39,851 nucleotides of DNA from a virus (Duplodnaviria > Heunggongvirae > Uroviricota > Caudoviricetes): positions 1-39,851 of the IMG/VR virus record IMGVR_UViG_2574180019_000010. One strand, given 5' to 3'. The translations under genes were made by a program, and so were the position numbers. Within the stretch, counting starts at the first letter, position 1, and each line of letters opens with the position of its first letter. Positions 1 to 39,851 of the stretch are shown one piece after another. The notes beneath the pieces were generated by a model. That model did not search any database. It saw only the letters and a program-made list of their open reading frames with translations, and had not been told where the DNA came from.

Positions 1-588
1 GCTTAATAATTCGCGACCACCATCTGCACCTCGCCCGTCATCCCAGATACGAATGAAATCACCGCGGGCTTCAGGTAATACCAGCGAAGGAAACACTTTC
101 GCCAGCACAGGGTAATCAGAGGCAGAAAATTTCGCCCCGTTGAACTTCAAAAACACCATACCGGACCAGCTGTCGATTACAGTATTTGGCATTGCCGCGG
201 AGGGCCAGAAGAACGGAACGCCAATAGTTGGAGCACCTTCTCCCAAACCAAGGTTTTCGAGAGCCGTTTTCACCGTGCCATCCGATTTGATATCACCAAA
301 CGGATTCTTGCGGCTCAGGTATTCAACAGCAAACCCCGATCCCAGCAATTCAACAAAACCGGGCAGATCACCATTATCAAGCACATCCCGTTGCGTTTTA
401 TCACTTACAAACTGGGCCAGAGCTGCAGCAATAAAGCTGGCCTGCCGAATAACCTTATTGACTTGCGCACTGGAGGCTTTCCCTGCTGTAAATCCAGATA
501 AAAGCGCGGGCAACGCTTCCCATTCCTCCTGCGATATAACATTGGCATTTCGATCCGTTGCAAACGCTTTAAAGTCATTTTTCGCCAT
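1..588 (-). CDS. Tail fiber protein, N-terminal 196 codons; gene continues past the window edge
   Basis: ATG at 588-586 overlaps the TGA of the upstream gene (ATGA); frame is open to position 1; translation [23 protein letters not shown]...[21 protein letters not shown] has a tail-collar-like segment; absent from the ORF track because it is truncated. Confidence 0.6.
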
Positions 589-1268
589 CAGAGTAATACT
601 CCCCATGCTCCTACATCAAAACCACTGATGAATTCGTTATCCATATCAAAACCAAAAAATTTTGAGCCTTCCGATGGGGTTTCCACCGAAGGTGTTTCAA
701 TGCCACCCGCCCATACCCCGGCGGCTTTTACTGTGAGATACCCCTGTTTAATTGCCGCAATTAACTCACGCGATACATCTGAAATATCAGTATCAGGAAA
801 GACCCAGACCGATATCGTCATGTCCTGGTTATCGACTATCTGCATTCGCAGTCCGGATCCTGCTGTTGCCGCGTCAAGAATTGCCGGAAGCGAATCATTC
901 CGTCCGTCCCAGTTATTAATCGCAATCTTCGCTTTAAGGATGACACGATAAGTTTCATCGCTGAGGTACATGTATCCGGAATCAGGATCGTATGGCCCCT
1001 GCCATACACCCTGATCATATCCAAGCCCGTCGGTATCCCAGCTGAAATAGACACCTGAAATAGGCTGGCTGACAACACGGCTACGTCCGATCCACAATCC
1101 CAGAATGTCAAGTTGCACACCAACCGCAGAGTCAATATCAAATGCAGTAATCAGCCCTCTGGTGGCAGCCGCAACATCAATAAGCGGCCGGGTCATCAGA
1201 TCAACATGTGCAAGAAATTTAGGTTTGGTGGCGTGGTAGTTCGTGATTAGTTCGGTGTATTTGCTCAT
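588..1268 (-). CDS. Baseplate/tail protein, P2 gpI-like
   Basis: 226 aa; follows the J-like gene with a 4-nt overlap; position in a P2/Mu-type baseplate module. Confidence 0.55.
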
Positions 1269-2464
1269 GACTCCACCGTTATAACGATATTTTCCGGGGT
1301 ACAGGACGCAGATTCGTTATATCTGATATCAATGTTTGATGACGACAAAGCCCCCGGGGATTTCCCAATCGTCAGTTCCTGAATATCGTAATAGCGTGCA
1401 TTCCCGCCACTCACCACGCCAAGATTCGCCGGTGAGTAAATGCGACTTAAAAGGACCGAATTACCAATCATCAGACTATTGATATAGTCGGAAATAGCCT
1501 GCTGGATCTGCTGCCCTATCTGTGAGGTATAACCCGTAAAAACTTTTAATTTAATCCGGGCATAAACAGGCACATCACTGGAACGCGAGAATTTGATTAC
1601 ATGGGGATTGCCGTATTTATCCGGAACCGTAACGGATGTTGTACCGTGAGTGGCTGTCCCCTGACCTTTATTCCCTCTGATAGCCTGAGCAATATCCGTC
1701 ACATCACCGCCATCCACAATTACAGCAACAGAGTGTGGTGGTAACCCGTTACCGTCCTCCGAACCAGTATCGTTTTCATAGAGTTTGTGGCGGGTTACAC
1801 CGGTAACATTAGAAACAGCACCATCCAGTGCTTCAAATGGGGTTATTGATGGCAATGCAACACTTTGCGACTGGCGGATACGTAACTCCGCATCAGTTTC
1901 TGCCGGAGTGCCCACAGTAGCCGCAGCAGGATTGGTTACCGAAACCCAGCCACGGGTTGGCGTATTAATTTCAGTGATAGTTCCATCCAGCGCCGCCACT
2001 GCACCACTGACAGAACATGTTGCGGTCGCCATCACTGTACCATCCACGCCGACCACCACTGAAGCAGGCAAACGCCATATCACATTATTACTGTCTTTCA
2101 CGCTGCCATTAATGATGGTTGTTCCGGCAGTTCCTGTAAGAAGCAAATCAACCGTAGAGTTCGTCGCACCTTTACGTGAAATACCATTTATTTTCACGTT
2201 GCTGGTCAGTGCAGCCCCATAGCCGGTTGCCGGTGAAAAACAGTTGTAGACAGTTATCGCCATATTATTGGCATCATGAATCGCCAGCGCTATCAGAGCC
2301 ACCATCTGGCCGTCTTTGCTGTCCGGTTCGAGGTAGGCATCACTGCCATAAATCTGCTGAAAATAGCTAATCAGGGTGCTGAGTATCGTCTGATAATCAG
2401 GCGCACTGATCCCCTCTGCGGTTACCTTTGCAGATAAACCAAGAGAATCAAGGTTCAGAGCCAT
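1265..2464 (-). CDS. Baseplate protein J-like (gpJ/gp47 family)
   Basis: 399 aa; size and position between W-like and I-like genes. Confidence 0.6.
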   Translation of the reverse strand: MALNLDSLGLSAKVTAEGISAPDYQTILSTLISYFQQIYGSDAYLEPDSKDGQMVALIALAIHDANNMAITVYNCFSPATGYGAALTSNVKINGISRKGATNSTVDLLLTGTAGTTIINGSVKDSNNVIWRLPASVVVGVDGTVMATATCSVSGAVAALDGTITEINTPTRGWVSVTNPAAATVGTPAETDAELRIRQSQSVALPSITPFEALDGAVSNVTGVTRHKLYENDTGSEDGNGLPPHSVAVIVDGGDVTDIAQAIRGNKGQGTATHGTTSVTVPDKYGNPHVIKFSRSSDVPVYARIKLKVFTGYTSQIGQQIQQAISDYINSLMIGNSVLLSRIYSPANLGVVSGGNARYYDIQELTIGKSPGALSSSNIDIRYNESASCTPENIVITVES

Positions 2465-2817
2465 TACGCCTCCGATGTAACAGTCGTTATTCCATAAAGA
2501 GTGTCGATTTCAGCGGAAAACATGACACGTCGGGTCGTGGTATCCACCGTCGTATTGAAAGAGAGGATTGATTTAACGCCCCGCGTTTCGAGGATGCGCT
2601 TACGGATCGCCAGGTTGTAGGTTTCCAGCTTCTGCTTACCGAGTACGGACTGGATCCACGGAGTCCCCTCAGTGGTGTCGAGAAACCATTGCCCATACCA
2701 CAATTCGAATCGCGTTTTTACCGCCTGCGCCACGGCCTCCGGTGAGTTAATCAGCCAGGTGTCATCACCGCTGCCAAAGGTGTAATCGCCAACGGAGTCT
2801 TCACGTCTGTATCGCAT
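2464..2817 (-). CDS. Small baseplate protein, gpW/GP46-like
   Basis: 117 aa; start overlaps the stop of the spike gene. Confidence 0.5.
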   Translation of the reverse strand: MRYRREDSVGDYTFGSGDDTWLINSPEAVAQAVKTRFELWYGQWFLDTTEGTPWIQSVLGKQKLETYNLAIRKRILETRGVKSILSFNTTVDTTTRRVMFSAEIDTLYGITTVTSEA

Positions 2818-3572
2818 CAGTTAGGCGCTCCTGTGTTACCGCCGCCGGTCTGTACTCCGCCGTGCGTGTGCGTCATCAGGCTCTTACCACCAGCTTTTAC
2901 ATCGTTAGTCACCGTGACAGGGCCAAGCATCGTCGCGGTGCCGCCGCTTTCGCCCATCCCCTGAGAAAGATTCCCGTTTATTGTCACGTTGCCGTTTAGC
3001 GTGATGGTGGGTGATGTGATCGTGGTTCCTCCTTCTGCTGTCGCCGTCAGCGCGCCGGGGGTTTGAACCGTGATGTTATGGCCTGCGGCCACTTCCACAA
3101 ACGCAGCGCCATCATCAGTACGCAGTTGCGCGGCGCTGGTGCTGATTCCGCTGATTTTCTGCGCCTGCGACTGGGGACCTACAATACAAAACGCATCCGA
3201 TAAATCATGCATTCTGTCATCAACAGGCTCCTGTATTCCGCCGTTCTGCCACCAGAAATCAATACAACGATCGGCAAAAATCACCAAACATTCATCACCG
3301 GCTTTAACTGGAAACGTTAGCGTACAGCCTCCGCCACGCGGGAATACCACTGGCACATCCACCAGCAATGGGTAATTTTTGGTAATGCGGTTGCCGTCGT
3401 TATCAATTTCAACGTAACGGATAGCAGGCTGTACAACCGCCGTCACCGCATCAGGAGCGAATGACTGAACAATGCCAGGCAAGGCGACACGGATCTGGTT
3501 CTTTGTTGTTTCCCGTTCAGATTTAAATGTTTCGGCAAGGTCGCCGCTGCGGGTCTGGTCAGATACTGCCAT
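2817..3572 (-). CDS. Baseplate spike, gpV-like
   Basis: 251 aa; Gly-rich C-terminus with HTHGG motif as in spike apex; GGAG SD upstream. Confidence 0.6.
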   Translation of the reverse strand: MAVSDQTRSGDLAETFKSERETTKNQIRVALPGIVQSFAPDAVTAVVQPAIRYVEIDNDGNRITKNYPLLVDVPVVFPRGGGCTLTFPVKAGDECLVIFADRCIDFWWQNGGIQEPVDDRMHDLSDAFCIVGPQSQAQKISGISTSAAQLRTDDGAAFVEVAAGHNITVQTPGALTATAEGGTTITSPTITLNGNVTINGNLSQGMGESGGTATMLGPVTVTNDVKAGGKSLMTHTHGGVQTGGGNTGAPN

Positions 3573-3589
3573 TTAGTAGGCTCCAGAAA

Positions 3590-3620
3590 GCAAAAAACCC
3601 GCCAAGTGGCGGGTTTGAAT
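3590..3620 (-). terminator. Rho-independent terminator ending the inserted two-gene cassette
   Basis: Stem AAACCCGCC / GGCGGGTTT (3595-3603 and 3608-3616), 4-nt loop, T-run on the minus strand, 20 nt after the 3637 stop. Confidence 0.65.
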
Positions 3621-3636
3621 TTTGAGAAATTTCAGC

Positions 3637-4065
3637 TTATGCAGTTAACGAGTCATCACCAATCTTCAGTAATTGATTAACGATTGCATCGACCTCTTCC
3701 GCATCCAGAATTACACTTCTCGCGGTAATCCGGTTGATTTTCCGCTCAAGCTTGTAATCAGAATTAACACGTTGGGCATGCGTCATTTTCAGTTTAACGC
3801 CGATTTTCTTTACTGCGTTAACATCAACATCGTTAAGTGCAGCTGCCTCACCACTACAAAAGGCCGTATAGACTCGCATGTGAACTCCACCTTTTAGTTT
3901 TTCACCATCTTGTGTAGCGGTCGGTACCAGATTGTTGGTGATCCGTAAGGCGGAATGGTACATACCATAGTATGCTCGGCTAATAGCATTTCTCGTCCAC
4001 ATCTCACCGTTTAGAGCCAGGGAATGCTTAGCCAATTCAAGAAAACAGGTATGCTCAACCGACAT
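3637..4065 (-). CDS. Cassette gene 2: 142-aa protein of unknown function, possible HEPN-like fold
   Basis: TAATG stop/start overlap with the upstream gene; segment RNAISRAYYGMYHSALRI resembles a HEPN helix (Rx6H); GC about 40% against about 55% in flanking tail genes. Confidence 0.45.
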   Translation of the reverse strand: MSVEHTCFLELAKHSLALNGEMWTRNAISRAYYGMYHSALRITNNLVPTATQDGEKLKGGVHMRVYTAFCSGEAAALNDVDVNAVKKIGVKLKMTHAQRVNSDYKLERKINRITARSVILDAEEVDAIVNQLLKIGDDSLTA

Positions 4066-4796
4066 TAGAGTTCCCCGGCTTCAAAGCATCCGACGCATTC
4101 TGAATCCGCAAGCCCCGCAATAATAATCTCATCAGCCAAGGCATTATTCATCTGCGAAAGAAGCACTGGATCGTCTGTTTTGACTTCAACGAACAGCGTA
4201 TCAAGTTCTGACATTACATAAAAAGCATGAGCGCCAGCAAGACGAGCGCGGTACTTTTCTGCAACGTTCATCATGAGCCGCCCAATAGTTTTTAGCTCCT
4301 GAGCATGATCTTTTTGGGTATGCAGATAATTGAGCGTGTCATACCATTTGCCCATATCTTCAGGGCGCGGTACTTCCATTGCAGTTAGCATCGGCATCAC
4401 CTTTTCAAGCAAATCGATATCAACCCAGTATGCAGAAATTGTAGCAACCTCAGCCAATATCGTTGGATTAAGTGAATCAGATGCTTTCTGAATCATCACA
4501 TACTGGCGAGCATGCAAACCTAAGTTACGCAGCGCAATCGTATAGTTACAAAAAGAAACTGGATCGTTAGGCGCTATTCTCAACCCCCGCTCACAGAGTG
4601 AACATCCTTCATCTATTTCACCAAGAACAAGCTTAGCTAAGCCTTCAATTGATAGCCCCTGATAACGTTCAGGTAGTTTCTTCGCTTCACGAATGATTCG
4701 ATGGATTTCAAACTCACTCAGAAGGTTTTCACCCTTAGTTAATGAAGGAGTCAGAAGATCTAACAGTTCTCCTGATTTTGGCTGCGCTAAACTCAT
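4065..4796 (-). CDS. Cassette gene 1: 243-aa predicted alpha-helical protein of unknown function
   Basis: ORF with ATG start; lower GC than flanks; coupled to the 142-aa gene. Confidence 0.4.
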   Translation of the reverse strand: MSLAQPKSGELLDLLTPSLTKGENLLSEFEIHRIIREAKKLPERYQGLSIEGLAKLVLGEIDEGCSLCERGLRIAPNDPVSFCNYTIALRNLGLHARQYVMIQKASDSLNPTILAEVATISAYWVDIDLLEKVMPMLTAMEVPRPEDMGKWYDTLNYLHTQKDHAQELKTIGRLMMNVAEKYRARLAGAHAFYVMSELDTLFVEVKTDDPVLLSQMNNALADEIIIAGLADSECVGCFEAGEL

Positions 4797-4945
4797 GTTT
4801 TAGTTATTCCTGGCTTTAATGAAGTAGCATATCGATGGCAATCCACCATCAAAAAGTCAGTGCAGTGTAATCGCTCGTCTCAAAAAACAACAGTTTTTAG
4901 AGCACATTTTGTTGTTTTTCAGGCGTTACGAATTTCAGGTTACCT

Positions 4946-5287
4946 TCACCCAGCCACTTTTTTACAAGGGAAAGATCCGATGATTTTCGGCGCATCCATG
5001 CTGTTCTGCAGAAGCTGGACATTCAGGAATCGCGTTTCGGTACCAGGGCGACGAATGTATTCAAAGCCGTAGTTGTTACCGTCTTTGGCAGGCATTAGCC
5101 CCATATCAATCTTAATGCCATCAGCACCAAGATTTGTAATTTTCTGAGATGTGACGCGTTCACCGTTAATCATGTCCATTTCCCCCAACCTTGCAGTGAT
5201 GGTGTAAGGTCCACAATAAGCGGTGTAACCGCTTGCAGATGCCCCAAATGACATAAAGGCAACAATTAAAATGGCTAAGGCTTTCAC
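4946..5287 (-). CDS. Small secreted/periplasmic protein, possible moron
   Basis: 113 aa; GTG start with GGGAG SD; signal peptide MKALAILIVAFMSFGASASG; two Cys. Confidence 0.45.
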   Translation of the reverse strand: MKALAILIVAFMSFGASASGYTAYCGPYTITARLGEMDMINGERVTSQKITNLGADGIKIDMGLMPAKDGNNYGFEYIRRPGTETRFLNVQLLQNSMDAPKIIGSFPCKKVAG

Positions 5288-5289
5288 AT

Positions 5290-6351
5290 TTACTCCCGGT
5301 TAAGCGAGCCCTGAGTGCGGAGATCCGCCGCGCCACGCGCTTCGCACATCATATCCATGTACCACGCCAGGCCCCTTGTATCGCCAGTGTACATAATCCC
5401 GCGCACAATATAAACGCCATCCGTTGCGATGCTGGCAGGCTGCGATGTGGTGCCGCTTAGCGTGATATTTCCATCCGTGTTCTGGTCGGTGATCTGACCA
5501 CCAGCCATCGCAATATCGTTGTTCGACAAGGCGGTACGATACACGGAAGCCTGATCCAGCTGAATGAGTCCGTTAACCCGGATGTTCGGATTAATAAGCG
5601 CGCGGACGTTTACGCCGTTACCGATAGTCTGCTGCGGCATGCCAATAAGCCCGGTAGCGCTGTTGAGCACAATCGCTTCATGAACATATTCGTTATTCGC
5701 CACCATCTGGCGTTGACCGTCCACGAATTGCCATGTTGCGCCACATTGTCCGGCCACGTTATCCATAAGATGCCGTGTCATGCCGAACAGCACCCGCCCC
5801 CGGGGGAATACAGTAGCAGGCATTTCAGGCGTCAGGCCTTCGGTCGCACCTTTGGCTTCGAAGTCTTTCATCAGCGCACGGTTCACATCAGCGACCGTGT
5901 AACCGGCAGCCAGCGTCTGTGAGGTTATACTGGTGGCAAAAGCCAGATCAGTATCTGCTGCCTGAATCAGGACGTAGGAATCAACCGGACTGTCTTTTCC
6001 TGTGACCGAGTAGCGAATTTCACCGCTGAAAATCAGTCCGTAGTTGCGGCCATCTCTCTGGCCCACGTCCGCCGCGTCAACTTCCCGCACGGTCCCTACG
6101 TCGCTTGCTGACACCTCCGGCGCGATACCGTCGTAACCGGCAATCAGACGCACTTTCGAAAATTCCTGCCCGGTGATTCGGTTCACAGTATCTGCCGAGA
6201 GGTTATAAATTTTGATAGTCCCTACCCGGGACGCGCTGCTGATGTTGAACCAGTCGATCGTAAAGGTGACTTTGAAATCACTTAGCTCAATTCCCTGACC
6301 GTTCCCGTCCACAAGCTGCAGCTCGAAATGTCTCATCCAGTTCTGTGACAT
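5290..6351 (-). CDS. Tail/baseplate hub-like protein
   Basis: 353 aa; position downstream of tape measure and small tail proteins. Confidence 0.45.
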   Translation of the reverse strand: MSQNWMRHFELQLVDGNGQGIELSDFKVTFTIDWFNISSASRVGTIKIYNLSADTVNRITGQEFSKVRLIAGYDGIAPEVSASDVGTVREVDAADVGQRDGRNYGLIFSGEIRYSVTGKDSPVDSYVLIQAADTDLAFATSITSQTLAAGYTVADVNRALMKDFEAKGATEGLTPEMPATVFPRGRVLFGMTRHLMDNVAGQCGATWQFVDGQRQMVANNEYVHEAIVLNSATGLIGMPQQTIGNGVNVRALINPNIRVNGLIQLDQASVYRTALSNNDIAMAGGQITDQNTDGNITLSGTTSQPASIATDGVYIVRGIMYTGDTRGLAWYMDMMCEARGAADLRTQGSLNRE

Positions 6352-6353
6352 GC

Positions 6354-6656
6354 TTACTCCGTTGATACCAGTAAATGACTGAGGCCGCCCAGATCAGTTT
6401 TCGTGGGATAATCCTGTGTGTTGTCATCGCAGACCACCACCAGCTTAAAACCAAGTCCCATACAGGCGTACTGCGCCAGCAGGTCAGCACCAGTGACGAG
6501 AGGAATACCGGAGATTACCGGCTCCCCTCTGTCGTTCTGCAGGTCCATAATCCAGTACAGATCGCGCCATATGATGCTAATCCGCCAGGTAACACCACCC
6601 AGGACGATGCTGAACTGCTGGTTGTCCGCTGTCAGCGGAATTTCCTGAATTGTCAT
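6354..6656 (-). CDS. Small tail protein
   Basis: 100 aa; tightly packed in the tail operon. Confidence 0.4.
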   Translation of the reverse strand: MTIQEIPLTADNQQFSIVLGGVTWRISIIWRDLYWIMDLQNDRGEPVISGIPLVTGADLLAQYACMGLGFKLVVVCDDNTQDYPTKTDLGGLSHLLVSTE

Positions 6657-7243
6657 TAGCCGCCCCCCAGTAATGACGCCACGTTACCCGTGATGCTTTT
6701 CAGCAGTGAAGTATCTGGAGGCTTGGTGGTTTTGTTGCCGCTGTTCTGTACCGCCGACGTGCTGGCCCCTTCCTTCATGTTGGTTTTATCCGCGACGGTA
6801 ATCTGCTGCGTCCGGGAGATAAGGACCTCCCTCAGGGTGAGGACGGCGGACAGGACGTTTTCGGTTGTCTTGTCCGTCGTCACTTCCAGCGCCCGGATCA
6901 ACATGTTGCTGTACAGTCGTTTACCGGTTACCACATCGAAGGGGATACGGCTTTCCTGCAGATCCAGTAGCTCCTGATACGTCTGCTGAGGACTCAGGCC
7001 GAGCAGGCTGGTAGCCGTCAGATTACTGGCAAAATCCAGCAATGCGCCGCCACCGGCGAAACCAACCTCCATCACCACTTCTGACGGTTTTTTATAGGCA
7101 TGATCAGCGACAGCGGCCCCAACCTCTACCGGATGCTCGGTTATTTCAAGCATATCTGTATGCTTCTCTGAAATAACAACACAGGGAACAATCATTCCTA
7201 TTTTTCTGCTCTGCTGATGAAAAAGTGTAGAGAGAATATCCAC
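6656..7243 (-). CDS. Tail protein
   Basis: 195 aa; start overlaps the tape measure stop. Confidence 0.4.
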   Translation of the reverse strand: MDILSTLFHQQSRKIGMIVPCVVISEKHTDMLEITEHPVEVGAAVADHAYKKPSEVVMEVGFAGGGALLDFASNLTATSLLGLSPQQTYQELLDLQESRIPFDVVTGKRLYSNMLIRALEVTTDKTTENVLSAVLTLREVLISRTQQITVADKTNMKEGASTSAVQNSGNKTTKPPDTSLLKSITGNVASLLGGG

Positions 7244-9231
7244 TAACCCACCCTCACCTGATTACTTCGCATGACCTGAGCATTTGCAGACTGTTGCCGA
7301 CGTGCAACCTCATTACCGACAGCGTGCGGATCTCCACCACCGTAAATGTGGTAGGTATTTTGCTGGTTAACCTCTGTCATTTTGCCACTAATTCCCGCCA
7401 CGGCAGCCTTATTAATCAGCTCTCGAGAATAGATATTTCTTCCATTCTCATGCTGGATAATGCTGCTCATCAATGCTGACATGGTTTGCGGATCGCTCAT
7501 ATTCAGGGCAGCCCGGGGATCCACTCCCAGTCGTTGCGATACAGCCCTGATATACGCAGTTGTGTTGTTATTATCAGACGCAGGTGCCCAAGTAGAGATA
7601 ATTTTCTCCACACTGTTTATTCCCCGTCCGGCGTACAGCATTAACTGACGAGCAAGAGCCCGTAATCCATCAAAAGCAGTTTCAAATCTGGCAAATCGCC
7701 CGCCCGGGCGTTCAAGAGAAGCCCCTGCCTGACCAGCAAAATTAAGGTTTCCCGGATTGTTATTCCGTTCTCCTCGTTTCGTAGCCTGTGCATATTGTTC
7801 CGGCTCATCATCACCAAACCAGCCGCGTACCGTCCGGCCCACACTGCGGGGATCGAATCCCCAGTGCTCTTTAATCCAGTCGGCAGTACTGTTAGCGCTG
7901 TCTGTAACCATCGGCATCGCTGACGGATTTTCGCTGCCCTGATTAAGTATCTGTTTGCCGATGATGACGGCATCAGCCCAGCGGCCATCTTTGATAGCGT
8001 TGAGCAGGTCGGCGATCATGTTCAGCATTTTGCTGAATTCGCCCATCTGGTCGATGAAGTTGCTGAAATCCCACTTCAGGGACCATGATTTTGGGTCAAT
8101 ATTGAGCAGTTTCGCCAGCACTTTCGCCAGTTCATTAACAGACCCTTTCAGGTCACGAACCATCTTCAGCGCGGCATCGACCTCCGGCTTCCACTTGCCC
8201 CAGTCAATCAGGCTGTCGCCGCCTTCCTTCCAGGTCTGATAGTCCTCCCACAGAAGGGCAATCCCCGCCGCCAGCGCGGTAATGAGACCAATCGGCGACA
8301 TCCAGAACGTACTGTTCAGAATGCGCAGCGCAATCGTCAGCGCGCCAAACAGCGAGATGAGCTCCCGCGTTTGCTTATCCAGCGATTGCCACCAGGTGAT
8401 AAGGCTGGATGTTCCCTCAATTAGCCTGAAGAACAGCCGCCCGATGATGTCTCCGATCGCCAGAATGCCTTTTATGGCTTTCGTCAGGGTCTGCTCGATA
8501 CGAGGGAAGTTGTCCAGGATATGGCGGCGCAGGGTGTCCAGCGAACCCGCAAGCCCACCCGCAAGATTAGAGCCGATTTTGTCACGGGCCATGCCTGCCA
8601 TCGCGCCGAACTCGCGCAGGGAGGTCATGAATTTGTTGGAGCTTCTGGCCGCCTCGTCAGCATTGAAGCCGATAGCTTTCGCCATTGCGCTGTACTGCCC
8701 GGAGAACCCCCCCACACCCCGGCGCATCGCCATAAGGGTATTTTCGTCAATGCCCAGCATCTGCGCATACTGGTTAGCCCGGTAATACGGTATGCTGCTG
8801 AGCTTCTGGCCGACGCCCGTAAAGATAGCGGCCATGTCGCGCATGTTACCGCTGGCGTCACGGGTCTGTACCCCCAGACGATTCAGAAATCCCTCCGCCC
8901 CGGGATTATTACGAATAAACCGGGAGAGGTTTTCCAGAGAAGATCGCGCAGCGTCCACGCTGCCGCCAACCTGCGAAACCGCATAGCCAATAGACTGAAT
9001 TCCCTGGACTGTCGCGCCGGTGCGCTGTGACGCCCAGTAAAGATTATCCAGACCGGAGGCGATCTTAGCCGTGAAGGCCACCACGGACAGCGCGGCTCCT
9101 TCAACGGCCAGCCCCATTTTGATGACATTTGCAGTTGTACCGGCGAGGACAGAACCGAACTTTTTCGCTCCTGCATCATCCACACTGAAGCCAAGCGAGA
9201 CGAGGAAATCTTTAATAGTTTCAGCGTTCAT
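7243..9231 (-). CDS. Tail tape measure protein
   Basis: 662 aa from ATG 9231 with SD GGAGAGAGGAT; Gly/Ala-rich; follows the chaperone frameshift pair. Confidence 0.7.
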   Translation of the reverse strand: MNAETIKDFLVSLGFSVDDAGAKKFGSVLAGTTANVIKMGLAVEGAALSVVAFTAKIASGLDNLYWASQRTGATVQGIQSIGYAVSQVGGSVDAARSSLENLSRFIRNNPGAEGFLNRLGVQTRDASGNMRDMAAIFTGVGQKLSSIPYYRANQYAQMLGIDENTLMAMRRGVGGFSGQYSAMAKAIGFNADEAARSSNKFMTSLREFGAMAGMARDKIGSNLAGGLAGSLDTLRRHILDNFPRIEQTLTKAIKGILAIGDIIGRLFFRLIEGTSSLITWWQSLDKQTRELISLFGALTIALRILNSTFWMSPIGLITALAAGIALLWEDYQTWKEGGDSLIDWGKWKPEVDAALKMVRDLKGSVNELAKVLAKLLNIDPKSWSLKWDFSNFIDQMGEFSKMLNMIADLLNAIKDGRWADAVIIGKQILNQGSENPSAMPMVTDSANSTADWIKEHWGFDPRSVGRTVRGWFGDDEPEQYAQATKRGERNNNPGNLNFAGQAGASLERPGGRFARFETAFDGLRALARQLMLYAGRGINSVEKIISTWAPASDNNNTTAYIRAVSQRLGVDPRAALNMSDPQTMSALMSSIIQHENGRNIYSRELINKAAVAGISGKMTEVNQQNTYHIYGGGDPHAVGNEVARRQQSANAQVMRSNQVRVG

Positions 9232-19756: not shown

Positions 19757-20471
19757 TGAGGTCACGCTCTCCATTGCCATCATCAATACCTGCATCACGG
19801 CGAAGACGATCAGCCTCCAGAGACACCTTATCAGTGGCGGCCTTGCGGTAGGCTGTATCAGCAAATATTTTTCCTACCGTCGCAAGCGTGCCAACGATGG
19901 ACTCAATACGAACTGTATTGCGCATCATTGCTTTCTCGGCGGCGCTGATATTTTCCATCAGCATCTTCCTTTCCTGGTCCCCATTAGCATCTTCCAGCGA
20001 CACCAGCCACCGACCGATATTCTCTGCAGCGACAAGGTTGTTAGCACGAAGGCGAAATAATTCGTCCTCGAGCGTCAACGCTTTAGCGTCCTCTATCACC
20101 TCATCTTTGAGCAGAAGGCGACGGGCATAACCACCGTGTTTTAATGCCTGTTGGTTACCGGGTTGGAATGGGTTAGTCGGGGGATCGGTACGCATTCCGC
20201 GTATCGGTTTCGTATCCAGTGTAGGTTCTGTTTTTAGTTGCGTACCTTTTTGTGTAAGGCCAGTAATGGCAGGCTTTCTGCTGGTACGCACTTTTCTTTT
20301 TTGCGTACCATTTTTGCAAACCTGCGTACCGCCACTGCGTACCCAACCAAGCTTTTTGGCCCTCTTCCTGATAGCCCCTTCTGTAACGCCGTATTTCTCG
20401 CCTATATCACGGAGGCTAAGGACTCCGGCCCGGTATGCCGATTCGATGGCCTCCCAGTCCGGTTTTGCCAT
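19722..20471 (-). CDS. Terminase small subunit
   Basis: 249 aa; N-terminal HTH-like segment; directly upstream of the large subunit; contains repeated TGCGTACC octamers. Confidence 0.6.
   Translation of the reverse strand: MAKPDWEAIESAYRAGVLSLRDIGEKYGVTEGAIRKRAKKLGWVRSGGTQVCKNGTQKRKVRTSRKPAITGLTQKGTQLKTEPTLDTKPIRGMRTDPPTNPFQPGNQQALKHGGYARRLLLKDEVIEDAKALTLEDELFRLRANNLVAAENIGRWLVSLEDANGDQERKMLMENISAAEKAMMRNTVRIESIVGTLATVGKIFADTAYRKAATDKVSLEADRLRRDAGIDDGNGERDLNDFYSDIQTDA
20239..20343. repeat. Five copies of octamer TGCGTACC (four direct, one inverted) inside the small terminase gene; candidate pac site
   Basis: Copies at 20239-20246, 20283-20290 (inverted), 20302-20309, 20323-20330, 20336-20343; impose GTQ repeats on the protein. 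Confidence 0.4.
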
Positions 20472-20528
20472 GAATTTTTCCTCTTAGTGACATTATCGAA
20501 GCCCCTTATCAAAGGAGCTTCTGTAATG

Positions 20529-20714
20529 TCAGTCCCGAACAAACGTAACCTTCGTGTTTGTCGCTCGCCTTACAAGGCGCGCCGCTTCGCGTTGCATTTC
20601 ATCGATAACTTTTTGCGTCATCGGCTGATGCGCATATTTACGTTCAATCTCTGCAAAAATCCCGTTCATCGTTTCGCTGTCTGGTGGGATAACTTCAACG
20701 TTTAATCGTGCCAT
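20529..20714 (-). CDS. Hypothetical small protein
   Basis: ORF between spanin and terminase genes; start uncertain (TTG 20741 or ATG 20714); no clear SD. Confidence 0.3.
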   Translation of the reverse strand: MARLNVEVIPPDSETMNGIFAEIERKYAHQPMTQKVIDEMQREAARLVRRATNTKVTFVRD

Positions 20715-20973
20715 TGGTTTGTGCTGCCCTGTTTTTCTCAAAAGTCCTGATATCGGCCTTATCCCTGTTGCACTGTGCTAACGCTGACAACAACGCAACA
20801 TTCAGGTTAAGGCTGGCTCCCCACGTAAACGGGTCGGGTAAATCTGGCTGGGGTGTTTCATCCGTCAGACTGGCTGGTAACGGAACGACCGGCACCGACA
20901 CGTATACCGTTCGCGTATTCGTGCAACCGCTTAACTGCGCCAGAAGGAACGATACGAACAGCACAATCATCAT
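20695..20973 (-). CDS. o-spanin, Rz1-like outer-membrane lipoprotein
   Basis: Alternate frame overlapping the Rz 3' end; signal MMIVLFVSFLLAQLSGC with lipobox; Pro-rich mature part. Confidence 0.5.
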   Translation of the reverse strand: MMIVLFVSFLLAQLSGCTNTRTVYVSVPVVPLPASLTDETPQPDLPDPFTWGASLNLNVALLSALAQCNRDKADIRTFEKNRAAQTNGTIKR

Positions 20974-21250
20974 CCGCAACAGCCACTTTGATATCTTCCT
21001 GGGTTCTCTGTGACTCCAGTGCGATCTGCTGTTTTGCATGCTGGTTAGCCTCTATAACTGTATTGATGATTTGCAGTGATTGCAGGACGTTACTGGTAAT
21101 GGCTGTTGCAGATTCAGCATTTCGTACAGCCTCATCAGCACGCTCCTTTTCGTGTTGATATTTGCTGTAGTAATGCCCGGCAGACCAGATAAAAGAACCG
21201 ATGACGGTAACAAAGAAGGCAACAATAACCAGCTTATATCTCAGCTTCAT
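20858..21250 (-). CDS. i-spanin, Rz-like
   Basis: 130 aa; N-terminal TM then coiled-coil-like sequence; directly after the endolysin. Confidence 0.55.
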   Translation of the reverse strand: MKLRYKLVIVAFFVTVIGSFIWSAGHYYSKYQHEKERADEAVRNAESATAITSNVLQSLQIINTVIEANQHAKQQIALESQRTQEDIKVAVADDDCAVRIVPSGAVKRLHEYANGIRVGAGRSVTSQSDG

Positions 21251-21710
21251 TTACCACCCCACCAGCTTCTTTAAATCGGGAAATCAGGTCACCGATTCTA
21301 TGTTCATACTGACCGTAACCTGCACCAGGTAACGACGCCCAGATATTGCTGCAACGGTCGATTGCCTGACGAATATCGCCGCGGTCAATCATCGGTAAAG
21401 CGCCACGCTCTTTAATCTGCTGCAGCGCTACAGCATCCTGGCTTTCTGGAGAAAAATCTTTCAGACCAAGTTGCTTGCGGTAGGCATCCCACCAGCGTGA
21501 AAGAAGCTGGTAACGTCCGGCGGCTGTTGATTTGAGTTTCGGATTTAGCGTGACAAGTTTGCGAGGGTGATCGGAGTAATCAGTGAACAGTTCGCCACCA
21601 ACAATAACATCATAACCGTGGTTACGTGTCGGTTGTCGCCCGTTATCCGTTCCTTCTGACCATGCCACCATATCAAGGAAAGCTTTACGCTGGGAATTAA
21701 GTGTCTGCAT
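21234..21710 (-). CDS. R: Endolysin, lambda R-like lytic transglycosylase
   Basis: 158 aa; QRKAFLDM.AWSEGTDNGRQ.TRNHGYDVIVGGELFTDYSDHPR closely matches recalled lambda R. Confidence 0.8.
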   Translation of the reverse strand: MQTLNSQRKAFLDMVAWSEGTDNGRQPTRNHGYDVIVGGELFTDYSDHPRKLVTLNPKLKSTAAGRYQLLSRWWDAYRKQLGLKDFSPESQDAVALQQIKERGALPMIDRGDIRQAIDRCSNIWASLPGAGYGQYEHRIGDLISRFKEAGGVVNEAEI

Positions 21711-21713
21711 TAA

Positions 21714-22055
21714 TTACTCCTTATGGGCACCGAACTTGTTACCGATGACCCTCATTGCCGCACCACGAATAGCATCAACACCAATCAGCCCCACCCCACC
21801 ACCAATGGCAACAGAAAGTGATTTAGGCCATCCGACATACTCAAGCGCGGATGCAAAGGTCAGCGTCAGAGCACCACAAAGCAGAATCTCAAGCGTTTTT
21901 CGTTTCCAGCCGCCGCCACCGCCAAAATAGGCAATGCGCAAACCAGCCATAATAATTGACATAACCACTGCGCCCAGCGGCGTATCTCCACGCCACCAAC
22001 TTTGTAAGAGTTCCAGTAAGTCAGGCCAGGAATGAGGGGCATTGTGCATTTTCAT
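21714..22055 (-). CDS. Holin with dual-start motif (antiholin/holin)
   Basis: M-K-M start (ATG 22055 and 22049) with SD GGAGGTGA; multiple TM segments; directly upstream of the endolysin. Confidence 0.6.
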   Translation of the reverse strand: MKMHNAPHSWPDLLELLQSWWRGDTPLGAVVMSIIMAGLRIAYFGGGGGWKRKTLEILLCGALTLTFASALEYVGWPKSLSVAIGGGVGLIGVDAIRGAAMRVIGNKFGAHKE

Positions 22056-22272
22056 AAGCCTCACCTCCGAGAGTTCGGATGGTGCTAAGTGTAAGATTCA
22101 GGCTCTCAGTCTTGCTAACAAGAAGTCGAGGATGTTTCCGGAGCCTAACAACGAAAAAGCCCCGGGACATGCCGGGGCCAGATGGAGTGCCAGATTAAGC
22201 TTCTGGCGGTATATACTCGTGTTTGATATCGTTAAATCGCCAAAAGTAACAATTCAAACAAAGAGGATTTTT

Positions 22273-22434
22273 ATGTCTGAAAAAAACAAGCCACAAGGTG
22301 AAAATAAACCTCAGCAACCCGTGGCACCAAAACCAACTCCAACACAAAGTACTGCAGACTTTGCTACACGTCGTGTTTTTGTTGGAGATTCTGCCGACTC
22401 AGTCATTGAACATATAAAAAAACAGCCGAGATAA
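22273..22434 (+). CDS. Small 53-aa protein convergent with the membrane moron gene
   Basis: ATG 22273 with SD AAGAGGA; 3' end overlaps the 22403-22972 gene by 32 nt. Confidence 0.35.
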   Translation: MSEKNKPQGENKPQQPVAPKPTPTQSTADFATRRVFVGDSADSVIEHIKKQPR

Positions 22435-22972
22435 ACATCGCCGCTACCGGAGCAAGGATGGTATACATCCTTGCTTTATCGAGACTCGTGCGGATTTTCT
22501 CATTTTCCAACAGTAACTCTCTTGCTGTATCACTCAAGTCAACAAGGCGATACCTTCGTATAAGCGGCAATAACTTATCAGGTCCTAAATATCCTGCATC
22601 AGCGAATATTTTAAAGCTCGAGGGCTCCATATCCTTATATTTTTCATGATATAGATGATCAGGAGGGGCATTGATCAGGCCCCTAACCTTCACAGATAAA
22701 CCAGTACATACCAAGTAAATGGCGCACCATGTCCATAGTAATGTAAATGTGGTAATTCCGGCGGTGAGAAAATCGAAATTAGTTTTCTGTGTCAGCAATA
22801 AAAAAGATGAGCCAATTCCAACAATCTGAATGTTCAGAAGTTTGTATCCATTCTCAACATTGGTTTTGTTAGAAAGATGAATCTCTCGTATCGTCTCTTC
22901 CCCTTGTTTTTCAAGATAATCGACGAGCTCATCATCTACTCCTAAAAAATAAACTTTAGGTAGTTCTCTCAT
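22403..22972 (-). CDS. Membrane protein moron, three predicted TM segments, unknown function
   Basis: ATG 22972 preceded by GGAGG; GC about 33%; between the Q-region terminator and the holin. Confidence 0.5.
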   Translation of the reverse strand: MRELPKVYFLGVDDELVDYLEKQGEETIREIHLSNKTNVENGYKLLNIQIVGIGSSFLLLTQKTNFDFLTAGITTFTLLWTWCAIYLVCTGLSVKVRGLINAPPDHLYHEKYKDMEPSSFKIFADAGYLGPDKLLPLIRRYRLVDLSDTARELLLENEKIRTSLDKARMYTILAPVAAMFISAVFLYVQ

Positions 22973-23080
22973 CTCACCTCCACATCCTGTACTGAACACA
23001 ATTTTACCAGAATGTCTCGATTCTAGGTATTCCGCCAGGAATCGCGCTTCAGAAATGAAACATCAGGTTCGCCAGTACCA

Positions 23081-23110
23081 GAAACAACAAAACCCGCTCA
23101 ATGGCGGGTT
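23081..23110 (-). terminator. Rho-independent terminator downstream of Q, tR'-like
   Basis: Stem AACCCGC / GCGGGTT (23091-23097 and 23104-23110), loop TCAATG, then TTGTTGTTT on the minus strand. Confidence 0.55.
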
Positions 23111-23193
23111 CTGGTAAAGTTCATGCGCTTGGTTCGCCTCGCGATACAGCTTTGCGAAGCGTACTGGGATTGAAGCAGTTTATGCGTAAAAAA

Positions 23194-23736
23194 TCAAGCC
23201 GTTTTTTGAGCGAATGATTCTCGCATGGGAATGTATAGCGCATACTCAGCAACGGCCAACCAATTAGCAATTCGCTTTTCGCATGTGCTAAAACACCACT
23301 CTGGGTGTGCATCATTTAGCAATTCAGCCATTTTGCGTTTGGTCATCCCCCGCCCCTCATACCGTTGCCGAAGGACGCTAATCAATCCTGGATGCTCTGC
23401 CAGCACCTCACTTATGACCCGATCAATACATAACGCCTCTGCATCAGTACAATGCGCCAGCCAGCTCTTTTGCTTACCGTTAATCATATCCCGCAAAAAA
23501 GCCTCAAGTTCAGACTTGTTCAGACCTGCTTTTTTCATCCTGCGGAGCGCCTCGTTAATTTCCGTTTTTGTCAGCTTTTTAGAGGTCAACAACTGGTTGA
23601 ACATATTCCCCGTCTTACCGCCACCAATATACGACCAGCGCCCCCACATACGCAGTTTTCCCTGAATCCAGACACTTTCCAGCGTGGTGAGACGAAGGTG
23701 TTCTCCGCTTTTTCCTGTATTCGTTGGGTAAATCAT
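23194..23736 (-). CDS. Late antiterminator, Q-like
   Basis: 180 aa from ATG 23736 with SD AAGGAAGG, ATGA overlap with the upstream gene; classic Q position. Confidence 0.45.
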   Translation of the reverse strand: MIYPTNTGKSGEHLRLTTLESVWIQGKLRMWGRWSYIGGGKTGNMFNQLLTSKKLTKTEINEALRRMKKAGLNKSELEAFLRDMINGKQKSWLAHCTDAEALCIDRVISEVLAEHPGLISVLRQRYEGRGMTKRKMAELLNDAHPEWCFSTCEKRIANWLAVAEYALYIPMRESFAQKTA

Positions 23737-24023
23737 AAATAACCTTCCTTTCTCCAGATTTCTTGTGTGCGAAAAACACCTTCTGCGTGCATCAGGCGTA
23801 ATTCTTCTTTGGTGTAATCGCTGGTTTTTACCCGCCCGTCGATTAAATCGTGGCACGAGCTACAGGCAATCGCTGCCTGCATATCGTGTGGCTTTATCGC
23901 CGTTCCGCACGTTCCCGCCAGTCGGTAATGCGCCAGCACAGACGTTTCGGGATTGTGATTGCAGTAGCCAGGGATTCTGACCTGGCACATCTGGCCCCGC
24001 GCCGCTTTACGTAAATCCACCAT
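23733..24023 (-). CDS. Conserved lambdoid protein, Cys-rich (DUF1364-like)
   Basis: 96 aa with CxxC pairs; precedes Q. Confidence 0.45.
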   Translation of the reverse strand: MVDLRKAARGQMCQVRIPGYCNHNPETSVLAHYRLAGTCGTAIKPHDMQAAIACSSCHDLIDGRVKTSDYTKEELRLMHAEGVFRTQEIWRKEGYL

Positions 24024-24622
24024 TACGCAAACTCCAGCAGCTGCACGGCCACATTTTCGACTTCCTCCGGAGAGGAAAATTTACGGAACAGGATCCAGTT
24101 CCACAGCACATTCAGTACAGATTTATAAACCTGCTGAAACTCGGTTTCGTCCATGTTCGCAAATGCGATAGATTTTGCCCTGCGCCCACGACTACCATCA
24201 GGATAAATATGCTCGGTGTAAAATCCGGCCTGAATGGTTACCCACTCGCGGAAAGCGTCAAACGACTTTAGCAATGCCGTATCCCGGGTTCTGCATGTCG
24301 CAACTGTATTAAGGTATTGCTCTGCGGCATCACTCAGGGCTGGAGTGTGTTCCCGACCTACTGATTCGCACAGGTAATCAACGAAGCCTGATACCAGTTT
24401 TCGTTCGCGAGGCGTGATCGCCCCACCGACCGGAGTCCAGTAATCGAATCCCAGTTGCAGGAGTTTGAAAAAACGCTTGTGGAATGCGTAGTTACGCACA
24501 CGCTTAAAGTCTGCGTGTATCCACTCACCTATTTTGATTTGATGCAAAAAATCGCAACTCTCCGGCGTCGCCGGGAGAAGTAATCCGGAAGAGGTTTGTT
24601 TGACCAGTTGTATATGCGCCAT
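24023..24622 (-). CDS. Conserved lambdoid protein (DUF1367-like)
   Basis: 199 aa; coupled to the downstream gene. Confidence 0.45.
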   Translation of the reverse strand: MAHIQLVKQTSSGLLLPATPESCDFLHQIKIGEWIHADFKRVRNYAFHKRFFKLLQLGFDYWTPVGGAITPRERKLVSGFVDYLCESVGREHTPALSDAAEQYLNTVATCRTRDTALLKSFDAFREWVTIQAGFYTEHIYPDGSRGRRAKSIAFANMDETEFQQVYKSVLNVLWNWILFRKFSSPEEVENVAVQLLEFA

Positions 24623-24693
24623 CGTAGTTCTCCGCTGGCGCAGTAGAATGGGTGTTCAGCCCGTTATGTAGTATACCAGAATTAATGCCAATA

Positions 24694-24945
24694 CTAACAG
24701 GATGCTCTGACTCGCAATTCATCCAGCAGTTTATCATTTCCCATAATGTCACTTACCCTCATCGGTAAAAAAATTGCCTTTCGACCATTACGATACATCA
24801 TTGATTTTGGGGTTTCAGGGAAGTAATCCATTTCGACTATAACTGACAGGTCATCACGACGTATGACTGCGTATTTGCAACTAAATAGTTTCTTTATTTT
24901 TTCCACGATGCCTCCGAGTTTATAAGTACAAACGGTTATATCCAC
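24694..24945 (-). CDS. Hypothetical AT-rich orphan ORF
   Basis: GTG start without SD; AT-rich; weak coding call. Confidence 0.25.
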   Translation of the reverse strand: MDITVCTYKLGGIVEKIKKLFSCKYAVIRRDDLSVIVEMDYFPETPKSMMYRNGRKAIFLPMRVSDIMGNDKLLDELRVRASC

Positions 24946-25004
24946 ATAGAGACAAAAATATTAATCTGAAAAATATTTATTTCACGCCGTATATTTGATT
25001 ATTT

Positions 25005-25080
25005 AATGTGCAGGTACAATGACTTTTATTTTTTGTTGTGTATATAATCAAATATATGGTTATTTTTCACCCTGCACATT
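25005..25080. repeat. Perfect 10-bp inverted repeat AATGTGCAGG / CCTGCACATT flanking a 56-bp AT-rich spacer
   Basis: 25005-25014 and 25071-25080; between the hok terminator and the orphan ORF. Confidence 0.5.
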
Positions 25081-25087
25081 CAGCGCG

Positions 25088-25113
25088 CAACAAAAAACCC
25101 GCCGAAGCGGGTT
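25088..25113 (-). terminator. Rho-independent terminator of the hok transcript
   Basis: Stem AACCCGC / GCGGGTT with loop CGAA, followed by a T-run on the minus strand. Confidence 0.65.
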
Positions 25114-25181
25114 AAGTGCGGGTGCGTTGAGGATGCCTGACACATCAGAGGCGGCGGGGGATTTCTCCCTCGCCAAGTCTC

Positions 25182-25337
25182 TTACTCCTCAGGTTCGTAG
25201 ACTGTGAAGACAGCGACCTCCGTCTGGCCGGTTCGGATTCGTACCTCGCAGAGGTCTTTCCTCGTTACCAGTGCCGTCACTATGACGGTTAAACAGATGA
25301 CGATCAGGGCGATTAACATCGCCTTTTGCTGCTTCAT
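25182..25337 (-). CDS. hokD: Hok-family type I toxin, HokD/RelF-like
   Basis: 51 aa MKQQKAMLIALIVICLTVIVTALVTRKDLCEVRIRTGQTEVAVFTVYEPEE; SD AAGGAG upstream; in-frame upstream extension from ATG 25394 is mok-like. Confidence 0.7.
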   Translation of the reverse strand: MKQQKAMLIALIVICLTVIVTALVTRKDLCEVRIRTGQTEVAVFTVYEPEE

Positions 25338-25350
25338 AGCCTGCTTCTCC

Positions 25351-25460
25351 TTGCCTTTCGGCACGTAAGAGGCTAACCTAGATTTGCCGTTCATAGATTG
25401 AGCCTCAGATTAATGTTAAGCGTCTTGCAGGACGCGTAATGTTAACTGGGGCTTTTCTCT
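25351..25460 (+). ncRNA. Candidate Sok-like antisense RNA with promoter
   Basis: -35 TTGCCT (25351-25356), 17-bp spacer, -10 TAACCT (25374-25379); predicted transcript is antisense to the hok leader; no clean terminator found. Confidence 0.3.
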
Positions 25461-25548
25461 ATCTGCCTTTTGGTGTTCATGCCTGAGACAGATAGCCTCA
25501 AGCACCCGCAGCAATTTTACTTAACTCCCTTTTTCCCGCAAACCGTTT

Positions 25549-25632
25549 TTATCCCCAGCGGCAAATCGAATACACAATCAGCGCCACCGCCATTGCGATT
25601 CCTACCGTGGTGAATGCTTCAGGCCAGGTCAT
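25549..25632 (-). CDS. 27-aa hydrophobic peptide MTWPEAFTTVGIAMAVALIVYSICRWG
   Basis: ATG overlaps the TGA of the upstream 207-aa gene (ATGA); single predicted TM helix; below the ORF track size cutoff. Confidence 0.3.
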   Translation of the reverse strand: MTWPEAFTTVGIAMAVALIVYSICRWG

Positions 25633-26252
25633 CGTAAAATATCCTCCGCGTTTATCAGTCCGTTTCGCTTCAGGTAGACCATCGCCTTCTCCGGTAATTT
25701 GCAGTCCGGCTTCGCTTTCCTCAATTGGCTAACCAGTTGTTTAATCAGCATTGTTAATTCCCGTACCTGAACGCCCCCTTTGGTATCCTCATTGGTGAGG
25801 ATACCATCGCCTTTCCCCTGAAGCATGGCGGCGCAGCAGGCGTTCCATGAAATTTCCTGAAGGGAACGACGAATCTGTGTGCTGCATATACTCCTCCCTG
25901 ACTCCTGGCTGTTAAACCATGTTTCAAATTCCGGCACTACTGGTGCTGGTTGGGTGGTGACATTGGCAAAGGCTGCACGCAACCCGGCCTTAATTTCCTC
26001 TACCTCATCAGCACCTGGCGATGAATCTGACAGTGCGTGATGGAATGCGTAAGCCATGTCGTCGTTTACTGCAACTGGCTCTGCTTCAAGCGATGTCAGT
26101 GCGATTCGTGCCAGTTCTAGATCTCGTTCAACCATCTCAAGAACAACTTTGCAGTCCGCACCTTCTTTGCTAACGCGTCCTTTCACGTTTTCCAGATAAC
26201 TAACGCTTTCGCGTGCATGGGAGATTAACTGTTCTTTGGTAAAGGTGGTCAT
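25629..26252 (-). CDS. Hypothetical early-region protein
   Basis: 207 aa. Confidence 0.4.
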   Translation of the reverse strand: MTTFTKEQLISHARESVSYLENVKGRVSKEGADCKVVLEMVERDLELARIALTSLEAEPVAVNDDMAYAFHHALSDSSPGADEVEEIKAGLRAAFANVTTQPAPVVPEFETWFNSQESGRSICSTQIRRSLQEISWNACCAAMLQGKGDGILTNEDTKGGVQVRELTMLIKQLVSQLRKAKPDCKLPEKAMVYLKRNGLINAEDILR

Positions 26253-26262
26253 TTGTTACTCC

Positions 26263-26526
26263 TTAACCCGCAGTGCTTTCAACTGATGAGGGGAACAAAA
26301 TCTTTTCATCAAACCCTGCATTCATATCATGGACAGCAACACACCAATCCATTGACGAACGATTATCAAGAGCCTCCATGATTTCATCCATGCGGCGTAG
26401 GTCATACAGGTAAATGCTTTTATCGCCAATGGTGTAAAAGCCTATTTTTTTCGGTGACGGACAGCGATCAAGAACGTCCTGTAATTCGTTCAACCATGCT
26501 TGTTCTTTTTTTGTCAAAGTTGCCAT
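26263..26526 (-). CDS. Hypothetical protein
   Basis: 87 aa from ATG 26526 with SD AAGGA. Confidence 0.4.
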   Translation of the reverse strand: MATLTKKEQAWLNELQDVLDRCPSPKKIGFYTIGDKSIYLYDLRRMDEIMEALDNRSSMDWCVAVHDMNAGFDEKILFPSSVESTAG

Positions 26527-26527
26527 A

Positions 26528-26746
26528 TCAGCTTTCCTTATATGGGTTGATTTTGTTGTGCAGTGTGTTGAACGACGCCCATACCACGTCGTTATACAAT
26601 TCAATAACTGGCTCAATTACTTTTCCGATTATCCAGGCCAGTAATAGCGGGGATATCGGTATCATCAACACGATAAACAGAATGAGAAACAAAAATTCTG
26701 TCGCTCTACTTTTTCGCGGATATTCTTTTCTGAATAATGTAGTCAT
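26528..26746 (-). CDS. Small membrane protein
   Basis: 72 aa with a hydrophobic core. Confidence 0.4.
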   Translation of the reverse strand: MTTLFRKEYPRKSRATEFLFLILFIVLMIPISPLLLAWIIGKVIEPVIELYNDVVWASFNTLHNKINPYKES

Positions 26747-26778
26747 TTCTTACCGCCCTTTCGGGCGGCCTCCTGACA

Positions 26779-26991
26779 TTAATCGTTGTGATAACTCATA
26801 GCTTCATTTGCAGCATCAACTGGATCAACATCCCACCAGCAATAATTTGAGTCGGCTCCTTCAGGTGTCCACGGCTCTAATTCATTTTTTGCCGCATTCT
26901 CGTCGCCAGTAATTTTAAAAATCTGCTCAGAAAATTTCCTCACCCACTCGTTATATTTTTCCGCATTAATGGTTTTCTGTGTATTTAACAT
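26779..26991 (-). CDS. Hypothetical protein
   Basis: 70 aa; SD GGAGG upstream. Confidence 0.4.
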   Translation of the reverse strand: MLNTQKTINAEKYNEWVRKFSEQIFKITGDENAAKNELEPWTPEGADSNYCWWDVDPVDAANEAMSYHND

Positions 26992-27041
26992 AGATATACC
27001 TCCAGTTAAGGATTTGATTTTATTTACAGTGCTAAATTTAT

Positions 27042-27398
27042 TTATTCAGTTCTGGATTTTGTCGCCCTGCGTATCCGCGCTTTCGCGTTACGCTCAATCT
27101 GAATTAACTTTTCTATATTTTTCCGTCTTTCCTGTTCCTCCTGGCGCAATAGCCTTACATCATCTGCCAGTCTGGTTTCTCTTTTCGCCACAGAGAGCAT
27201 CCAGTCAAACGGCTCCACAACTGCACCGCAGATTTTACAGCGGACCTGACGCTCTTTTTCGTCAACCCGGACAGAGGCGTGATGGCAATATGGTCTTTCC
27301 GATGGCTCATAAAGAAAATTAACCTGATTACGTGGGTCATCCTCTTTTGCCGGAAATAAAACAATATTACTTAACTCATCTTCTGGTTTTATTTCCAT
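27042..27398 (-). CDS. Hypothetical protein with possible zinc-ribbon
   Basis: 118 aa from ATG 27398 with SD AAAGGAGAGGAG; CHH and CKIC motifs. Confidence 0.4.
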   Translation of the reverse strand: MEIKPEDELSNIVLFPAKEDDPRNQVNFLYEPSERPYCHHASVRVDEKERQVRCKICGAVVEPFDWMLSVAKRETRLADDVRLLRQEEQERRKNIEKLIQIERNAKARIRRATKSRTE

Positions 27399-27840
27399 AC
27401 TCCTCTCCTTTGATATGAATGCCAGCAACACGTAGTTCATGTTCTAAGTCAGCCAGATAAAGCCAGCAGCCATTTTCTTTAGGTATCATGACGTGGCGCT
27501 CATCATCATTTATCGGATGTCCATATCGAAGGCCGTAGCGAGTCGGCAAATGAACTTCCCGCGCTTCCAGCTCTTTAATGCGTTCCTCGAGTTCGTAGAC
27601 TCTGCATTGTTCTTTATCATCAATCAGATATAACCCAAGACATTCGCTTTCTACCCAGCCACCGAAATCATGATCGTAACGCTCACACGAAAACTCACCA
27701 TCGCTGTCCTTTGTTGGAATGGTGTAACTGTCTAATGGGCCGCCATACGTCGGCACATTGCCCAATTTCGGATGCTCAATCCACATGAAAAATGCACGTC
27801 CGGTTATAGGACAAATATCTGGTCGCCATTGGTTACTCAC
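27376..27840 (-). CDS. Hypothetical protein
   Basis: GTG 27840 preceded by GGAGG with 6-nt spacing, just after the upstream stop. Confidence 0.4.
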   Translation of the reverse strand: MSNQWRPDICPITGRAFFMWIEHPKLGNVPTYGGPLDSYTIPTKDSDGEFSCERYDHDFGGWVESECLGLYLIDDKEQCRVYELEERIKELEAREVHLPTRYGLRYGHPINDDERHVMIPKENGCWLYLADLEHELRVAGIHIKGEEYGNKTRR

Positions 27841-28132
27841 TGTTTGCCTCCTGGAAAATAACTGCATGCCCCAGTTTCTCCGCCAGCGCCAGTTCTGCCT
27901 TAGCGCCTGCTGACCGCTGCCAGCCTTTCAGCATGTAAATCGCATCCACACAACGAATCATTGCCATGCAAATATCCATGTAGTGTGGCTGTGTCAGCCC
28001 GTCTGGAAGTACTGCCGGGTTTAAGACTGTATGCCCTTCCCGTTTCAGTTCCTCTTCCGCCTTGTGGAACGCCTCACGGTTGAAATTTTTATACCCGGTC
28101 ATCGGACCAGCGATATAAACCCTCACCCTCAC
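27833..28132 (-). CDS. DUF4406-like protein, nucleoside 2-deoxyribosyltransferase-like fold
   Basis: 99 aa; motif YIAGPMTG near the N-terminus. Confidence 0.45.
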   Translation of the reverse strand: MRVRVYIAGPMTGYKNFNREAFHKAEEELKREGHTVLNPAVLPDGLTQPHYMDICMAMIRCVDAIYMLKGWQRSAGAKAELALAEKLGHAVIFQEANSE

Positions 28133-28569
28133 GCCATCACCTCCTGAAAATTACCCTGATAAAACGCCAGCACTCGCTGCATAACCTCACTCTTCCGGCA
28201 CTCGCGGCAGATTATGTTCTGGCTCCTGTCGTAGCGGCGTATTTCTCCGTCTGGTAACGACCAGATAAGGTCCGGATCAACCACAGATGTTTTTTTCTTC
28301 AGCTTTGCCCTTGAGAGTTTTTTGCGGGCATTTTGCCAGTCCTTACGAGCCTGCTCAGACGGGAATAATCCGTAGCCTGAATTGTAAACATCACCACTGG
28401 CGACCAATTCTCTGGCGAGAGTGCTTATGTAATACCTTGATGCACCGGTTTTAGCCTCCAGAGCCCGTAACGTCTCGCGACCGCTCAGACGTACAAGTTC
28501 AACAACCTGCCCTTTAATTTTTTCCCGATCTTTTGGTGTAAATACTTTTGCCATAAGCGCCTCCGGCAA
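28129..28569 (-). CDS. Hypothetical DNA-binding-like protein
   Basis: 146 aa. Confidence 0.35.
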   Translation of the reverse strand: MPEALMAKVFTPKDREKIKGQVVELVRLSGRETLRALEAKTGASRYYISTLARELVASGDVYNSGYGLFPSEQARKDWQNARKKLSRAKLKKKTSVVDPDLIWSLPDGEIRRYDRSQNIICRECRKSEVMQRVLAFYQGNFQEVMA

Positions 28570-29382
28570 TCACTTTTCCGACACAATAAGACTGGAGGAA
28601 TCTACAATCTGTCGGACAATATCCCGGTACTTGTTCAGCTCCCGCAGCGCGGCGCAGACTCGCTCCCACTTCTGGACATGACTTTTCGCCCGACGCAGTT
28701 CGCGGTTTGCCATATGCAGCGATGGTAAAATCAGGTCATCCGATCGCGTTTCGGTGAACGATGGCAGCGACTGCACAATGTCCGCCACAGTTTCTGTTTT
28801 AATATCTTCCTGTGTTGCAGCTTCCTGTACTGGTAACGCAACACATGCAGGCTGAGGAAAGGCTTTACCATCAGTTTCCGCTACCGATGCCGCTTTCGGC
28901 TCTGCTGGTAAATTATCGCCCGGTATGCAGTAACGAAATTTACCGCCCTGATTTACGCGAATCAGACGACCTTTGCTGATTGCCATTGCCAGCGTTGAAG
29001 CCACTTTGCGTGATGTGGTACCAAACAATGTAGCCAGCTCATCAGCCGTTTGTGGTCCGCGTTGTTCAATCGTCGCGGTTAAATCGCACTCTGAGATTTT
29101 CGCTACTGTTGCTGTGGTGGTTTCTTCCGGCAGTTCTGCCTGCGCTGGCTGTTCCTGCTGAACGTTGTTATCAGCCACACGCCAGGTGTACGCGCTTTTA
29201 TCAACAAAACCAGCCTTTTTCAGTTCCCATAGTTCGTTCAGCACTTCTTCACGACTGATATCAAGTCGCGCAGCAAGTTCTATGGATGTGGCTTTTCCCA
29301 TTGCTTTCAGTGCGTCAAAAACAGTCTCCATTAAATTTTTCTCCCGGTAAAAATTACTTCGCAATTCCTGGCTGGACGACAT
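28570..29382 (-). CDS. Hypothetical protein with winged-helix-like N-terminus
   Basis: 270 aa; start uncertain (29382 or 29331). Confidence 0.35.
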
Positions 29383-30100
29383 TCGGACGCCAGCTCTCCC
29401 AGTTAAAATTCACCCAACACCCGCCGTTCATGGTCATGCGATCCATAATCCTCTCGCCGAGCAATGTTTTCATGGCCTCATAGTTCAGGTTTGTCAGCAT
29501 TCCCACGCTACGCATCGACGCTGTCCGTCGATCAATAATCTGGTGCAGTACCACCTGCTCGTTTTTCGTCTCGCGCTGAATGCCAATTTCATCAAGAACC
29601 AGCAGATCCACTTCGCACAGCTCCCGCAAAAATTTTTCGCCTGACTGCCCGTCGTCATAGCTGGCGTGCAGGGCGCTCATAACATCAGCCACGGTAACCA
29701 CAATCACTGTCTGACCGTCTTTCAGCAGGCGATTCCCGATAGCTGCCGCTAAGTGATTTTTCCCGGTACCAGGTTTTCCGCTGAACGCAAAATTTGTACA
29801 CCCGGTCATCAGTTCATCGGCGATGGATTTCGCCTGGCTTAACGCGTATCGCTGCCCTTCGTTCTGCACCTGGTAATTCGCAAACGAGCATTTGCGGTGC
29901 AACGGCTGGATGCCAGAGCGATTCAGGATTTTTTCCACCCGCAACTGACGATTCAGGCGGTTGATCTCCTCGCAACGTTTCTGGCCTTCAGCAAGTTGCC
30001 ACTCGCGCCACTCCGCAACCGTTCTGAATGGGGCGGTTACATGTGGTGGGGTCAGTCTGCGGATACGCTCCAGAACGCCTCCTGTCGCAATATTTTTCAT
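29354..30100 (-). CDS. Replication helicase loader, DnaC-like ATPase
   Basis: 248 aa; Walker [10 protein letters not shown] and Walker B LLVLDE; follows the initiator-like gene. Confidence 0.7.
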
Positions 30101-30106
30101 GGTCCG

Positions 30107-30895
30107 TTACCCCCTGAAGCCTGGCGGGATCGCACTGTCCGGCAACGAGACGGTGTTAACCTGTCGGAGCAACGTCTCAGGCCGAACACCTTTCGGCACG
30201 AACAGGCCCTGGTATTCATTGGCGATGCTGTGTCGAATCACCTGCTCAGGTGTAAAACCCTGCTGACGGAATTTTTCCAGCTCCCGTATCGCCCCGTTAG
30301 CGCCCTGCTCCGTTCGAATCGGTTTTCGCAATGCCTGCCTGAACTGAACCCACTCATGCCAGAGTGTTTCCGGCAACCAGTCAGGCAGCTCGATAGCCTC
30401 CGGCTCGAATTTTTTAGACGCTCGTTTTTGGCGAGGGGGATTTAGGGGGAGATCAGTATTTATATCTTCCTCTTCCTCTTCCTCTGGTAACGCTTTTTGA
30501 TCCGTTTGTGTAACGCTGGCAGCGTTACCTTTTCGTTTCAGTTCGCGTATTTTTGTTACTCGCTCGTTTGTAACCGCCCGTTTTTTAGAGCTTTTCCCGT
30601 TATGACGTTCAAAGTTAGGTAGAGAAAGCCCACCGTCATTTTCGATCAGCCATCCAACCTGAATTAACGCATCAGCAAAACCAGCCATAAAAGTGATGCG
30701 ATCTATTGCACTTTTTGTAACGCCGCGAGCGTTACAATCTGCATTACCGTCTATCATTTGTTGATCCGCCCATGCCCAGAAGCGAATAACCTTCCCTAAT
30801 GCGGCATCTGGATCAATATTCAGAATCTCAGCAAGCCTGAATATTTCCGGCTTATCCGGCGTAATAACCTCGAGCTTTATCCAGTTTGAAGCCAT
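30107..30895 (-). CDS. Replication initiation protein, YdaU/DUF1376-like
   Basis: 262 aa; acidic EEEEEED linker; contains repeated palindromes. Confidence 0.5.
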   Translation of the reverse strand: MASNWIKLEVITPDKPEIFRLAEILNIDPDAALGKVIRFWAWADQQMIDGNADCNARGVTKSAIDRITFMAGFADALIQVGWLIENDGGLSLPNFERHNGKSSKKRAVTNERVTKIRELKRKGNAASVTQTDQKALPEEEEEEDINTDLPLNPPRQKRASKKFEPEAIELPDWLPETLWHEWVQFRQALRKPIRTEQGANGAIRELEKFRQQGFTPEQVIRHSIANEYQGLFVPKGVRPETLLRQVNTVSLPDSAIPPGFRG

Positions 30896-30931
30896 TTGTT
30901 TTCACCTTGTAACGCTCGCAGCGTTACATTT
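30486..30931. repeat. Repeated TTGTAACGC...GCGTTACA palindromes; candidate origin or operator sites
   Basis: 19-bp palindromes at 30510-30528 (perfect), 30716-30736 and 30908-30928, plus half-sites at 30486-30493 and about 30570. Confidence 0.5.
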
Positions 30932-30972
30932 AACTGATACCGAACAAAACAATCCGGCACGATCAATTTCAA

Positions 30973-31395
30973 TCAATGCACTACGACAGAATCGCCGGGC
31001 GACCCACCACCGCTGAAATGTGCTTTCCGGTAAACGGCCTGGACTGCATCATCATGCGCATCAATTGCCGTACTCAACGCTTCCTGCGCCGCCAGTAATG
31101 CACGGCGTTCCAGGGTATCGAAGATGCAGAGTCGGTGACGCAGCTCGCGCGGAAGAATTGCCAGAACCGCAGGGATCAGTTTCTGAATTTTTTCCCTTTG
31201 CGCTTTCGTTTCACCTTTCAACCAACGGTGATAGATATTCTGCTGATTGTTCCAGTCCTTGCCTGGTACAAGGGGCAATTCGCCGCCCCCCTGGCGCAGA
31301 TATTCTTCAGTAATTGCGTTAGCGACCCACGCCTGCCCTTTTTCGGCTGCCAGGGCTAACAACACTGATTCGATGTGCTCATGCCTGATTTTCAT
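30973..31395 (-). CDS. ydaT: YdaT-like protein
   Basis: 140 aa; start MKIRHEHI and C-terminal GGSPGDSVVVH resemble recalled K-12 YdaT; coupled to the ydaS-like gene. Confidence 0.5.
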   Translation of the reverse strand: MKIRHEHIESVLLALAAEKGQAWVANAITEEYLRQGGGELPLVPGKDWNNQQNIYHRWLKGETKAQREKIQKLIPAVLAILPRELRHRLCIFDTLERRALLAAQEALSTAIDAHDDAVQAVYRKAHFSGGGSPGDSVVVH

Positions 31396-31634
31396 GAATC
31401 AACCGCTCCTATGCTGTTTTCGCTATGCTTACCGTCTGGGGGGAATACATCGTCAAGTCCACAATGAGCGCCAAGCCGATTAAGGGTAGAAACAATTTTT
31501 CTGCACTCCTCTAGTCCAGGGGTACGAAAATTTGCTTCGTAATTTGCCAGTCGGCTTTGTATCCACCCTAACTGAACAGCAAGTTGTCTTTGAGACAGCC
31601 CAAGCTGTTTTCGATATGTTGAAATTTTGTTCAT
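31392..31634 (-). CDS. ydaS: YdaS-like Cro-type HTH regulator
   Basis: 80 aa with HTH LGLSQRQLAVQLG; divergent from the racR-like gene. Confidence 0.55.
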   Translation of the reverse strand: MNKISTYRKQLGLSQRQLAVQLGWIQSRLANYEANFRTPGLEECRKIVSTLNRLGAHCGLDDVFPPDGKHSENSIGAVDS

Positions 31635-31658
31635 TGAAAACCTCCGATGACAATTTTA

Positions 31659-31719
31659 AACACACCTTGTGTTATATGGTCAAGCTGTTTTGTGTTTTAT
31701 GTAAATCACGATTCGTGAT
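31659..31719. promoter_or_regulatory. Divergent control region with operator-like palindromes
   Basis: AACACA-CCT-TGTGTT at 31659-31673 and ATCACGA-T-TCGTGAT at 31705-31719. Confidence 0.45.
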
Positions 31720-31730
31720 ACAAGGATGCA

Positions 31731-32150
31731 ATGGAAAAAGAAAACGAAAAAATTGCCGCTAGTAGGCTCAATGACAAAATTGCAATGCGTCTTAAAGAGC
31801 GCAGGCAGAAGCTTGGTTTATCTCAAGGAAAACTTGCTGAAATCTGCGGATGGACGCAATCGCGTATAGGTAACTATGAGGCGGGCAGCAGAAATGTTGG
31901 AGTGCATGACGCTGTCGTATTGGGAAAGGCACTTGGCATATCTCCTCCTGAGCTCCTATTTGGAGAACAGGAATCTTCTGAATTGTGGTTAAATGAATCC
32001 CAACGAAAACTTCTTGAGTTGTTTAACCAGCTACCGGGCTCAGAACAACAACGAATGATTGAGCTATTTGAAGTCCGGCTAAAAGAAATCGATGAGTATG
32101 TAGAAAAATATTTGAGAGGCAGGCTTAAAGATAATCCCCCACCGGAGTAA
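31731..32150 (+). CDS. racR: Prophage repressor, RacR-like
   Basis: 139 aa with HTH LGLSQGKLAEICG; SD AAGGA; divergent from ydaS/ydaT. Confidence 0.6.
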   Translation: MEKENEKIAASRLNDKIAMRLKERRQKLGLSQGKLAEICGWTQSRIGNYEAGSRNVGVHDAVVLGKALGISPPELLFGEQESSELWLNESQRKLLELFNQLPGSEQQRMIELFEVRLKEIDEYVEKYLRGRLKDNPPPE

Positions 32151-32180
32151 TGATCTTGCTATCACAGTAATATGCCAATC

Positions 32181-32205
32181 AGCCCGCTATCAGCGGGCTT
32201 TTTTG
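32181..32205 (+). terminator. Rho-independent terminator after the repressor gene
   Basis: Stem AGCCCGCT / AGCGGGCT followed by TTTTTT. Confidence 0.7.
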
Positions 32206-32232
32206 TACCATCATCATATGACACTCACCACA

Positions 32233-32275
32233 AAACACATTTCGTGTTGACACAAGAAAACACATTGTGTTTAAT
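32233..32275 (+). promoter_or_regulatory. PL-like early-left promoter with overlapping operator palindromes
   Basis: -35 TTGACA (32247-32252), 17-bp spacer, -10 TTTAAT (32270-32275); palindromes at 32233-32247 and 32258-32272. Confidence 0.45.
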
Positions 32276-32455
32276 AAGCATATCCAAACAACGCCCCACC
32301 AGAGAACGGCAGGACAATACCTCGAGTTATCCAGCCACTGAACAGGGCTAAGTAGCCAGCCTGAGGCATACGAACATGACGGCAGTTGTTGATTGATACA
32401 AAGCGCAGTAGATAAAACGTTCCGCCACCCGGCGTTAAGGGGAAATGAGGTCAAC

Positions 32456-32608
32456 ATGGATACTATCGATCTTGGCAACAACGAATCTCTGGTATGTGGC
32501 GTGTTTCCCAATCAGGACGGCACATTCACCGCCATGACGTATACCAAAAGCAAAACGTTTAAAACCGAAGCTGGCGCACGTCGCTGGCTTGCCAAAAATA
32601 CCAGCTAA
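32456..32608 (+). CDS. Small YdaF-like protein
   Basis: 50 aa MDTIDLGNNESLVCGVFPNQDGTFTAMTYTK; SD GAGG. Confidence 0.4.
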   Translation: MDTIDLGNNESLVCGVFPNQDGTFTAMTYTKSKTFKTEAGARRWLAKNTS

Positions 32609-33016
32609 ACCATTTATTGGATTAATTCAATATTCTTGCTGTAGGGGTATAGCCGAGGCCACCAAAGCCCGGAGGTGGTGAAATAAAACCGGGCACAACA
32701 CCAAGGCGCATTTCCGGTATCCATAAAGAGTCGGTCTTGTCTGTTAAATTTAAATGGTGGGAGTGCGCCTCCGGTTGTAAATAACGACATTGCTATGTGT
32801 AGTCTTTGGCGGCATCAGTTCTACTCCGTGGCTGCCCTGCCGCCCCTTTTTAAAGTGAATTTTGTGATGCGGTGAATGCGGCTAAGCGCACGCGGCACAG
32901 TTAAAAGCATCAGTGTTATGGGTGGATTATCCGGCGTTAATTGTTAACTGGTTAACGTCACCTGGAGGCACCAGGCACCGCATCGACAAAATTCATTTGT
33001 AAAAATGGAGATAATT

Positions 33017-33238
33017 ATGATTGCTCATCACTTCGGAACTGATGAAATACCACGTCAGTGTGTGACTCCTGGCGATTATGTTCTTCATGAAGGTCGGACA
33101 TATATCGCCTCGGCAAACAATATTAAAAAGCGAAAACTTTATATTCGTAACCTGACTACAAAAACATGCATTTCTGACTGCATGATTAAAGTCTTCCTCG
33201 GTCGTGATGGTTTACCTGTAAAGGCGGAGTCATGGTGA
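33017..33238 (+). CDS. kilR: KilR cell-division inhibitor
   Basis: 73 aa [38 protein letters not shown] matches recalled Rac KilR. Confidence 0.7.
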
Positions 33239-33408
33239 TGACTAAGAAAATAAAATGTGCTTATCACCTTTGCAATAAAGAAATTGAAGAAAGCAAAATC
33301 ATTACAAGACCACTTCATTTCATGCGTGGAGTTATACCAACGACGGAAATGAAAAAATATTGTAGTGAAATCTGTGCCGAAAAAGACCAGATGGCACACG
33401 AACTTTAA
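33238..33408 (+). CDS. ydaE: YdaE-like small Cys-rich protein
   Basis: 56 aa with CxxC...CxxxC; ATG overlaps the kilR stop. Confidence 0.5.
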   Translation: MTKKIKCAYHLCNKEIEESKIITRPLHFMRGVIPTTEMKKYCSEICAEKDQMAHEL

Positions 33409-33482
33409 TTAACTGACTATCCGAAACTGAATTTATGCCAGCAATGGCAGGGATTCTATCAATCTTAAAAAAGGAAACAGAA

Positions 33483-33779
33483 ATGAGCATTATTGAATGT
33501 GAAATTGAACTTAATGTCATTAACGATTCTCTCGCCGAATTCAAATGTGGGAATACATTACATGGTTTTATTCAGATTTCCCAAAAAGAAAACGTTACGG
33601 TAATTATTGATGGCAGTTACGTTCTGGGAACATTTGATTGTTATGTGTGTGCCATTAAAGAAGTCGCATTACTCGCAGCTCGTATTGAAGAAGCTGACAA
33701 GAAATACGGCATCAGTTATCAACGACTGAAAGAACTCTCAGGCATTGCATCATCAGTTCATTTCTTTTATGCAATCTGA
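33483..33779 (+). CDS. racC: RacC-like protein
   Basis: 98 aa; SD AAGGAAAC; immediately upstream of recE. Confidence 0.5.
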   Translation: MSIIECEIELNVINDSLAEFKCGNTLHGFIQISQKENVTVIIDGSYVLGTFDCYVCAIKEVALLAARIEEADKKYGISYQRLKELSGIASSVHFFYAI

Positions 33780-33802
33780 ATATGAGTTGAGGTTAAAAAA
33801 CA

Positions 33803-36454
33803 ATGAGCACAAAACCACTCTTCCTGTTACGGAAAGCGAAAAAATCATCCGGTGAACCTGACGTCGTCCTGTGGGCAAGCGACGATTTTGAATCGACCTG
33901 TGCCACTCTGGACTACCTGATCGTTAAGTCAGGTAAAAAACTGAGCAGCTATTTTAAAGCTGTTGCCACGAATTTTCCTGTCGTTAATGACCTGCCCCCT
34001 GAAGGTGAGATCGATTTTACCTGGAGTGAACGCTATCAACTCAGCAAAGACTCCATGACCTGGGAACTAAAACCGGGAGCAGCGCCAGACGACGTTCACC
34101 ACCAGGATAATGCTCAAGAAACCAAAGAACTGGCGGGAGGCCAGGAAGAAAACGCGCAGGCAGACGCCCACGAGGATTGCCAGGATTGCGAAGTCTCTGT
34201 AGCCACTTTGCGGTTCACACAGCGTCTTCTGCACATTTTTACGTATGCAGCCGGGGATCGGAAATACCTGCATCATGCCACCCGTGAACAACGCAAACAC
34301 ATTACTGCTCTTGAGATGGATCAGGAAAACAGCTATGTCCAGAATCTGCTGTTGGCCATACGCAGCATGGCAGAACCGACAACTCTGGATAATGCCGCCC
34401 TGCTCCGCCTGACTGATGCAATTAAGGCAGTGTTCTCTATCACGAAAAAACATCAGCCCTATGAATTTAAGAATTTCATTTCAGCCTGGCTGGATACCGA
34501 ACACATTGATCGCGGTCTTCTGACAAAAGAATGGCGAAAAGGAAATCGTGTTTCACGCATCACGCGCACGGCTTCCGGCGCTAATGCTGGCGGCGGGAAC
34601 CTCACCGATCGCGGCGAAGGTTTCGTTCACGATCTGACGTCACTGGCGCGCGACGTAGCCACTGGCGTACTGGCTCGTTCAATGGACGTGGACATTTATA
34701 ACCTTCATCCGGCACACGCTAAACGTGTCGAGGAAATTATCGCTGAAAATAAACCACCCTTTTCTGTTTTCCGCGACAAATTCATCACCATGCCTGGTGG
34801 GCTGGATTATTCCCGCGCCATCGTGGTTGCGTCCGTAAAAGAAGCACCAATTGGGATCGAGGTTATCCCCGCACACGTCACTGAATATCTGAACAAAGTA
34901 CTGACTGAAACTGATCATGCCAACCCTGATCCAGAAATCGTGGATATTGCCTGCGGTCGTTCCTCTGCCCCGATGCCGCAGCGTGTAACAGAAGAAGAAA
35001 AACAGGATGATGAAGAAAAACTGCAACCATCTTGCGCAATGGCAGATGAACAGGCAACGGCTGAAACAGTGGAACCGGATGCAACTGAACATCATCAGGA
35101 CACGCAGTCGCTGGATGCTCAGTCACAGGTAAATTCTGTTGATGCGAAATATCAGAAACTGCGGGCAGAACTCCATGAAGCCCGGAAAAACATTCCGCCC
35201 AAAAATCCTGTCGATGCAGACAAATTACTGGCTGCCTCTCGCGGAGAATTTGTTGAAGGGATTAGCGACCCGAACGATCCGAAATGGGTTAAGGGGATCC
35301 AGACTCGCGATTCTGTGTACCAGAACCAGCCAGAAACGGAAAAAATCAGCCCGGATGCGAAACAACCTGAGCCAGTAGTGCAACAGGAACCGGAAATAGT
35401 CTGCAATGCCTGCGGTCAGACTGGCGGGGATAACTGCCCTGACTGTGGTGCGGTGATGGGCGACGCAACATACCAGGAAACATTCGGTGAAGAGAATCAG
35501 GTTGAAGCTAAGGAAAAAGATCCGGAGGAAATGGAAGGCGCTGAACATCCGCACAATGAGAATGCTGGCAGCGATCCGCATCGCGATTGCAGTGATGAAA
35601 CTGGCGAAGTCGCAGATCCCGTAATCGTAGAAGACATAGAGCCAGGTATTTATTACGGAATTTCGAATGAGAATTACCACGCGGGTCCCGGTGTCAGTAA
35701 GTCTCAGCTCGATGACATTGCTGATACTCCGGCACTGTATTTGTGGCGTAAAAATGCCCCCGTGGACACTACAAAGACAAAAACGCTCGATTTAGGAACC
35801 GCTTTCCACTGCCGGGTACTTGAACCGGAAGAATTCAGTAACCGCTTTATCGTAGCACCTGAATTTAACCGCCGTACAAACGCCGGAAAAGAAGAAGAGA
35901 AAGCGTTTCTGATGGAATGCGCAAGCACAGGAAAAACGGTTATCACTGCGGAAGAAGGCCGGAAAATTGAACTCATGTATCAAAGCGTTATGGCTTTGCC
36001 GCTGGGGCAATGGCTTGTTGAAAGCGCCGGACACGCTGAATCATCAATTTACTGGGAAGATCCGGAAACAGGAATTTTGTGTCGGTGCCGTCCGGACAAA
36101 ATTATTCCTGAATTTCACTGGATCATGGACGTGAAAACCACAGCGGATATTCAACGATTCAAAACGGCTTATTACGACTACCGCTATCACGTTCAGGATG
36201 CATTCTACAGTGACGGTTATGAAGCACAGTTTGGCGTGCTGCCAACTTTCGTTTTTCTGGTTGCCAGCACAACTGTTGAATGCGGACGTTACCCGGTTGA
36301 GATTTTCATGATGGGCGAAGAAGCAAAACTGGCAGGCCAGCAGGAATATCACCGCAATCTGAGGACCCTGGCTGACTGCCTGAATACCGATGAATGGCCA
36401 GCTATTAAAACGTTATCACTGCCCCGCTGGGCTAAGGAGTATGCAAATGACTAA
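33803..36454 (+). CDS. recE: Exonuclease VIII, RecE
   Basis: 883 aa; acidic low-complexity middle; C-terminal nuclease domain ([22 protein letters not shown]); upstream of and overlapping recT. Confidence 0.8.
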
Positions 36455-37256
36455 GCAACCACCTATCGCAAAAGCCGATCTGCAAAAAACCCAGGGAAAC
36501 CGTGCACCAGCAGCAGTAAAAAATAACGACGTGATCAGCTTTATTAATCAGCCATCAATGAAAGAGCAACTGGCAGCAGCTCTCCCACGCCATATGACGG
36601 CTGAACGAATGATACGTATCGCCACCACAGAAATTCGTAAGGTTCCGGCGCTAGGAAACTGTGACACCATGAGTTTTGTCAGTGCGATCGTTCAGTGTTC
36701 ACAGCTCGGCCTTGAGCCAGGTAGCGCCCTCGGCCACGCATATTTACTGCCTTTTGGTAATAAAAACGAAAAGAGCGGTAAAAAGAACGTTCAGCTAATC
36801 ATTGGTTATCGCGGCATGATTGATCTGGCTCGCCGTTCTGGTCAAATCGCCAGCCTGTCAGCCCGTGTTGTCCGTGAAGGTGACGAGTTTAGTTTTGAAT
36901 TTGGCCTTGATGAAAAGTTAATACACCGCCCGGGAGAAAACGAAGATGCACCAGTGACCCACGTCTATGCTGTCGCAAGACTGAAAGACGGAGGGACTCA
37001 GTTTGAAGTTATGACGCGCAAACAGATTGAACTGGTGCGCAGCCAGAGTAAGGCTGGTAATAACGGGCCATGGGTAACTCACTGGGAAGAAATGGCAAAA
37101 AAAACGGCTATTCGTCGCCTGTTTAAATACCTGCCTGTCTCAATTGAAATCCAGCGTGCAGTATCAATGGATGAAAAGGAACCACTGACAATCGATCCGG
37201 CAGACTCCTCTGTATTAACCGGGGAATACAGTGTAATCGATAATTCAGAAGAATAA
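36447..37256 (+). CDS. recT: Recombinase RecT
   Basis: 269 aa [21 protein letters not shown] matches recalled RecT; SD AAGGAG; 8-nt overlap with recE. Confidence 0.85.
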
Positions 37257-37300
37257 TTCAGCCTGGCGGTGTAATGCACCGCCAACGTGAGACAGTTTTT

Positions 37301-37507
37301 ATGACAAAAATTATGAGATATGACGATGTTAAACCATGTCCGTTTTGTGGTTGTCCATCTGTTACGGTGAAAGCAATTTCAGGATATTACCGGGCAAAAT
37401 GCAACGGATGCGAATCCCGAACTGGCTATGGTGGAAGTGAAAAAGAAGCACTCGAAAGATGGAATAAACGAACTACTGGAAATAATAATGGAGGTGTTCA
37501 TGTATAA
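37301..37507 (+). CDS. ralR: Restriction alleviation protein RalR/Lar
   Basis: Contains MRYDDVKPCPFCGCPSVTVKAISGYYRAKCNGCESRTGYGG; start may be 37313. Confidence 0.6.
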   Translation: MTKIMRYDDVKPCPFCGCPSVTVKAISGYYRAKCNGCESRTGYGGSEKEALERWNKRTTGNNNGGVHV

Positions 37508-37688
37508 AATAACTGCCACTATTGAAAAAGAAGGTGGCACTCCTACTAACTGGACAAGATATTCAAAATCTAAATTAACGAAATCAGAATGCGAAAAAAT
37601 GCTCTCAGGGAAAAAAGAAGCAGGCGTGTCCAGAGAGCAGAAAGTAAAGCTGATAAATTTTAATTGCGAGAAACTTCTGTCCTCGTGA
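37500..37688 (+). CDS. ydaC: YdaC-like small protein
   Basis: 62 aa MYKITATIEKEGGTPTNW; SD GGAGGT. Confidence 0.5.
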   Translation: MYKITATIEKEGGTPTNWTRYSKSKLTKSECEKMLSGKKEAGVSREQKVKLINFNCEKLLSS

Positions 37689-37794
37689 GTTGCATTATAT
37701 ACAAATTAGAACTTCATAGCTGATTATTAAAAATCAACCACACCCGCCAGTATTCTGTATATTTACTGGCGGTCATATCGTAAGAGGTATGGCA

Positions 37795-38076
37795 ATGAAT
37801 CTTGTGACACTCAAAACGTGGGGAAAACTCAGATATCCGGATAACCCACCATCAATATCAACGCTGAGACGATGGGCAAGGAATGGAAACATTTATCCTG
37901 CACCTGAACTACACGGGAGAAGTTACAGGGTGGTTCCGGAAGCTTTCTATATCAACCCAAATAAGGTTGATACCGATATAACACACCATCAGCCTAATGG
38001 GCGACAAGGGAGAGACAGTCCGTTACTGGAGAAGTTAAAACATGCAGCGGAAAAAATACGATCCCAATTTGCCTAA
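37795..38076 (+). CDS. xisR: Excisionase
   Basis: Lambda Xis-like N-terminus (TLRRWARNGNIYPAP); overlaps the int start. Confidence 0.55.
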   Translation: MNLVTLKTWGKLRYPDNPPSISTLRRWARNGNIYPAPELHGRSYRVVPEAFYINPNKVDTDITHHQPNGRQGRDSPLLEKLKHAAEKIRSQFA

Positions 38077-39118
38077 AAACTTAACATATCGAAGGAGGGA
38101 CAAAGCATATTACTGGCGCAACCCTCTGACGAAAGAAGAATTTACACTAGGTAAAATTTCAAGAAGAGATGCAGTAGCGCAGGCAATTGAAGCAAATCAT
38201 TATATATACAAAAACTACTCTCCTGCTGCCTTAATTGAAAAACTAAAAGGGTTCGACTCATTTACTATGGCAGACTGGATTGAACGTTACAAAACGATTC
38301 TTATAAGGAGAAAAGTGTCCAGAAATACTTATAAAATTCGGGTAAATCAACTGGAGACAATAAAAGAAAAATTAGGAGGAGTTTTACTGACAGAAATAAC
38401 CACTCGCCATATTGCCGAGTTTCTTGATTTGTGGATTGAAGGAGGGAAAAACACGATGGCAGGATCAATGCGTTCTGTGTTATCTGATATGTTCCGCGAG
38501 GCCATTGTTGAAGGACGTATATCTCAAAATCCAGTAACGCCAACAAGAGCACCGAAAATAGTAGTTACAAGAGAACGGCTGAAACTAAAGACATACAACT
38601 GCATCAGGGAGGCAGCAGATCAACTTCCGACATGGTTCCCATTAGCTATGGACTTAGCCCTTGTAACAGGACAACGTCGCGAAGACATAACAAATATGCG
38701 GTTCAGTGAGATTTATGATGATCGTCTCCACATCAGGCAAATTAAGACAGGAATGATGATTGCTATCCCCCTGTCACTCAGCCTTCCTGTCGCTGGTTTA
38801 CGACTTGGTACAGTAGTTGAACAGTGCCGCATGGTAAGTAGGGGGGATTATCTAATCAGTGCCGGGATTAGAAAAAACAGCCCTGACGGCAGCATTCACC
38901 CGGACGGCCTGACAAAGAAATTTGTCGCAGCCAGAAAATTAACAGGTATCCAGTTCAGTGAAAACCCACCAACTTTTCACGAGATCAGAAGTCTGGCTGG
39001 ACGATTGTACAAAGAAACATGTGGGGAAGAATTTGCTCAACGTCTACTTGGCCACACATCGGAGAAGACAACAAAAATGTATCTTGATGAGAGAGAAAAA
39101 ACGTACTTACTGCTCTGA
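38042..39118 (+). CDS. intR: Lambda-family tyrosine integrase
   Basis: 358 aa; N-terminus like lambda Int arm-binding domain ([27 protein letters not shown]); C-terminal HxxR...Y motifs. Confidence 0.65.
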
Positions 39119-39165
39119 TTTTAACGTAAATGGATTGTTAAATGTGTTTTGGTTGTGATATAACC

Positions 39166-39283
39166 AAAAAAGACCGGAATACAGAAATTCGAGTAAATTT
39201 CGAGTAATTTCGGGGAGACGTTTGCAACTAATTGATTTTAAATACAATTAAAAAAAGACCGAATACGATTCCTGTATTCGGTC
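39166..39283. repeat. att-region repeats downstream of int
   Basis: AAAAAAGACCG(G)AATAC at 39166-39182 and 39251-39266; tandem TTCGAGTAA units at 39187-39208; hairpin GACCGAATAC / GTATTCGGTC at 39257-39283. Confidence 0.4.
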
Positions 39284-39440
39284 CAGGGAAATGGCTCTTG
39301 GGAGAGAGCCGTGCGCTAAAAGTTGGCATTAATGCAGGCTTAGTTGCCTTGCTCTTTAAGAATAGATGACGACGCCAGGTTTTCCAGTTTGCGTGCAAAA
39401 TGGTCAATAAAAAGCGTGGTGGTCATCAGCTTAAATGTTA

Positions 39441-39480
39441 AAAACCGCCCGTTCTGGTGAAAGAACTGAGGCGGTTTTTT
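39441..39480. terminator. Bidirectional-looking terminator hairpin
   Basis: Stem AAAACCGCC / GGCGGTTTT with TTTTTT on the plus strand; 30 nt after the stop of the 39510-39851 gene. Confidence 0.55.
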
Positions 39481-39509
39481 ATTGGAAATCAAAAGGCTAT
39501 TTTAGGTAA

Positions 39510-39851
39510 TTAACAGAGTTTTTCAGCTCGCTCTATAAACGGTGCCAGACTCATTTTTTCGCCGGGATTGTTAGGATCATCAATCTGAATCACCGAAATG
39601 GGTTGGGCTTTAGTCTTCCCACTGGCAACTTCCTTTTGTGCGATATCGTTTAAAGGATACTGCACGAGGGTACTTGGGTTAATGACATACAAAGCATTAC
39701 CCGGTCGGCAAGTCAGCATCACCTCTTCGCGATTAAACGCCCATTTGTCTTTACCCACTTCAAAACGGCTGACGGTAATCACCTGCGGTGCCGCCAGCGC
39801 AGCTGCAGAACTGGTGAGTAACAGAAACGCCAGAATACTTTTTCTCATCAT
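39510..39851 (-). CDS. Small secreted protein of unknown function, probably host-encoded
   Basis: 113 aa; signal peptide [20 protein letters not shown]; lies beyond the int/att end of the prophage. Confidence 0.4.

Follow-up and report, generated by a model that had tools for sequence, protein, structure and literature searches.

The window, the whole 39,851-nucleotide stretch of viral DNA analysed here, contains two overlapping minus-strand genes encoding proteins of 243 aa (4065–4796) and 142 aa (3637–4065), which have a single base in common through a cTAATGt overlap. The pair is located between genes for a baseplate hub (353 aa, 5290–6351, minus strand; phrog_196 baseplate hub at E 1.2e-87 and PF22759 E217_GP41) and a baseplate spike (251 aa, 2817–3572, minus strand; PF18352 at E 7.9e-43 and PF18946 Apex). 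These ORF coordinates and family matches agree with the first-pass annotation, which had described two coupled genes with a TAATG overlap between hub and spike. It made no mention of a conserved 113-aa gene with a signal-peptide-like N-terminus (4946–5287, minus strand; phrog_3443 at E 2.2e-46), which separates the hub from the cassette and lies outside the latter; its positional homologue is annotated as ‘STY1065/STY2022 family phage-derived protein’. Both cassette genes are real, since they have homologues across Enterobacterales (40–88% identity) and confident AlphaFold2 models (pLDDT 91 and 90). Breakpoints against prophages with other cargo place the variable segment at exactly 3617–4945 (1.33 kb). 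Its GC content is 43.1%, compared with 54.7% for the hub, 54.2% for the spike and a mean of 51.8% for the structural module, which puts the cassette in the lowest 0.05% of same-length windows within 588–21000; GC3 is 0.38–0.41 in the cassette versus 0.54–0.62 in the hub and spike. The contrast thus runs in the direction first described (38–47% against 57%) and is somewhat smaller (43.1% against 54–55%).

We examined the borders of this segment by alignment with other cargo variants. On the upstream side, the variable slot begins at the stop codon of the 113-aa gene, and homology to the other variants resumes at 4944–4959. The cassette-specific 5′ intergenic region (4797–4945, minus strand, 37.6% GC) could not be aligned with any of them. 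On the downstream side, a cassette-specific 3′ tail (3617–3636, minus strand; BLAST breakpoints 3615–3619) runs from the stop codon of the 142-aa gene to a GC-rich, intrinsic-terminator-like hairpin found by terminator scan (3616 to 3595 on the minus strand; nine pairs, six of them G-C, a 4-nt loop and a T-run). This hairpin directly precedes the spike ribosome-binding site, and its stem, the T-run and the GGAG are identical in six of six aligned cargo variants, one of them from Enterobacter, with only the loop varying; upstream of it the alignment diverges. We therefore rejected the idea that the hairpin travels with the cassette: hairpin and spike ribosome-binding site are the same in six cargo variants, and the hairpin belongs to the invariant backbone and bounds the slot on its downstream side. 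The strong terminator originally noted at 3595–3616 is thus present, but it is not the cassette’s own.

The promoter of the cassette presumably lies in 4797–4945. This region carries a perfect, A+T-rich 10-nt inverted repeat (4883–4892 and 4910–4919) followed by a T-run, in keeping with the inverted repeat reported earlier; the promoter-like character attributed to it was not confirmed, as a sigma-70-like promoter scan of 3300–5400 returned no match at threshold where 3.3 were expected by chance. A TTGATG/TATGCT candidate seen by eye upstream of the 243-aa start is not claimed as a promoter, because its 15-nt spacer falls outside the usual range. Nor did scanning reveal a convincing promoter upstream of the pair in the Klebsiella and Vibrio loci. 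Of the classic moron layout that had been proposed, the low-GC insert of foreign composition remains; the terminator belongs to the conserved backbone and the promoter scan gave no match.

The slot is organized as the conserved 113-aa gene, the cargo, the invariant hairpin and the spike, with hub and spike as conserved backbone on its upstream and downstream sides. We found it in about 320 of 5,426 complete E. coli genomes (about 6%), and in prophages carrying other cargo the hub is 89–99% identical. Cargo elsewhere at the same position includes a YafO toxin pair, DUF4282, DUF2335 and a protein with a weak PycTM-like match. The comparison of related prophages supports the proposal that the insert is accessory cargo and not tail structure, because only 33 of the 320 E. 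coli prophages sharing hub and spike carry this allele (~10%) and unrelated cargo is found at this position in others. The pair is thus far from universal in related tail modules, and neither protein matched a structural PHROG family. Four diverged alleles of the pair occur in E. coli, in 33, 7, 12 and 27 of the 5,426 genomes (at least 79 in all); each allele example examined occupies this slot, and strain E2348/69 carries one. In strain CS6L the cassette is 99.9–100% identical and its 5′ intergenic region 100% identical, versus 94–97% for hub and spike. The literature searched held no description of the slot. Like the P2 and P4 hotspots and morons (PMC9122126), it holds variable low-GC cargo between conserved genes and is bounded by a terminator; it differs from them in lying inside the baseplate operon of a SEN34-like prophage, and in that its terminator is a fixed element of the backbone.

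Beyond this slot the pair travels as a unit, with copies in lambdoid nin regions, a P2-like prophage, an integrase island beside hok and another baseplate slot. In the P2-like prophage, the Vibrio alleles are flanked by the portal and replication genes, a position that we take to be the P2 tin/old hotspot. A gene overlap of 1 to 20 bases is kept in the Klebsiella, Vibrio, Enterobacter, Serratia, Pantoea and Providencia loci, and the partner is collinear and homologous between alleles even at 17–24% identity. As the overlap is kept in every context examined and the partner is collinear throughout, the pair behaves as one unit. Within it, the partner diverges faster than its neighbour (24% versus 46% identity for the Klebsiella allele).

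The 142-aa gene encodes a HEPN-T domain of the AF0298/UPF0332 type and is a putative RNase effector. Its AlphaFold2 model is a four-helix up-and-down bundle that can be superimposed on solved HEPN domains. A profile of the family searched against solved structures matched 2hsb at E 7.7e-4 and aligned over its full length to 9xbd, at 14–18% identity between the 142-aa protein and solved HEPN structures; Foldseek against the PDB placed the same HEPN structures on top, with weak E-values (best 0.017). The protein itself has no Pfam match at E ≤ 1, and Pfam and NCBIfam scans of the pair gave nothing usable except a sub-threshold TPR_17 match for the partner. Distant members of the family carry precomputed PF05168 or bear the names HEPN or UPF0332. 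The HEPN-like nature suspected by eye in the first-pass annotation is thus borne out by the fold; the RNAISRAYYGMYH motif that had been read as Rx6H is not, as it is located in helix 2 (residues 21–43) and not in helix 3.

The catalytic Rx4-6H site of HEPN proteins lies at the end of helix 3 (PMC3710099). Here helix 82–104 ends in R99-V-N-S-D103-Y104 without a histidine, and the canonical motif is thus absent. In AF0298-type proteins an Asp replaces the motif His, an alternative His lies in the insert between helices 2 and 3, and helix 2 bears a conserved acidic residue (PMC3710099). The 142-aa protein fits this pattern: D103, H62 in the helix-2/helix-3 insert (44–81) and E21 at the start of helix 2 are all invariant, as judged on 14 sequences of 25–46% identity, and H62 aligns with a His of 9xbd. 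The full set of invariant residues is E21, R25, S29, R30, Y32, Y33, H37, H62, R99, D103 and Y104. In the alignment with solved relatives, the residue matching R30 is Thr in 2hsb and the one matching H37 is Tyr in 9xbd. The RNase activity of AF0298-type HEPN-T proteins is itself a prediction (PMC3710099).

The 243-aa partner, for which no nameable motif had been reported, does contain true TPR repeats: tandem 34-residue helix-turn-helix repeats fit TPR profiles at about residues 42–112, and the helical array extends to about residue 181. The earlier impression holds in that no named family was found beyond these repeats, and a C-terminal β-β-α-β domain (186–240) received no assignment. The Providencia partner is truncated and keeps the part corresponding to about residues 88–243. 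Profile searches gave no HTH, RHH or AbrB signal. Because TPR proteins serve as general scaffolds, attributing a sensing role to this one is speculation. There is no minimal nucleotidyltransferase (MNT) beside the HEPN gene; the partner is a TPR protein and not the nucleotidyltransferase usual for this HEPN class.

We next compared the pair with known systems. PADLOC-DB v2 gave no convincing model match: the best, HEPN_IX (E 0.0094) and PDC-M71B (E 0.037), were both sub-threshold and partial, and other alleles matched HEPN_IX at E 1.6e-4 to 0.009, their partners having no match at all. As these matches are sub-threshold, the pair is not filed under any known system. PHROGs returned strong matches, but only to families of unknown function, with no structural annotation among them, and a literature search with the RefSeq accessions of the pair, HEPN_IX, and UPF0332 with HEPN retrieved nothing. 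The closest relatives by fold are the AF0298-like branch of the HEPN-T family (PF05168, UPF0332/COG1895), with solved members 2hsb, 1ufb (TT1696), 1wol (ST0689) and 9xbd; the HEPN of the pair differs in its additional invariant R25, R30 and H37, and its partner is a TPR protein rather than an MNT. The same lack of an MNT partner separates the pair from type VII HepT/MntA (PDB 5yep, 7ae2, 8xdj), as does its motif, R-x3-D-Y in place of R-x4-H-x-Y, and without an MNT any neutralization would be by binding and not by AMPylation.

Several HEPN systems involved in abortive infection or defence offer further comparison. [quoted passage not shown] HepS of Gifsy-1 (PMC13043305) and Tha of S. aureus prophages (PMC11087260) are prophage-encoded HEPN abortive-infection proteins and, as with the pair, the HEPN effector is accessory cargo of temperate phages; the lambdoid accessory region that harbours HepS resembles the setting of the Klebsiella allele. 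Both are single proteins, whereas the pair sets a separate TPR protein beside a non-canonical HEPN, and HepS, whose Rx4-6H motif (R100-H105) is canonical, detects tail proteins on its own (PMC13043305). DS-28 (‘ANEX’), validated by DefensePredictor in E. coli (PMC13092281), is also an E. coli two-gene system combining a small HEPN nuclease with a functionally unassigned protein of about 250 aa. We considered identity with DS-28 (HEPN and 252-aa protein) and rejected it, as hhalign gave probabilities of 0.2% and 0.4%; its gene order is also reversed and its HEPN has the canonical R-NSVA-H motif.

Together, the pair is a swappable insert that most likely works as a toxin-based module, for anti-phage defence or addiction, and not as a part of the tail. 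The best reading of the two proteins is an uncharacterized HEPN toxin whose TPR partner acts as inhibitor or sensor, and we infer from fold and context that they may act in a toxin-antitoxin or abortive-infection capacity. Stated in full, we give a probability of roughly 55% to 3617–4945 being a horizontally exchanged cargo module in which an RNase-type HEPN is held by its TPR partner and serves defence or stabilization. The host element of the slot is a SEN34-like, myovirus-tailed E. coli prophage. The HEPN protein would dimerize into an RNase with an active site built of R99 (in the degenerate R-x3-D-Y), the alternative His62 and E21. The TPR partner may replace the usual MNT, bind the HEPN and keep it inactive, leaving its TPR surface free to sense a phage or stress signal; once released, the HEPN would cut RNA and bring the cell to arrest. 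This could defend against competing phages by abortive infection or stabilize the element post-segregationally, and in the lysogen the backbone hairpin would stop cargo transcription before the late baseplate genes. Against this reading stand the absent canonical His, PADLOC matches that stay below threshold, the lack of a promoter at scan threshold and the lack of a DNA-binding antitoxin-like domain in the partner. More tentative, and in our view somewhat short of an even chance, is the specific proposal that the pair founds an undescribed, multi-allelic two-component anti-phage system at a hitherto unrecognized baseplate hotspot bounded by the invariant terminator, with a TPR ‘receptor’ in place of the nucleotidyltransferase antitoxin gating an AF0298-type HEPN RNase whose non-canonical active site is formed by H62, R99 and E21.

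HEPN RNases recur as effectors in bacterial immunity, and the large HEPN-T/UPF0332 branch without the canonical histidine has seen little functional characterization and has been viewed almost wholly through its pairing with nucleotidyltransferases. The repeat-protein partner found here is of a kind not yet described. If our main reading is true, a compact, mobile HEPN and TPR pair would provide a tractable E. coli model, in which one may ask whether the alternative active site is a real nuclease and how a repeat-protein partner controls or triggers a HEPN toxin. The slot, being clean and easily searchable, could be mined for toxin-antitoxin and defence candidates.

Other explanations fit parts of these data. 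The HEPN-T protein could be an inert nucleotide- or ligand-binding adaptor, like the sacsin HEPN, that joins the TPR protein in modulating some process of the host or prophage (such as superinfection exclusion or the regulation of lysogeny) without cutting RNA. We consider this unlikely, as a dense set of charged and polar residues (E21, R25, R30, H37, H62, R99, D103, Y104) is invariant at 25% identity, and that residue pattern has been read as an alternative active site and not as lost activity (PMC3710099). Scarcely different in probability, and likewise improbable, is a plain addiction module in which the HEPN toxin is countered by the TPR protein as a labile proteinaceous antitoxin, with no phage defence. 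The layout is that of a type II toxin-antitoxin system, two small genes with overlapping codons, the antitoxin-like gene upstream and the toxin downstream; a genuine YafO toxin pair fills the same slot in other prophages, and the Serratia copy adjoins hok/gef genes. However, at 243 aa and with TPR repeats the partner would be an unusually large type II antitoxin, no DNA-binding domain was detected in it, and four strongly diverged alleles at one locus, with further copies in the accessory regions of other prophages, point to phage conflict. Addiction and defence are not mutually exclusive.

Very improbable is a type VII HEPN-MNT system in which a cryptic nucleotidyltransferase partner AMPylates Tyr104: HEPN-T proteins do normally pair with an MNT (PMC3710099), Y104 is invariant across the family sequences, and 9xbd, the closest recent PDB relative, has a companion entry (9xbc) with a Y-to-F difference at the aligned position, but the pair has a TPR protein in place of the MNT. 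We rejected on distribution, as hardly credible, a role for both proteins in the phage tail as chaperones of baseplate assembly or minor components of the virion, which their position on the same strand inside the baseplate operon might suggest: about 10% of the E. coli prophages that share this hub and spike carry the allele and others hold unrelated cargo, composition is foreign and structural PHROG annotation lacking, hub and spike overlap in a Pantoea relative that has no slot, and the pair also resides in nin regions, on the replication side of a P2-like prophage and in an integrase island.

The two genes of the pair lie on the (−) strand, where a 243-aa ORF (4065–4796) precedes a 142-aa ORF (3637–4065) and shares one base with it through a TAATG stop/start overlap. 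Upstream are a 353-aa baseplate hub gene (5290–6351 (−); phrog_196, E 1e-87; PF22759) and a conserved 113-aa gene (4946–5287 (−); phrog_3443); downstream is a gene for a 251-aa spike (2817–3572 (−); PF18352, E 8e-43, with an Apex motif). The segment 3617–4945 has a GC content of 43.1%, against 54.7% in the hub, 54.2% in the spike and 51.8% in the structural module; it ranks among the lowest 0.05% of windows of equal length in 588–21000, and its GC3 is 0.38–0.41 compared with 0.54–0.62 in hub and spike. A terminator scan identified a 9-bp, G+C-rich hairpin with a T-run at 3616..3595 (−), and we found a perfect 10-nt, A+T-rich inverted repeat at 4883–4892 / 4910–4919. Together, these features confirm the first-pass annotation’s physical observation of an overlapping low-GC gene pair between hub and spike, accompanied by a hairpin and an inverted repeat, with the exception of the promoter-like region that it placed before the cassette: a scan of 3300–5400 gave no sigma-70-like promoter above threshold.

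The hub-to-spike stretch was matched in 320 of 5,426 complete E. coli genomes and, far from being universal in these related tail modules, the window-type cassette was present in only 32–33 of the 320. Elsewhere the slot is filled by a YafO-family toxin preceded by a 190-aa gene (comparison locus L002), a DUF4282 protein (L003), a DUF2335 protein (L004) or, in E. coli O45:H2 FWSEC0003 (L027), a 184-aa protein (702–1256 (−)) followed by a 56-aa ORF, and further short genes occupy it in other E. coli genomes. The 184-aa protein, which has a weak PADLOC PycTM / 2TM-effector-like match (E 2.6e-4), is possibly another defence-type cargo. BLAST breakpoints against other cargo variants fall at window 3615–3619 on the spike side and 4944–4959 on the hub side, where the similarity between aligned variants goes no further than the 113-aa gene’s stop codon. 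When six cargo variants were aligned (A4; one from Enterobacter), the hairpin stem, T-run and spike ribosome-binding site were identical in 6/6 (AACCCGCC..GGCGGGTTTTTTG.TTTCTGGAGCCTAC.AAATG, dots marking varying positions), and differences were confined to the hairpin loop and all sequence 5′ of the hairpin. The variable unit is therefore 3617–4945, and the hairpin, previously assigned to the cassette as its own terminator, is a fixed backbone element bounding the cargo slot. A more distantly related Pantoea myovirus has no slot, its hub gene overlapping its spike gene directly. Between strain CS6L and the window, identity is 99.9–100% for the cassette but 97.4% for the hub and 93.8% for the spike, a contrast suggesting that the cassette was recently exchanged between diverged prophages.

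Late transcription has to cross the hairpin region (3573–3616) for the spike, sheath-initiator, baseplate J, wedge and fibre genes, which implies read-through, antitermination or a stoichiometry-setting role for this invariant element. In the C-terminal part of the spike, homology to L001, L004, L005, L006 and L011 ends or falls to ~75% at window 3107/3108, and homology to L002 and L003 is kept at 94–96% down to window 2800; the C-terminal ~97 residues thus seem to form a mosaic block that is exchanged separately. On the hub side, the 113-aa gene is kept between hub and cargo slot in every related prophage examined and, at 46% GC, is poorer in G+C than hub and spike. Its product has a signal-peptide-like N-terminus (MKALAILIVAFMSFGASASG) and may be either secreted as a moron or part of the virion; a positional homologue bears the annotation ‘STY1065/STY2022 family phage-derived protein’.

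The 142-aa protein had no match in Pfam or NCBIfam and, in PADLOC, matched HEPN_IX at E 0.009 and nothing else. Its AlphaFold2 model (pLDDT 91) is a helical bundle (helices 5–17, 21–43, 61–71, 82–104 and 112–132). With the diverged E2348/69 allele included, the family profile matches 2hsb (E 7.7e-4) and can be aligned over its full length with 9xbd, which is named ‘HEPN domain-containing protein’, and a profile search of a large protein collection returned distant relatives with PF05168 or named HEPN/UPF0332. [quoted passage not shown] 2013, PMC3710099). These Asp variants, typified by AF0298 and also including AbiV, keep the Arg and have an alternative conserved His in the helix-2/helix-3 insert, and a conserved acidic residue occurs in helix 2 (PMC3710099). 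We found that helix 82–104 ends in R99-V-N-S-D103-Y104, that H62 lies within the 44–81 insert and E21 at the start of helix 2, and that this constellation is invariant in 14 sequences at 25–46% identity. R25, R30 and H37 are likewise invariant in the subfamily; in the aligned solved relatives, however, R30 corresponds to Thr in 2hsb and H37 to Tyr in 9xbd. We class the effector as a divergent, AF0298-like HEPN-T protein. The HEPN call was thus right for a partly wrong reason, as the RNAISRAYYGMYH likened by eye to a HEPN Rx6H helix is a helix-2 signature rather than the catalytic motif.

The AlphaFold model of the 243-aa partner (pLDDT 90) is an all-helical array to ~residue 181, followed by a β-β-α-β unit at 186–240. 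Partner-family profiles matched consensus TPR proteins over residues ~42–112, at E 1e-12 with A2 and 1e-49 with the wider A7. An exhaustive search of 1.84 billion representative proteins returned ~50 full-length relatives of 236–276 aa, as well as many long multi-repeat proteins matched only by the ~42–112 region, in 5–10 stretches each, which we take to be generic TPR proteins. Pfam TPR models match 4/36 partner-family members, and no other Pfam model recurs among the 36. The partner, in which no motif had been named, therefore carries TPR repeats; its C-terminal domain matches no named family, and the only near-universal residues there are N217 and F238.

In each of the contexts below the two genes are found together, their order unchanged and their codons overlapping; the pairing is obligate and translationally coupled. 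Four diverged E. coli alleles, whose homology was checked by comparison, occupy the same slot (one to three example loci checked for each): the window type (243+142 aa, 33 genomes), the OkiPb01683 type (243+140 aa, 12 genomes), the L025 type (257+131 aa, 27 genomes) and the E2348/69 type (256+131 aa, 7 genomes). The pair uses this slot in Enterobacter too, and is found between DUF7301 and NinE/NinG in Klebsiella lambdoid prophages, in an integrase island adjoining hok/gef in Serratia, and between portal/ogr genes and the replication gene in P2-like Vibrio prophages, a position that we take to be the P2 tin/old hotspot. That hotspot is discussed in PMC9122126. In a Pantoea myovirus the pair occupies another slot of the baseplate genes, flanked by Dit-like and plug genes, and follows immediately on a DDE_3 transposase (L022 2093–4423). 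In Providencia (L020 2216–4417) an IS (rve/HTH_Tnp_1) abuts a partner cut to 162 aa (residues ~88–243), whose overlap with the HEPN gene is retained. Such IS elements may contribute to moving or eroding the module. Identity to the Klebsiella allele is 24% for the partner versus 46% for the HEPN protein, and to the E2348/69 allele 17% versus 25%, indicating faster divergence of the partner at the sequence level. The HEPN gene occurs in only 3/50,697 phage records, all three annotated hypothetical. In L025 (525–920 (−)), and equivalently in L026, the 131-aa HEPN ORF (RSAISRAYYSMLHE ... RNEADYDL) is unannotated and RefSeq gives the 257-aa partner only, so that ~440 bp look non-coding in the 27 genomes with this allele.

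The pair falls outside HEPN-MNT because it has no MNT (minimal nucleotidyltransferase) partner. AbiV differs in its RNA antitoxin, and its PADLOC model is not matched; HepS and Tha are solo proteins, unlike this two-gene system, and HepS has a canonical motif that the window HEPN does not. As to a known defence system, the pair belongs to none of the PADLOC-DB v2 models, and searches of the literature with its accessions and related terms turned up no account of either the pair or the hotspot holding it. DefensePredictor DS-28, considered as an identity, was unrelated by hhalign (probability 0.2–0.4%). The pair fits best as a HEPN toxin module whose TPR partner is novel.

We favour, at a probability of about 0.55, a toxin-based module in which the TPR partner silences the HEPN toxin. 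The HEPN protein would dimerise into an RNase using R99, H62 and E21, and the TPR protein would bind and silence it; the shortened Providencia partner hints that residues 88–243 may suffice. A phage cue sensed at the TPR surface, or partner loss, would release the toxin, leading to abortive infection or addiction. In the lysogen the invariant hairpin would probably keep cargo transcripts out of the spike/baseplate genes, and late transcription would need to read through it. Catalytic competence is a prediction, and that the HEPN protein acts instead as a non-catalytic adaptor seems unlikely. The cassette is accessory and mobile, residing in a slot that elsewhere also holds a YafO toxin-antitoxin pair; plain toxin-antitoxin addiction without defence is doubtful. 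A tail assembly role, for a cassette absent from most related tail modules, is very improbable, as is a cryptic HEPN-MNT system, no test of the partner having given a nucleotidyltransferase signal. The earlier interpretation is partly supported: it holds for the HEPN fold and accessory cargo, is corrected on terminator ownership and catalytic motif, and gained no promoter from the scan. The pair is clearly bounded and amenable to experiment, a candidate with a well-defined hypothesis and a predicted function; prophage-borne HEPN cargo is in itself no longer surprising.

Elsewhere in the prophage, Rfam gathering-score matches comprise sok (hok/sok antitoxin; 25332–25507), DicF (32794–32845), RalA (RalR antitoxin RNA; 37506–37684) and SraC/RyeA with SdsR/RyeB (39246–39390), so that more toxin-antitoxin and sRNA cargo is present in an early region of Rac/lambdoid type, and the prophage is probably adjacent to the chromosomal ryeA/ryeB locus. 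Outside the structural module, further kilobase blocks of low GC (0.39–0.43; window mean 0.49) at 22001–23000, 26001–27000, 33001–34000 and 37001–39000 are possible signs of other accessory genes.

Follow-up and report, generated by a model that had tools for sequence, protein, structure and literature searches.

How pac-type small terminases (TerS) select viral DNA is a matter of ongoing dispute. Sequence-specific binding by these proteins has rarely been shown and is hard to show, with reviews describing the mechanism as unclear (PMC9611059), and the best-studied TerS with a helix-turn-helix (HTH) domain appears to be non-specific (PMC4737164). Here we describe an array of one short octamer inside the small-terminase gene (terS) of an Escherichia coli prophage, contained in a stretch of DNA of 39,851 bases that was analysed as a whole (the window), and we compare it with the closest described packaging sites.

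In phage P1, the pac hexamers TGATCA/G sit inside pacA, the gene for the recognition subunit of the terminase, where they form two groups flanking the cut and are regulated by Dam methylation. With seven such hexanucleotides clustered in a headful packager (PMC11260489), P1 pac resembles the array; unlike the P1 repeats, however, the octamer lacks GATC, the proteins are unrelated, and the locus did not classify as a P1-type site. In P22, too, the pac site lies inside the small-terminase gene of an enterobacterial headful phage (PMC9611059), but it is a single asymmetric 22-bp site in gene 3 and not a repeat array. A search for its sequence, GAAGATTTATCTGAAGTCGTTA, that tolerated as many as 3 mismatches gave no match in the window. 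For Sf6, whose packaging starts scatter over some 2 kb, we know of no described repeat array. Sf6 is a headful packager (PMC5630979) whose TerS has an N-terminal HTH (PMC9611059) and whose large terminase (TerL), gp2, is homologous over its full length to that of the prophage.

The pac region of SPP1/SF6, with its parts pacL, pacC and pacR and the direct repeats boxA, boxB and boxC, shares with our locus a TerS with N-terminal HTH as well as direct repeats; it also contains bent DNA and extends into the start of terS, and a ring of HTH domains has been proposed to wrap the DNA (PMC4737164). There, however, the HTH domain binds pac weakly, with little or no sequence specificity, and the repeats are poorly conserved (PMC4737164). 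In contrast, the array described here consists of an exact word that stays unchanged at synonymous sites and fits the recognition helix, a pattern that speaks for direct readout of the bases.

Finally, the array recalls cosB of lambda-like phages, where several short repeats in both orientations are read by the recognition helix of the N-terminal HTH of TerS. In lambda, 21 and N15, helix and site differ together between phages, setting packaging specificity, and N15 carries an accessory site copy inside its terS gene (PMC4669245). On the other hand, lambda cosB lies between cosN and the gene start, includes an IHF bend, is bound by a dimeric winged HTH protein (gpNu1) and belongs to a unit-length packaging system with a gpA-type TerL, whereas the sites described here are inside coding sequence, 129 to 285 nt into terS, and accompany a TerL of the Sf6/PBSX type. 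The TerS has no detectable similarity to Nu1 (no Pfam match), and about ten site classes of its family share one GGTnnnCA frame. The locus does not fit a lambda-like cosB: there is no gpNu1-/gpA-type pair, and the sites do not lie between cosN and the start of terS.

A small terminase with an N-terminal HTH domain

The terminase genes and the predicted parts of the TerS protein map to the window as follows.

18353..19864, minus strand: terL, large terminase, Sf6 gp2-like / PBSX family (Pfam Terminase_3, 4.5e-38; TIGR01547, 1.9e-41)
19722..20471, minus strand: terS, small terminase subunit, 249 aa (open reading frame; PHROG phrog_370 'terminase small subunit', E = 4e-94)
20337..20471, minus strand: N-terminal three-helix HTH domain, aa 1-45 (AlphaFold2, weak Pfam matches)
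20349..20381, minus strand: recognition helix, aa 31-41, EGAIRKRAKKL (boundaries from the AlphaFold2 model)
20094..20330, minus strand: predicted disordered basic linker, aa 48-126 (pLDDT about 30; variable outside the octamers)

An earlier note, made from the sequence of this DNA, had called the gene a small terminase, and both the phrog_370 match and the position directly upstream of a PBSX/Sf6-type large terminase bear this out. The product has no assigned Pfam or NCBIfam family and is labelled 'hypothetical protein' in RefSeq E. coli genomes, although terS has a match in 199 of 5,426 complete E. coli genomes and also in many Klebsiella prophages. Lysogens in which terS is identical include E. 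coli S163-2, E9 and 8178. Among the matches listed in a search with the full-length protein, all relatives were at least 85% identical.

The HTH-like N-terminus that the same note had noticed is recovered by AlphaFold2 as three helices within residues 6 to 41 (6-15, 20-27 and 31-41; pLDDT 81-89), and weak Pfam matches of this region are to the HTH families Sigma70_r4 and HTH_AsnC. A long helical hairpin is predicted for residues 122 to 199 (pLDDT 75-90); the model was built on a shallow alignment, and only the HTH and this hairpin are predicted with confidence. As modelled, the protein has the architecture of the Sf6 gp1 / SF6 G1P type, that is, an N-terminal HTH followed by a helical core. 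No significant match to TerS was found by phmmer in the PDB, Sf6 gp1 included, and a Foldseek search of the PDB returned only generic helical hairpins (best E = 0.8), with no homology to a solved TerS. The HTH domain is common to 57 phage records and at least 80 prophage loci. When the 45-aa HTH was used by itself as a protein query, the matches were short fragments and uninformative.

An array of one octamer inside terS

The word TGCGTACC, which reads GGTACGCA on the sense strand of terS, occurs in 6 exact copies in the window, compared to a chance expectation of 0.88 +/- 0.90; none of 100 dinucleotide shuffles reached 6. All six fall within 157 bp of terS (20187-20343), with zero copies elsewhere. 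In the following list, strands refer to GGTACGCA.

20336..20343, minus strand: octamer copy 1, gene nt 129-136, W43 (third base)-V44-R45-S46 (first base)
20323..20330, minus strand: octamer copy 2, gene nt 142-149, codes G48-T49-Q50
20315..20322, minus strand: degenerate copy GGTTTGCA (sense strand), 2 mismatches, gene nt 150-157
20302..20309, minus strand: octamer copy 3, gene nt 163-170, codes G55-T56-Q57
20283..20290, plus strand: octamer copy 4, inverted, gene nt 182-189, V61-R62-T63
20239..20246, minus strand: octamer copy 5, gene nt 226-233, codes G76-T77-Q78
20187..20194, plus strand: octamer copy 6, inverted, gene nt 278-285, M93-R94-T95
20231..20357: A/T tracts beside the octamers, T-runs on the plus strand, mostly Lys codons

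Accordingly, TGCGTACC starts at 20239, 20302, 20323 and 20336 on the plus strand and at 20187 and 20283 on the minus strand. The four direct copies and one inverted copy within 20239-20343 had been reported in the earlier note, which overlooked the sixth, inverted copy at 20187-20194. Its reading of the repeats as GTQ tripeptides holds for three of the six (aa 48-50, 55-57 and 76-78) but not for the others: the fourth direct copy is in another frame, as (W)VR(S) at aa 43-46, and the inverted copies encode (V)RT and (M)RT. Copies 3 and 4 form a 9-nt inverted repeat with an A-rich spacer of 11 nt. One-mismatch copies are absent from the array region; the position of the degenerate copy is occupied, in Klebsiella phage relatives, by an exact GGTACGCA abutting copy 2. 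The consensus does not extend beyond the octamer into the bases on either side of the six copies.

T-runs among the octamers, as noted earlier, are present on the plus strand at 20231-20235, 20247-20251, 20292-20295, 20297-20302, 20311-20315 and 20353-20357, and these A/T tracts may possibly act as DNA-bending elements. The three G-T-Q copies share a helical phase (spacings of 21 and 63 bp), which we rejected as a general rule given spacings of 15 and 12 bp in arrays of the SEN34 type. An Rfam search of the locus gave no match to a known RNA family.

Selection acts on the DNA of the array

Most of the array is written into the linker-coding region, and a predicted disordered, Lys-rich linker is a place where peptide repeats (GTQ or VR) could expand by replication slippage, leaving the octamers as a functionless by-product. 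In keeping with such an origin, close relatives differ in copy number, from 2 to 8, 12-nt duplications (GTQSGTQ) occur, and tandem GTQ repeats in collagen-like phage proteins yield the same octamer by chance. Nevertheless, slippage is highly improbable and already contradicted by the data. The same octamer occurs in two reading frames and both orientations, encoding four different peptides. When codons were resampled for the same protein, a mean of 0.37 copies and a maximum of 4 were obtained in 20,000 trials, compared to the 6 observed; taken jointly, the six codon choices have a probability of about 2e-8 given the protein, which puts them far outside what its amino-acid sequence demands.

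Conservation adds to this. Across 51 distinct relatives, column entropy is 0.099 bits in the octamers and 0.34 in the other linker positions, and at third codon positions the difference is 0.061 bits in the octamers versus 0.508 elsewhere in the linker. In addition, the octamer recurs with TerS proteins that are unrelated beyond the HTH, the copies of an array all switch when the recognition helix does (see below), and the array of Pantoea phage PdC23 crosses the terS start codon, running from 70 nt upstream to nt 49, so that part of it is outside the coding region. Selection at the DNA level had been suggested in the earlier note. Because of the two frames and both orientations, the improbable codon choice and the invariant synonymous sites in 51 relatives, we conclude that selection acts on DNA at the array.

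The octamer changes with the TerS recognition helix

The N-terminal HTH is common to about 95 different TerS proteins of proteobacterial phages, most of which have 2 to 8 GGTnnnCA words just past the part of the gene that encodes the HTH. Specifically, such a word is found at least twice in the next 420 nt for 81 of the 95 distinct HTH sequences and at least three times for 60, and a repeated word is absent in 14 of the 95. Of 388 control segments taken from these loci, none reached three copies. Two loci with an EGAIR helix (L227 and L230) had no array within the sequence examined. The HTH scans kept 80 loci each, with hundreds of further matches beyond these.

The central triplet of the word co-varies exactly with the recognition helix in about ten specificity classes, among them EGAIR with ACG, HGAIN with ATC, HTAIN with TTC, HQAIS with TGC and DTAIR with TCG. 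All 737 of 737 pairs with the same helix also have the same triplet (shuffles: mean 225, never above 371). This holds for 175 of 175 same-helix pairs in which the rest of the HTH is less than 60% identical, whereas pairs with a different helix and at least 80% identity in the rest of the HTH share the triplet in only 34 of 140 cases. Mutual information with the triplet is highest at helix positions 1, 2 and 5 (E31, G32 and R35 in our protein), the positions through which recognition helices of HTH domains usually contact bases.

Helix and word are also combined with different protein bodies. With the same HTH, SEN34, HK639 and GF-2 (phrog_1206 body) as well as EhrS_59 and pAEv1818 have GGTACGCA or GTACGCA 3 to 7 times, with the octamer read as V-R and not as G-T-Q. 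Conversely, the same body occurs with different helices and octamers in ENT1 (HATIL, GGTAACCA) and EhrS_59 (EGGIR, GTACGCA), and in PSTCR7lys (HQAIS, GGTTGCCA) and SEN34 (EGAIR).

In the reverse direction, with DNA as the only starting point, 2.9 million viral contigs were scanned for arrays of three octamers. Arrays of GGTACGCA paired with the helices EGAIR (82), EAAIR (4) and EGMIR (1), arrays of GGTATCCA with HGAIN (53) and HGAVN (5), arrays of GGTTCGCA with DTAIR (12) and ETAIR (1), and arrays of GGTTGCCA with HQAIS (34), HTAIQ (14), HQAIA (2) and HTAIG (1). Cross-class pairs of array and HTH numbered 0 of 209. The distance from helix to array is only 40 to 200 nt and many loci are related, and part of the association could thus stem from linkage or shared descent; this worry is lessened because the arrays occur in non-homologous contexts and the comparison of helix with the rest of the HTH holds. 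Taken as comparative evidence, the co-variation argues strongly for specific recognition of the word by the cognate TerS.

The octamers might instead be targets of a factor other than TerS, such as iterons for replication or partition, sites for a host nucleoid protein, or restriction-modification or methylation targets. A few GGTACGCA arrays (L305, L271 and L274) indeed have no family HTH nearby, but the type of word fits the type of adjacent helix in 209 of 209 arrays beside a family HTH, an agreement not expected from another binding protein, and the octamer, as read from its sequence, contains no GATC and is non-palindromic, unlike typical restriction-modification targets. We regard a non-TerS target as very unlikely.

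A search of the literature found no prior description of the array or the family, and no paper containing both the octamer and 'terminase' (matches to the octamer alone were dominated by AFLP adaptor sequences). According to the SEN34 paper, the packaging sequences of this phage were not identified (PMC5261728), and the Mulock announcement is silent on packaging.

An Sf6-like large terminase and the mode of packaging

The partner TerL of the prophage is of a headful type: it matches the Sf6 gene 2 protein (PDB 4idh/4ife) over its full length (residues 3-442, E = 1.7e-78), and TIGR01547 is the PBSX family. Translation of terL probably begins downstream of the TTG with which the reading frame opens. 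Because of the full-length match to Sf6 gp2, we infer a headful (pac) mode for the prophage, which rests on this TerL homology.

The array could alternatively be the TerS-binding subsite of a cos-type site like lambda cosB, in a phage with unit-length genomes and defined ends. The repeated R sites of lambda, 21 and N15, which are read by a winged HTH of TerS and differ together with the helix, would be precedents, as would the accessory site inside N15 gene 1 (PMC4669245); moreover, the linear record of HK639 starts 50 bp upstream of terS, and the TerL of this phage has no Pfam or PDB match, which leaves the SEN34/HK639 class unclassifiable by TerL. However, the TerL of the window is a full-length homologue of Sf6 gp2 from the PBSX family and not of the lambda gpA family, and several relatives were deposited as circular records, a weak hint at DNA without unique ends, as for circularly permuted genomes. 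We therefore consider a cos-type site unlikely here. Record starts of relatives follow an annotation convention, namely the start codon of terS or terL. The record ends of RCIP0034 and RCIP0098 inside terS were considered as mapped termini and rejected, as the coordinates of phage GZ7 place the break at the terL start codon. GZ7 is near-identical to both.

Co-variation with the helix indicates recognition by the HTH and not the use to which binding is put, and the sites might mainly serve as an autoregulatory operator or roadblock for terS-terL expression instead of a packaging signal. In SPP1 the pac region overlaps terminase promoters, so that one site could have both roles (PMC4737164). Against regulation as the main function, the sites lie 130 to 290 nt inside the coding region, and a scan found no promoter- or terminator-like signals above chance at the locus. 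In addition, the small terminase uses its DNA-binding domain for packaging recognition in every well-studied system (PMC9611059), and the array, located in the small-terminase gene and occurring once in the 39.8-kb window, is placed and unique as expected of a pac site. An operator function is, in our view, improbable as the main role.

In our preferred reading, the six GGTACGCA octamers are likely to be binding sites of the HTH of TerS itself and to form the recognition part of the pac site of this E. coli prophage. The proposal of a candidate pac site in the earlier note is thus supported as far as sequence analysis goes, by the co-variation of helix and triplet and by the Sf6-like TerL.

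A model for packaging recognition

In the mechanism that we propose, TerS translated from terS would oligomerise through its long helical hairpin, and its flexibly tethered HTH domains would each dock on one asymmetric octamer. The central ACG would be read by the recognition-helix residues E31, G32 and R35, and the conserved K36, R37 and K39/K40 may hold the constant GGT..CA frame. Six or seven sites over about 160 bp, with a core spacing of 8 to 21 bp and A-tract flanks, could then promote cooperative HTH binding, with the DNA probably wrapped by the bound domains. Bound TerS would recruit the Sf6-type large terminase for a cut that presumably lies nearby, and headful packaging would run from terS toward terL, to lower window coordinates. 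As the sites lie where terS encodes the disordered linker of its own product, the HTH domain and its target would travel together as a cassette of ~300 bp.

On balance, we lean toward a broader view, namely that the prophage TerS belongs to an undescribed proteobacterial family with a recognition code, in which helix positions 1, 2 and 5 specify bases 4-6 of GGTnnnCA. At least ten mutually exclusive packaging specificities would then exist, each phage having 2 to 8 copies of its own word in terS or, in one case, just before it, and the ~300-bp cassette would move between terminase types. If this is true, packaging specificity could be predictable from sequence and open to reprogramming via a few residues and bases. 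The arrays without terS (L271, L274 and L305) might be satellites or decoys taking advantage of these terminases. The last of these, L305, has 11 GGTACGCA copies in about 190 bp of seemingly non-coding sequence.

The family offers a clean test system for how small terminases select DNA, with an exact 8-bp word and several natural variants, between which no more than three residues of the helix and three bases of the word change. A defined pac site would improve terminase annotation and permit packageable (cosmid-like) plasmids or phages with altered packaging specificity. It would also make it possible to predict which way, and how far, lateral and generalised transduction by these prophages extends.

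An octamer array inside the small terminase gene

Direct reading of window region 19900-20900 places the repeated octamers in a 249-codon ORF, terS (19722-20471, minus strand), which matches PHROG phrog_370, 'terminase small subunit' (E = 4e-94). The word TGCGTACC occurs six times across the 39,851-base window, as against 0.88 ± 0.90 copies expected from 100 dinucleotide-preserving shuffles, of which 0/100 contained six, and all six copies fall within 157 bp.

Octamer starts in the window
20187, minus strand, TGCGTACC
20239, plus strand, TGCGTACC
20283, minus strand, TGCGTACC
20302, plus strand, TGCGTACC
20323, plus strand, TGCGTACC
20336, plus strand, TGCGTACC

An earlier note had counted five octamers at 20239-20343; that interval does hold four direct copies and one inverted copy, with T-runs among them as claimed, and a sixth, inverted copy (20187-20194) lies outside it. 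The terS region contains no further copies at one mismatch, and a copy with two mismatches, exact in relatives, occupies 20315-20322. In Klebsiella relatives two octamers abut directly as GGTACGCAGGTACGCA, encoding G-T-Q-V-R-K (e.g., terS nt 142-157 of Klebsiella phage GZ7, locus L001); at window 20315-20322 the second of these has decayed to GGTTTGCA (V-C-K).

Pfam and NCBIfam gave no family for the window TerS; it is named by PHROG families only (phrog_370, phrog_1206), and in RefSeq E. coli genomes, as in most Klebsiella phage records, its annotation is 'hypothetical protein'. A terS match was found in 199/5,426 E. coli genomes, with 100% identity in many complete chromosomes, and among sequenced phages the nearest, at ~88% identity, are temperate ones of Klebsiella such as GZ7 and Mulock. 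Directly downstream and overlapping is terL, whose product matches Pfam Terminase_3 and TIGR01547 (PBSX family) and, over its full length, the solved Sf6 gene 2 protein (E = 1.7e-78). Upstream on the same strand lie genes for an Rz-like spanin, an endolysin, a holin and a Q-like antiterminator, so that together with terL the layout is that of a standard lambdoid late operon.

The terS-terL overlap is conserved. As listed, the terL ORF (18353-19864, minus strand) has TTG as its first codon and shares 143 nt with terS; since the annotated terL of GZ7 begins 89 nt before the terS stop, an internal ATG is probably the true start in the window. A 70-codon ORF (20529-20741, minus strand) of conserved position separates the spanin gene from terS and matches phrog_12811 (unknown function; E = 4.5e-39). 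Rfam also identified RNAs that are typical of the cargo and flanking sequence of E. coli lambdoid prophages.

Other RNA features of the window (Rfam matches above gathering score)
25332-25507, minus strand, sok antitoxin RNA
32794-32845, plus strand, DicF sRNA
37506-37684, minus strand, RalA antitoxin sRNA
39246-39390, plus/minus strands, SraC/RyeA and SdsR/RyeB, overlapping pair near the right end

Selection on the DNA word

On the terS sense strand the octamer reads GGTACGCA. Three copies, in frame GGT-ACG-CA, encode G-T-Q (aa 48-50, 55-57, 76-78), as the earlier note had held for the array at large; the other three do not, one being read as TGG-GTA-CGC-AGC (W-V-R-S, aa 43-46) and the two inverted copies as (G)TG-CGT-ACC (V-R-T) and (A)TG-CGT-ACC (M-R-T). 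When synonymous codons for the same protein were resampled 20,000 times with the codon usage of the window itself, a mean of 0.37 and a maximum of 4 octamers arose, versus six observed; the codon choices actually present at the six copies have a joint probability of 2e-8. Across 51 aligned, distinct close relatives, column entropy was 0.099 bits in the octamers versus 0.34 in other linker columns, and at third codon positions 0.061 versus 0.508 for the rest of the linker. The use of two reading frames and both orientations, the codon choice and the third-position conservation all point to selection on the DNA rather than the peptide, as first proposed from the sequence.

The 49 distinct close relatives compared carry 2 to 8 copies each, always within gene nt 129-297, and their ~2.4-kb flanks contain zero octamers except for a single copy in one relative. 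This variation arises partly via 12-nt duplications (GTQSGTQ).

An HTH domain shared by different terminases

AlphaFold2 modeling of TerS from a shallow alignment (mean pLDDT 62) predicted the following regions, the first of which bears out the suggested HTH-like N terminus.

Predicted regions of TerS
Residues 6-41, three-helix HTH, confident (pLDDT 81-89)
Residues 48-126, disordered stretch (pLDDT about 30)
Residues 122-199, long helical hairpin

The array (aa 43-95) lies mostly inside the predicted disordered stretch. The HTH domain is present in 57 deposited phage genomes, with hosts including Klebsiella, Salmonella, Escherichia, Edwardsiella, Erwinia, Enterobacter, Providencia, Aeromonas, Pantoea, Pseudomonas and Acidovorax. 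In Salmonella phage SEN34 and coliphage HK639, likeness to the window TerS is limited to the first 65-75 residues, the remainder being a different PHROG, and three or four copies of GGTACGCA are retained (gene nt 174, 189, 201, 267), encoding V-R. Their TerL class (for HK639: L264, HM208537.1, terL 698-2269) matched no Pfam family and no PDB sequence, and is nonetheless paired with a TerS bearing the same HTH and octamer; the module thus joins at least two unrelated TerL types. Array position relative to the gene also varies: in Pantoea phage PdC23 (L179, OL396571.1) the four GTACGCA copies are outside the linker and straddle the terS start codon, between 70 nt before it and gene nt 49.

The recognition helix and the octamer change together

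In distant members the repeated word is altered at all copies together, in step with the recognition helix.

Recognition helix, repeated word and members
EGAIRKRAK, GGTACGCA, window, SEN34, HK639, GF-2
NHATILKRAN, GGTAACCA, ENT1
AHNTILKRAK, GGTGACCA, PS-1
THQAISKRAK, GGTTGCCA, PSTCR7lys
SDTAIRKKAK, GGTTCGCA, PseuP_222
THGAINKRAK, GGTATCCA, 8P, USP_18, AP1

Scanning a single genome of each bacterial species brought in at least 80 prophage loci, giving a pooled phage and prophage set of 95 distinct HTH sequences. Within 420 nt following the HTH motif, the family word GGTnnnCA was present in at least two copies for 81/95 and at least three for 60/95; among 420-nt control segments from the same loci, three copies occurred in 0/388 and two in 5/388. 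A clear array was missing for 14/95, including two EGAIR helices (L227, L230). The pooled loci gave no exceptions to the following correspondence.

Helix pentapeptide and central triplet (nnn)
EGAIR, DGAIR, EGAVR, EGGIR: ACG
DTAIR: TCG
HGAIN, HGAVN, HSAIN: ATC
HTAIN: TTC
HVAIN, HVAIG, HVAIA: TAC
HQAIS, HTAIQ: TGC
HRAIQ: AGC
HATIL, HPAIT, HVAVM: AAC
HNTIL: GAC
HVTIS, HVNIS: TAA

Many loci are related, so that the counts are not of independent events. Same-helix locus pairs shared the triplet in 737/737 cases (shuffles, mean 225, maximum 371), as did 175/175 pairs with the same helix and the rest of the HTH <60% identical, versus only 34/140 pairs with different helices and the rest ≥80% identical. 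Near-isogenic loci differ almost only in helix and word, as in the trio L221 (HGAIN, ATC), L232 (HTAIN, TTC) and L172 (HQAIS, TGC) and the pair L184 (HGAIN, ATC) and L206 (EGAVR, ACG). Window-type and SEN34-type arrays have unrelated surrounding sequence and different frames, which, with the PdC23 array at the terS start, argues that the helix-word pairing is not one co-inherited block. Mutual information between helix and triplet peaks at positions 1, 2 and 5 of the helix, which in HTH recognition helices usually face the major groove.

Arrays found from DNA alone

For the reverse scan, 2.9 million viral contigs were searched for triple occurrences of an octamer at spacings of 4-20 nt (4-30 nt for GGTTCGCA), and the coding sequence immediately upstream was then checked.

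Arrays adjoining a family HTH, and helices encoded
GGTACGCA: 87/120; EGAIR 82, EAAIR 4, EGMIR 1
GGTATCCA: 58/120; HGAIN 53, HGAVN 5
GGTTCGCA: 13/118; DTAIR 12, ETAIR 1
GGTTGCCA: 51/120; HQAIS 34, HTAIQ 14, HQAIA 2, HTAIG 1

Cross-class pairs of array and HTH numbered 0/209. Hand inspection of the first 80 GGTACGCA loci placed roughly half of those arrays that lack a family HTH in tandem-repeat proteins (collagen-like GTQ, pentapeptide and ETQMGTQ repeats). One contig (L305, IMGVR_UViG_3300031616_000015, locus 3284-3478) carries 11 copies of GGTACGCA, nine direct and two inverted, in ~190 bp of apparently non-coding DNA, and no family HTH was found in the whole 13-kb locus; the array may represent a satellite pac mimic, a decoy or the iterons of some unrelated protein. 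Two others lack an HTH-encoding ORF upstream of the array and may be decayed terS genes or terminase-borrowing elements: L271 (IMGVR_UViG_2795385460_000001, locus 6348-6382, minus strand) has three copies of GGTACGCA whose 15/12-nt spacing is identical to that in SEN34-type arrays, and L274 (IMGVR_UViG_3300029782_000360, locus about 7460-7500, minus strand) has a window-like array with offsets 0, 13, 25, 44 (inverted) and 76.

A putative packaging recognition element

The array is real and unique in the window, its DNA sequence is under constraint and its word matches the recognition helix; with the homology of TerL to Sf6 gp2 this strengthens the proposal of a candidate pac site. We consider it fairly probable, on these sequence comparisons, that the octamers are binding sites of the TerS HTH used for packaging recognition; binding, oligomer geometry and cut position are what we infer. 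Each HTH of a TerS oligomer would bind and directly read a single asymmetric octamer, the array would be the recognition element of the packaging-initiation site, the A-tracts may serve DNA wrapping or bending, and packaging would presumably run from terS to terL, towards lower coordinates. For the window prophage we favor a pac site as the most probable reading, since Sf6 packages by a headful mechanism (PMC5630979) and the window TerL is homologous to Sf6 gp2 along its whole length. Against specific readout by the HTH stands the SPP1/SF6 precedent, in which pac repeats meet a ring of HTHs but binding is weak and non-specific, with little sequence specificity (PMC4737164). TerS binding at the octamers could also serve autoregulation.

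Closest in logic to specific recognition by TerS is lambda-type cosB, where R sites and the gpNu1 recognition helix vary together among lambda, 21 and N15 (PMC4669245), although that system uses cos packaging, other TerS and TerL proteins, IHF and sites outside the gene. The P1 pac, with seven hexamers (PMC11260489), is likewise a cluster of short repeats but of another word and with Dam sites, whereas the P22 pac is a single 22-bp site, a sequence absent from the window. DNA recognition by pac-type TerS was still described as unclear and controversial in a 2022 review (PMC9611059), a 2024 study notes that ES18, a classical transducing phage, still has no known pac site (PMC11260489), and the SEN34 authors describe its packaging sequences as not identified (PMC5261728); our literature search returned no paper combining the octamer with 'terminase'. 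The window array and the family-wide helix-to-triplet code would represent a new form of TerS recognition array, within a packaging logic that is itself known.

Follow-up and report, generated by a model that had tools for sequence, protein, structure and literature searches.

A two-gene accessory cassette between Q and the holin of an E. coli prophage: a three-helix membrane protein and its convergent small partner

Why should a lambdoid prophage carry, between its late antiterminator and its holin, a gene for a membrane protein and, converging on it from the opposite strand, a gene of some 50 codons? The question arises from a 39,851-nt stretch of virus DNA, hereafter the window, in which an initial annotation had picked out a 189-aa ORF on the minus strand and a 53-aa ORF on the plus strand, overlapping by 32 nt at their 3′ ends between Q and the holin gene; we verified both ORFs, their overlap and their coordinates. 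The pair is an autonomous two-gene accessory cassette, or moron, located for the most part between the holin and Q/tR′ of lambdoid prophages. As to what the cassette does, we tentatively favor, at somewhat less than an even chance, a membrane effector that a small regulatory protein, reinforced by antisense transcription, keeps inactive and that acts in abortive infection or exclusion.

Layout and boundaries of the cassette

The late region of this E. coli prophage occupies the minus strand and reads Q, a terminator, the 189-aa ORF, a second terminator, a lambda-type holin and an endolysin. Q (23739-23194, minus strand) is a late antiterminator of the DUF1133 type (Pfam DUF1133, 1.7e-106; Phage_antitermQ, 5.9e-6; PHROG 753) and is the upstream neighbor, outside the module; the lambda-family holin S (22055-21714, minus strand; PF05106, 1.9e-27) is the downstream neighbor, likewise outside it. 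Between them, the gene for the 189-aa inner-membrane protein (PHROG 11870) runs on the minus strand from an ATG at 22972 to a stop at 22403, with a GGAGG Shine-Dalgarno (SD) sequence 8 nt upstream, and the gene for its hydrophilic 53-aa partner (PHROG 14506) runs on the plus strand from 22273 to 22434, with AGAGGA 6 nt upstream. By these coordinates, the two coding regions overlap tail to tail at 22403-22434. The small gene, on the plus strand against a minus-strand late region, is indeed antisense to late transcription, as had been proposed. The GC content of the large ORF had been put at about 33%; we compute 39.1%, a higher value yet one well below the window mean of 49.2%, and the whole cassette stands at 41%.

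A terminator scan places an intrinsic, tR′-like terminator just downstream of Q (23113-23088, minus strand), which forms the upstream boundary of the module; an equivalent GC hairpin with a T-run is kept in most related loci. After this terminator, on the large-gene side, a consensus CATTCAGGTAAAAT is kept in most of 32 diverged loci, and the window has a predicted extended -10 element for the 189-aa gene, TGgTAAAAT (23001-23009, minus strand), about 29 nt before the ATG. The downstream boundary is a second intrinsic terminator from the same scan (22179-22158, minus strand), and its position is kept across loci. Because it lies beyond the whole small gene, large-gene mRNA would be antisense to the small gene in its entirety. 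For the small-gene transcript, the scan found no intrinsic terminator, and this transcript should therefore run into the large gene. Antisense coupling of the two genes, which the initial annotation had read from their overlap, would follow from this geometry only.

Upstream of the small gene lies a nearly invariant 27-nt block, TGATATCGTTAAATCGCCAAAAGTAAC (22224-22250, plus strand), which in the aligned diverged loci appears as the strikingly conserved CTGATATCGTTAAATCGCCAAAAGTAAC. With its invariant TG.TAT..GT, the block is predicted to hold an extended -10 element (TGaTATCGT) and the start of a leader. A generic sigma-70 promoter scan reported no promoter for either gene, and so both promoters stand as predictions only. 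Farther out, an inverted repeat, GCCAGA-N7-TCTGGC (22189-22207), has its center about 41 nt before the point where the small-gene transcript would start, and may be a regulator site or a hairpin; a hairpin is found there in many loci, not all, and favors neither strand, the mean folding energies being -9.1 versus -9.8 kcal/mol. Within the repeat, TCTGGCGGT equals 9 nt of the lambda OR1 operator; the element, though, is common to phages that presumably differ in immunity type. A search of Rfam over 21900-23400 gave no credible family. At two distant loci, the promoter region of the small gene has a canonical TATAAT flanked by direct repeats, GTAACCACAACTTATAA twice in L017 (4700-4790) and CCCCAACAGAG twice in L021 (3060-3130), which suggests that an operator controls expression from this promoter.

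Late-strand terminators stand on both sides of the cassette, in the layout of a moron. The features by which morons, in Hendrix and Juhala's sense of the term, are recognized are found in it: terminators and a promoter of its own (the promoters being predicted), a base composition that differs from its surroundings, and presence or absence among otherwise similar phages. The proposal that the Q-to-lysis interval is a cargo site has thus held up, given its lower GC, the two late-strand terminators, a promoter-like element for each gene, and the fact that, of 1169 E. coli genomes with matches to parts of the region, 223 have the whole module.

Other elements were observed near the module. About 1.5 kb upstream of Q, the same prophage has a Hok/Gef-family type I toxin gene (25182-25394, minus strand), and adjoining it is an AT-rich stretch (24700-25150, GC 36%) that holds an 83-aa ORF (24694-24945). 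There is no tRNA gene in the window. In Citrobacter-type and Achromobacter phages, tRNA genes flank the module (L004, 4820-5127, Met, Phe, Thr and Gly; L104, 4663-4736, Gly; L082, 2827-2912, Ser), which may be compared with the tRNAs beside stx in Stx phages.

The membrane protein and its protein-coding partner

The 189-aa protein is a three-helix membrane protein of a phage-restricted family. The three transmembrane (TM) segments that had been predicted for it are borne out as hydrophobic stretches at about 45-61, 69-93 and 169-188, and its AlphaFold model (pLDDT 83.5) is all-helical, with long helices at 14-62, 68-92 and 134-188 and some short ones; an acidic N-terminal helix and a third, C-terminal TM helix are among its features. 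From the way charge is distributed, the N-terminus and the region 95-168 appear to be cytoplasmic. Homologues are spread across Enterobacterales in more than 100 clusters at 42-99% identity, nearly all of 189 aa with the same start Met, and for this reason a longer, 198-aa reading from a GTG at 22999 is unsupported. An exhaustive search with the family profile returned about 100 representatives at 50% clustering, every one of 160-200 aa. The family is confined to phage and prophage contexts, with only two plasmid hits.

Is the 53-aa ORF a gene at all? We gathered 101 loci, 98 of which have an intact large gene, and in 96 of those 98 the same position is taken by a homologous small ORF (47-64 aa) that is convergent and intact; the two exceptions come down to an N or a homopolymer length change. 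Outside its overlap with the large gene, the small ORF has a median Nei-Gojobori dN/dS of 0.27-0.28, and in 179 of 179 usable pairs the value is under 1. Four control frames over the same region give 1.0-1.7, and the antisense frame that has third codon positions in common gives 0.45, a known artefact. Indels are all in frame, and the start codon, SD and stop are conserved. The frame-specificity of dN/dS rules out a chance antisense ORF. On this comparative evidence, the 53-aa gene is protein-coding, and the small ORF of the initial annotation is confirmed as a real gene and an obligate partner.

The same data bear on a reading in which the 53-aa ORF is untranslated and antisense RNA alone acts, in the manner of type I systems. 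In txpA/RatA, bsrG/SR4 and fst/RNAII, all type I toxin-antitoxin pairs, toxin and antagonist are transcribed toward each other, with the antagonist RNA reaching into the 3′ end of the toxin gene, and the window has just this layout. But an omega of 0.28 in frame against at least 1.0 elsewhere (the artefact frame aside), together with the in-frame indels, the conserved start, SD and stop, and a peptide motif that is kept even where the partner has fallen to 25-30% identity, makes an RNA-only antagonist extremely unlikely.

The 44 distinct small proteins have a Pro/Gln/Lys-rich N-terminal half that starts MS(E/Q)xNKP, a core of DF(S/A)xxR.(V/I)GDSA and then a basic tail, and the small protein is mostly disordered by prediction (pLDDT 63). 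In variants P0111 and P0113, a Pro-Thr repeat in the disordered N-terminal half is expanded in frame, from PTPT to PTPTPTPT. PGAP annotates two hypothetical proteins for the cassette in E. coli genomes and has the small gene begin with a GTG at 22219, for a product of 71 aa; the comparative data favor the ATG at 22273. The PGAP extension (22219-22272) is the conserved promoter/leader block and not protein, which accounts for an apparent "protein" conservation (..DIVKSPEVTT..) in some loci. From deposited phage records the small gene is missing altogether, so that, between miscalls and omissions, it is often mis-annotated or overlooked.

Judged from the alignments, the 53-aa gene is always paired convergently with the large gene and co-diverges with it. 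Pairwise identities of the large and small proteins are correlated (Pearson r = 0.85, 55 distinct pairs), and a convergent small gene of about 40-53 aa, hydrophilic and Pro/Lys/Gln-rich, is kept beside relatives of the large protein at 20-30% identity. Both genes occur in 136 of 168 loci; one locus, truncated at its end, has the small gene alone, and in two others all that is left of the large gene is a remnant. The overlap measures 20-35 nt in Enterobacterales; it is 30 nt long in L017 and reaches 50-65 nt in betaproteobacterial loci; in L021 the two genes abut with no overlap.

Disruption falls on one side of the pair. Several lineages have a large gene that is truncated or frameshifted (L014, where the small gene is intact, L015, L016, and clusters P0035 and P0084), and no credible case of the reverse, an intact large gene beside a broken small one, was found among the loci. 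This asymmetry could reflect target size alone, 570 nt versus 160 nt. L014 comes from Leclercia adecarboxylata NCTC13032 (4001-4702), and its small gene is 94% identical to that of the window; the truncated variants P0035 and P0084 recur in E. coli, E. marmotae and Citrobacter.

Spread of the pair and the portable 27-nt block

The cassette is present at about 99% identity in 223 of 5426 complete E. coli genomes (about 4%) and occurs also in prophages of Citrobacter, Klebsiella, Salmonella, Serratia, Yersinia, Morganella, Proteus and Pantoea. In Enterobacterales the Q-to-holin site predominates: a holin or lysozyme gene lies within 2.5 kb in at least 63 of 96 loci, with differing families of antiterminator and holin. 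Distant versions, in Pasteurellaceae-like and betaproteobacterial (Burkholderia, Achromobacter) phages, occupy non-lysis positions. L017 is beside cI/Cro/Bro-N, L021 is in an early region, Burkholderia L102 is inside the tail genes, and Achromobacter L104 and L106 are before the terminase. Since these distant members keep the pair elsewhere, pairing is independent of the Q-to-holin site.

This distribution weighs on the possibility that the pair is a lysis-timing accessory, made late from PR′ with the holin and tuning its triggering or the energization of the membrane, with the antisense gene preventing premature expression. The co-orientation of the large gene with the late genes in Q-to-S loci would suit such a role too, and, in those 63 or more of 96 Enterobacterales loci, the pair directly adjoins Q/tR′ on one side and the holin on the other, in late-gene orientation, the holins differing in class (lambda S, holin_2 types). 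However, the pair is missing from most related prophages that have the same Q and holin (223 versus 1169 genomes), unrelated cargo substitutes for it at the site, terminators insulate it on both sides, it has an apparent promoter of its own, and neither member matches a holin or antiholin family in Pfam or PHROG. The initial annotation had asked whether the membrane protein might prove to be a conserved lysis accessory protein; the paired distant members beside cI/Cro and in early, tail and pre-terminase regions speak against this, and we consider a lysis role quite unlikely.

What stands at the site in place of the pair is informative. E. coli RM8082 (L002) has an identical flank from the holin to the ATG, but there the ATG opens a 92-aa gene, and the alternative cargo (3214-4457) consists of this gene converging on a 76-aa gene and a gene with an ORF6N domain. 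From this identity of flank with different cargo, the site appears to be a cargo-exchange hotspot with a promoter/leader directed against late transcription. The exact 27-mer TGATATCGTTAAATCGCCARAAGTAAC is found in 59 IMG/VR contigs; the block is seen in L002 (3165-3213) and in L108-L165, and about 22 nt past it come an SD and an ATG that head at least five unrelated first genes. Among them is the small gene of the present cassette; the others code for a product of 92 aa, a zinc-ribbon protein of 67 aa and products of about 148 and about 165 aa; none of the block-headed cargo genes has a Pfam family. In E. coli, the block region is present in 254 of the 5426 genomes, versus 223 for the whole module. 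Viewed across these sequences, the 27-nt block looks like a portable promoter/leader that marks a hotspot of cassette exchange antisense to the late operon. As a common sequence handle, it may be used to find more cargo cassettes at this hotspot.

A candidate membrane effector and its relation to known systems

Homology searches offer one lead to function. The 189-aa protein had no hit at E ≤ 1 in Pfam or PADLOC; for the two window proteins together, Pfam, NCBIfam and PADLOC gave no match, and their PHROG families are of "unknown function" only. A sequence search of the PDB with the family profile gave nothing below E = 0.1, and Foldseek against the PDB and BFVD likewise gave no hit below E = 0.1, its matches being to generic long-helix (BAR-like) structures and helical bundles. 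The family profile does find P0146, over its full length (E = 8e-22), and P0146 in turn matches the PADLOC PycTM model (1.5e-8) and the CBASS "Effector 2TM" model (PDLC00700, 4e-5), each over full model length; against the current Pfam PycTM model its match (E = 0.016) is below the gathering threshold. The PycTM profiles compared were PF18967 of Pfam and PDLC02363 and PDLC02364 of PADLOC. Two other sequences, P0130 and P0143, have weak 2TM, PycTM and SLATT_3 matches, those of P0130 being to PDLC00668 (0.004) and SLATT_3 (0.13 in Pfam, 0.3 in NCBIfam). The link to abortive-infection effectors is transitive, and would run through the single bridging sequence P0146, in a comparison between families of TM helices, where composition can inflate scores. 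PycTM is described as an abortive-infection effector that forms a membrane-spanning pore (PMC11224242). We found no cyclase gene within 3-4 kb of the pair, whether in the window or in those related loci whose neighbors are annotated, nor beside the most distant members (P0186, P0173, P0254, P0221 and P0190), and no CD-NTase (SMODS), SLOG or other sensor gene adjoins any locus examined.

We propose a model in which the large protein would be inserted N-in, with both of its soluble helical parts in the cytoplasm, would oligomerize via its Gly/Ser-rich first helix (IVGIGSSF), and would permeabilize or depolarize the inner membrane in the manner of PycTM, CBASS-2TM and SLATT effectors. The small, basic and largely disordered protein would bind the acidic cytoplasmic part of the large protein and so keep it inactive, as an antitoxin-like or a labile, sensor-like partner. 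Convergent transcription would add antagonism at the level of RNA, with large-gene mRNA extending through the whole small gene to 22158 and small-gene mRNA, lacking an intrinsic terminator, entering the large gene from its 3′ end. Lysogens would keep the effector silent, with transcription from the small gene's own promoter dominating. When an infecting phage stops host expression, or when Q-modified polymerase sweeps in from PR′, the balance would tip toward the effector. The outcome may be abortive infection or exclusion of competitors or, for the carrier phage itself, a harmless burst at lysis.

A milder function is conceivable, in which the membrane protein blocks the entry of an incoming genome without killing the cell and the small protein modulates or limits its level. 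HK97 gp15, P22 SieA and T4 Imm are blockers of genome entry at the inner membrane, and the gp15 moron is located among tail genes. The cassette, too, is a moron with its own promoter-like element and an inner-membrane product, L102 lies inside a tail-gene cluster much as gp15 does, and several members adjoin repressor genes, as the lysogen-expressed rex and sieB do. Yet we found no likeness in sequence or fold to known Sie proteins, with no match in Pfam, which includes SieB. Moreover, simple exclusion proteins have no need of a strictly conserved, co-evolving cytoplasmic partner with antisense overlap, and the only remote homology signals are to pore-forming effectors. Non-lethal superinfection exclusion is, in our estimation, fairly unlikely.

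It could also be argued that the pair serves prophage addiction pure and simple, as a toxin-antitoxin with no anti-phage role, or confers some other trait of lysogenic conversion, for example in stress or membrane physiology. The toxin-like and antidote-like features that enter the effector reading would serve here equally, and the Hok/Gef gene shows that such modules accumulate in this prophage. The cassette-swapping hotspot and the phage-only distribution, with its two plasmid hits, nevertheless fit conflict between phages better, and we hold addiction or a conversion trait to be improbable.

The regulated membrane effector thus remains the reading that we favor. A more specific version of it, to which we give a lower chance, clearly short of even, is that the cassette represents an undescribed type of defense or exclusion system, with a cyclase-independent effector, a distant relation of PycTM and SLATT, gated by a co-evolving disordered microprotein and by convergent antisense transcription instead of a nucleotide signal, at a hotspot marked by the portable 27-nt block, through which phages would exchange lysogen-expressed cassettes antisense to the late operon. 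Neither protein belongs to an annotated family or a catalogued defense system, although some 4% of complete E. coli genomes carry the cassette. Should the large protein be a membrane effector, killers of the PycTM/SLATT kind would be controllable by a 50-aa protein plus antisense transcription, with no nucleotide second messenger involved, and a small two-gene candidate would be added to the repertoire of defense and exclusion.

Like PycTM, CBASS 2TM and SLATT effectors, the members of the family are small (about 160-190 aa), helical, membrane-inserted proteins, and membrane permeabilization is presumed for the 189-aa family by analogy. PycTM effectors are encoded beside the pyrimidine cyclase PycC and respond to cCMP or cUMP by disrupting the membrane, and CBASS 2TM and SLATT effectors go with CD-NTase (SMODS) or SLOG genes. 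The members of the present family differ in their company and in their build. In place of a nucleotide synthase, the partner here is a disordered protein of about 50 aa, encoded convergently; there is no adjacent cyclase or CD-NTase, and the window protein itself has no match to the models. The present family is also phage-only, and has the third, C-terminal TM helix and the acidic N-terminal helix. With type I toxin-antitoxin systems, the cassette has in common a product that is membrane-active by analogy, a convergent antagonist overlapping the 3′ end, and a prophage location. However, its large product has 189 aa where type I toxins are peptides of less than 60 aa, and its antagonist transcript encodes a protein under purifying selection. 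Type II systems are co-transcribed as bicistronic operons, with an antitoxin protein that neutralizes the toxin protein, whereas the genes here are convergent.

As an accessory element, the cassette resembles the lambdoid morons (lambda rexAB, lom and bor, P22 sieB, HK97 gp15) in its promoter and terminator, low GC, presence/absence polymorphism and membrane product, and some distant members lie, like rex, next to cI or, like gp15, amid tail genes. It has no sequence similarity to these, and only here is there an obligate convergent small partner. Prophage defense with built-in self-immunity has been described for Tai/Ati of phi80 and for BstA/aba (PMC11364771, PMC8585504). In those systems as in our model, one element is expressed in the lysogen and the other is tied to the lytic program, so that position relative to Q-dependent transcription matters. 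The proteins are unrelated, however, and Tai, which acts on tail assembly, is no membrane protein, whereas the late-oriented gene of the present cassette encodes a large membrane protein.

Follow-up and report, generated by a model that had tools for sequence, protein, structure and literature searches.

A complete hok/mok/sok cassette in the early region of a prophage

The 39,851-nucleotide stretch of phage DNA analysed here, referred to from this point on as the window, very probably contains a prophage of the Rac/lambdoid type whose delayed-early (nin-like) region carries, as a moron, a complete hok/mok/sok type I toxin-antitoxin cassette from the hokD/hokW lineage. The hok/sok pair is the textbook type I toxin-antitoxin system. 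In the window, this thoroughly studied family is represented by a complete and probably active member, which rides as a passenger among the early genes of an E. coli prophage.

The prophage in the window adjoins sdsR/ryeA and yebY. Its left arm carries kilR, recE, recT, ralR/RalA, xis and int, followed by divergent HTH regulators, ydaT, ydaV, a run of small nin-like genes and the hok/mok/sok cassette. Past the cassette come a rem-type small gene, DUF1367 and DUF1364 genes, a Q-like antiterminator (23194-23736), and the lysis and structural genes. An earlier note on this DNA had placed a hok/sok-type locus in the early region, and this gene order bears the placement out, since the cassette sits between the replication and nin-like genes on one side and the antiterminator on the other, on the same strand as both. 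Neighbouring proteins of 27, 207 and 83 amino acids returned no match in an NCBIfam search. No strong terminator was found close upstream of hok, only a weak 5-bp stem at 25579-25592, and antiterminated early transcription could pass through the cassette in the hok-sense direction and interfere with transcription of Sok.

The whole conserved unit spans 438 bp (25092-25529), with hok on the minus strand, as are all hok-sense features described below. An otherwise unrelated phage contig from IMG/VR (L204/L013) resembles the window only across 25092-25529, where the two are 98.4% identical, and when the flanks of the cassette are clustered by sequence, they form about 31 groups upstream and about 22 downstream. 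A match so confined, together with flanks so diverse, implies that the 438-bp unit moves as a cassette. At 80% identity or more, 4,942 of the 5,426 complete E. coli genomes contain the 501-nt region, in 12,511 places altogether; the median is two places per genome and the maximum ten. One RefSeq chromosome, that of E. coli CDE6306, contains a copy of the 501-nt stretch at 100% identity, in which only 'hokD' is annotated, at the equivalent coordinates. The window and CDE6306 are 99.65% identical only from 23292 onward, the late genes having diverged with insertions and deletions; transfer of the CDE6306 annotation to the part of the window below about 23290 was ruled out, as the two genomes are not colinear there. 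For comparative purposes, two scans of IMG/VR gave 200 loci comprising 108 unique cassettes, and 64 unique mRNAs were aligned.

The Rfam family named sok (RF01794) matches the window over the full length of its model, at 25507-25332 (112.4 bits where the gathering score is 59; E-value 5.8e-25). The match falls on the hok-sense strand because this model describes the hok leader and not the antisense RNA: it begins at the known 5' motif of hok mRNA, GGGUGCUUGAGG, and ends at the hok AUG.

The Hok toxin and the mok reading frame

The toxin gene occupies 25182-25337 and encodes a full-length protein of 51 amino acids, MKQQKAMLIALIVICLTVIVTALVTRKDLCEVRIRTGQTEVAVFTVYEPEE. This protein matches the Pfam family HOK_GEF (PF01848) with an E-value of 2.6e-22 and 78.6 bits (cut-off 22), and PHROG 251, 'MokW-like host killing', with an E-value of 2.8e-32. 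The NCBIfam Hok models score it only below their curated cut-offs (45 bits vs 73). In protein alignments, 50 of the 51 residues are shared with HokD of E. coli K-12, the one substitution being A46V, and 47 of 51 with HokW of phage 933W; RefSeq likewise annotates the identical copy as hokD. The near-identity to HokD/RelF given in the earlier note is thus real, as is the full-length Hok-family frame preceded by a Shine-Dalgarno sequence. The latter, AAGGAG (25347-25352), is invariant in the alignment of 64 homologues.

Upstream of hok and in frame with it, the mok frame extends from the ATG at 25394 to the end of hok (25182-25394), giving 70 codons, the first 19 of which precede the hok start. 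Its putative Shine-Dalgarno sequence, GAGG (25403-25406), lies 8 nt upstream of the ATG. The mok-like extension proposed in the earlier note is therefore a 70-codon open frame with a ribosome-binding site of its own, and by sequence this candidate leader frame reaches the hok start, as expected for mok. Its ATG is invariant (64/64 homologues). Fifty-six of the 64 homologues have the in-frame 70-codon form, also seen in the annotated mokW and mokC; seven have a 19-codon mok, in which the UGA overlaps the hok AUG (AUGA), a termination-reinitiation layout; and a single one has mok in another frame. Every variant in this set reaches the hok start.

Promoter, folding elements and terminator of the hok mRNA

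The full-length hok mRNA is predicted to be about 415 nt long (25092-25507), its 5' end being placed by the start of the Rfam model at 25507 and by the predicted fold. A putative -10 element, TAAAAT, lies at 25514-25519, and most homologues have TAGAAT at this place; a possible -35 element, TTGCGG (25536-25541), falls outside the conserved cassette. From the homologous promoter region of hokW, mRNA is reported to have been detected in lysogens (PMC8621323). A simple scan for the sigma-70 consensus flagged neither the hok promoter nor that of Sok, so that the assignment of both follows from homology to hokW/sokW and sokC and from conservation, rather than from consensus strength.

In R1-type hok mRNA, a metastable hairpin forms at the 5' end of the nascent RNA, a stem between the tac and fbi elements closes the full-length form while ucb hides the mok Shine-Dalgarno sequence, and trimming at the 3' end leads to refolding into tac/ucb and mok-SD/dcb stems; the refolded mRNA is what Sok, a stem-loop with a free 5' tail, recognizes (PMC9841398, PMC1635323). 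Elements and predicted pairings of each of these kinds can be read from the window and followed through its homologues. The minimum free energy (MFE) fold of the full-length mRNA (25507-25090) has a predicted energy of -168 kcal/mol (z -7.3). In this fold, nucleotides 1-12, the translational activator element tac (25496-25507), form 12 base pairs with the fold-back inhibition element fbi, CCUCAACGCACCC (25120-25132). The folding of the transcript ends that the earlier note had suggested as a check thus returns the expected closing stem. The tac/fbi stem is 100% paired across the 64 homologues, with substitutions only to G-U, and the fbi sequence itself is nearly invariant. In the same fold, the stretch AGCCCCAG (25453-25446) of the ucb element, the anti-Shine-Dalgarno of mok (AAGCCCCAG, 25446-25454), pairs with the mok Shine-Dalgarno region.

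When the RNA is ended just before fbi, the predicted fold changes. Nucleotides 1-8 now pair with 25454-25448, which corresponds to the tac/ucb helix, 7 bp long and invariant among the 64 homologues. The mok Shine-Dalgarno region GAGGCU (25406-25401) pairs with the downstream complementary box dcb, AGCCUC (25369-25374), both in this 3'-truncated fold and in an isolated 45-nt hairpin, and the GAGGC and GCCTC halves of this helix are near-invariant in the alignment. For the nascent RNA, a metastable hairpin of 11 bp is predicted within the first 32 nt, in which tac pairs with 25479-25489 (-16.9 kcal/mol). All of the regulatory pairings of the R1 type (tac/fbi, ucb/mok-SD, tac/ucb, mok-SD/dcb and the metastable 5' hairpin) are therefore present in the predicted structures. 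Covariation lends thin support to these helices, since the 64 homologues, being over 90% identical, show few double compensatory changes.

The mRNA is predicted to end at an intrinsic terminator (25092-25113), with a stem at 25113-25096 of 7 bp, five of them G-C, a CUUCGG loop and a following run of six T. This G+C-rich hairpin is the strong terminator that the earlier note had placed at 25088-25113; it is kept in K-12 hokD, and 933W has other sequence in its place. Between the start of fbi and the predicted 3' end lie about 40 nt, a geometry that fits the 39 nt slowly trimmed from the 3' end of R1 hok mRNA (PMC1635323).

The Sok antisense RNA and its promoter

On the plus strand, within the mok/hok junction, lies a candidate Sok promoter (25351-25379) consisting of a -35 hexamer TTGCCT (25351-25356), a 17-nt spacer and a -10 hexamer TAACCT (25374-25379). 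The two hexamers match the simple consensus at four of six and three of six positions, respectively. From the -35 through the -10 element, the window is identical base for base to 933W, and the -10 hexamer (AGGTTA on the hok-sense strand) is kept in most sequences of the 64-homologue alignment and reads AGATTA in a minority. The sokW promoter has been probed by mutation. Takada et al. (2021) describe a 'pro-less' sokW made with primer YO-421, which changes TAGGTTA to CCGGCTC on the hok-sense strand; this construct is reported to lose protection against HokW, which is partly restored by sokW supplied in trans (PMC8621323). The YO-421 change, as given in that description, destroys exactly the TAACCT hexamer that the earlier note had named.

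The Sok RNA is predicted to be 71 nt long (25386-25456, plus strand), with both ends placed by homology to the annotated sokW and sokC. Annotation places the 5' end of sokW, like that of K-12 sokC, 8 nt inside the respective mok gene, and the same geometry puts the first nucleotide of Sok in the window at 25386; the 3' end at 25456 was set by the length of sokW. The antisense promoter and the start near 25386, both foreseen in the earlier note, are in this way upheld by a promoter of identical sequence validated by mutation and by the geometry of two annotated relatives. In the predicted fold of Sok (-30 kcal/mol, z -5.6), 14 nt at the 5' end stay single-stranded as a tail, and a long hairpin follows before a U-rich end. 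By sequence, Sok would thus be a gene with its own promoter whose product is complementary to the mok initiation region and combines a free tail with a stem-loop. The counterpart sokW RNA is reported to be visible by Northern blot in Sp5 lysogens (PMC8621323).

Comparison with known hok loci

The best-annotated phage match is 933W (AF125520), which carries hokW, mokW and a 71-nt 'SokW antisense RNA'; the window is 92.7% identical to this annotated locus over 25560-25110. Common to the window and to hokW (933W/Sp5) are the hok promoter region, tac, ucb, the long Sok hairpin, the Sok promoter, the in-frame 70-codon mok, hok and fbi, and the same small 27-aa open reading frame precedes both cassettes. 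The two differ in four C-terminal residues of Hok and in the allele covering mok codons 2-5 and the Sok 5' tail, which is AACGGCAAATC in the window and CTGAACACATG in 933W. Directly past fbi, 933W diverges and is without the window's terminator. The 933W cassette also lies at the far end of the phage genome rather than in the nin region and on the strand opposite to the adjoining large gene L0134, whereas the window cassette shares its strand with the surrounding early genes. Because of this difference in position and orientation, the role of hokW may not transfer to the window, and the analogy is limited to that extent.

The hokD (relF) locus of the Qin cryptic prophage in K-12 resembles the window in another way. 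Its 3' UTR, fbi and terminator correspond nearly base for base to those of the window, and each hok gene is closely followed, on its own strand, by a rem-type small gene and a Q-like antiterminator, which in Qin is ydfT. The homology of K-12 hokD to the window begins only at the hok Shine-Dalgarno sequence, however, and relBE stands in place of the promoter, tac, ucb, the mok start and sok, all of which belong to the full leader found in the window. Assignment of the window to the hokD/relF type of locus, a relB-relE-hokD operon, was rejected, since relBE is absent from the window and the leader is there in full. As the window holds the complete form, the RefSeq name 'HokD' fits the protein but not the architecture of the locus. 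The relBE form does occur in two of the IMG/VR loci (L061 and L065).

Like the window, the hok/mok/sok (parB) locus of plasmid R1 has the same set of regulatory elements at almost the same spacing. Counting from nucleotide 1 at 25507, the mok AUG is at nt 114 in the window and nt 116 in R1, and the hok AUG at nt 171 and nt 174, respectively; 19 mok codons lie upstream of hok in each. The start codons are 58 nt apart in R1, which puts mok in another frame, and 57 nt apart in the window, which puts it in frame. In both, Sok combines a free 5' tail with a stem-loop; it measures 71 nt in the window, 14 nt of them tail, and 64 nt in R1, where the tail is 11 nt. The R1 Hok protein is a distant relative, HokW and R1 Hok being reported as 44% identical (PMC8621323), and the R1 system resides on a plasmid rather than in a prophage. 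The K-12 hokC/mokC/sokC (gef) locus has a homologous leader, its mok is in frame and contributes 19 codons ahead of hok, and its Sok begins 8 nt inside mok. Its Sok hairpin is short, without the 18-nt insert, its Sok-tail allele is that of hokW and not that of the window, and the locus is adjoined by IS186.

Hypervariability of the Sok tail and its target

Across about 100 phage copies, the cassette has a single hypervariable part, a 22-nt patch (25381-25402) comprising the spacer between the mok Shine-Dalgarno sequence and ATG together with mok codons 2-5, which is at once the predicted 5' tail of Sok and the target of that tail. In a diversity scan of the 64 mRNAs, mean pairwise diversity in this patch is 0.28-0.34, compared with 0.00-0.14 in the remaining transcribed cassette, a contrast to be read with the selection of the first homologue set for similarity in the hok coding part in mind. 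About nine major alleles of the patch occur in the 108 unique cassettes, with the window allele in 19, and the alleles are shuffled relative to the C-terminal variants of Hok. The 14-nt tail is predicted to pair with its cognate target at -19 to -22 kcal/mol and with other targets at -3 to -14 kcal/mol; for the window tail, non-cognate targets give -4.8 to -9.1 kcal/mol. Only three pairs of cassettes from the same genome were available, of which one shared an allele and two differed, about 11% sharing being expected by chance, and these gave no signal that co-resident cassettes avoid or favour a common allele. A statement on hypervariability of the Sok tail was not found in the literature searched, which left out the older papers of the Gerdes laboratory.

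The variability of the patch fits a diversification of antisense specificity. Tentatively, the 22-nt patch may be kept diverse, and the cassettes of co-resident prophages may represent specificity types insulated from one another. If so, mRNA with the window allele would escape silencing by SokW- and SokC-type RNAs, and the Sok tail of the window would be blind to their targets.

Proposed mechanism

Taking the R1 and hokW systems as models, we infer from sequence and folding how the cassette would be transcribed and processed, how its toxicity would arise and what role it would serve. A weak constitutive promoter would give an mRNA of about 415 nt, whose 5' tac element would first be held in the metastable hairpin and next be locked to fbi at the 3' end, while ucb masks the mok ribosome-binding site; the lock and the masking together would render the full-length RNA inert. 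Once slow trimming had shortened the 3' end by about 40 nt, fbi would be gone, tac would switch to ucb and the mok Shine-Dalgarno sequence would become exposed in its stem with dcb. The refolded RNA would then be either translated or captured by Sok. Translation of mok would enter and open the hok start. Sok, an unstable RNA of 71 nt whose promoter lies inside the mok/hok junction, would use its free 5' tail of 14 nt to pair with the mok start region, in a duplex that would then be destroyed. Once synthesis of Sok stops, Hok, a 51-aa inner-membrane peptide, would be made and would damage the membrane. By analogy and by the intactness of its elements, this mechanism is well supported, which does not hold for the biological role.

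Biological role

By analogy with hokW-sokW, the role of the cassette is most likely membrane damage coupled to induction of the prophage, which would advance lysis along with phage release. According to the Sp5 study (PMC8621323), HokW is toxic and sokW protects against it, and Sp5 lysogens contain hokW mRNA as well as sokW RNA. Upon treatment with mitomycin C, and dependent on RecA, sokW RNA is lost and HokW appears; in a hokW-sokW deletion, growth arrest sets in about 40 min later and the amount of released phage is halved. We accordingly regard an aid to lysis upon induction as likelier than addiction or exclusion.

That the cassette serves mainly for prophage addiction or anti-phage defence, roles already raised in the earlier note, is conceivable but less likely; it would then kill cells from which the prophage is lost, or abort infections in which another phage shuts off host transcription. 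The mechanism is triggered whenever synthesis of Sok ends and is thus compatible with both of these roles, and the R1 hok/sok system is described as stabilizing its plasmid and weakly excluding T4 (bioRxiv 10.1101/2025.08.07.668861). The reported effects of the hokW-sokW deletion, however, concern the timing of lysis and the yield of phage; hok is found in the same preprint to be enriched in prophages and not near defence systems (bioRxiv 10.1101/2025.08.07.668861); and no feature of the window relates to either role.

It is improbable that the cassette is a decayed relic, complete in appearance but silent or non-toxic and without a role, like the hok loci of E. coli K-12. Such decay does have precedents, for instance in K-12 hokD, from which the whole leader is gone, and in chromosomal hokA, hokB and hokC, which are said to have failed to mediate post-segregational killing in earlier tests (via bioRxiv 10.1101/2025.08.07.668861); both promoters of the window are, moreover, weak by consensus. 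Set against this, every element in the window is intact and visibly constrained, the Hok frame being full length and the mok ATG, tac, fbi, both Shine-Dalgarno sequences and the Sok -10 being conserved over about 100 phage copies, and the 92.7%-identical hokW-sokW locus is reported to be active. Slightly less probable still is a reading in which the antisense promoter is irrelevant and Hok, serving as an accessory protein of lysis or of the membrane, comes mainly from early-operon read-through, for although hok and the flanking early genes share one strand with no strong terminator directly upstream, the Sok promoter and hairpin are as strongly conserved as the coding sequence, the identical sokW promoter is reportedly required against HokW toxicity, and hokW mRNA is reportedly there already before induction.

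Implications

Since the family is a textbook one, with a 92.7%-identical phage copy already characterized by experiment and a 100% copy annotated as hokD in RefSeq, the cassette adds little to what is known of hok/sok systems as such. Existing genome annotation stops at the toxin coding sequence; neither the mok frame nor the Sok RNA (25386-25456) nor any of the mRNA elements is annotated. The window copy also offers a picture of the truncated hokD of K-12 as it would have been before relBE took the place of its leader. The localized variability of the Sok tail, in turn, provides a simple and testable handle on cross-talk between co-resident hok/sok cassettes.

Variation within the hok/sok cassette

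Comparison of about 100 phage copies of hok/sok revealed a single hypervariable stretch in the cassette, at window positions 25381-25402, which comprises the 5' tail of the predicted antisense RNA Sok together with its target, namely the spacer between the mok Shine-Dalgarno sequence and ATG plus mok codons 2-5. Among these cassettes the patch occurs as roughly nine discrete alleles, which are shuffled against the Hok variants. The tail/target duplexes are predicted to be stronger for cognate than for non-cognate pairs by some 10 kcal/mol or more.

Variation also affects the architecture of mok and the length of Sok. Seven cassette variants from IMG/VR (L006, L032, L042, L050, L053, L067, and L082) carry a 19-codon mok in a frame differing from that of hok, with the mok UGA overlapping the hok AUG (AUGA). 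This overlap is a putative termination-reinitiation arrangement, as opposed to the in-frame 70-codon form. Two further IMG/VR loci, L047 and L060, have a short Sok hairpin from which an internal insert containing GCGTCCTGCAAGACGC is absent, and hokC of K-12 (L085) likewise has a short hairpin, with an 18-nt gap at the insert position. The presence or absence of this insert therefore defines two Sok length classes within near-identical Hok lineages.

The match to RF01794, the Rfam model named 'sok', spans 25332-25507, has the same orientation as hok and stops at the AUG of that gene. RF01794 models the hok mRNA leader, and the strand of the model should therefore not be taken for that of the antitoxin RNA.

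Upstream of hok, an unannotated hydrophobic ORF of 27 amino acids (25549-25632, minus strand; translation MTWPEAFTTVGIAMAVALIVYSICRWG) begins with an ATG that overlaps the stop codon of the preceding 207-aa gene (ATGA). It has no match in Pfam, NCBIfam or PHROG, and is kept upstream of hok in 17 of the 81 loci, including that of Stx2 phage 933W, with mostly conservative substitutions.

The top full-length phage match to the cassette is PP818812.1 (H31; 95.6% identity, 100% coverage). This record is named Actinobacillus phage vB_Apl-pPE4, although a hok cassette of the E. coli type would not be expected in a phage of that host; the host may have been mis-assigned, or the record may reflect contamination.

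Prophage context

Full-length genes for the sRNAs SraC/RyeA and SdsR/RyeB (39246-39390) lie about 130 bp past the integrase gene (38042-39118) and ahead of yebY, so the prophage integrated beside this sRNA pair and left it undisrupted. A second type I toxin-antitoxin pair of the same prophage, ralR/RalA, occupies 37313-37688, with ralR at 37313-37507 on the plus strand and the RalA antitoxin RNA at 37506-37684 on the minus strand (Rfam, 219 bits). The early-left arm encodes the DicF sRNA (32794-32845; Rfam, 60.9 bits) and kilR (33017-33238), both on the plus strand, and the prophage therefore mixes Qin-like and Rac-like modules.

Follow-up and report, generated by a model that had tools for sequence, protein, structure and literature searches.

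Why does a short, perfect palindrome recur inside a phage gene for a replication initiator, and once more in front of it? The question is raised by a stretch of tailed-phage DNA (39,851 bp, hereafter the window) in which the element GTAACGC-N5-GCGTTAC has three exact matches, at 30510-30528, 30717-30735, and 30909-30927. An initial annotation had proposed either an origin, with the palindromes as initiator-binding sites, or operators of an autoregulator. The comparisons described here make it fairly probable that the palindromes are binding sites for the initiator and form a lambda-style replication origin inside the initiator gene. As far as the searchable literature shows, this is most likely an undescribed variant of the lambda-type origin-inside-initiator design; searches covering ydaU, oriJ, the epsilon15 origin, and the exact dyad sequences returned no description of these sites.

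Palindromes and half-sites in the window

The palindromes are non-random. By chance 0.07 matches are expected in the window, none of 100 dinucleotide shuffles yielded three, and no fourth copy exists in the 39,851 bp even when two mismatches are allowed. The copies start 207 and 192 bp apart, which bears out the initial annotation of a 19-bp palindrome present three times at roughly 200-bp spacing. All three share identical 7-nt arms, extended outward in the second and third copies, and the 5-nt spacers are unlike one another (Table 1). Palindromes 1 and 2 lie within the initiator ORF, and the third lies 12-32 nt 5′ of its ATG, in the 77-nt gap that separates it from the ydaT-like ORF, just as annotated.

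The two additional half-sites noted earlier, at 30486-30493 and near 30570, are both present. The first is exact, lies 23 bp from the right arm of the palindrome 1 dyad, and adjoins a polypurine tract; the second (TGTAACCG at 30569-30576) carries one mismatch. A further, decayed half-site is found 12 bp from palindrome 2, where a 12-bp (4-codon) insertion relative to other class-A genes has created an extra half-site; L002 and many viral contigs have an exact GTAACGC at the equivalent position. The three palindromes are only the most visible members of phased clusters of half-sites. We refer to the group around palindrome 1 as cluster II, which occupies gene nt 368-409 in the part encoding a predicted disordered linker (aa 96-160), and to the group around palindrome 2 as cluster I.

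Table 1. Features of the replication module, in window coordinates
Feature	Position	Strand	Sequence	Remarks
ydaV	29354-30100	-		DnaC/IstB-like AAA+ ATPase; Pfam IstB_IS21 E = 1e-19, Bac_DnaA E = 9e-9
Replication initiator gene	30107-30895	-		262 aa
AT-rich stretch	30455-30465			Candidate DNA-unwinding element, with the following run
Polypyrimidine run, 20 nt	30466-30485	+		Candidate DNA-unwinding element, with the preceding stretch
Cluster II extra half-site	30486-30493		GGTAACGC (gene strand GCGTTACC)	Exact
Cluster II full dyad (palindrome 1)	30509-30528		(T)GTAACGC-TGGCA-GCGTTAC	Encodes G-N-A-A-S-V-T, inter-domain linker
Basic-segment codons H98-R117	30545-30604	-	HNGKSSKKRAVTNERVTKIR	Candidate specificity-determining peptide
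Degenerate half-site	30569-30579		TGTAACCGCCC (gene strand GGGCGGTTACA)	Within basic-segment codons K-R-A-V-T
Cluster I full dyad (palindrome 2)	30715-30737		TTGTAACGC-CGCGA-GCGTTACAA	Encodes C-N-A-R-G-V-T, low-confidence loop aa 52-60 of the N-terminal domain
Cluster I decayed half-site	30741-30747		GCATTAC (gene strand GTAATGC)	12 bp from palindrome 2
Upstream dyad (palindrome 3)	30908-30928		TGTAACGC-TCGCA-GCGTTACA	Ends directly before the initiator gene's Shine-Dalgarno AGGTGA
YdaT/CII-like gene	30973-31395	-		
Cro-like HTH gene	31392-31634	-		
Repressor gene	31731-32150			Divergent

The initiator and its neighbors

On the minus strand, genes for a Cro-like HTH protein and a YdaT/CII-like protein precede the initiator gene, which is followed by ydaV, and a divergent repressor gene lies beyond the cro-like gene. 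YdaV is presumed to be the helicase loader that partners the initiator. The initiator is named a hypothetical protein in RefSeq, and it matches PHROG 2509 ("replication initiation protein") end to end with E = 9e-90. A match to PHROG 678 ("O-like") is limited to aa 77-236. No Pfam family is found at E ≤ 0.01, Pfam and NCBIfam together yield only a weak DnaT-like C-terminal tail, and a PDB sequence search with the initiator gave nothing useful.

The description of the ORF as YdaU-like holds for one end of the protein. Its C-terminal part has about 94% DNA identity to K-12 ydaU (window 30100-30364), but the N-terminal part, which bears the palindromes, is unrelated to K-12 YdaU. The full gene is present in about 680 of 5426 complete E. 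coli genomes, with at least a partial match in 1516. Among phages, the N-terminal module is fused to different C-terminal domains, and it also occurs in phages of Klebsiella, Enterobacter, Salmonella (SPN1S, epsilon15), Xanthomonas (CP2), Ralstonia, Pseudomonas, Vibrio, and Cobetia. A protein search with the N-terminal 123 aa returned mostly fragments and close relatives; sequence diversity was taken from a phage collection and viral contigs.

Four parts can be distinguished in the protein: a predicted winged-helix domain (aa ~10-95), a basic segment (aa ~98-120), an acidic disordered linker, and a C-terminal helical domain of the YdaU/lambda-O-like kind. In an AlphaFold2 model built from a 29-sequence alignment (mean pLDDT 67), the N-terminal aa 10-95 form a confidently modeled helical domain with a β-hairpin, predicted to be a winged helix. 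It is followed by a low-confidence basic helix (aa 104-120), the disordered acidic linker, and the helical C-terminal domain. Each cluster falls in codons for a loop or linker that the model places with low confidence; as modeled, this is where the protein tolerates DNA sites.

Conservation and shared layout among relatives

The initial annotation had let its reading stand or fall with conservation of the palindromes in homologous replication modules, and they are conserved there. The comparison covered about 150 related loci, taken from phages of enterobacteria, Xanthomonas, Ralstonia, Pseudomonas, Vibrio, and Cobetia. All 70 distinct close-to-moderate homologues found in viral contigs have both intragenic dyads, and so do phages at 45-67% protein identity; palindrome 1 keeps its position in the gene in every relative of class A (GTAACGC). 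Among these phages, those of Klebsiella, Enterobacter, and E. coli are at 51-67% identity. The dyads, with fixed arms and varying spacers, extend to phages of Xanthomonas and Ralstonia, where identity is 42-47%. For example, Xanthomonas phage CP2 (45% identity, GC-rich host) has a perfect GTAACGC-N5-GCGTTAC as its first site, and its second consists of four half-sites at 12-bp steps (> > < <) followed by AGAGAAGAGAAGAGAAGAGAAGA.

The loci share a common layout. One cluster is universal. It lies at gene nt ~335-480, where the domain linker is encoded, and adjoins a polypurine tract, beyond which comes a short AT-rich stretch. A second cluster, at gene nt ~55-200 and some 200-290 bp upstream of the linker cluster, is present in most genes, and a third before the start codon is found in some lineages only. 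This upstream dyad sits at -31/-32, at -41 to -43, or at -98, and among the viral-contig and phage loci compared it is absent from the TL-2011b-type lineage. The genes upstream are unrelated among lineages, and the dyad stays with the initiator gene whichever gene lies 5′. A common helical phase between clusters was considered and rejected, as the distances of 192, 207, 209, 216, and 279-300 bp share none.

The half-site itself comes in at least five words: GTAACGC (class A), GTCCGC (class B), GTAGACG, GTGACG, and GTCACA. GTCCGC is used by SPN1S, epsilon15, BUCT711, phiPSA1, RPZH3, and the Cobetia phage, GTAGACG by Raharianne, and TGTCACA by the Vibrio phage; Dimitile has four direct GTGACG repeats at 12-bp spacing. 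Clusters within one gene always use the same word, and no locus with mismatched classes was found.

Selection on the DNA and the half-site lattice

Codon usage was analyzed in a set of 20 class-A genes made non-redundant at <93% nucleotide identity. Conservation at third codon positions is about 0.55 on average in this set and rises to 0.95-1.0 in the arms of the dyads, in the terminal half-site, and in the polypurine tract. The frozen codons are GGT50, AAC51, xGC58, GTT59, TTA136, CCA137, and GAG/GAA138-143. At the exact half-site 30486-30493 (codons A135-L136-P137), third-position major-base and major-codon frequencies are likewise 0.95-1.0; at the degenerate half-site 30569-30579, third-position conservation of codons 104-108 is 0.8-1.0, a value noticed post hoc. 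In columns with conserved amino acids, the major codon has a frequency of 0.88 at motif codons versus 0.55 elsewhere (Mann-Whitney p = 4e-9), the motif set being partly post hoc, with codons 104-109 added after the profile was seen. The codon before the Asn is always xGT, whereas its amino acid may be G, C, or S. Length variation in the family consists of 12-bp N-A or V-T units exactly at the two cluster positions. These patterns show that selection at the motifs acts on the DNA and not on the protein.

The half-sites also follow a regular lattice. Neighbors in the same orientation are 11/12 bp (120 cases), 22/23 bp (54), or 33 bp (12) apart, and 191 of 207 such distances deviate by no more than 1.5 bp from a multiple of 11.5 bp; convergent pairs are separated by 13, 24, 35, or 46 bp. 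Since these distances are not multiples of 3, the copies occupy different reading frames, and the lattice places them on one face of the helix, as cooperative binding to duplex DNA predicts. Neither the shared helix face nor the change of frame would be expected of a peptide repeat or a simple RNA hairpin.

The polypurine tract and a candidate origin

On the gene strand, 30466-30485 reads as a polypurine (GAG GAA)n. Among the 30-mers of 29300-32200, the segment 30455-30485 ranks first for purine/pyrimidine skew and third for low stability. A polypurine tract directly follows cluster II in every divergent relative examined, and its frame differs by group (PEEEEEED versus TREEKRRED), so that the DNA tract is kept rather than the peptide. 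Cluster II, with palindrome 1, and the adjacent polypurine tract probably make up the core of the element, judging from the sequence comparisons.

We note that the initial annotation did not mention this tract. Its stability in the window is only moderately low (rank 3 in 2.9 kb), and the same DNA encodes the acidic linker.

A working scheme can be drawn from this layout. Initiator dimers would bind the 19-bp dyads, and more subunits would occupy the flanking half-sites along the ~11.5-bp lattice on one helix face. The complex at cluster II (30486-30528) may then destabilize the adjoining polypurine/AT-rich tract (30455-30485), and the initiator C-terminal domain together with the DnaC-like YdaV would recruit the host helicase. 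At distances of about 200 and 400 bp, cluster I (30715-30747) and the upstream dyad could serve as auxiliary sites by keeping more initiator close at hand, by holding the complex together through a loop, or by limiting read-through into the initiator gene. The upstream dyad may be auxiliary to the origin, autoregulatory in the manner of an operator, or both. The comparisons establish that the sites exist, are conserved in a common layout, are under selection as DNA, and are inherited along with the initiator gene. From this arrangement we infer that the initiator binds them, that the strands open at the polypurine tract, and what the distal sites do.

Comparison with known origins

The closest parallel is the origin of lambda, where four 19-bp dyads with 7-nt arms and 5-nt spacers span 85 bp and are followed by ACAAAAGAAAAAAGAAAAGATTATT, all in the linker-coding part of gene O (PMC7466680). 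Extra iterons add residues to the O protein, and earlier work cited there found two iterons plus the AT-rich tract to suffice for unwinding (PMC7466680). In lambda ori/O, and in phi80, 82, P22, and Stx phages, the origin sits in the initiator gene where the inter-domain linker is encoded, and the putative origin of the window has this location too. The dyad geometry is the same as in lambda, and so is the polarity, the purine-rich AT-rich tract following the sites on the coding strand. In both families the site sequence is matched to the N-terminal half of the initiator, an interchangeable C-terminal half pairs with a helicase-loading partner, and extra sites lengthen the protein. Conservation of the palindromes and this correspondence of layout (dyads, then a purine-rich AT tract, in the linker-coding part) support the origin half of the initial annotation and favor it over the operator half.

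There are also clear differences from lambda. Unlike O, the window initiator has no match to Pfam Phage_rep_O, and its N-terminal module belongs to PHROG 2509/9474. Only one full dyad, one exact half-site, and one degenerate half-site lie by the tract, compared with four to six tandem dyads in lambda-type origins. The other two dyads are 207 and 399 bp from the cluster II dyad, an arrangement not seen in lambda, and the 11-12-bp lattice of the half-sites likewise sets the family apart.

Other systems resemble the module in part. In the iteron plasmids (pPS10 RepA, R6K pi, F RepE, P1 RepA), a winged-helix initiator binds phased short repeats beside an easily melted tract; direct and inverted repeats coexist, and an inverted repeat before the initiator gene is an autorepression operator. 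The window likewise has phased repeats beside a candidate unwinding tract, direct half-sites together with inverted ones, and an inverted repeat before the gene, and its initiator may be a winged-helix protein, going by the model. No sequence relationship was found. Its sites are embedded in coding sequence, its gene belongs to a phage early operon without a recognizable promoter of its own, and its repeats are palindromes plus direct half-sites at 12/23 bp rather than three to seven tandem direct repeats of 17-22 bp.

The oriJ/ydaU-ydaV region of the Rac prophage of E. coli K-12 occupies the same slot, in the order repressor, cro-like, ydaT, initiator, and ydaV, and there the C-terminal initiator domain and ydaV are nearly identical to those of the window. 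K-12 ydaU has the same three-part layout with a motif of its own, (A)TGTTCAAACA, at gene nt -21, 148, and 360-460, followed by an A-rich tract; both the repeat motif and the N-terminal module, which is of the DUF1376 type, differ from the window. Finally, bipartite phage origins are represented by P4 (ori plus crr) and by SPP1 (oriL inside gene 38 plus oriR). As with the putative binding sites of the window, initiator-binding repeats occur in at least two separate places, one of them in or beside the initiator gene. The clusters in the window are about 200-400 bp apart, compared with kilobases in P4 and SPP1, and the initiators are unrelated.

Alternative explanations

The strongest competitor holds that the sites are autoregulation operators only, at which the initiator or some other regulator represses or roadblocks initiator-ydaV while the origin lies elsewhere. 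Perfect dyads are typical of dimer operators, the upstream copy abuts the Shine-Dalgarno sequence, and inverted half-repeats act as Rep operators in iteron plasmids. We nevertheless consider this unlikely: no sigma-70-like promoter is predicted near any dyad, the upstream copy is missing from whole lineages and shifts between -31, -43, and -98, and the universally conserved cluster is an intragenic one beside the polypurine tract, whose conservation an operator leaves unexplained. It is a good deal less probable that the palindromes work as hairpins in RNA (or single-stranded DNA), for mRNA stability, processing, translation, or priming. Each dyad does fold into a stable 8-10-bp hairpin (z ~ -3 versus shuffles), but any palindrome folds well and the folding energy is therefore uninformative. 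The arms are invariant in sequence within a class and do not co-vary, so that covariation carries no information either. Hairpins are contradicted by the many half-sites that keep to the strict 11-12-bp lattice as direct repeats or as unpaired extras, with four direct repeats in one lineage and > > < > in another; moreover, the distance from the upstream copy to the start codon varies. Palindrome 1 with its T-rich run is flagged as terminator-like on the plus strand. This terminator signal was set aside, as it concerns the antisense strand of palindrome 1 only and is lacking at the other two dyads; on the gene strand no T-run follows any dyad.

Marginally less probable again is a different binder, either a host factor or one of the phage proteins (the CII-like YdaT, the Cro-like HTH protein, or the repressor), an idea that draws on the three DNA-binding regulators adjoining the module. 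Phages of one host, however, use different motif classes, and a given class turns up in several hosts, from E. coli to Xanthomonas. Loci with the same motif have neighbors as varied as YdaT, small Zn-ribbon-like ORFs, methylases, DnaC-like, DnaB-like, and DUF1064 proteins, and the initiator gene is the only one always linked to the motif. There is next to no likelihood that the palindromes lack a DNA-level function and are a by-product of an N-A-x-x-V-T peptide repeat, or of coincidence combined with common descent. In keeping with such a by-product, the two intragenic copies share a reading frame and encode N-A-x-x-V-T. Yet synonymous positions are frozen, the flanking amino acid is limited to those with xGT or xGC codons, one copy of the palindrome is in non-coding DNA, and half-sites 11, 13, 22, and 23 bp apart occupy different frames. 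The peptide segments fall in predicted disordered loops, and other classes put their sites at other positions in the protein. The synonymous-site and reading-frame analyses effectively refute this by-product explanation.

What reads the motif

C-terminal domains shuffle independently of motif class: Klebsiella phi3.2 (GTAACGC) and BUCT711 (GTCCGC) are 99% identical in the C-terminus, and YL1 and RPZH3 are 87% identical. Motif class instead tracks the N-terminal half, specifically the basic segment that follows the winged helix. One subfamily has a single winged-helix type and no cluster I (Xanthomonas SAC, Cobetia Carin1, and 40 viral contigs). Classes A and B are intermixed on the winged-helix tree of these 42 genes. 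The winged helix was accordingly rejected as the specificity determinant in this subfamily, with within-class identity of 68.7% versus 67.3% between classes. Within the same subfamily, all 23 genes with GTAACGC sites encode K(K)R-x-x-T-A-K-R-V, and all 19 with GTCCGC sites encode KRR-x-x-[DE]-x-x-R-K. This class-separating segment directly follows a conserved HNG-x-SAK, with no exception in the 42 genes. The window protein has KKRAVTNERV, the class-A form.

These correlations suggest a specificity cassette made of the basic peptide and its DNA sites. Linkage alone could yield the correlation between peptide and motif, as the segment lies 10-60 nt from the site and between two conserved stretches, and the Vibrio class combines a B-like basic segment with a different motif. 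It is a tentative proposal, with rather less than an even chance of being right, that origin specificity resides in a portable cassette of ~100 bp, comprising the ~12-residue basic peptide after HNG-x-SAK and the downstream sites it reads. The flanks of such a cassette, HNGxSAK and the polypurine tract, could be recombination points. If the proposal is true, phages would change the identity of their origin through exchange of the cassette, whichever winged-helix domain they carry, and any second cluster elsewhere in the gene would have to match it. A basic helix or arm, and not the winged helix, would then recognize the sequence, a compact case of a DNA reader encoded beside its own target.

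Significance

Origins inside initiator genes are already covered by the lambda paradigm; it is the gene family that is new for this principle. The candidate origin gives a concrete starting point for a widespread and unstudied replication module, which is carried by Rac-like prophages in about 28% of complete E. coli genomes (1516/5426) and also by epsilon15/SPN1S-like Salmonella phages, the Stx-region phage TL-2011b, and Xanthomonas, Ralstonia, Pseudomonas, and Vibrio phages. The repeated N-A/V-T peptides, the 4-residue indels, and the poly-Glu linker, which are oddities of the protein, would be imprints of DNA sites on the coding sequence. The five natural specificity classes with exchangeable parts offer a system for following how initiator-origin specificity evolves, and they could supply orthogonal origin/initiator pairs for engineering.

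Related and unrelated repeats

The layout seen in the window recurs, with another motif, in ydaU of the E. coli K-12 Rac prophage (L099). Unlike that of the window gene, the N-terminal half of the K-12 protein is of the DUF1376 type, and its gene carries a repeated motif of its own, (A)TGTTCAAACA. The copies follow the same three-part arrangement, with one just 5' of the ATG, a second within the N-domain and the remainder clustered in the linker. An A-rich tract comes after the linker cluster, and 3' of it lies a GATCCCCCCCTAAATCCCCC stretch common to the window gene. These repeats may underlie oriJ, the Rac origin, at the sequence level.

A further sub-group of viral contigs (L145-L157) is marked by the basic segments KRRAVMAKASSKYR or KRRSTEAKRMQFVR and has neither GTAACGC nor GTCCGC sites. 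Several members instead feature a GTCCCC-N3-GGGGAC dyad, and in these the polypurine tract has moved to about gene nt 560. The sub-group possibly represents a sixth specificity class.

Relatives of the epsilon15/SPN1S type contain an additional palindrome family, (A)TTACC-N5-GGTAA(T). Its copies lie on both sides of the replication module, one of them just 3' of the initiator gene, and the epsilon15 annotation describes them as repressor binding sites. This family is distinct from the putative origin-type sites.

Two other elements were observed in the window. The arms of a perfect 11-nt inverted repeat (GGGCGGTTACA / TGTAACCGCCC) lie 527 bp apart, one early in ydaV, the other being the degenerate half-site within the basic-segment codons; this pairing may be due to chance. 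A second stable hairpin, GUGCCGGAUUGUUUUGUUCGGUAUC, follows the ydaT stop codon and precedes the upstream dyad; it lacks a T-run and is kept in close relatives (L002, L010).

Positions of repeats, junctions and conserved segments
Feature	Sequence	Position
(A)TGTTCAAACA copies	K-12 ydaU (L099)	gene nt -21, 148, 360, 392, 426, 452
GTCCCC-N3-GGGGAC dyad	several of L145-L157	gene nt ~424-441
(A)TTACC-N5-GGTAA(T)	L007 (SPN1S)	52-68, 793-809, 2356-2372
(A)TTACC-N5-GGTAA(T)	L092	2228-2244
(A)TTACC-N5-GGTAA(T)	L004, L005	
11-nt inverted repeat	window	30031-30041, 30569-30579
Hairpin	window	30936-30960 (-)
Deletion junction	L001	3100-3150 (equivalent to window ~30737)
Insertion point of long initiators	window	~30440-30455
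Initiator C-terminal tail (aa 244-262)	window	30107-30163

Rearrangements and the C-terminal tail

In E. coli Combat13F7 (L001), a deletion joins the initiator gene to an HTH regulator gene that is truncated; the annotation lists both genes as pseudogenes. The fusion begins just beyond palindrome 2, the N-domain dyad, with the junction within a few bases of it; besides ydaT and the upstream dyad, some 50 codons at the 5' end of the initiator gene are lost.

Many E. coli and Salmonella relatives (P0060-P0107, e.g. P0062 and P0097; loci L017, L020) encode initiators of 374-380 aa. The extra length comes from a ~114-aa in-frame insertion that follows ...EEEEDINTDL, directly 3' of the polypurine/AT tract. 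Pfam gives no match to the insert, whose GRIDIVV...IELD...K stretch resembles a PD-(D/E)xK nuclease. The insertion could be mobile and target the putative origin.

The window initiator ends in a conserved tail, ...VSLPDSAIPPGFRG, which shows weak similarity to the C-terminal end of primosomal protein DnaT, at E=0.004 in NCBIfam, well short of the cut-off, and at E~0.5 against PDB 2ru8/6aep. This weak match is probably why relatives are annotated as 'primosomal protein I'. The shared DnaT-like tail may act as a docking peptide that contacts the helicase or the helicase loader.
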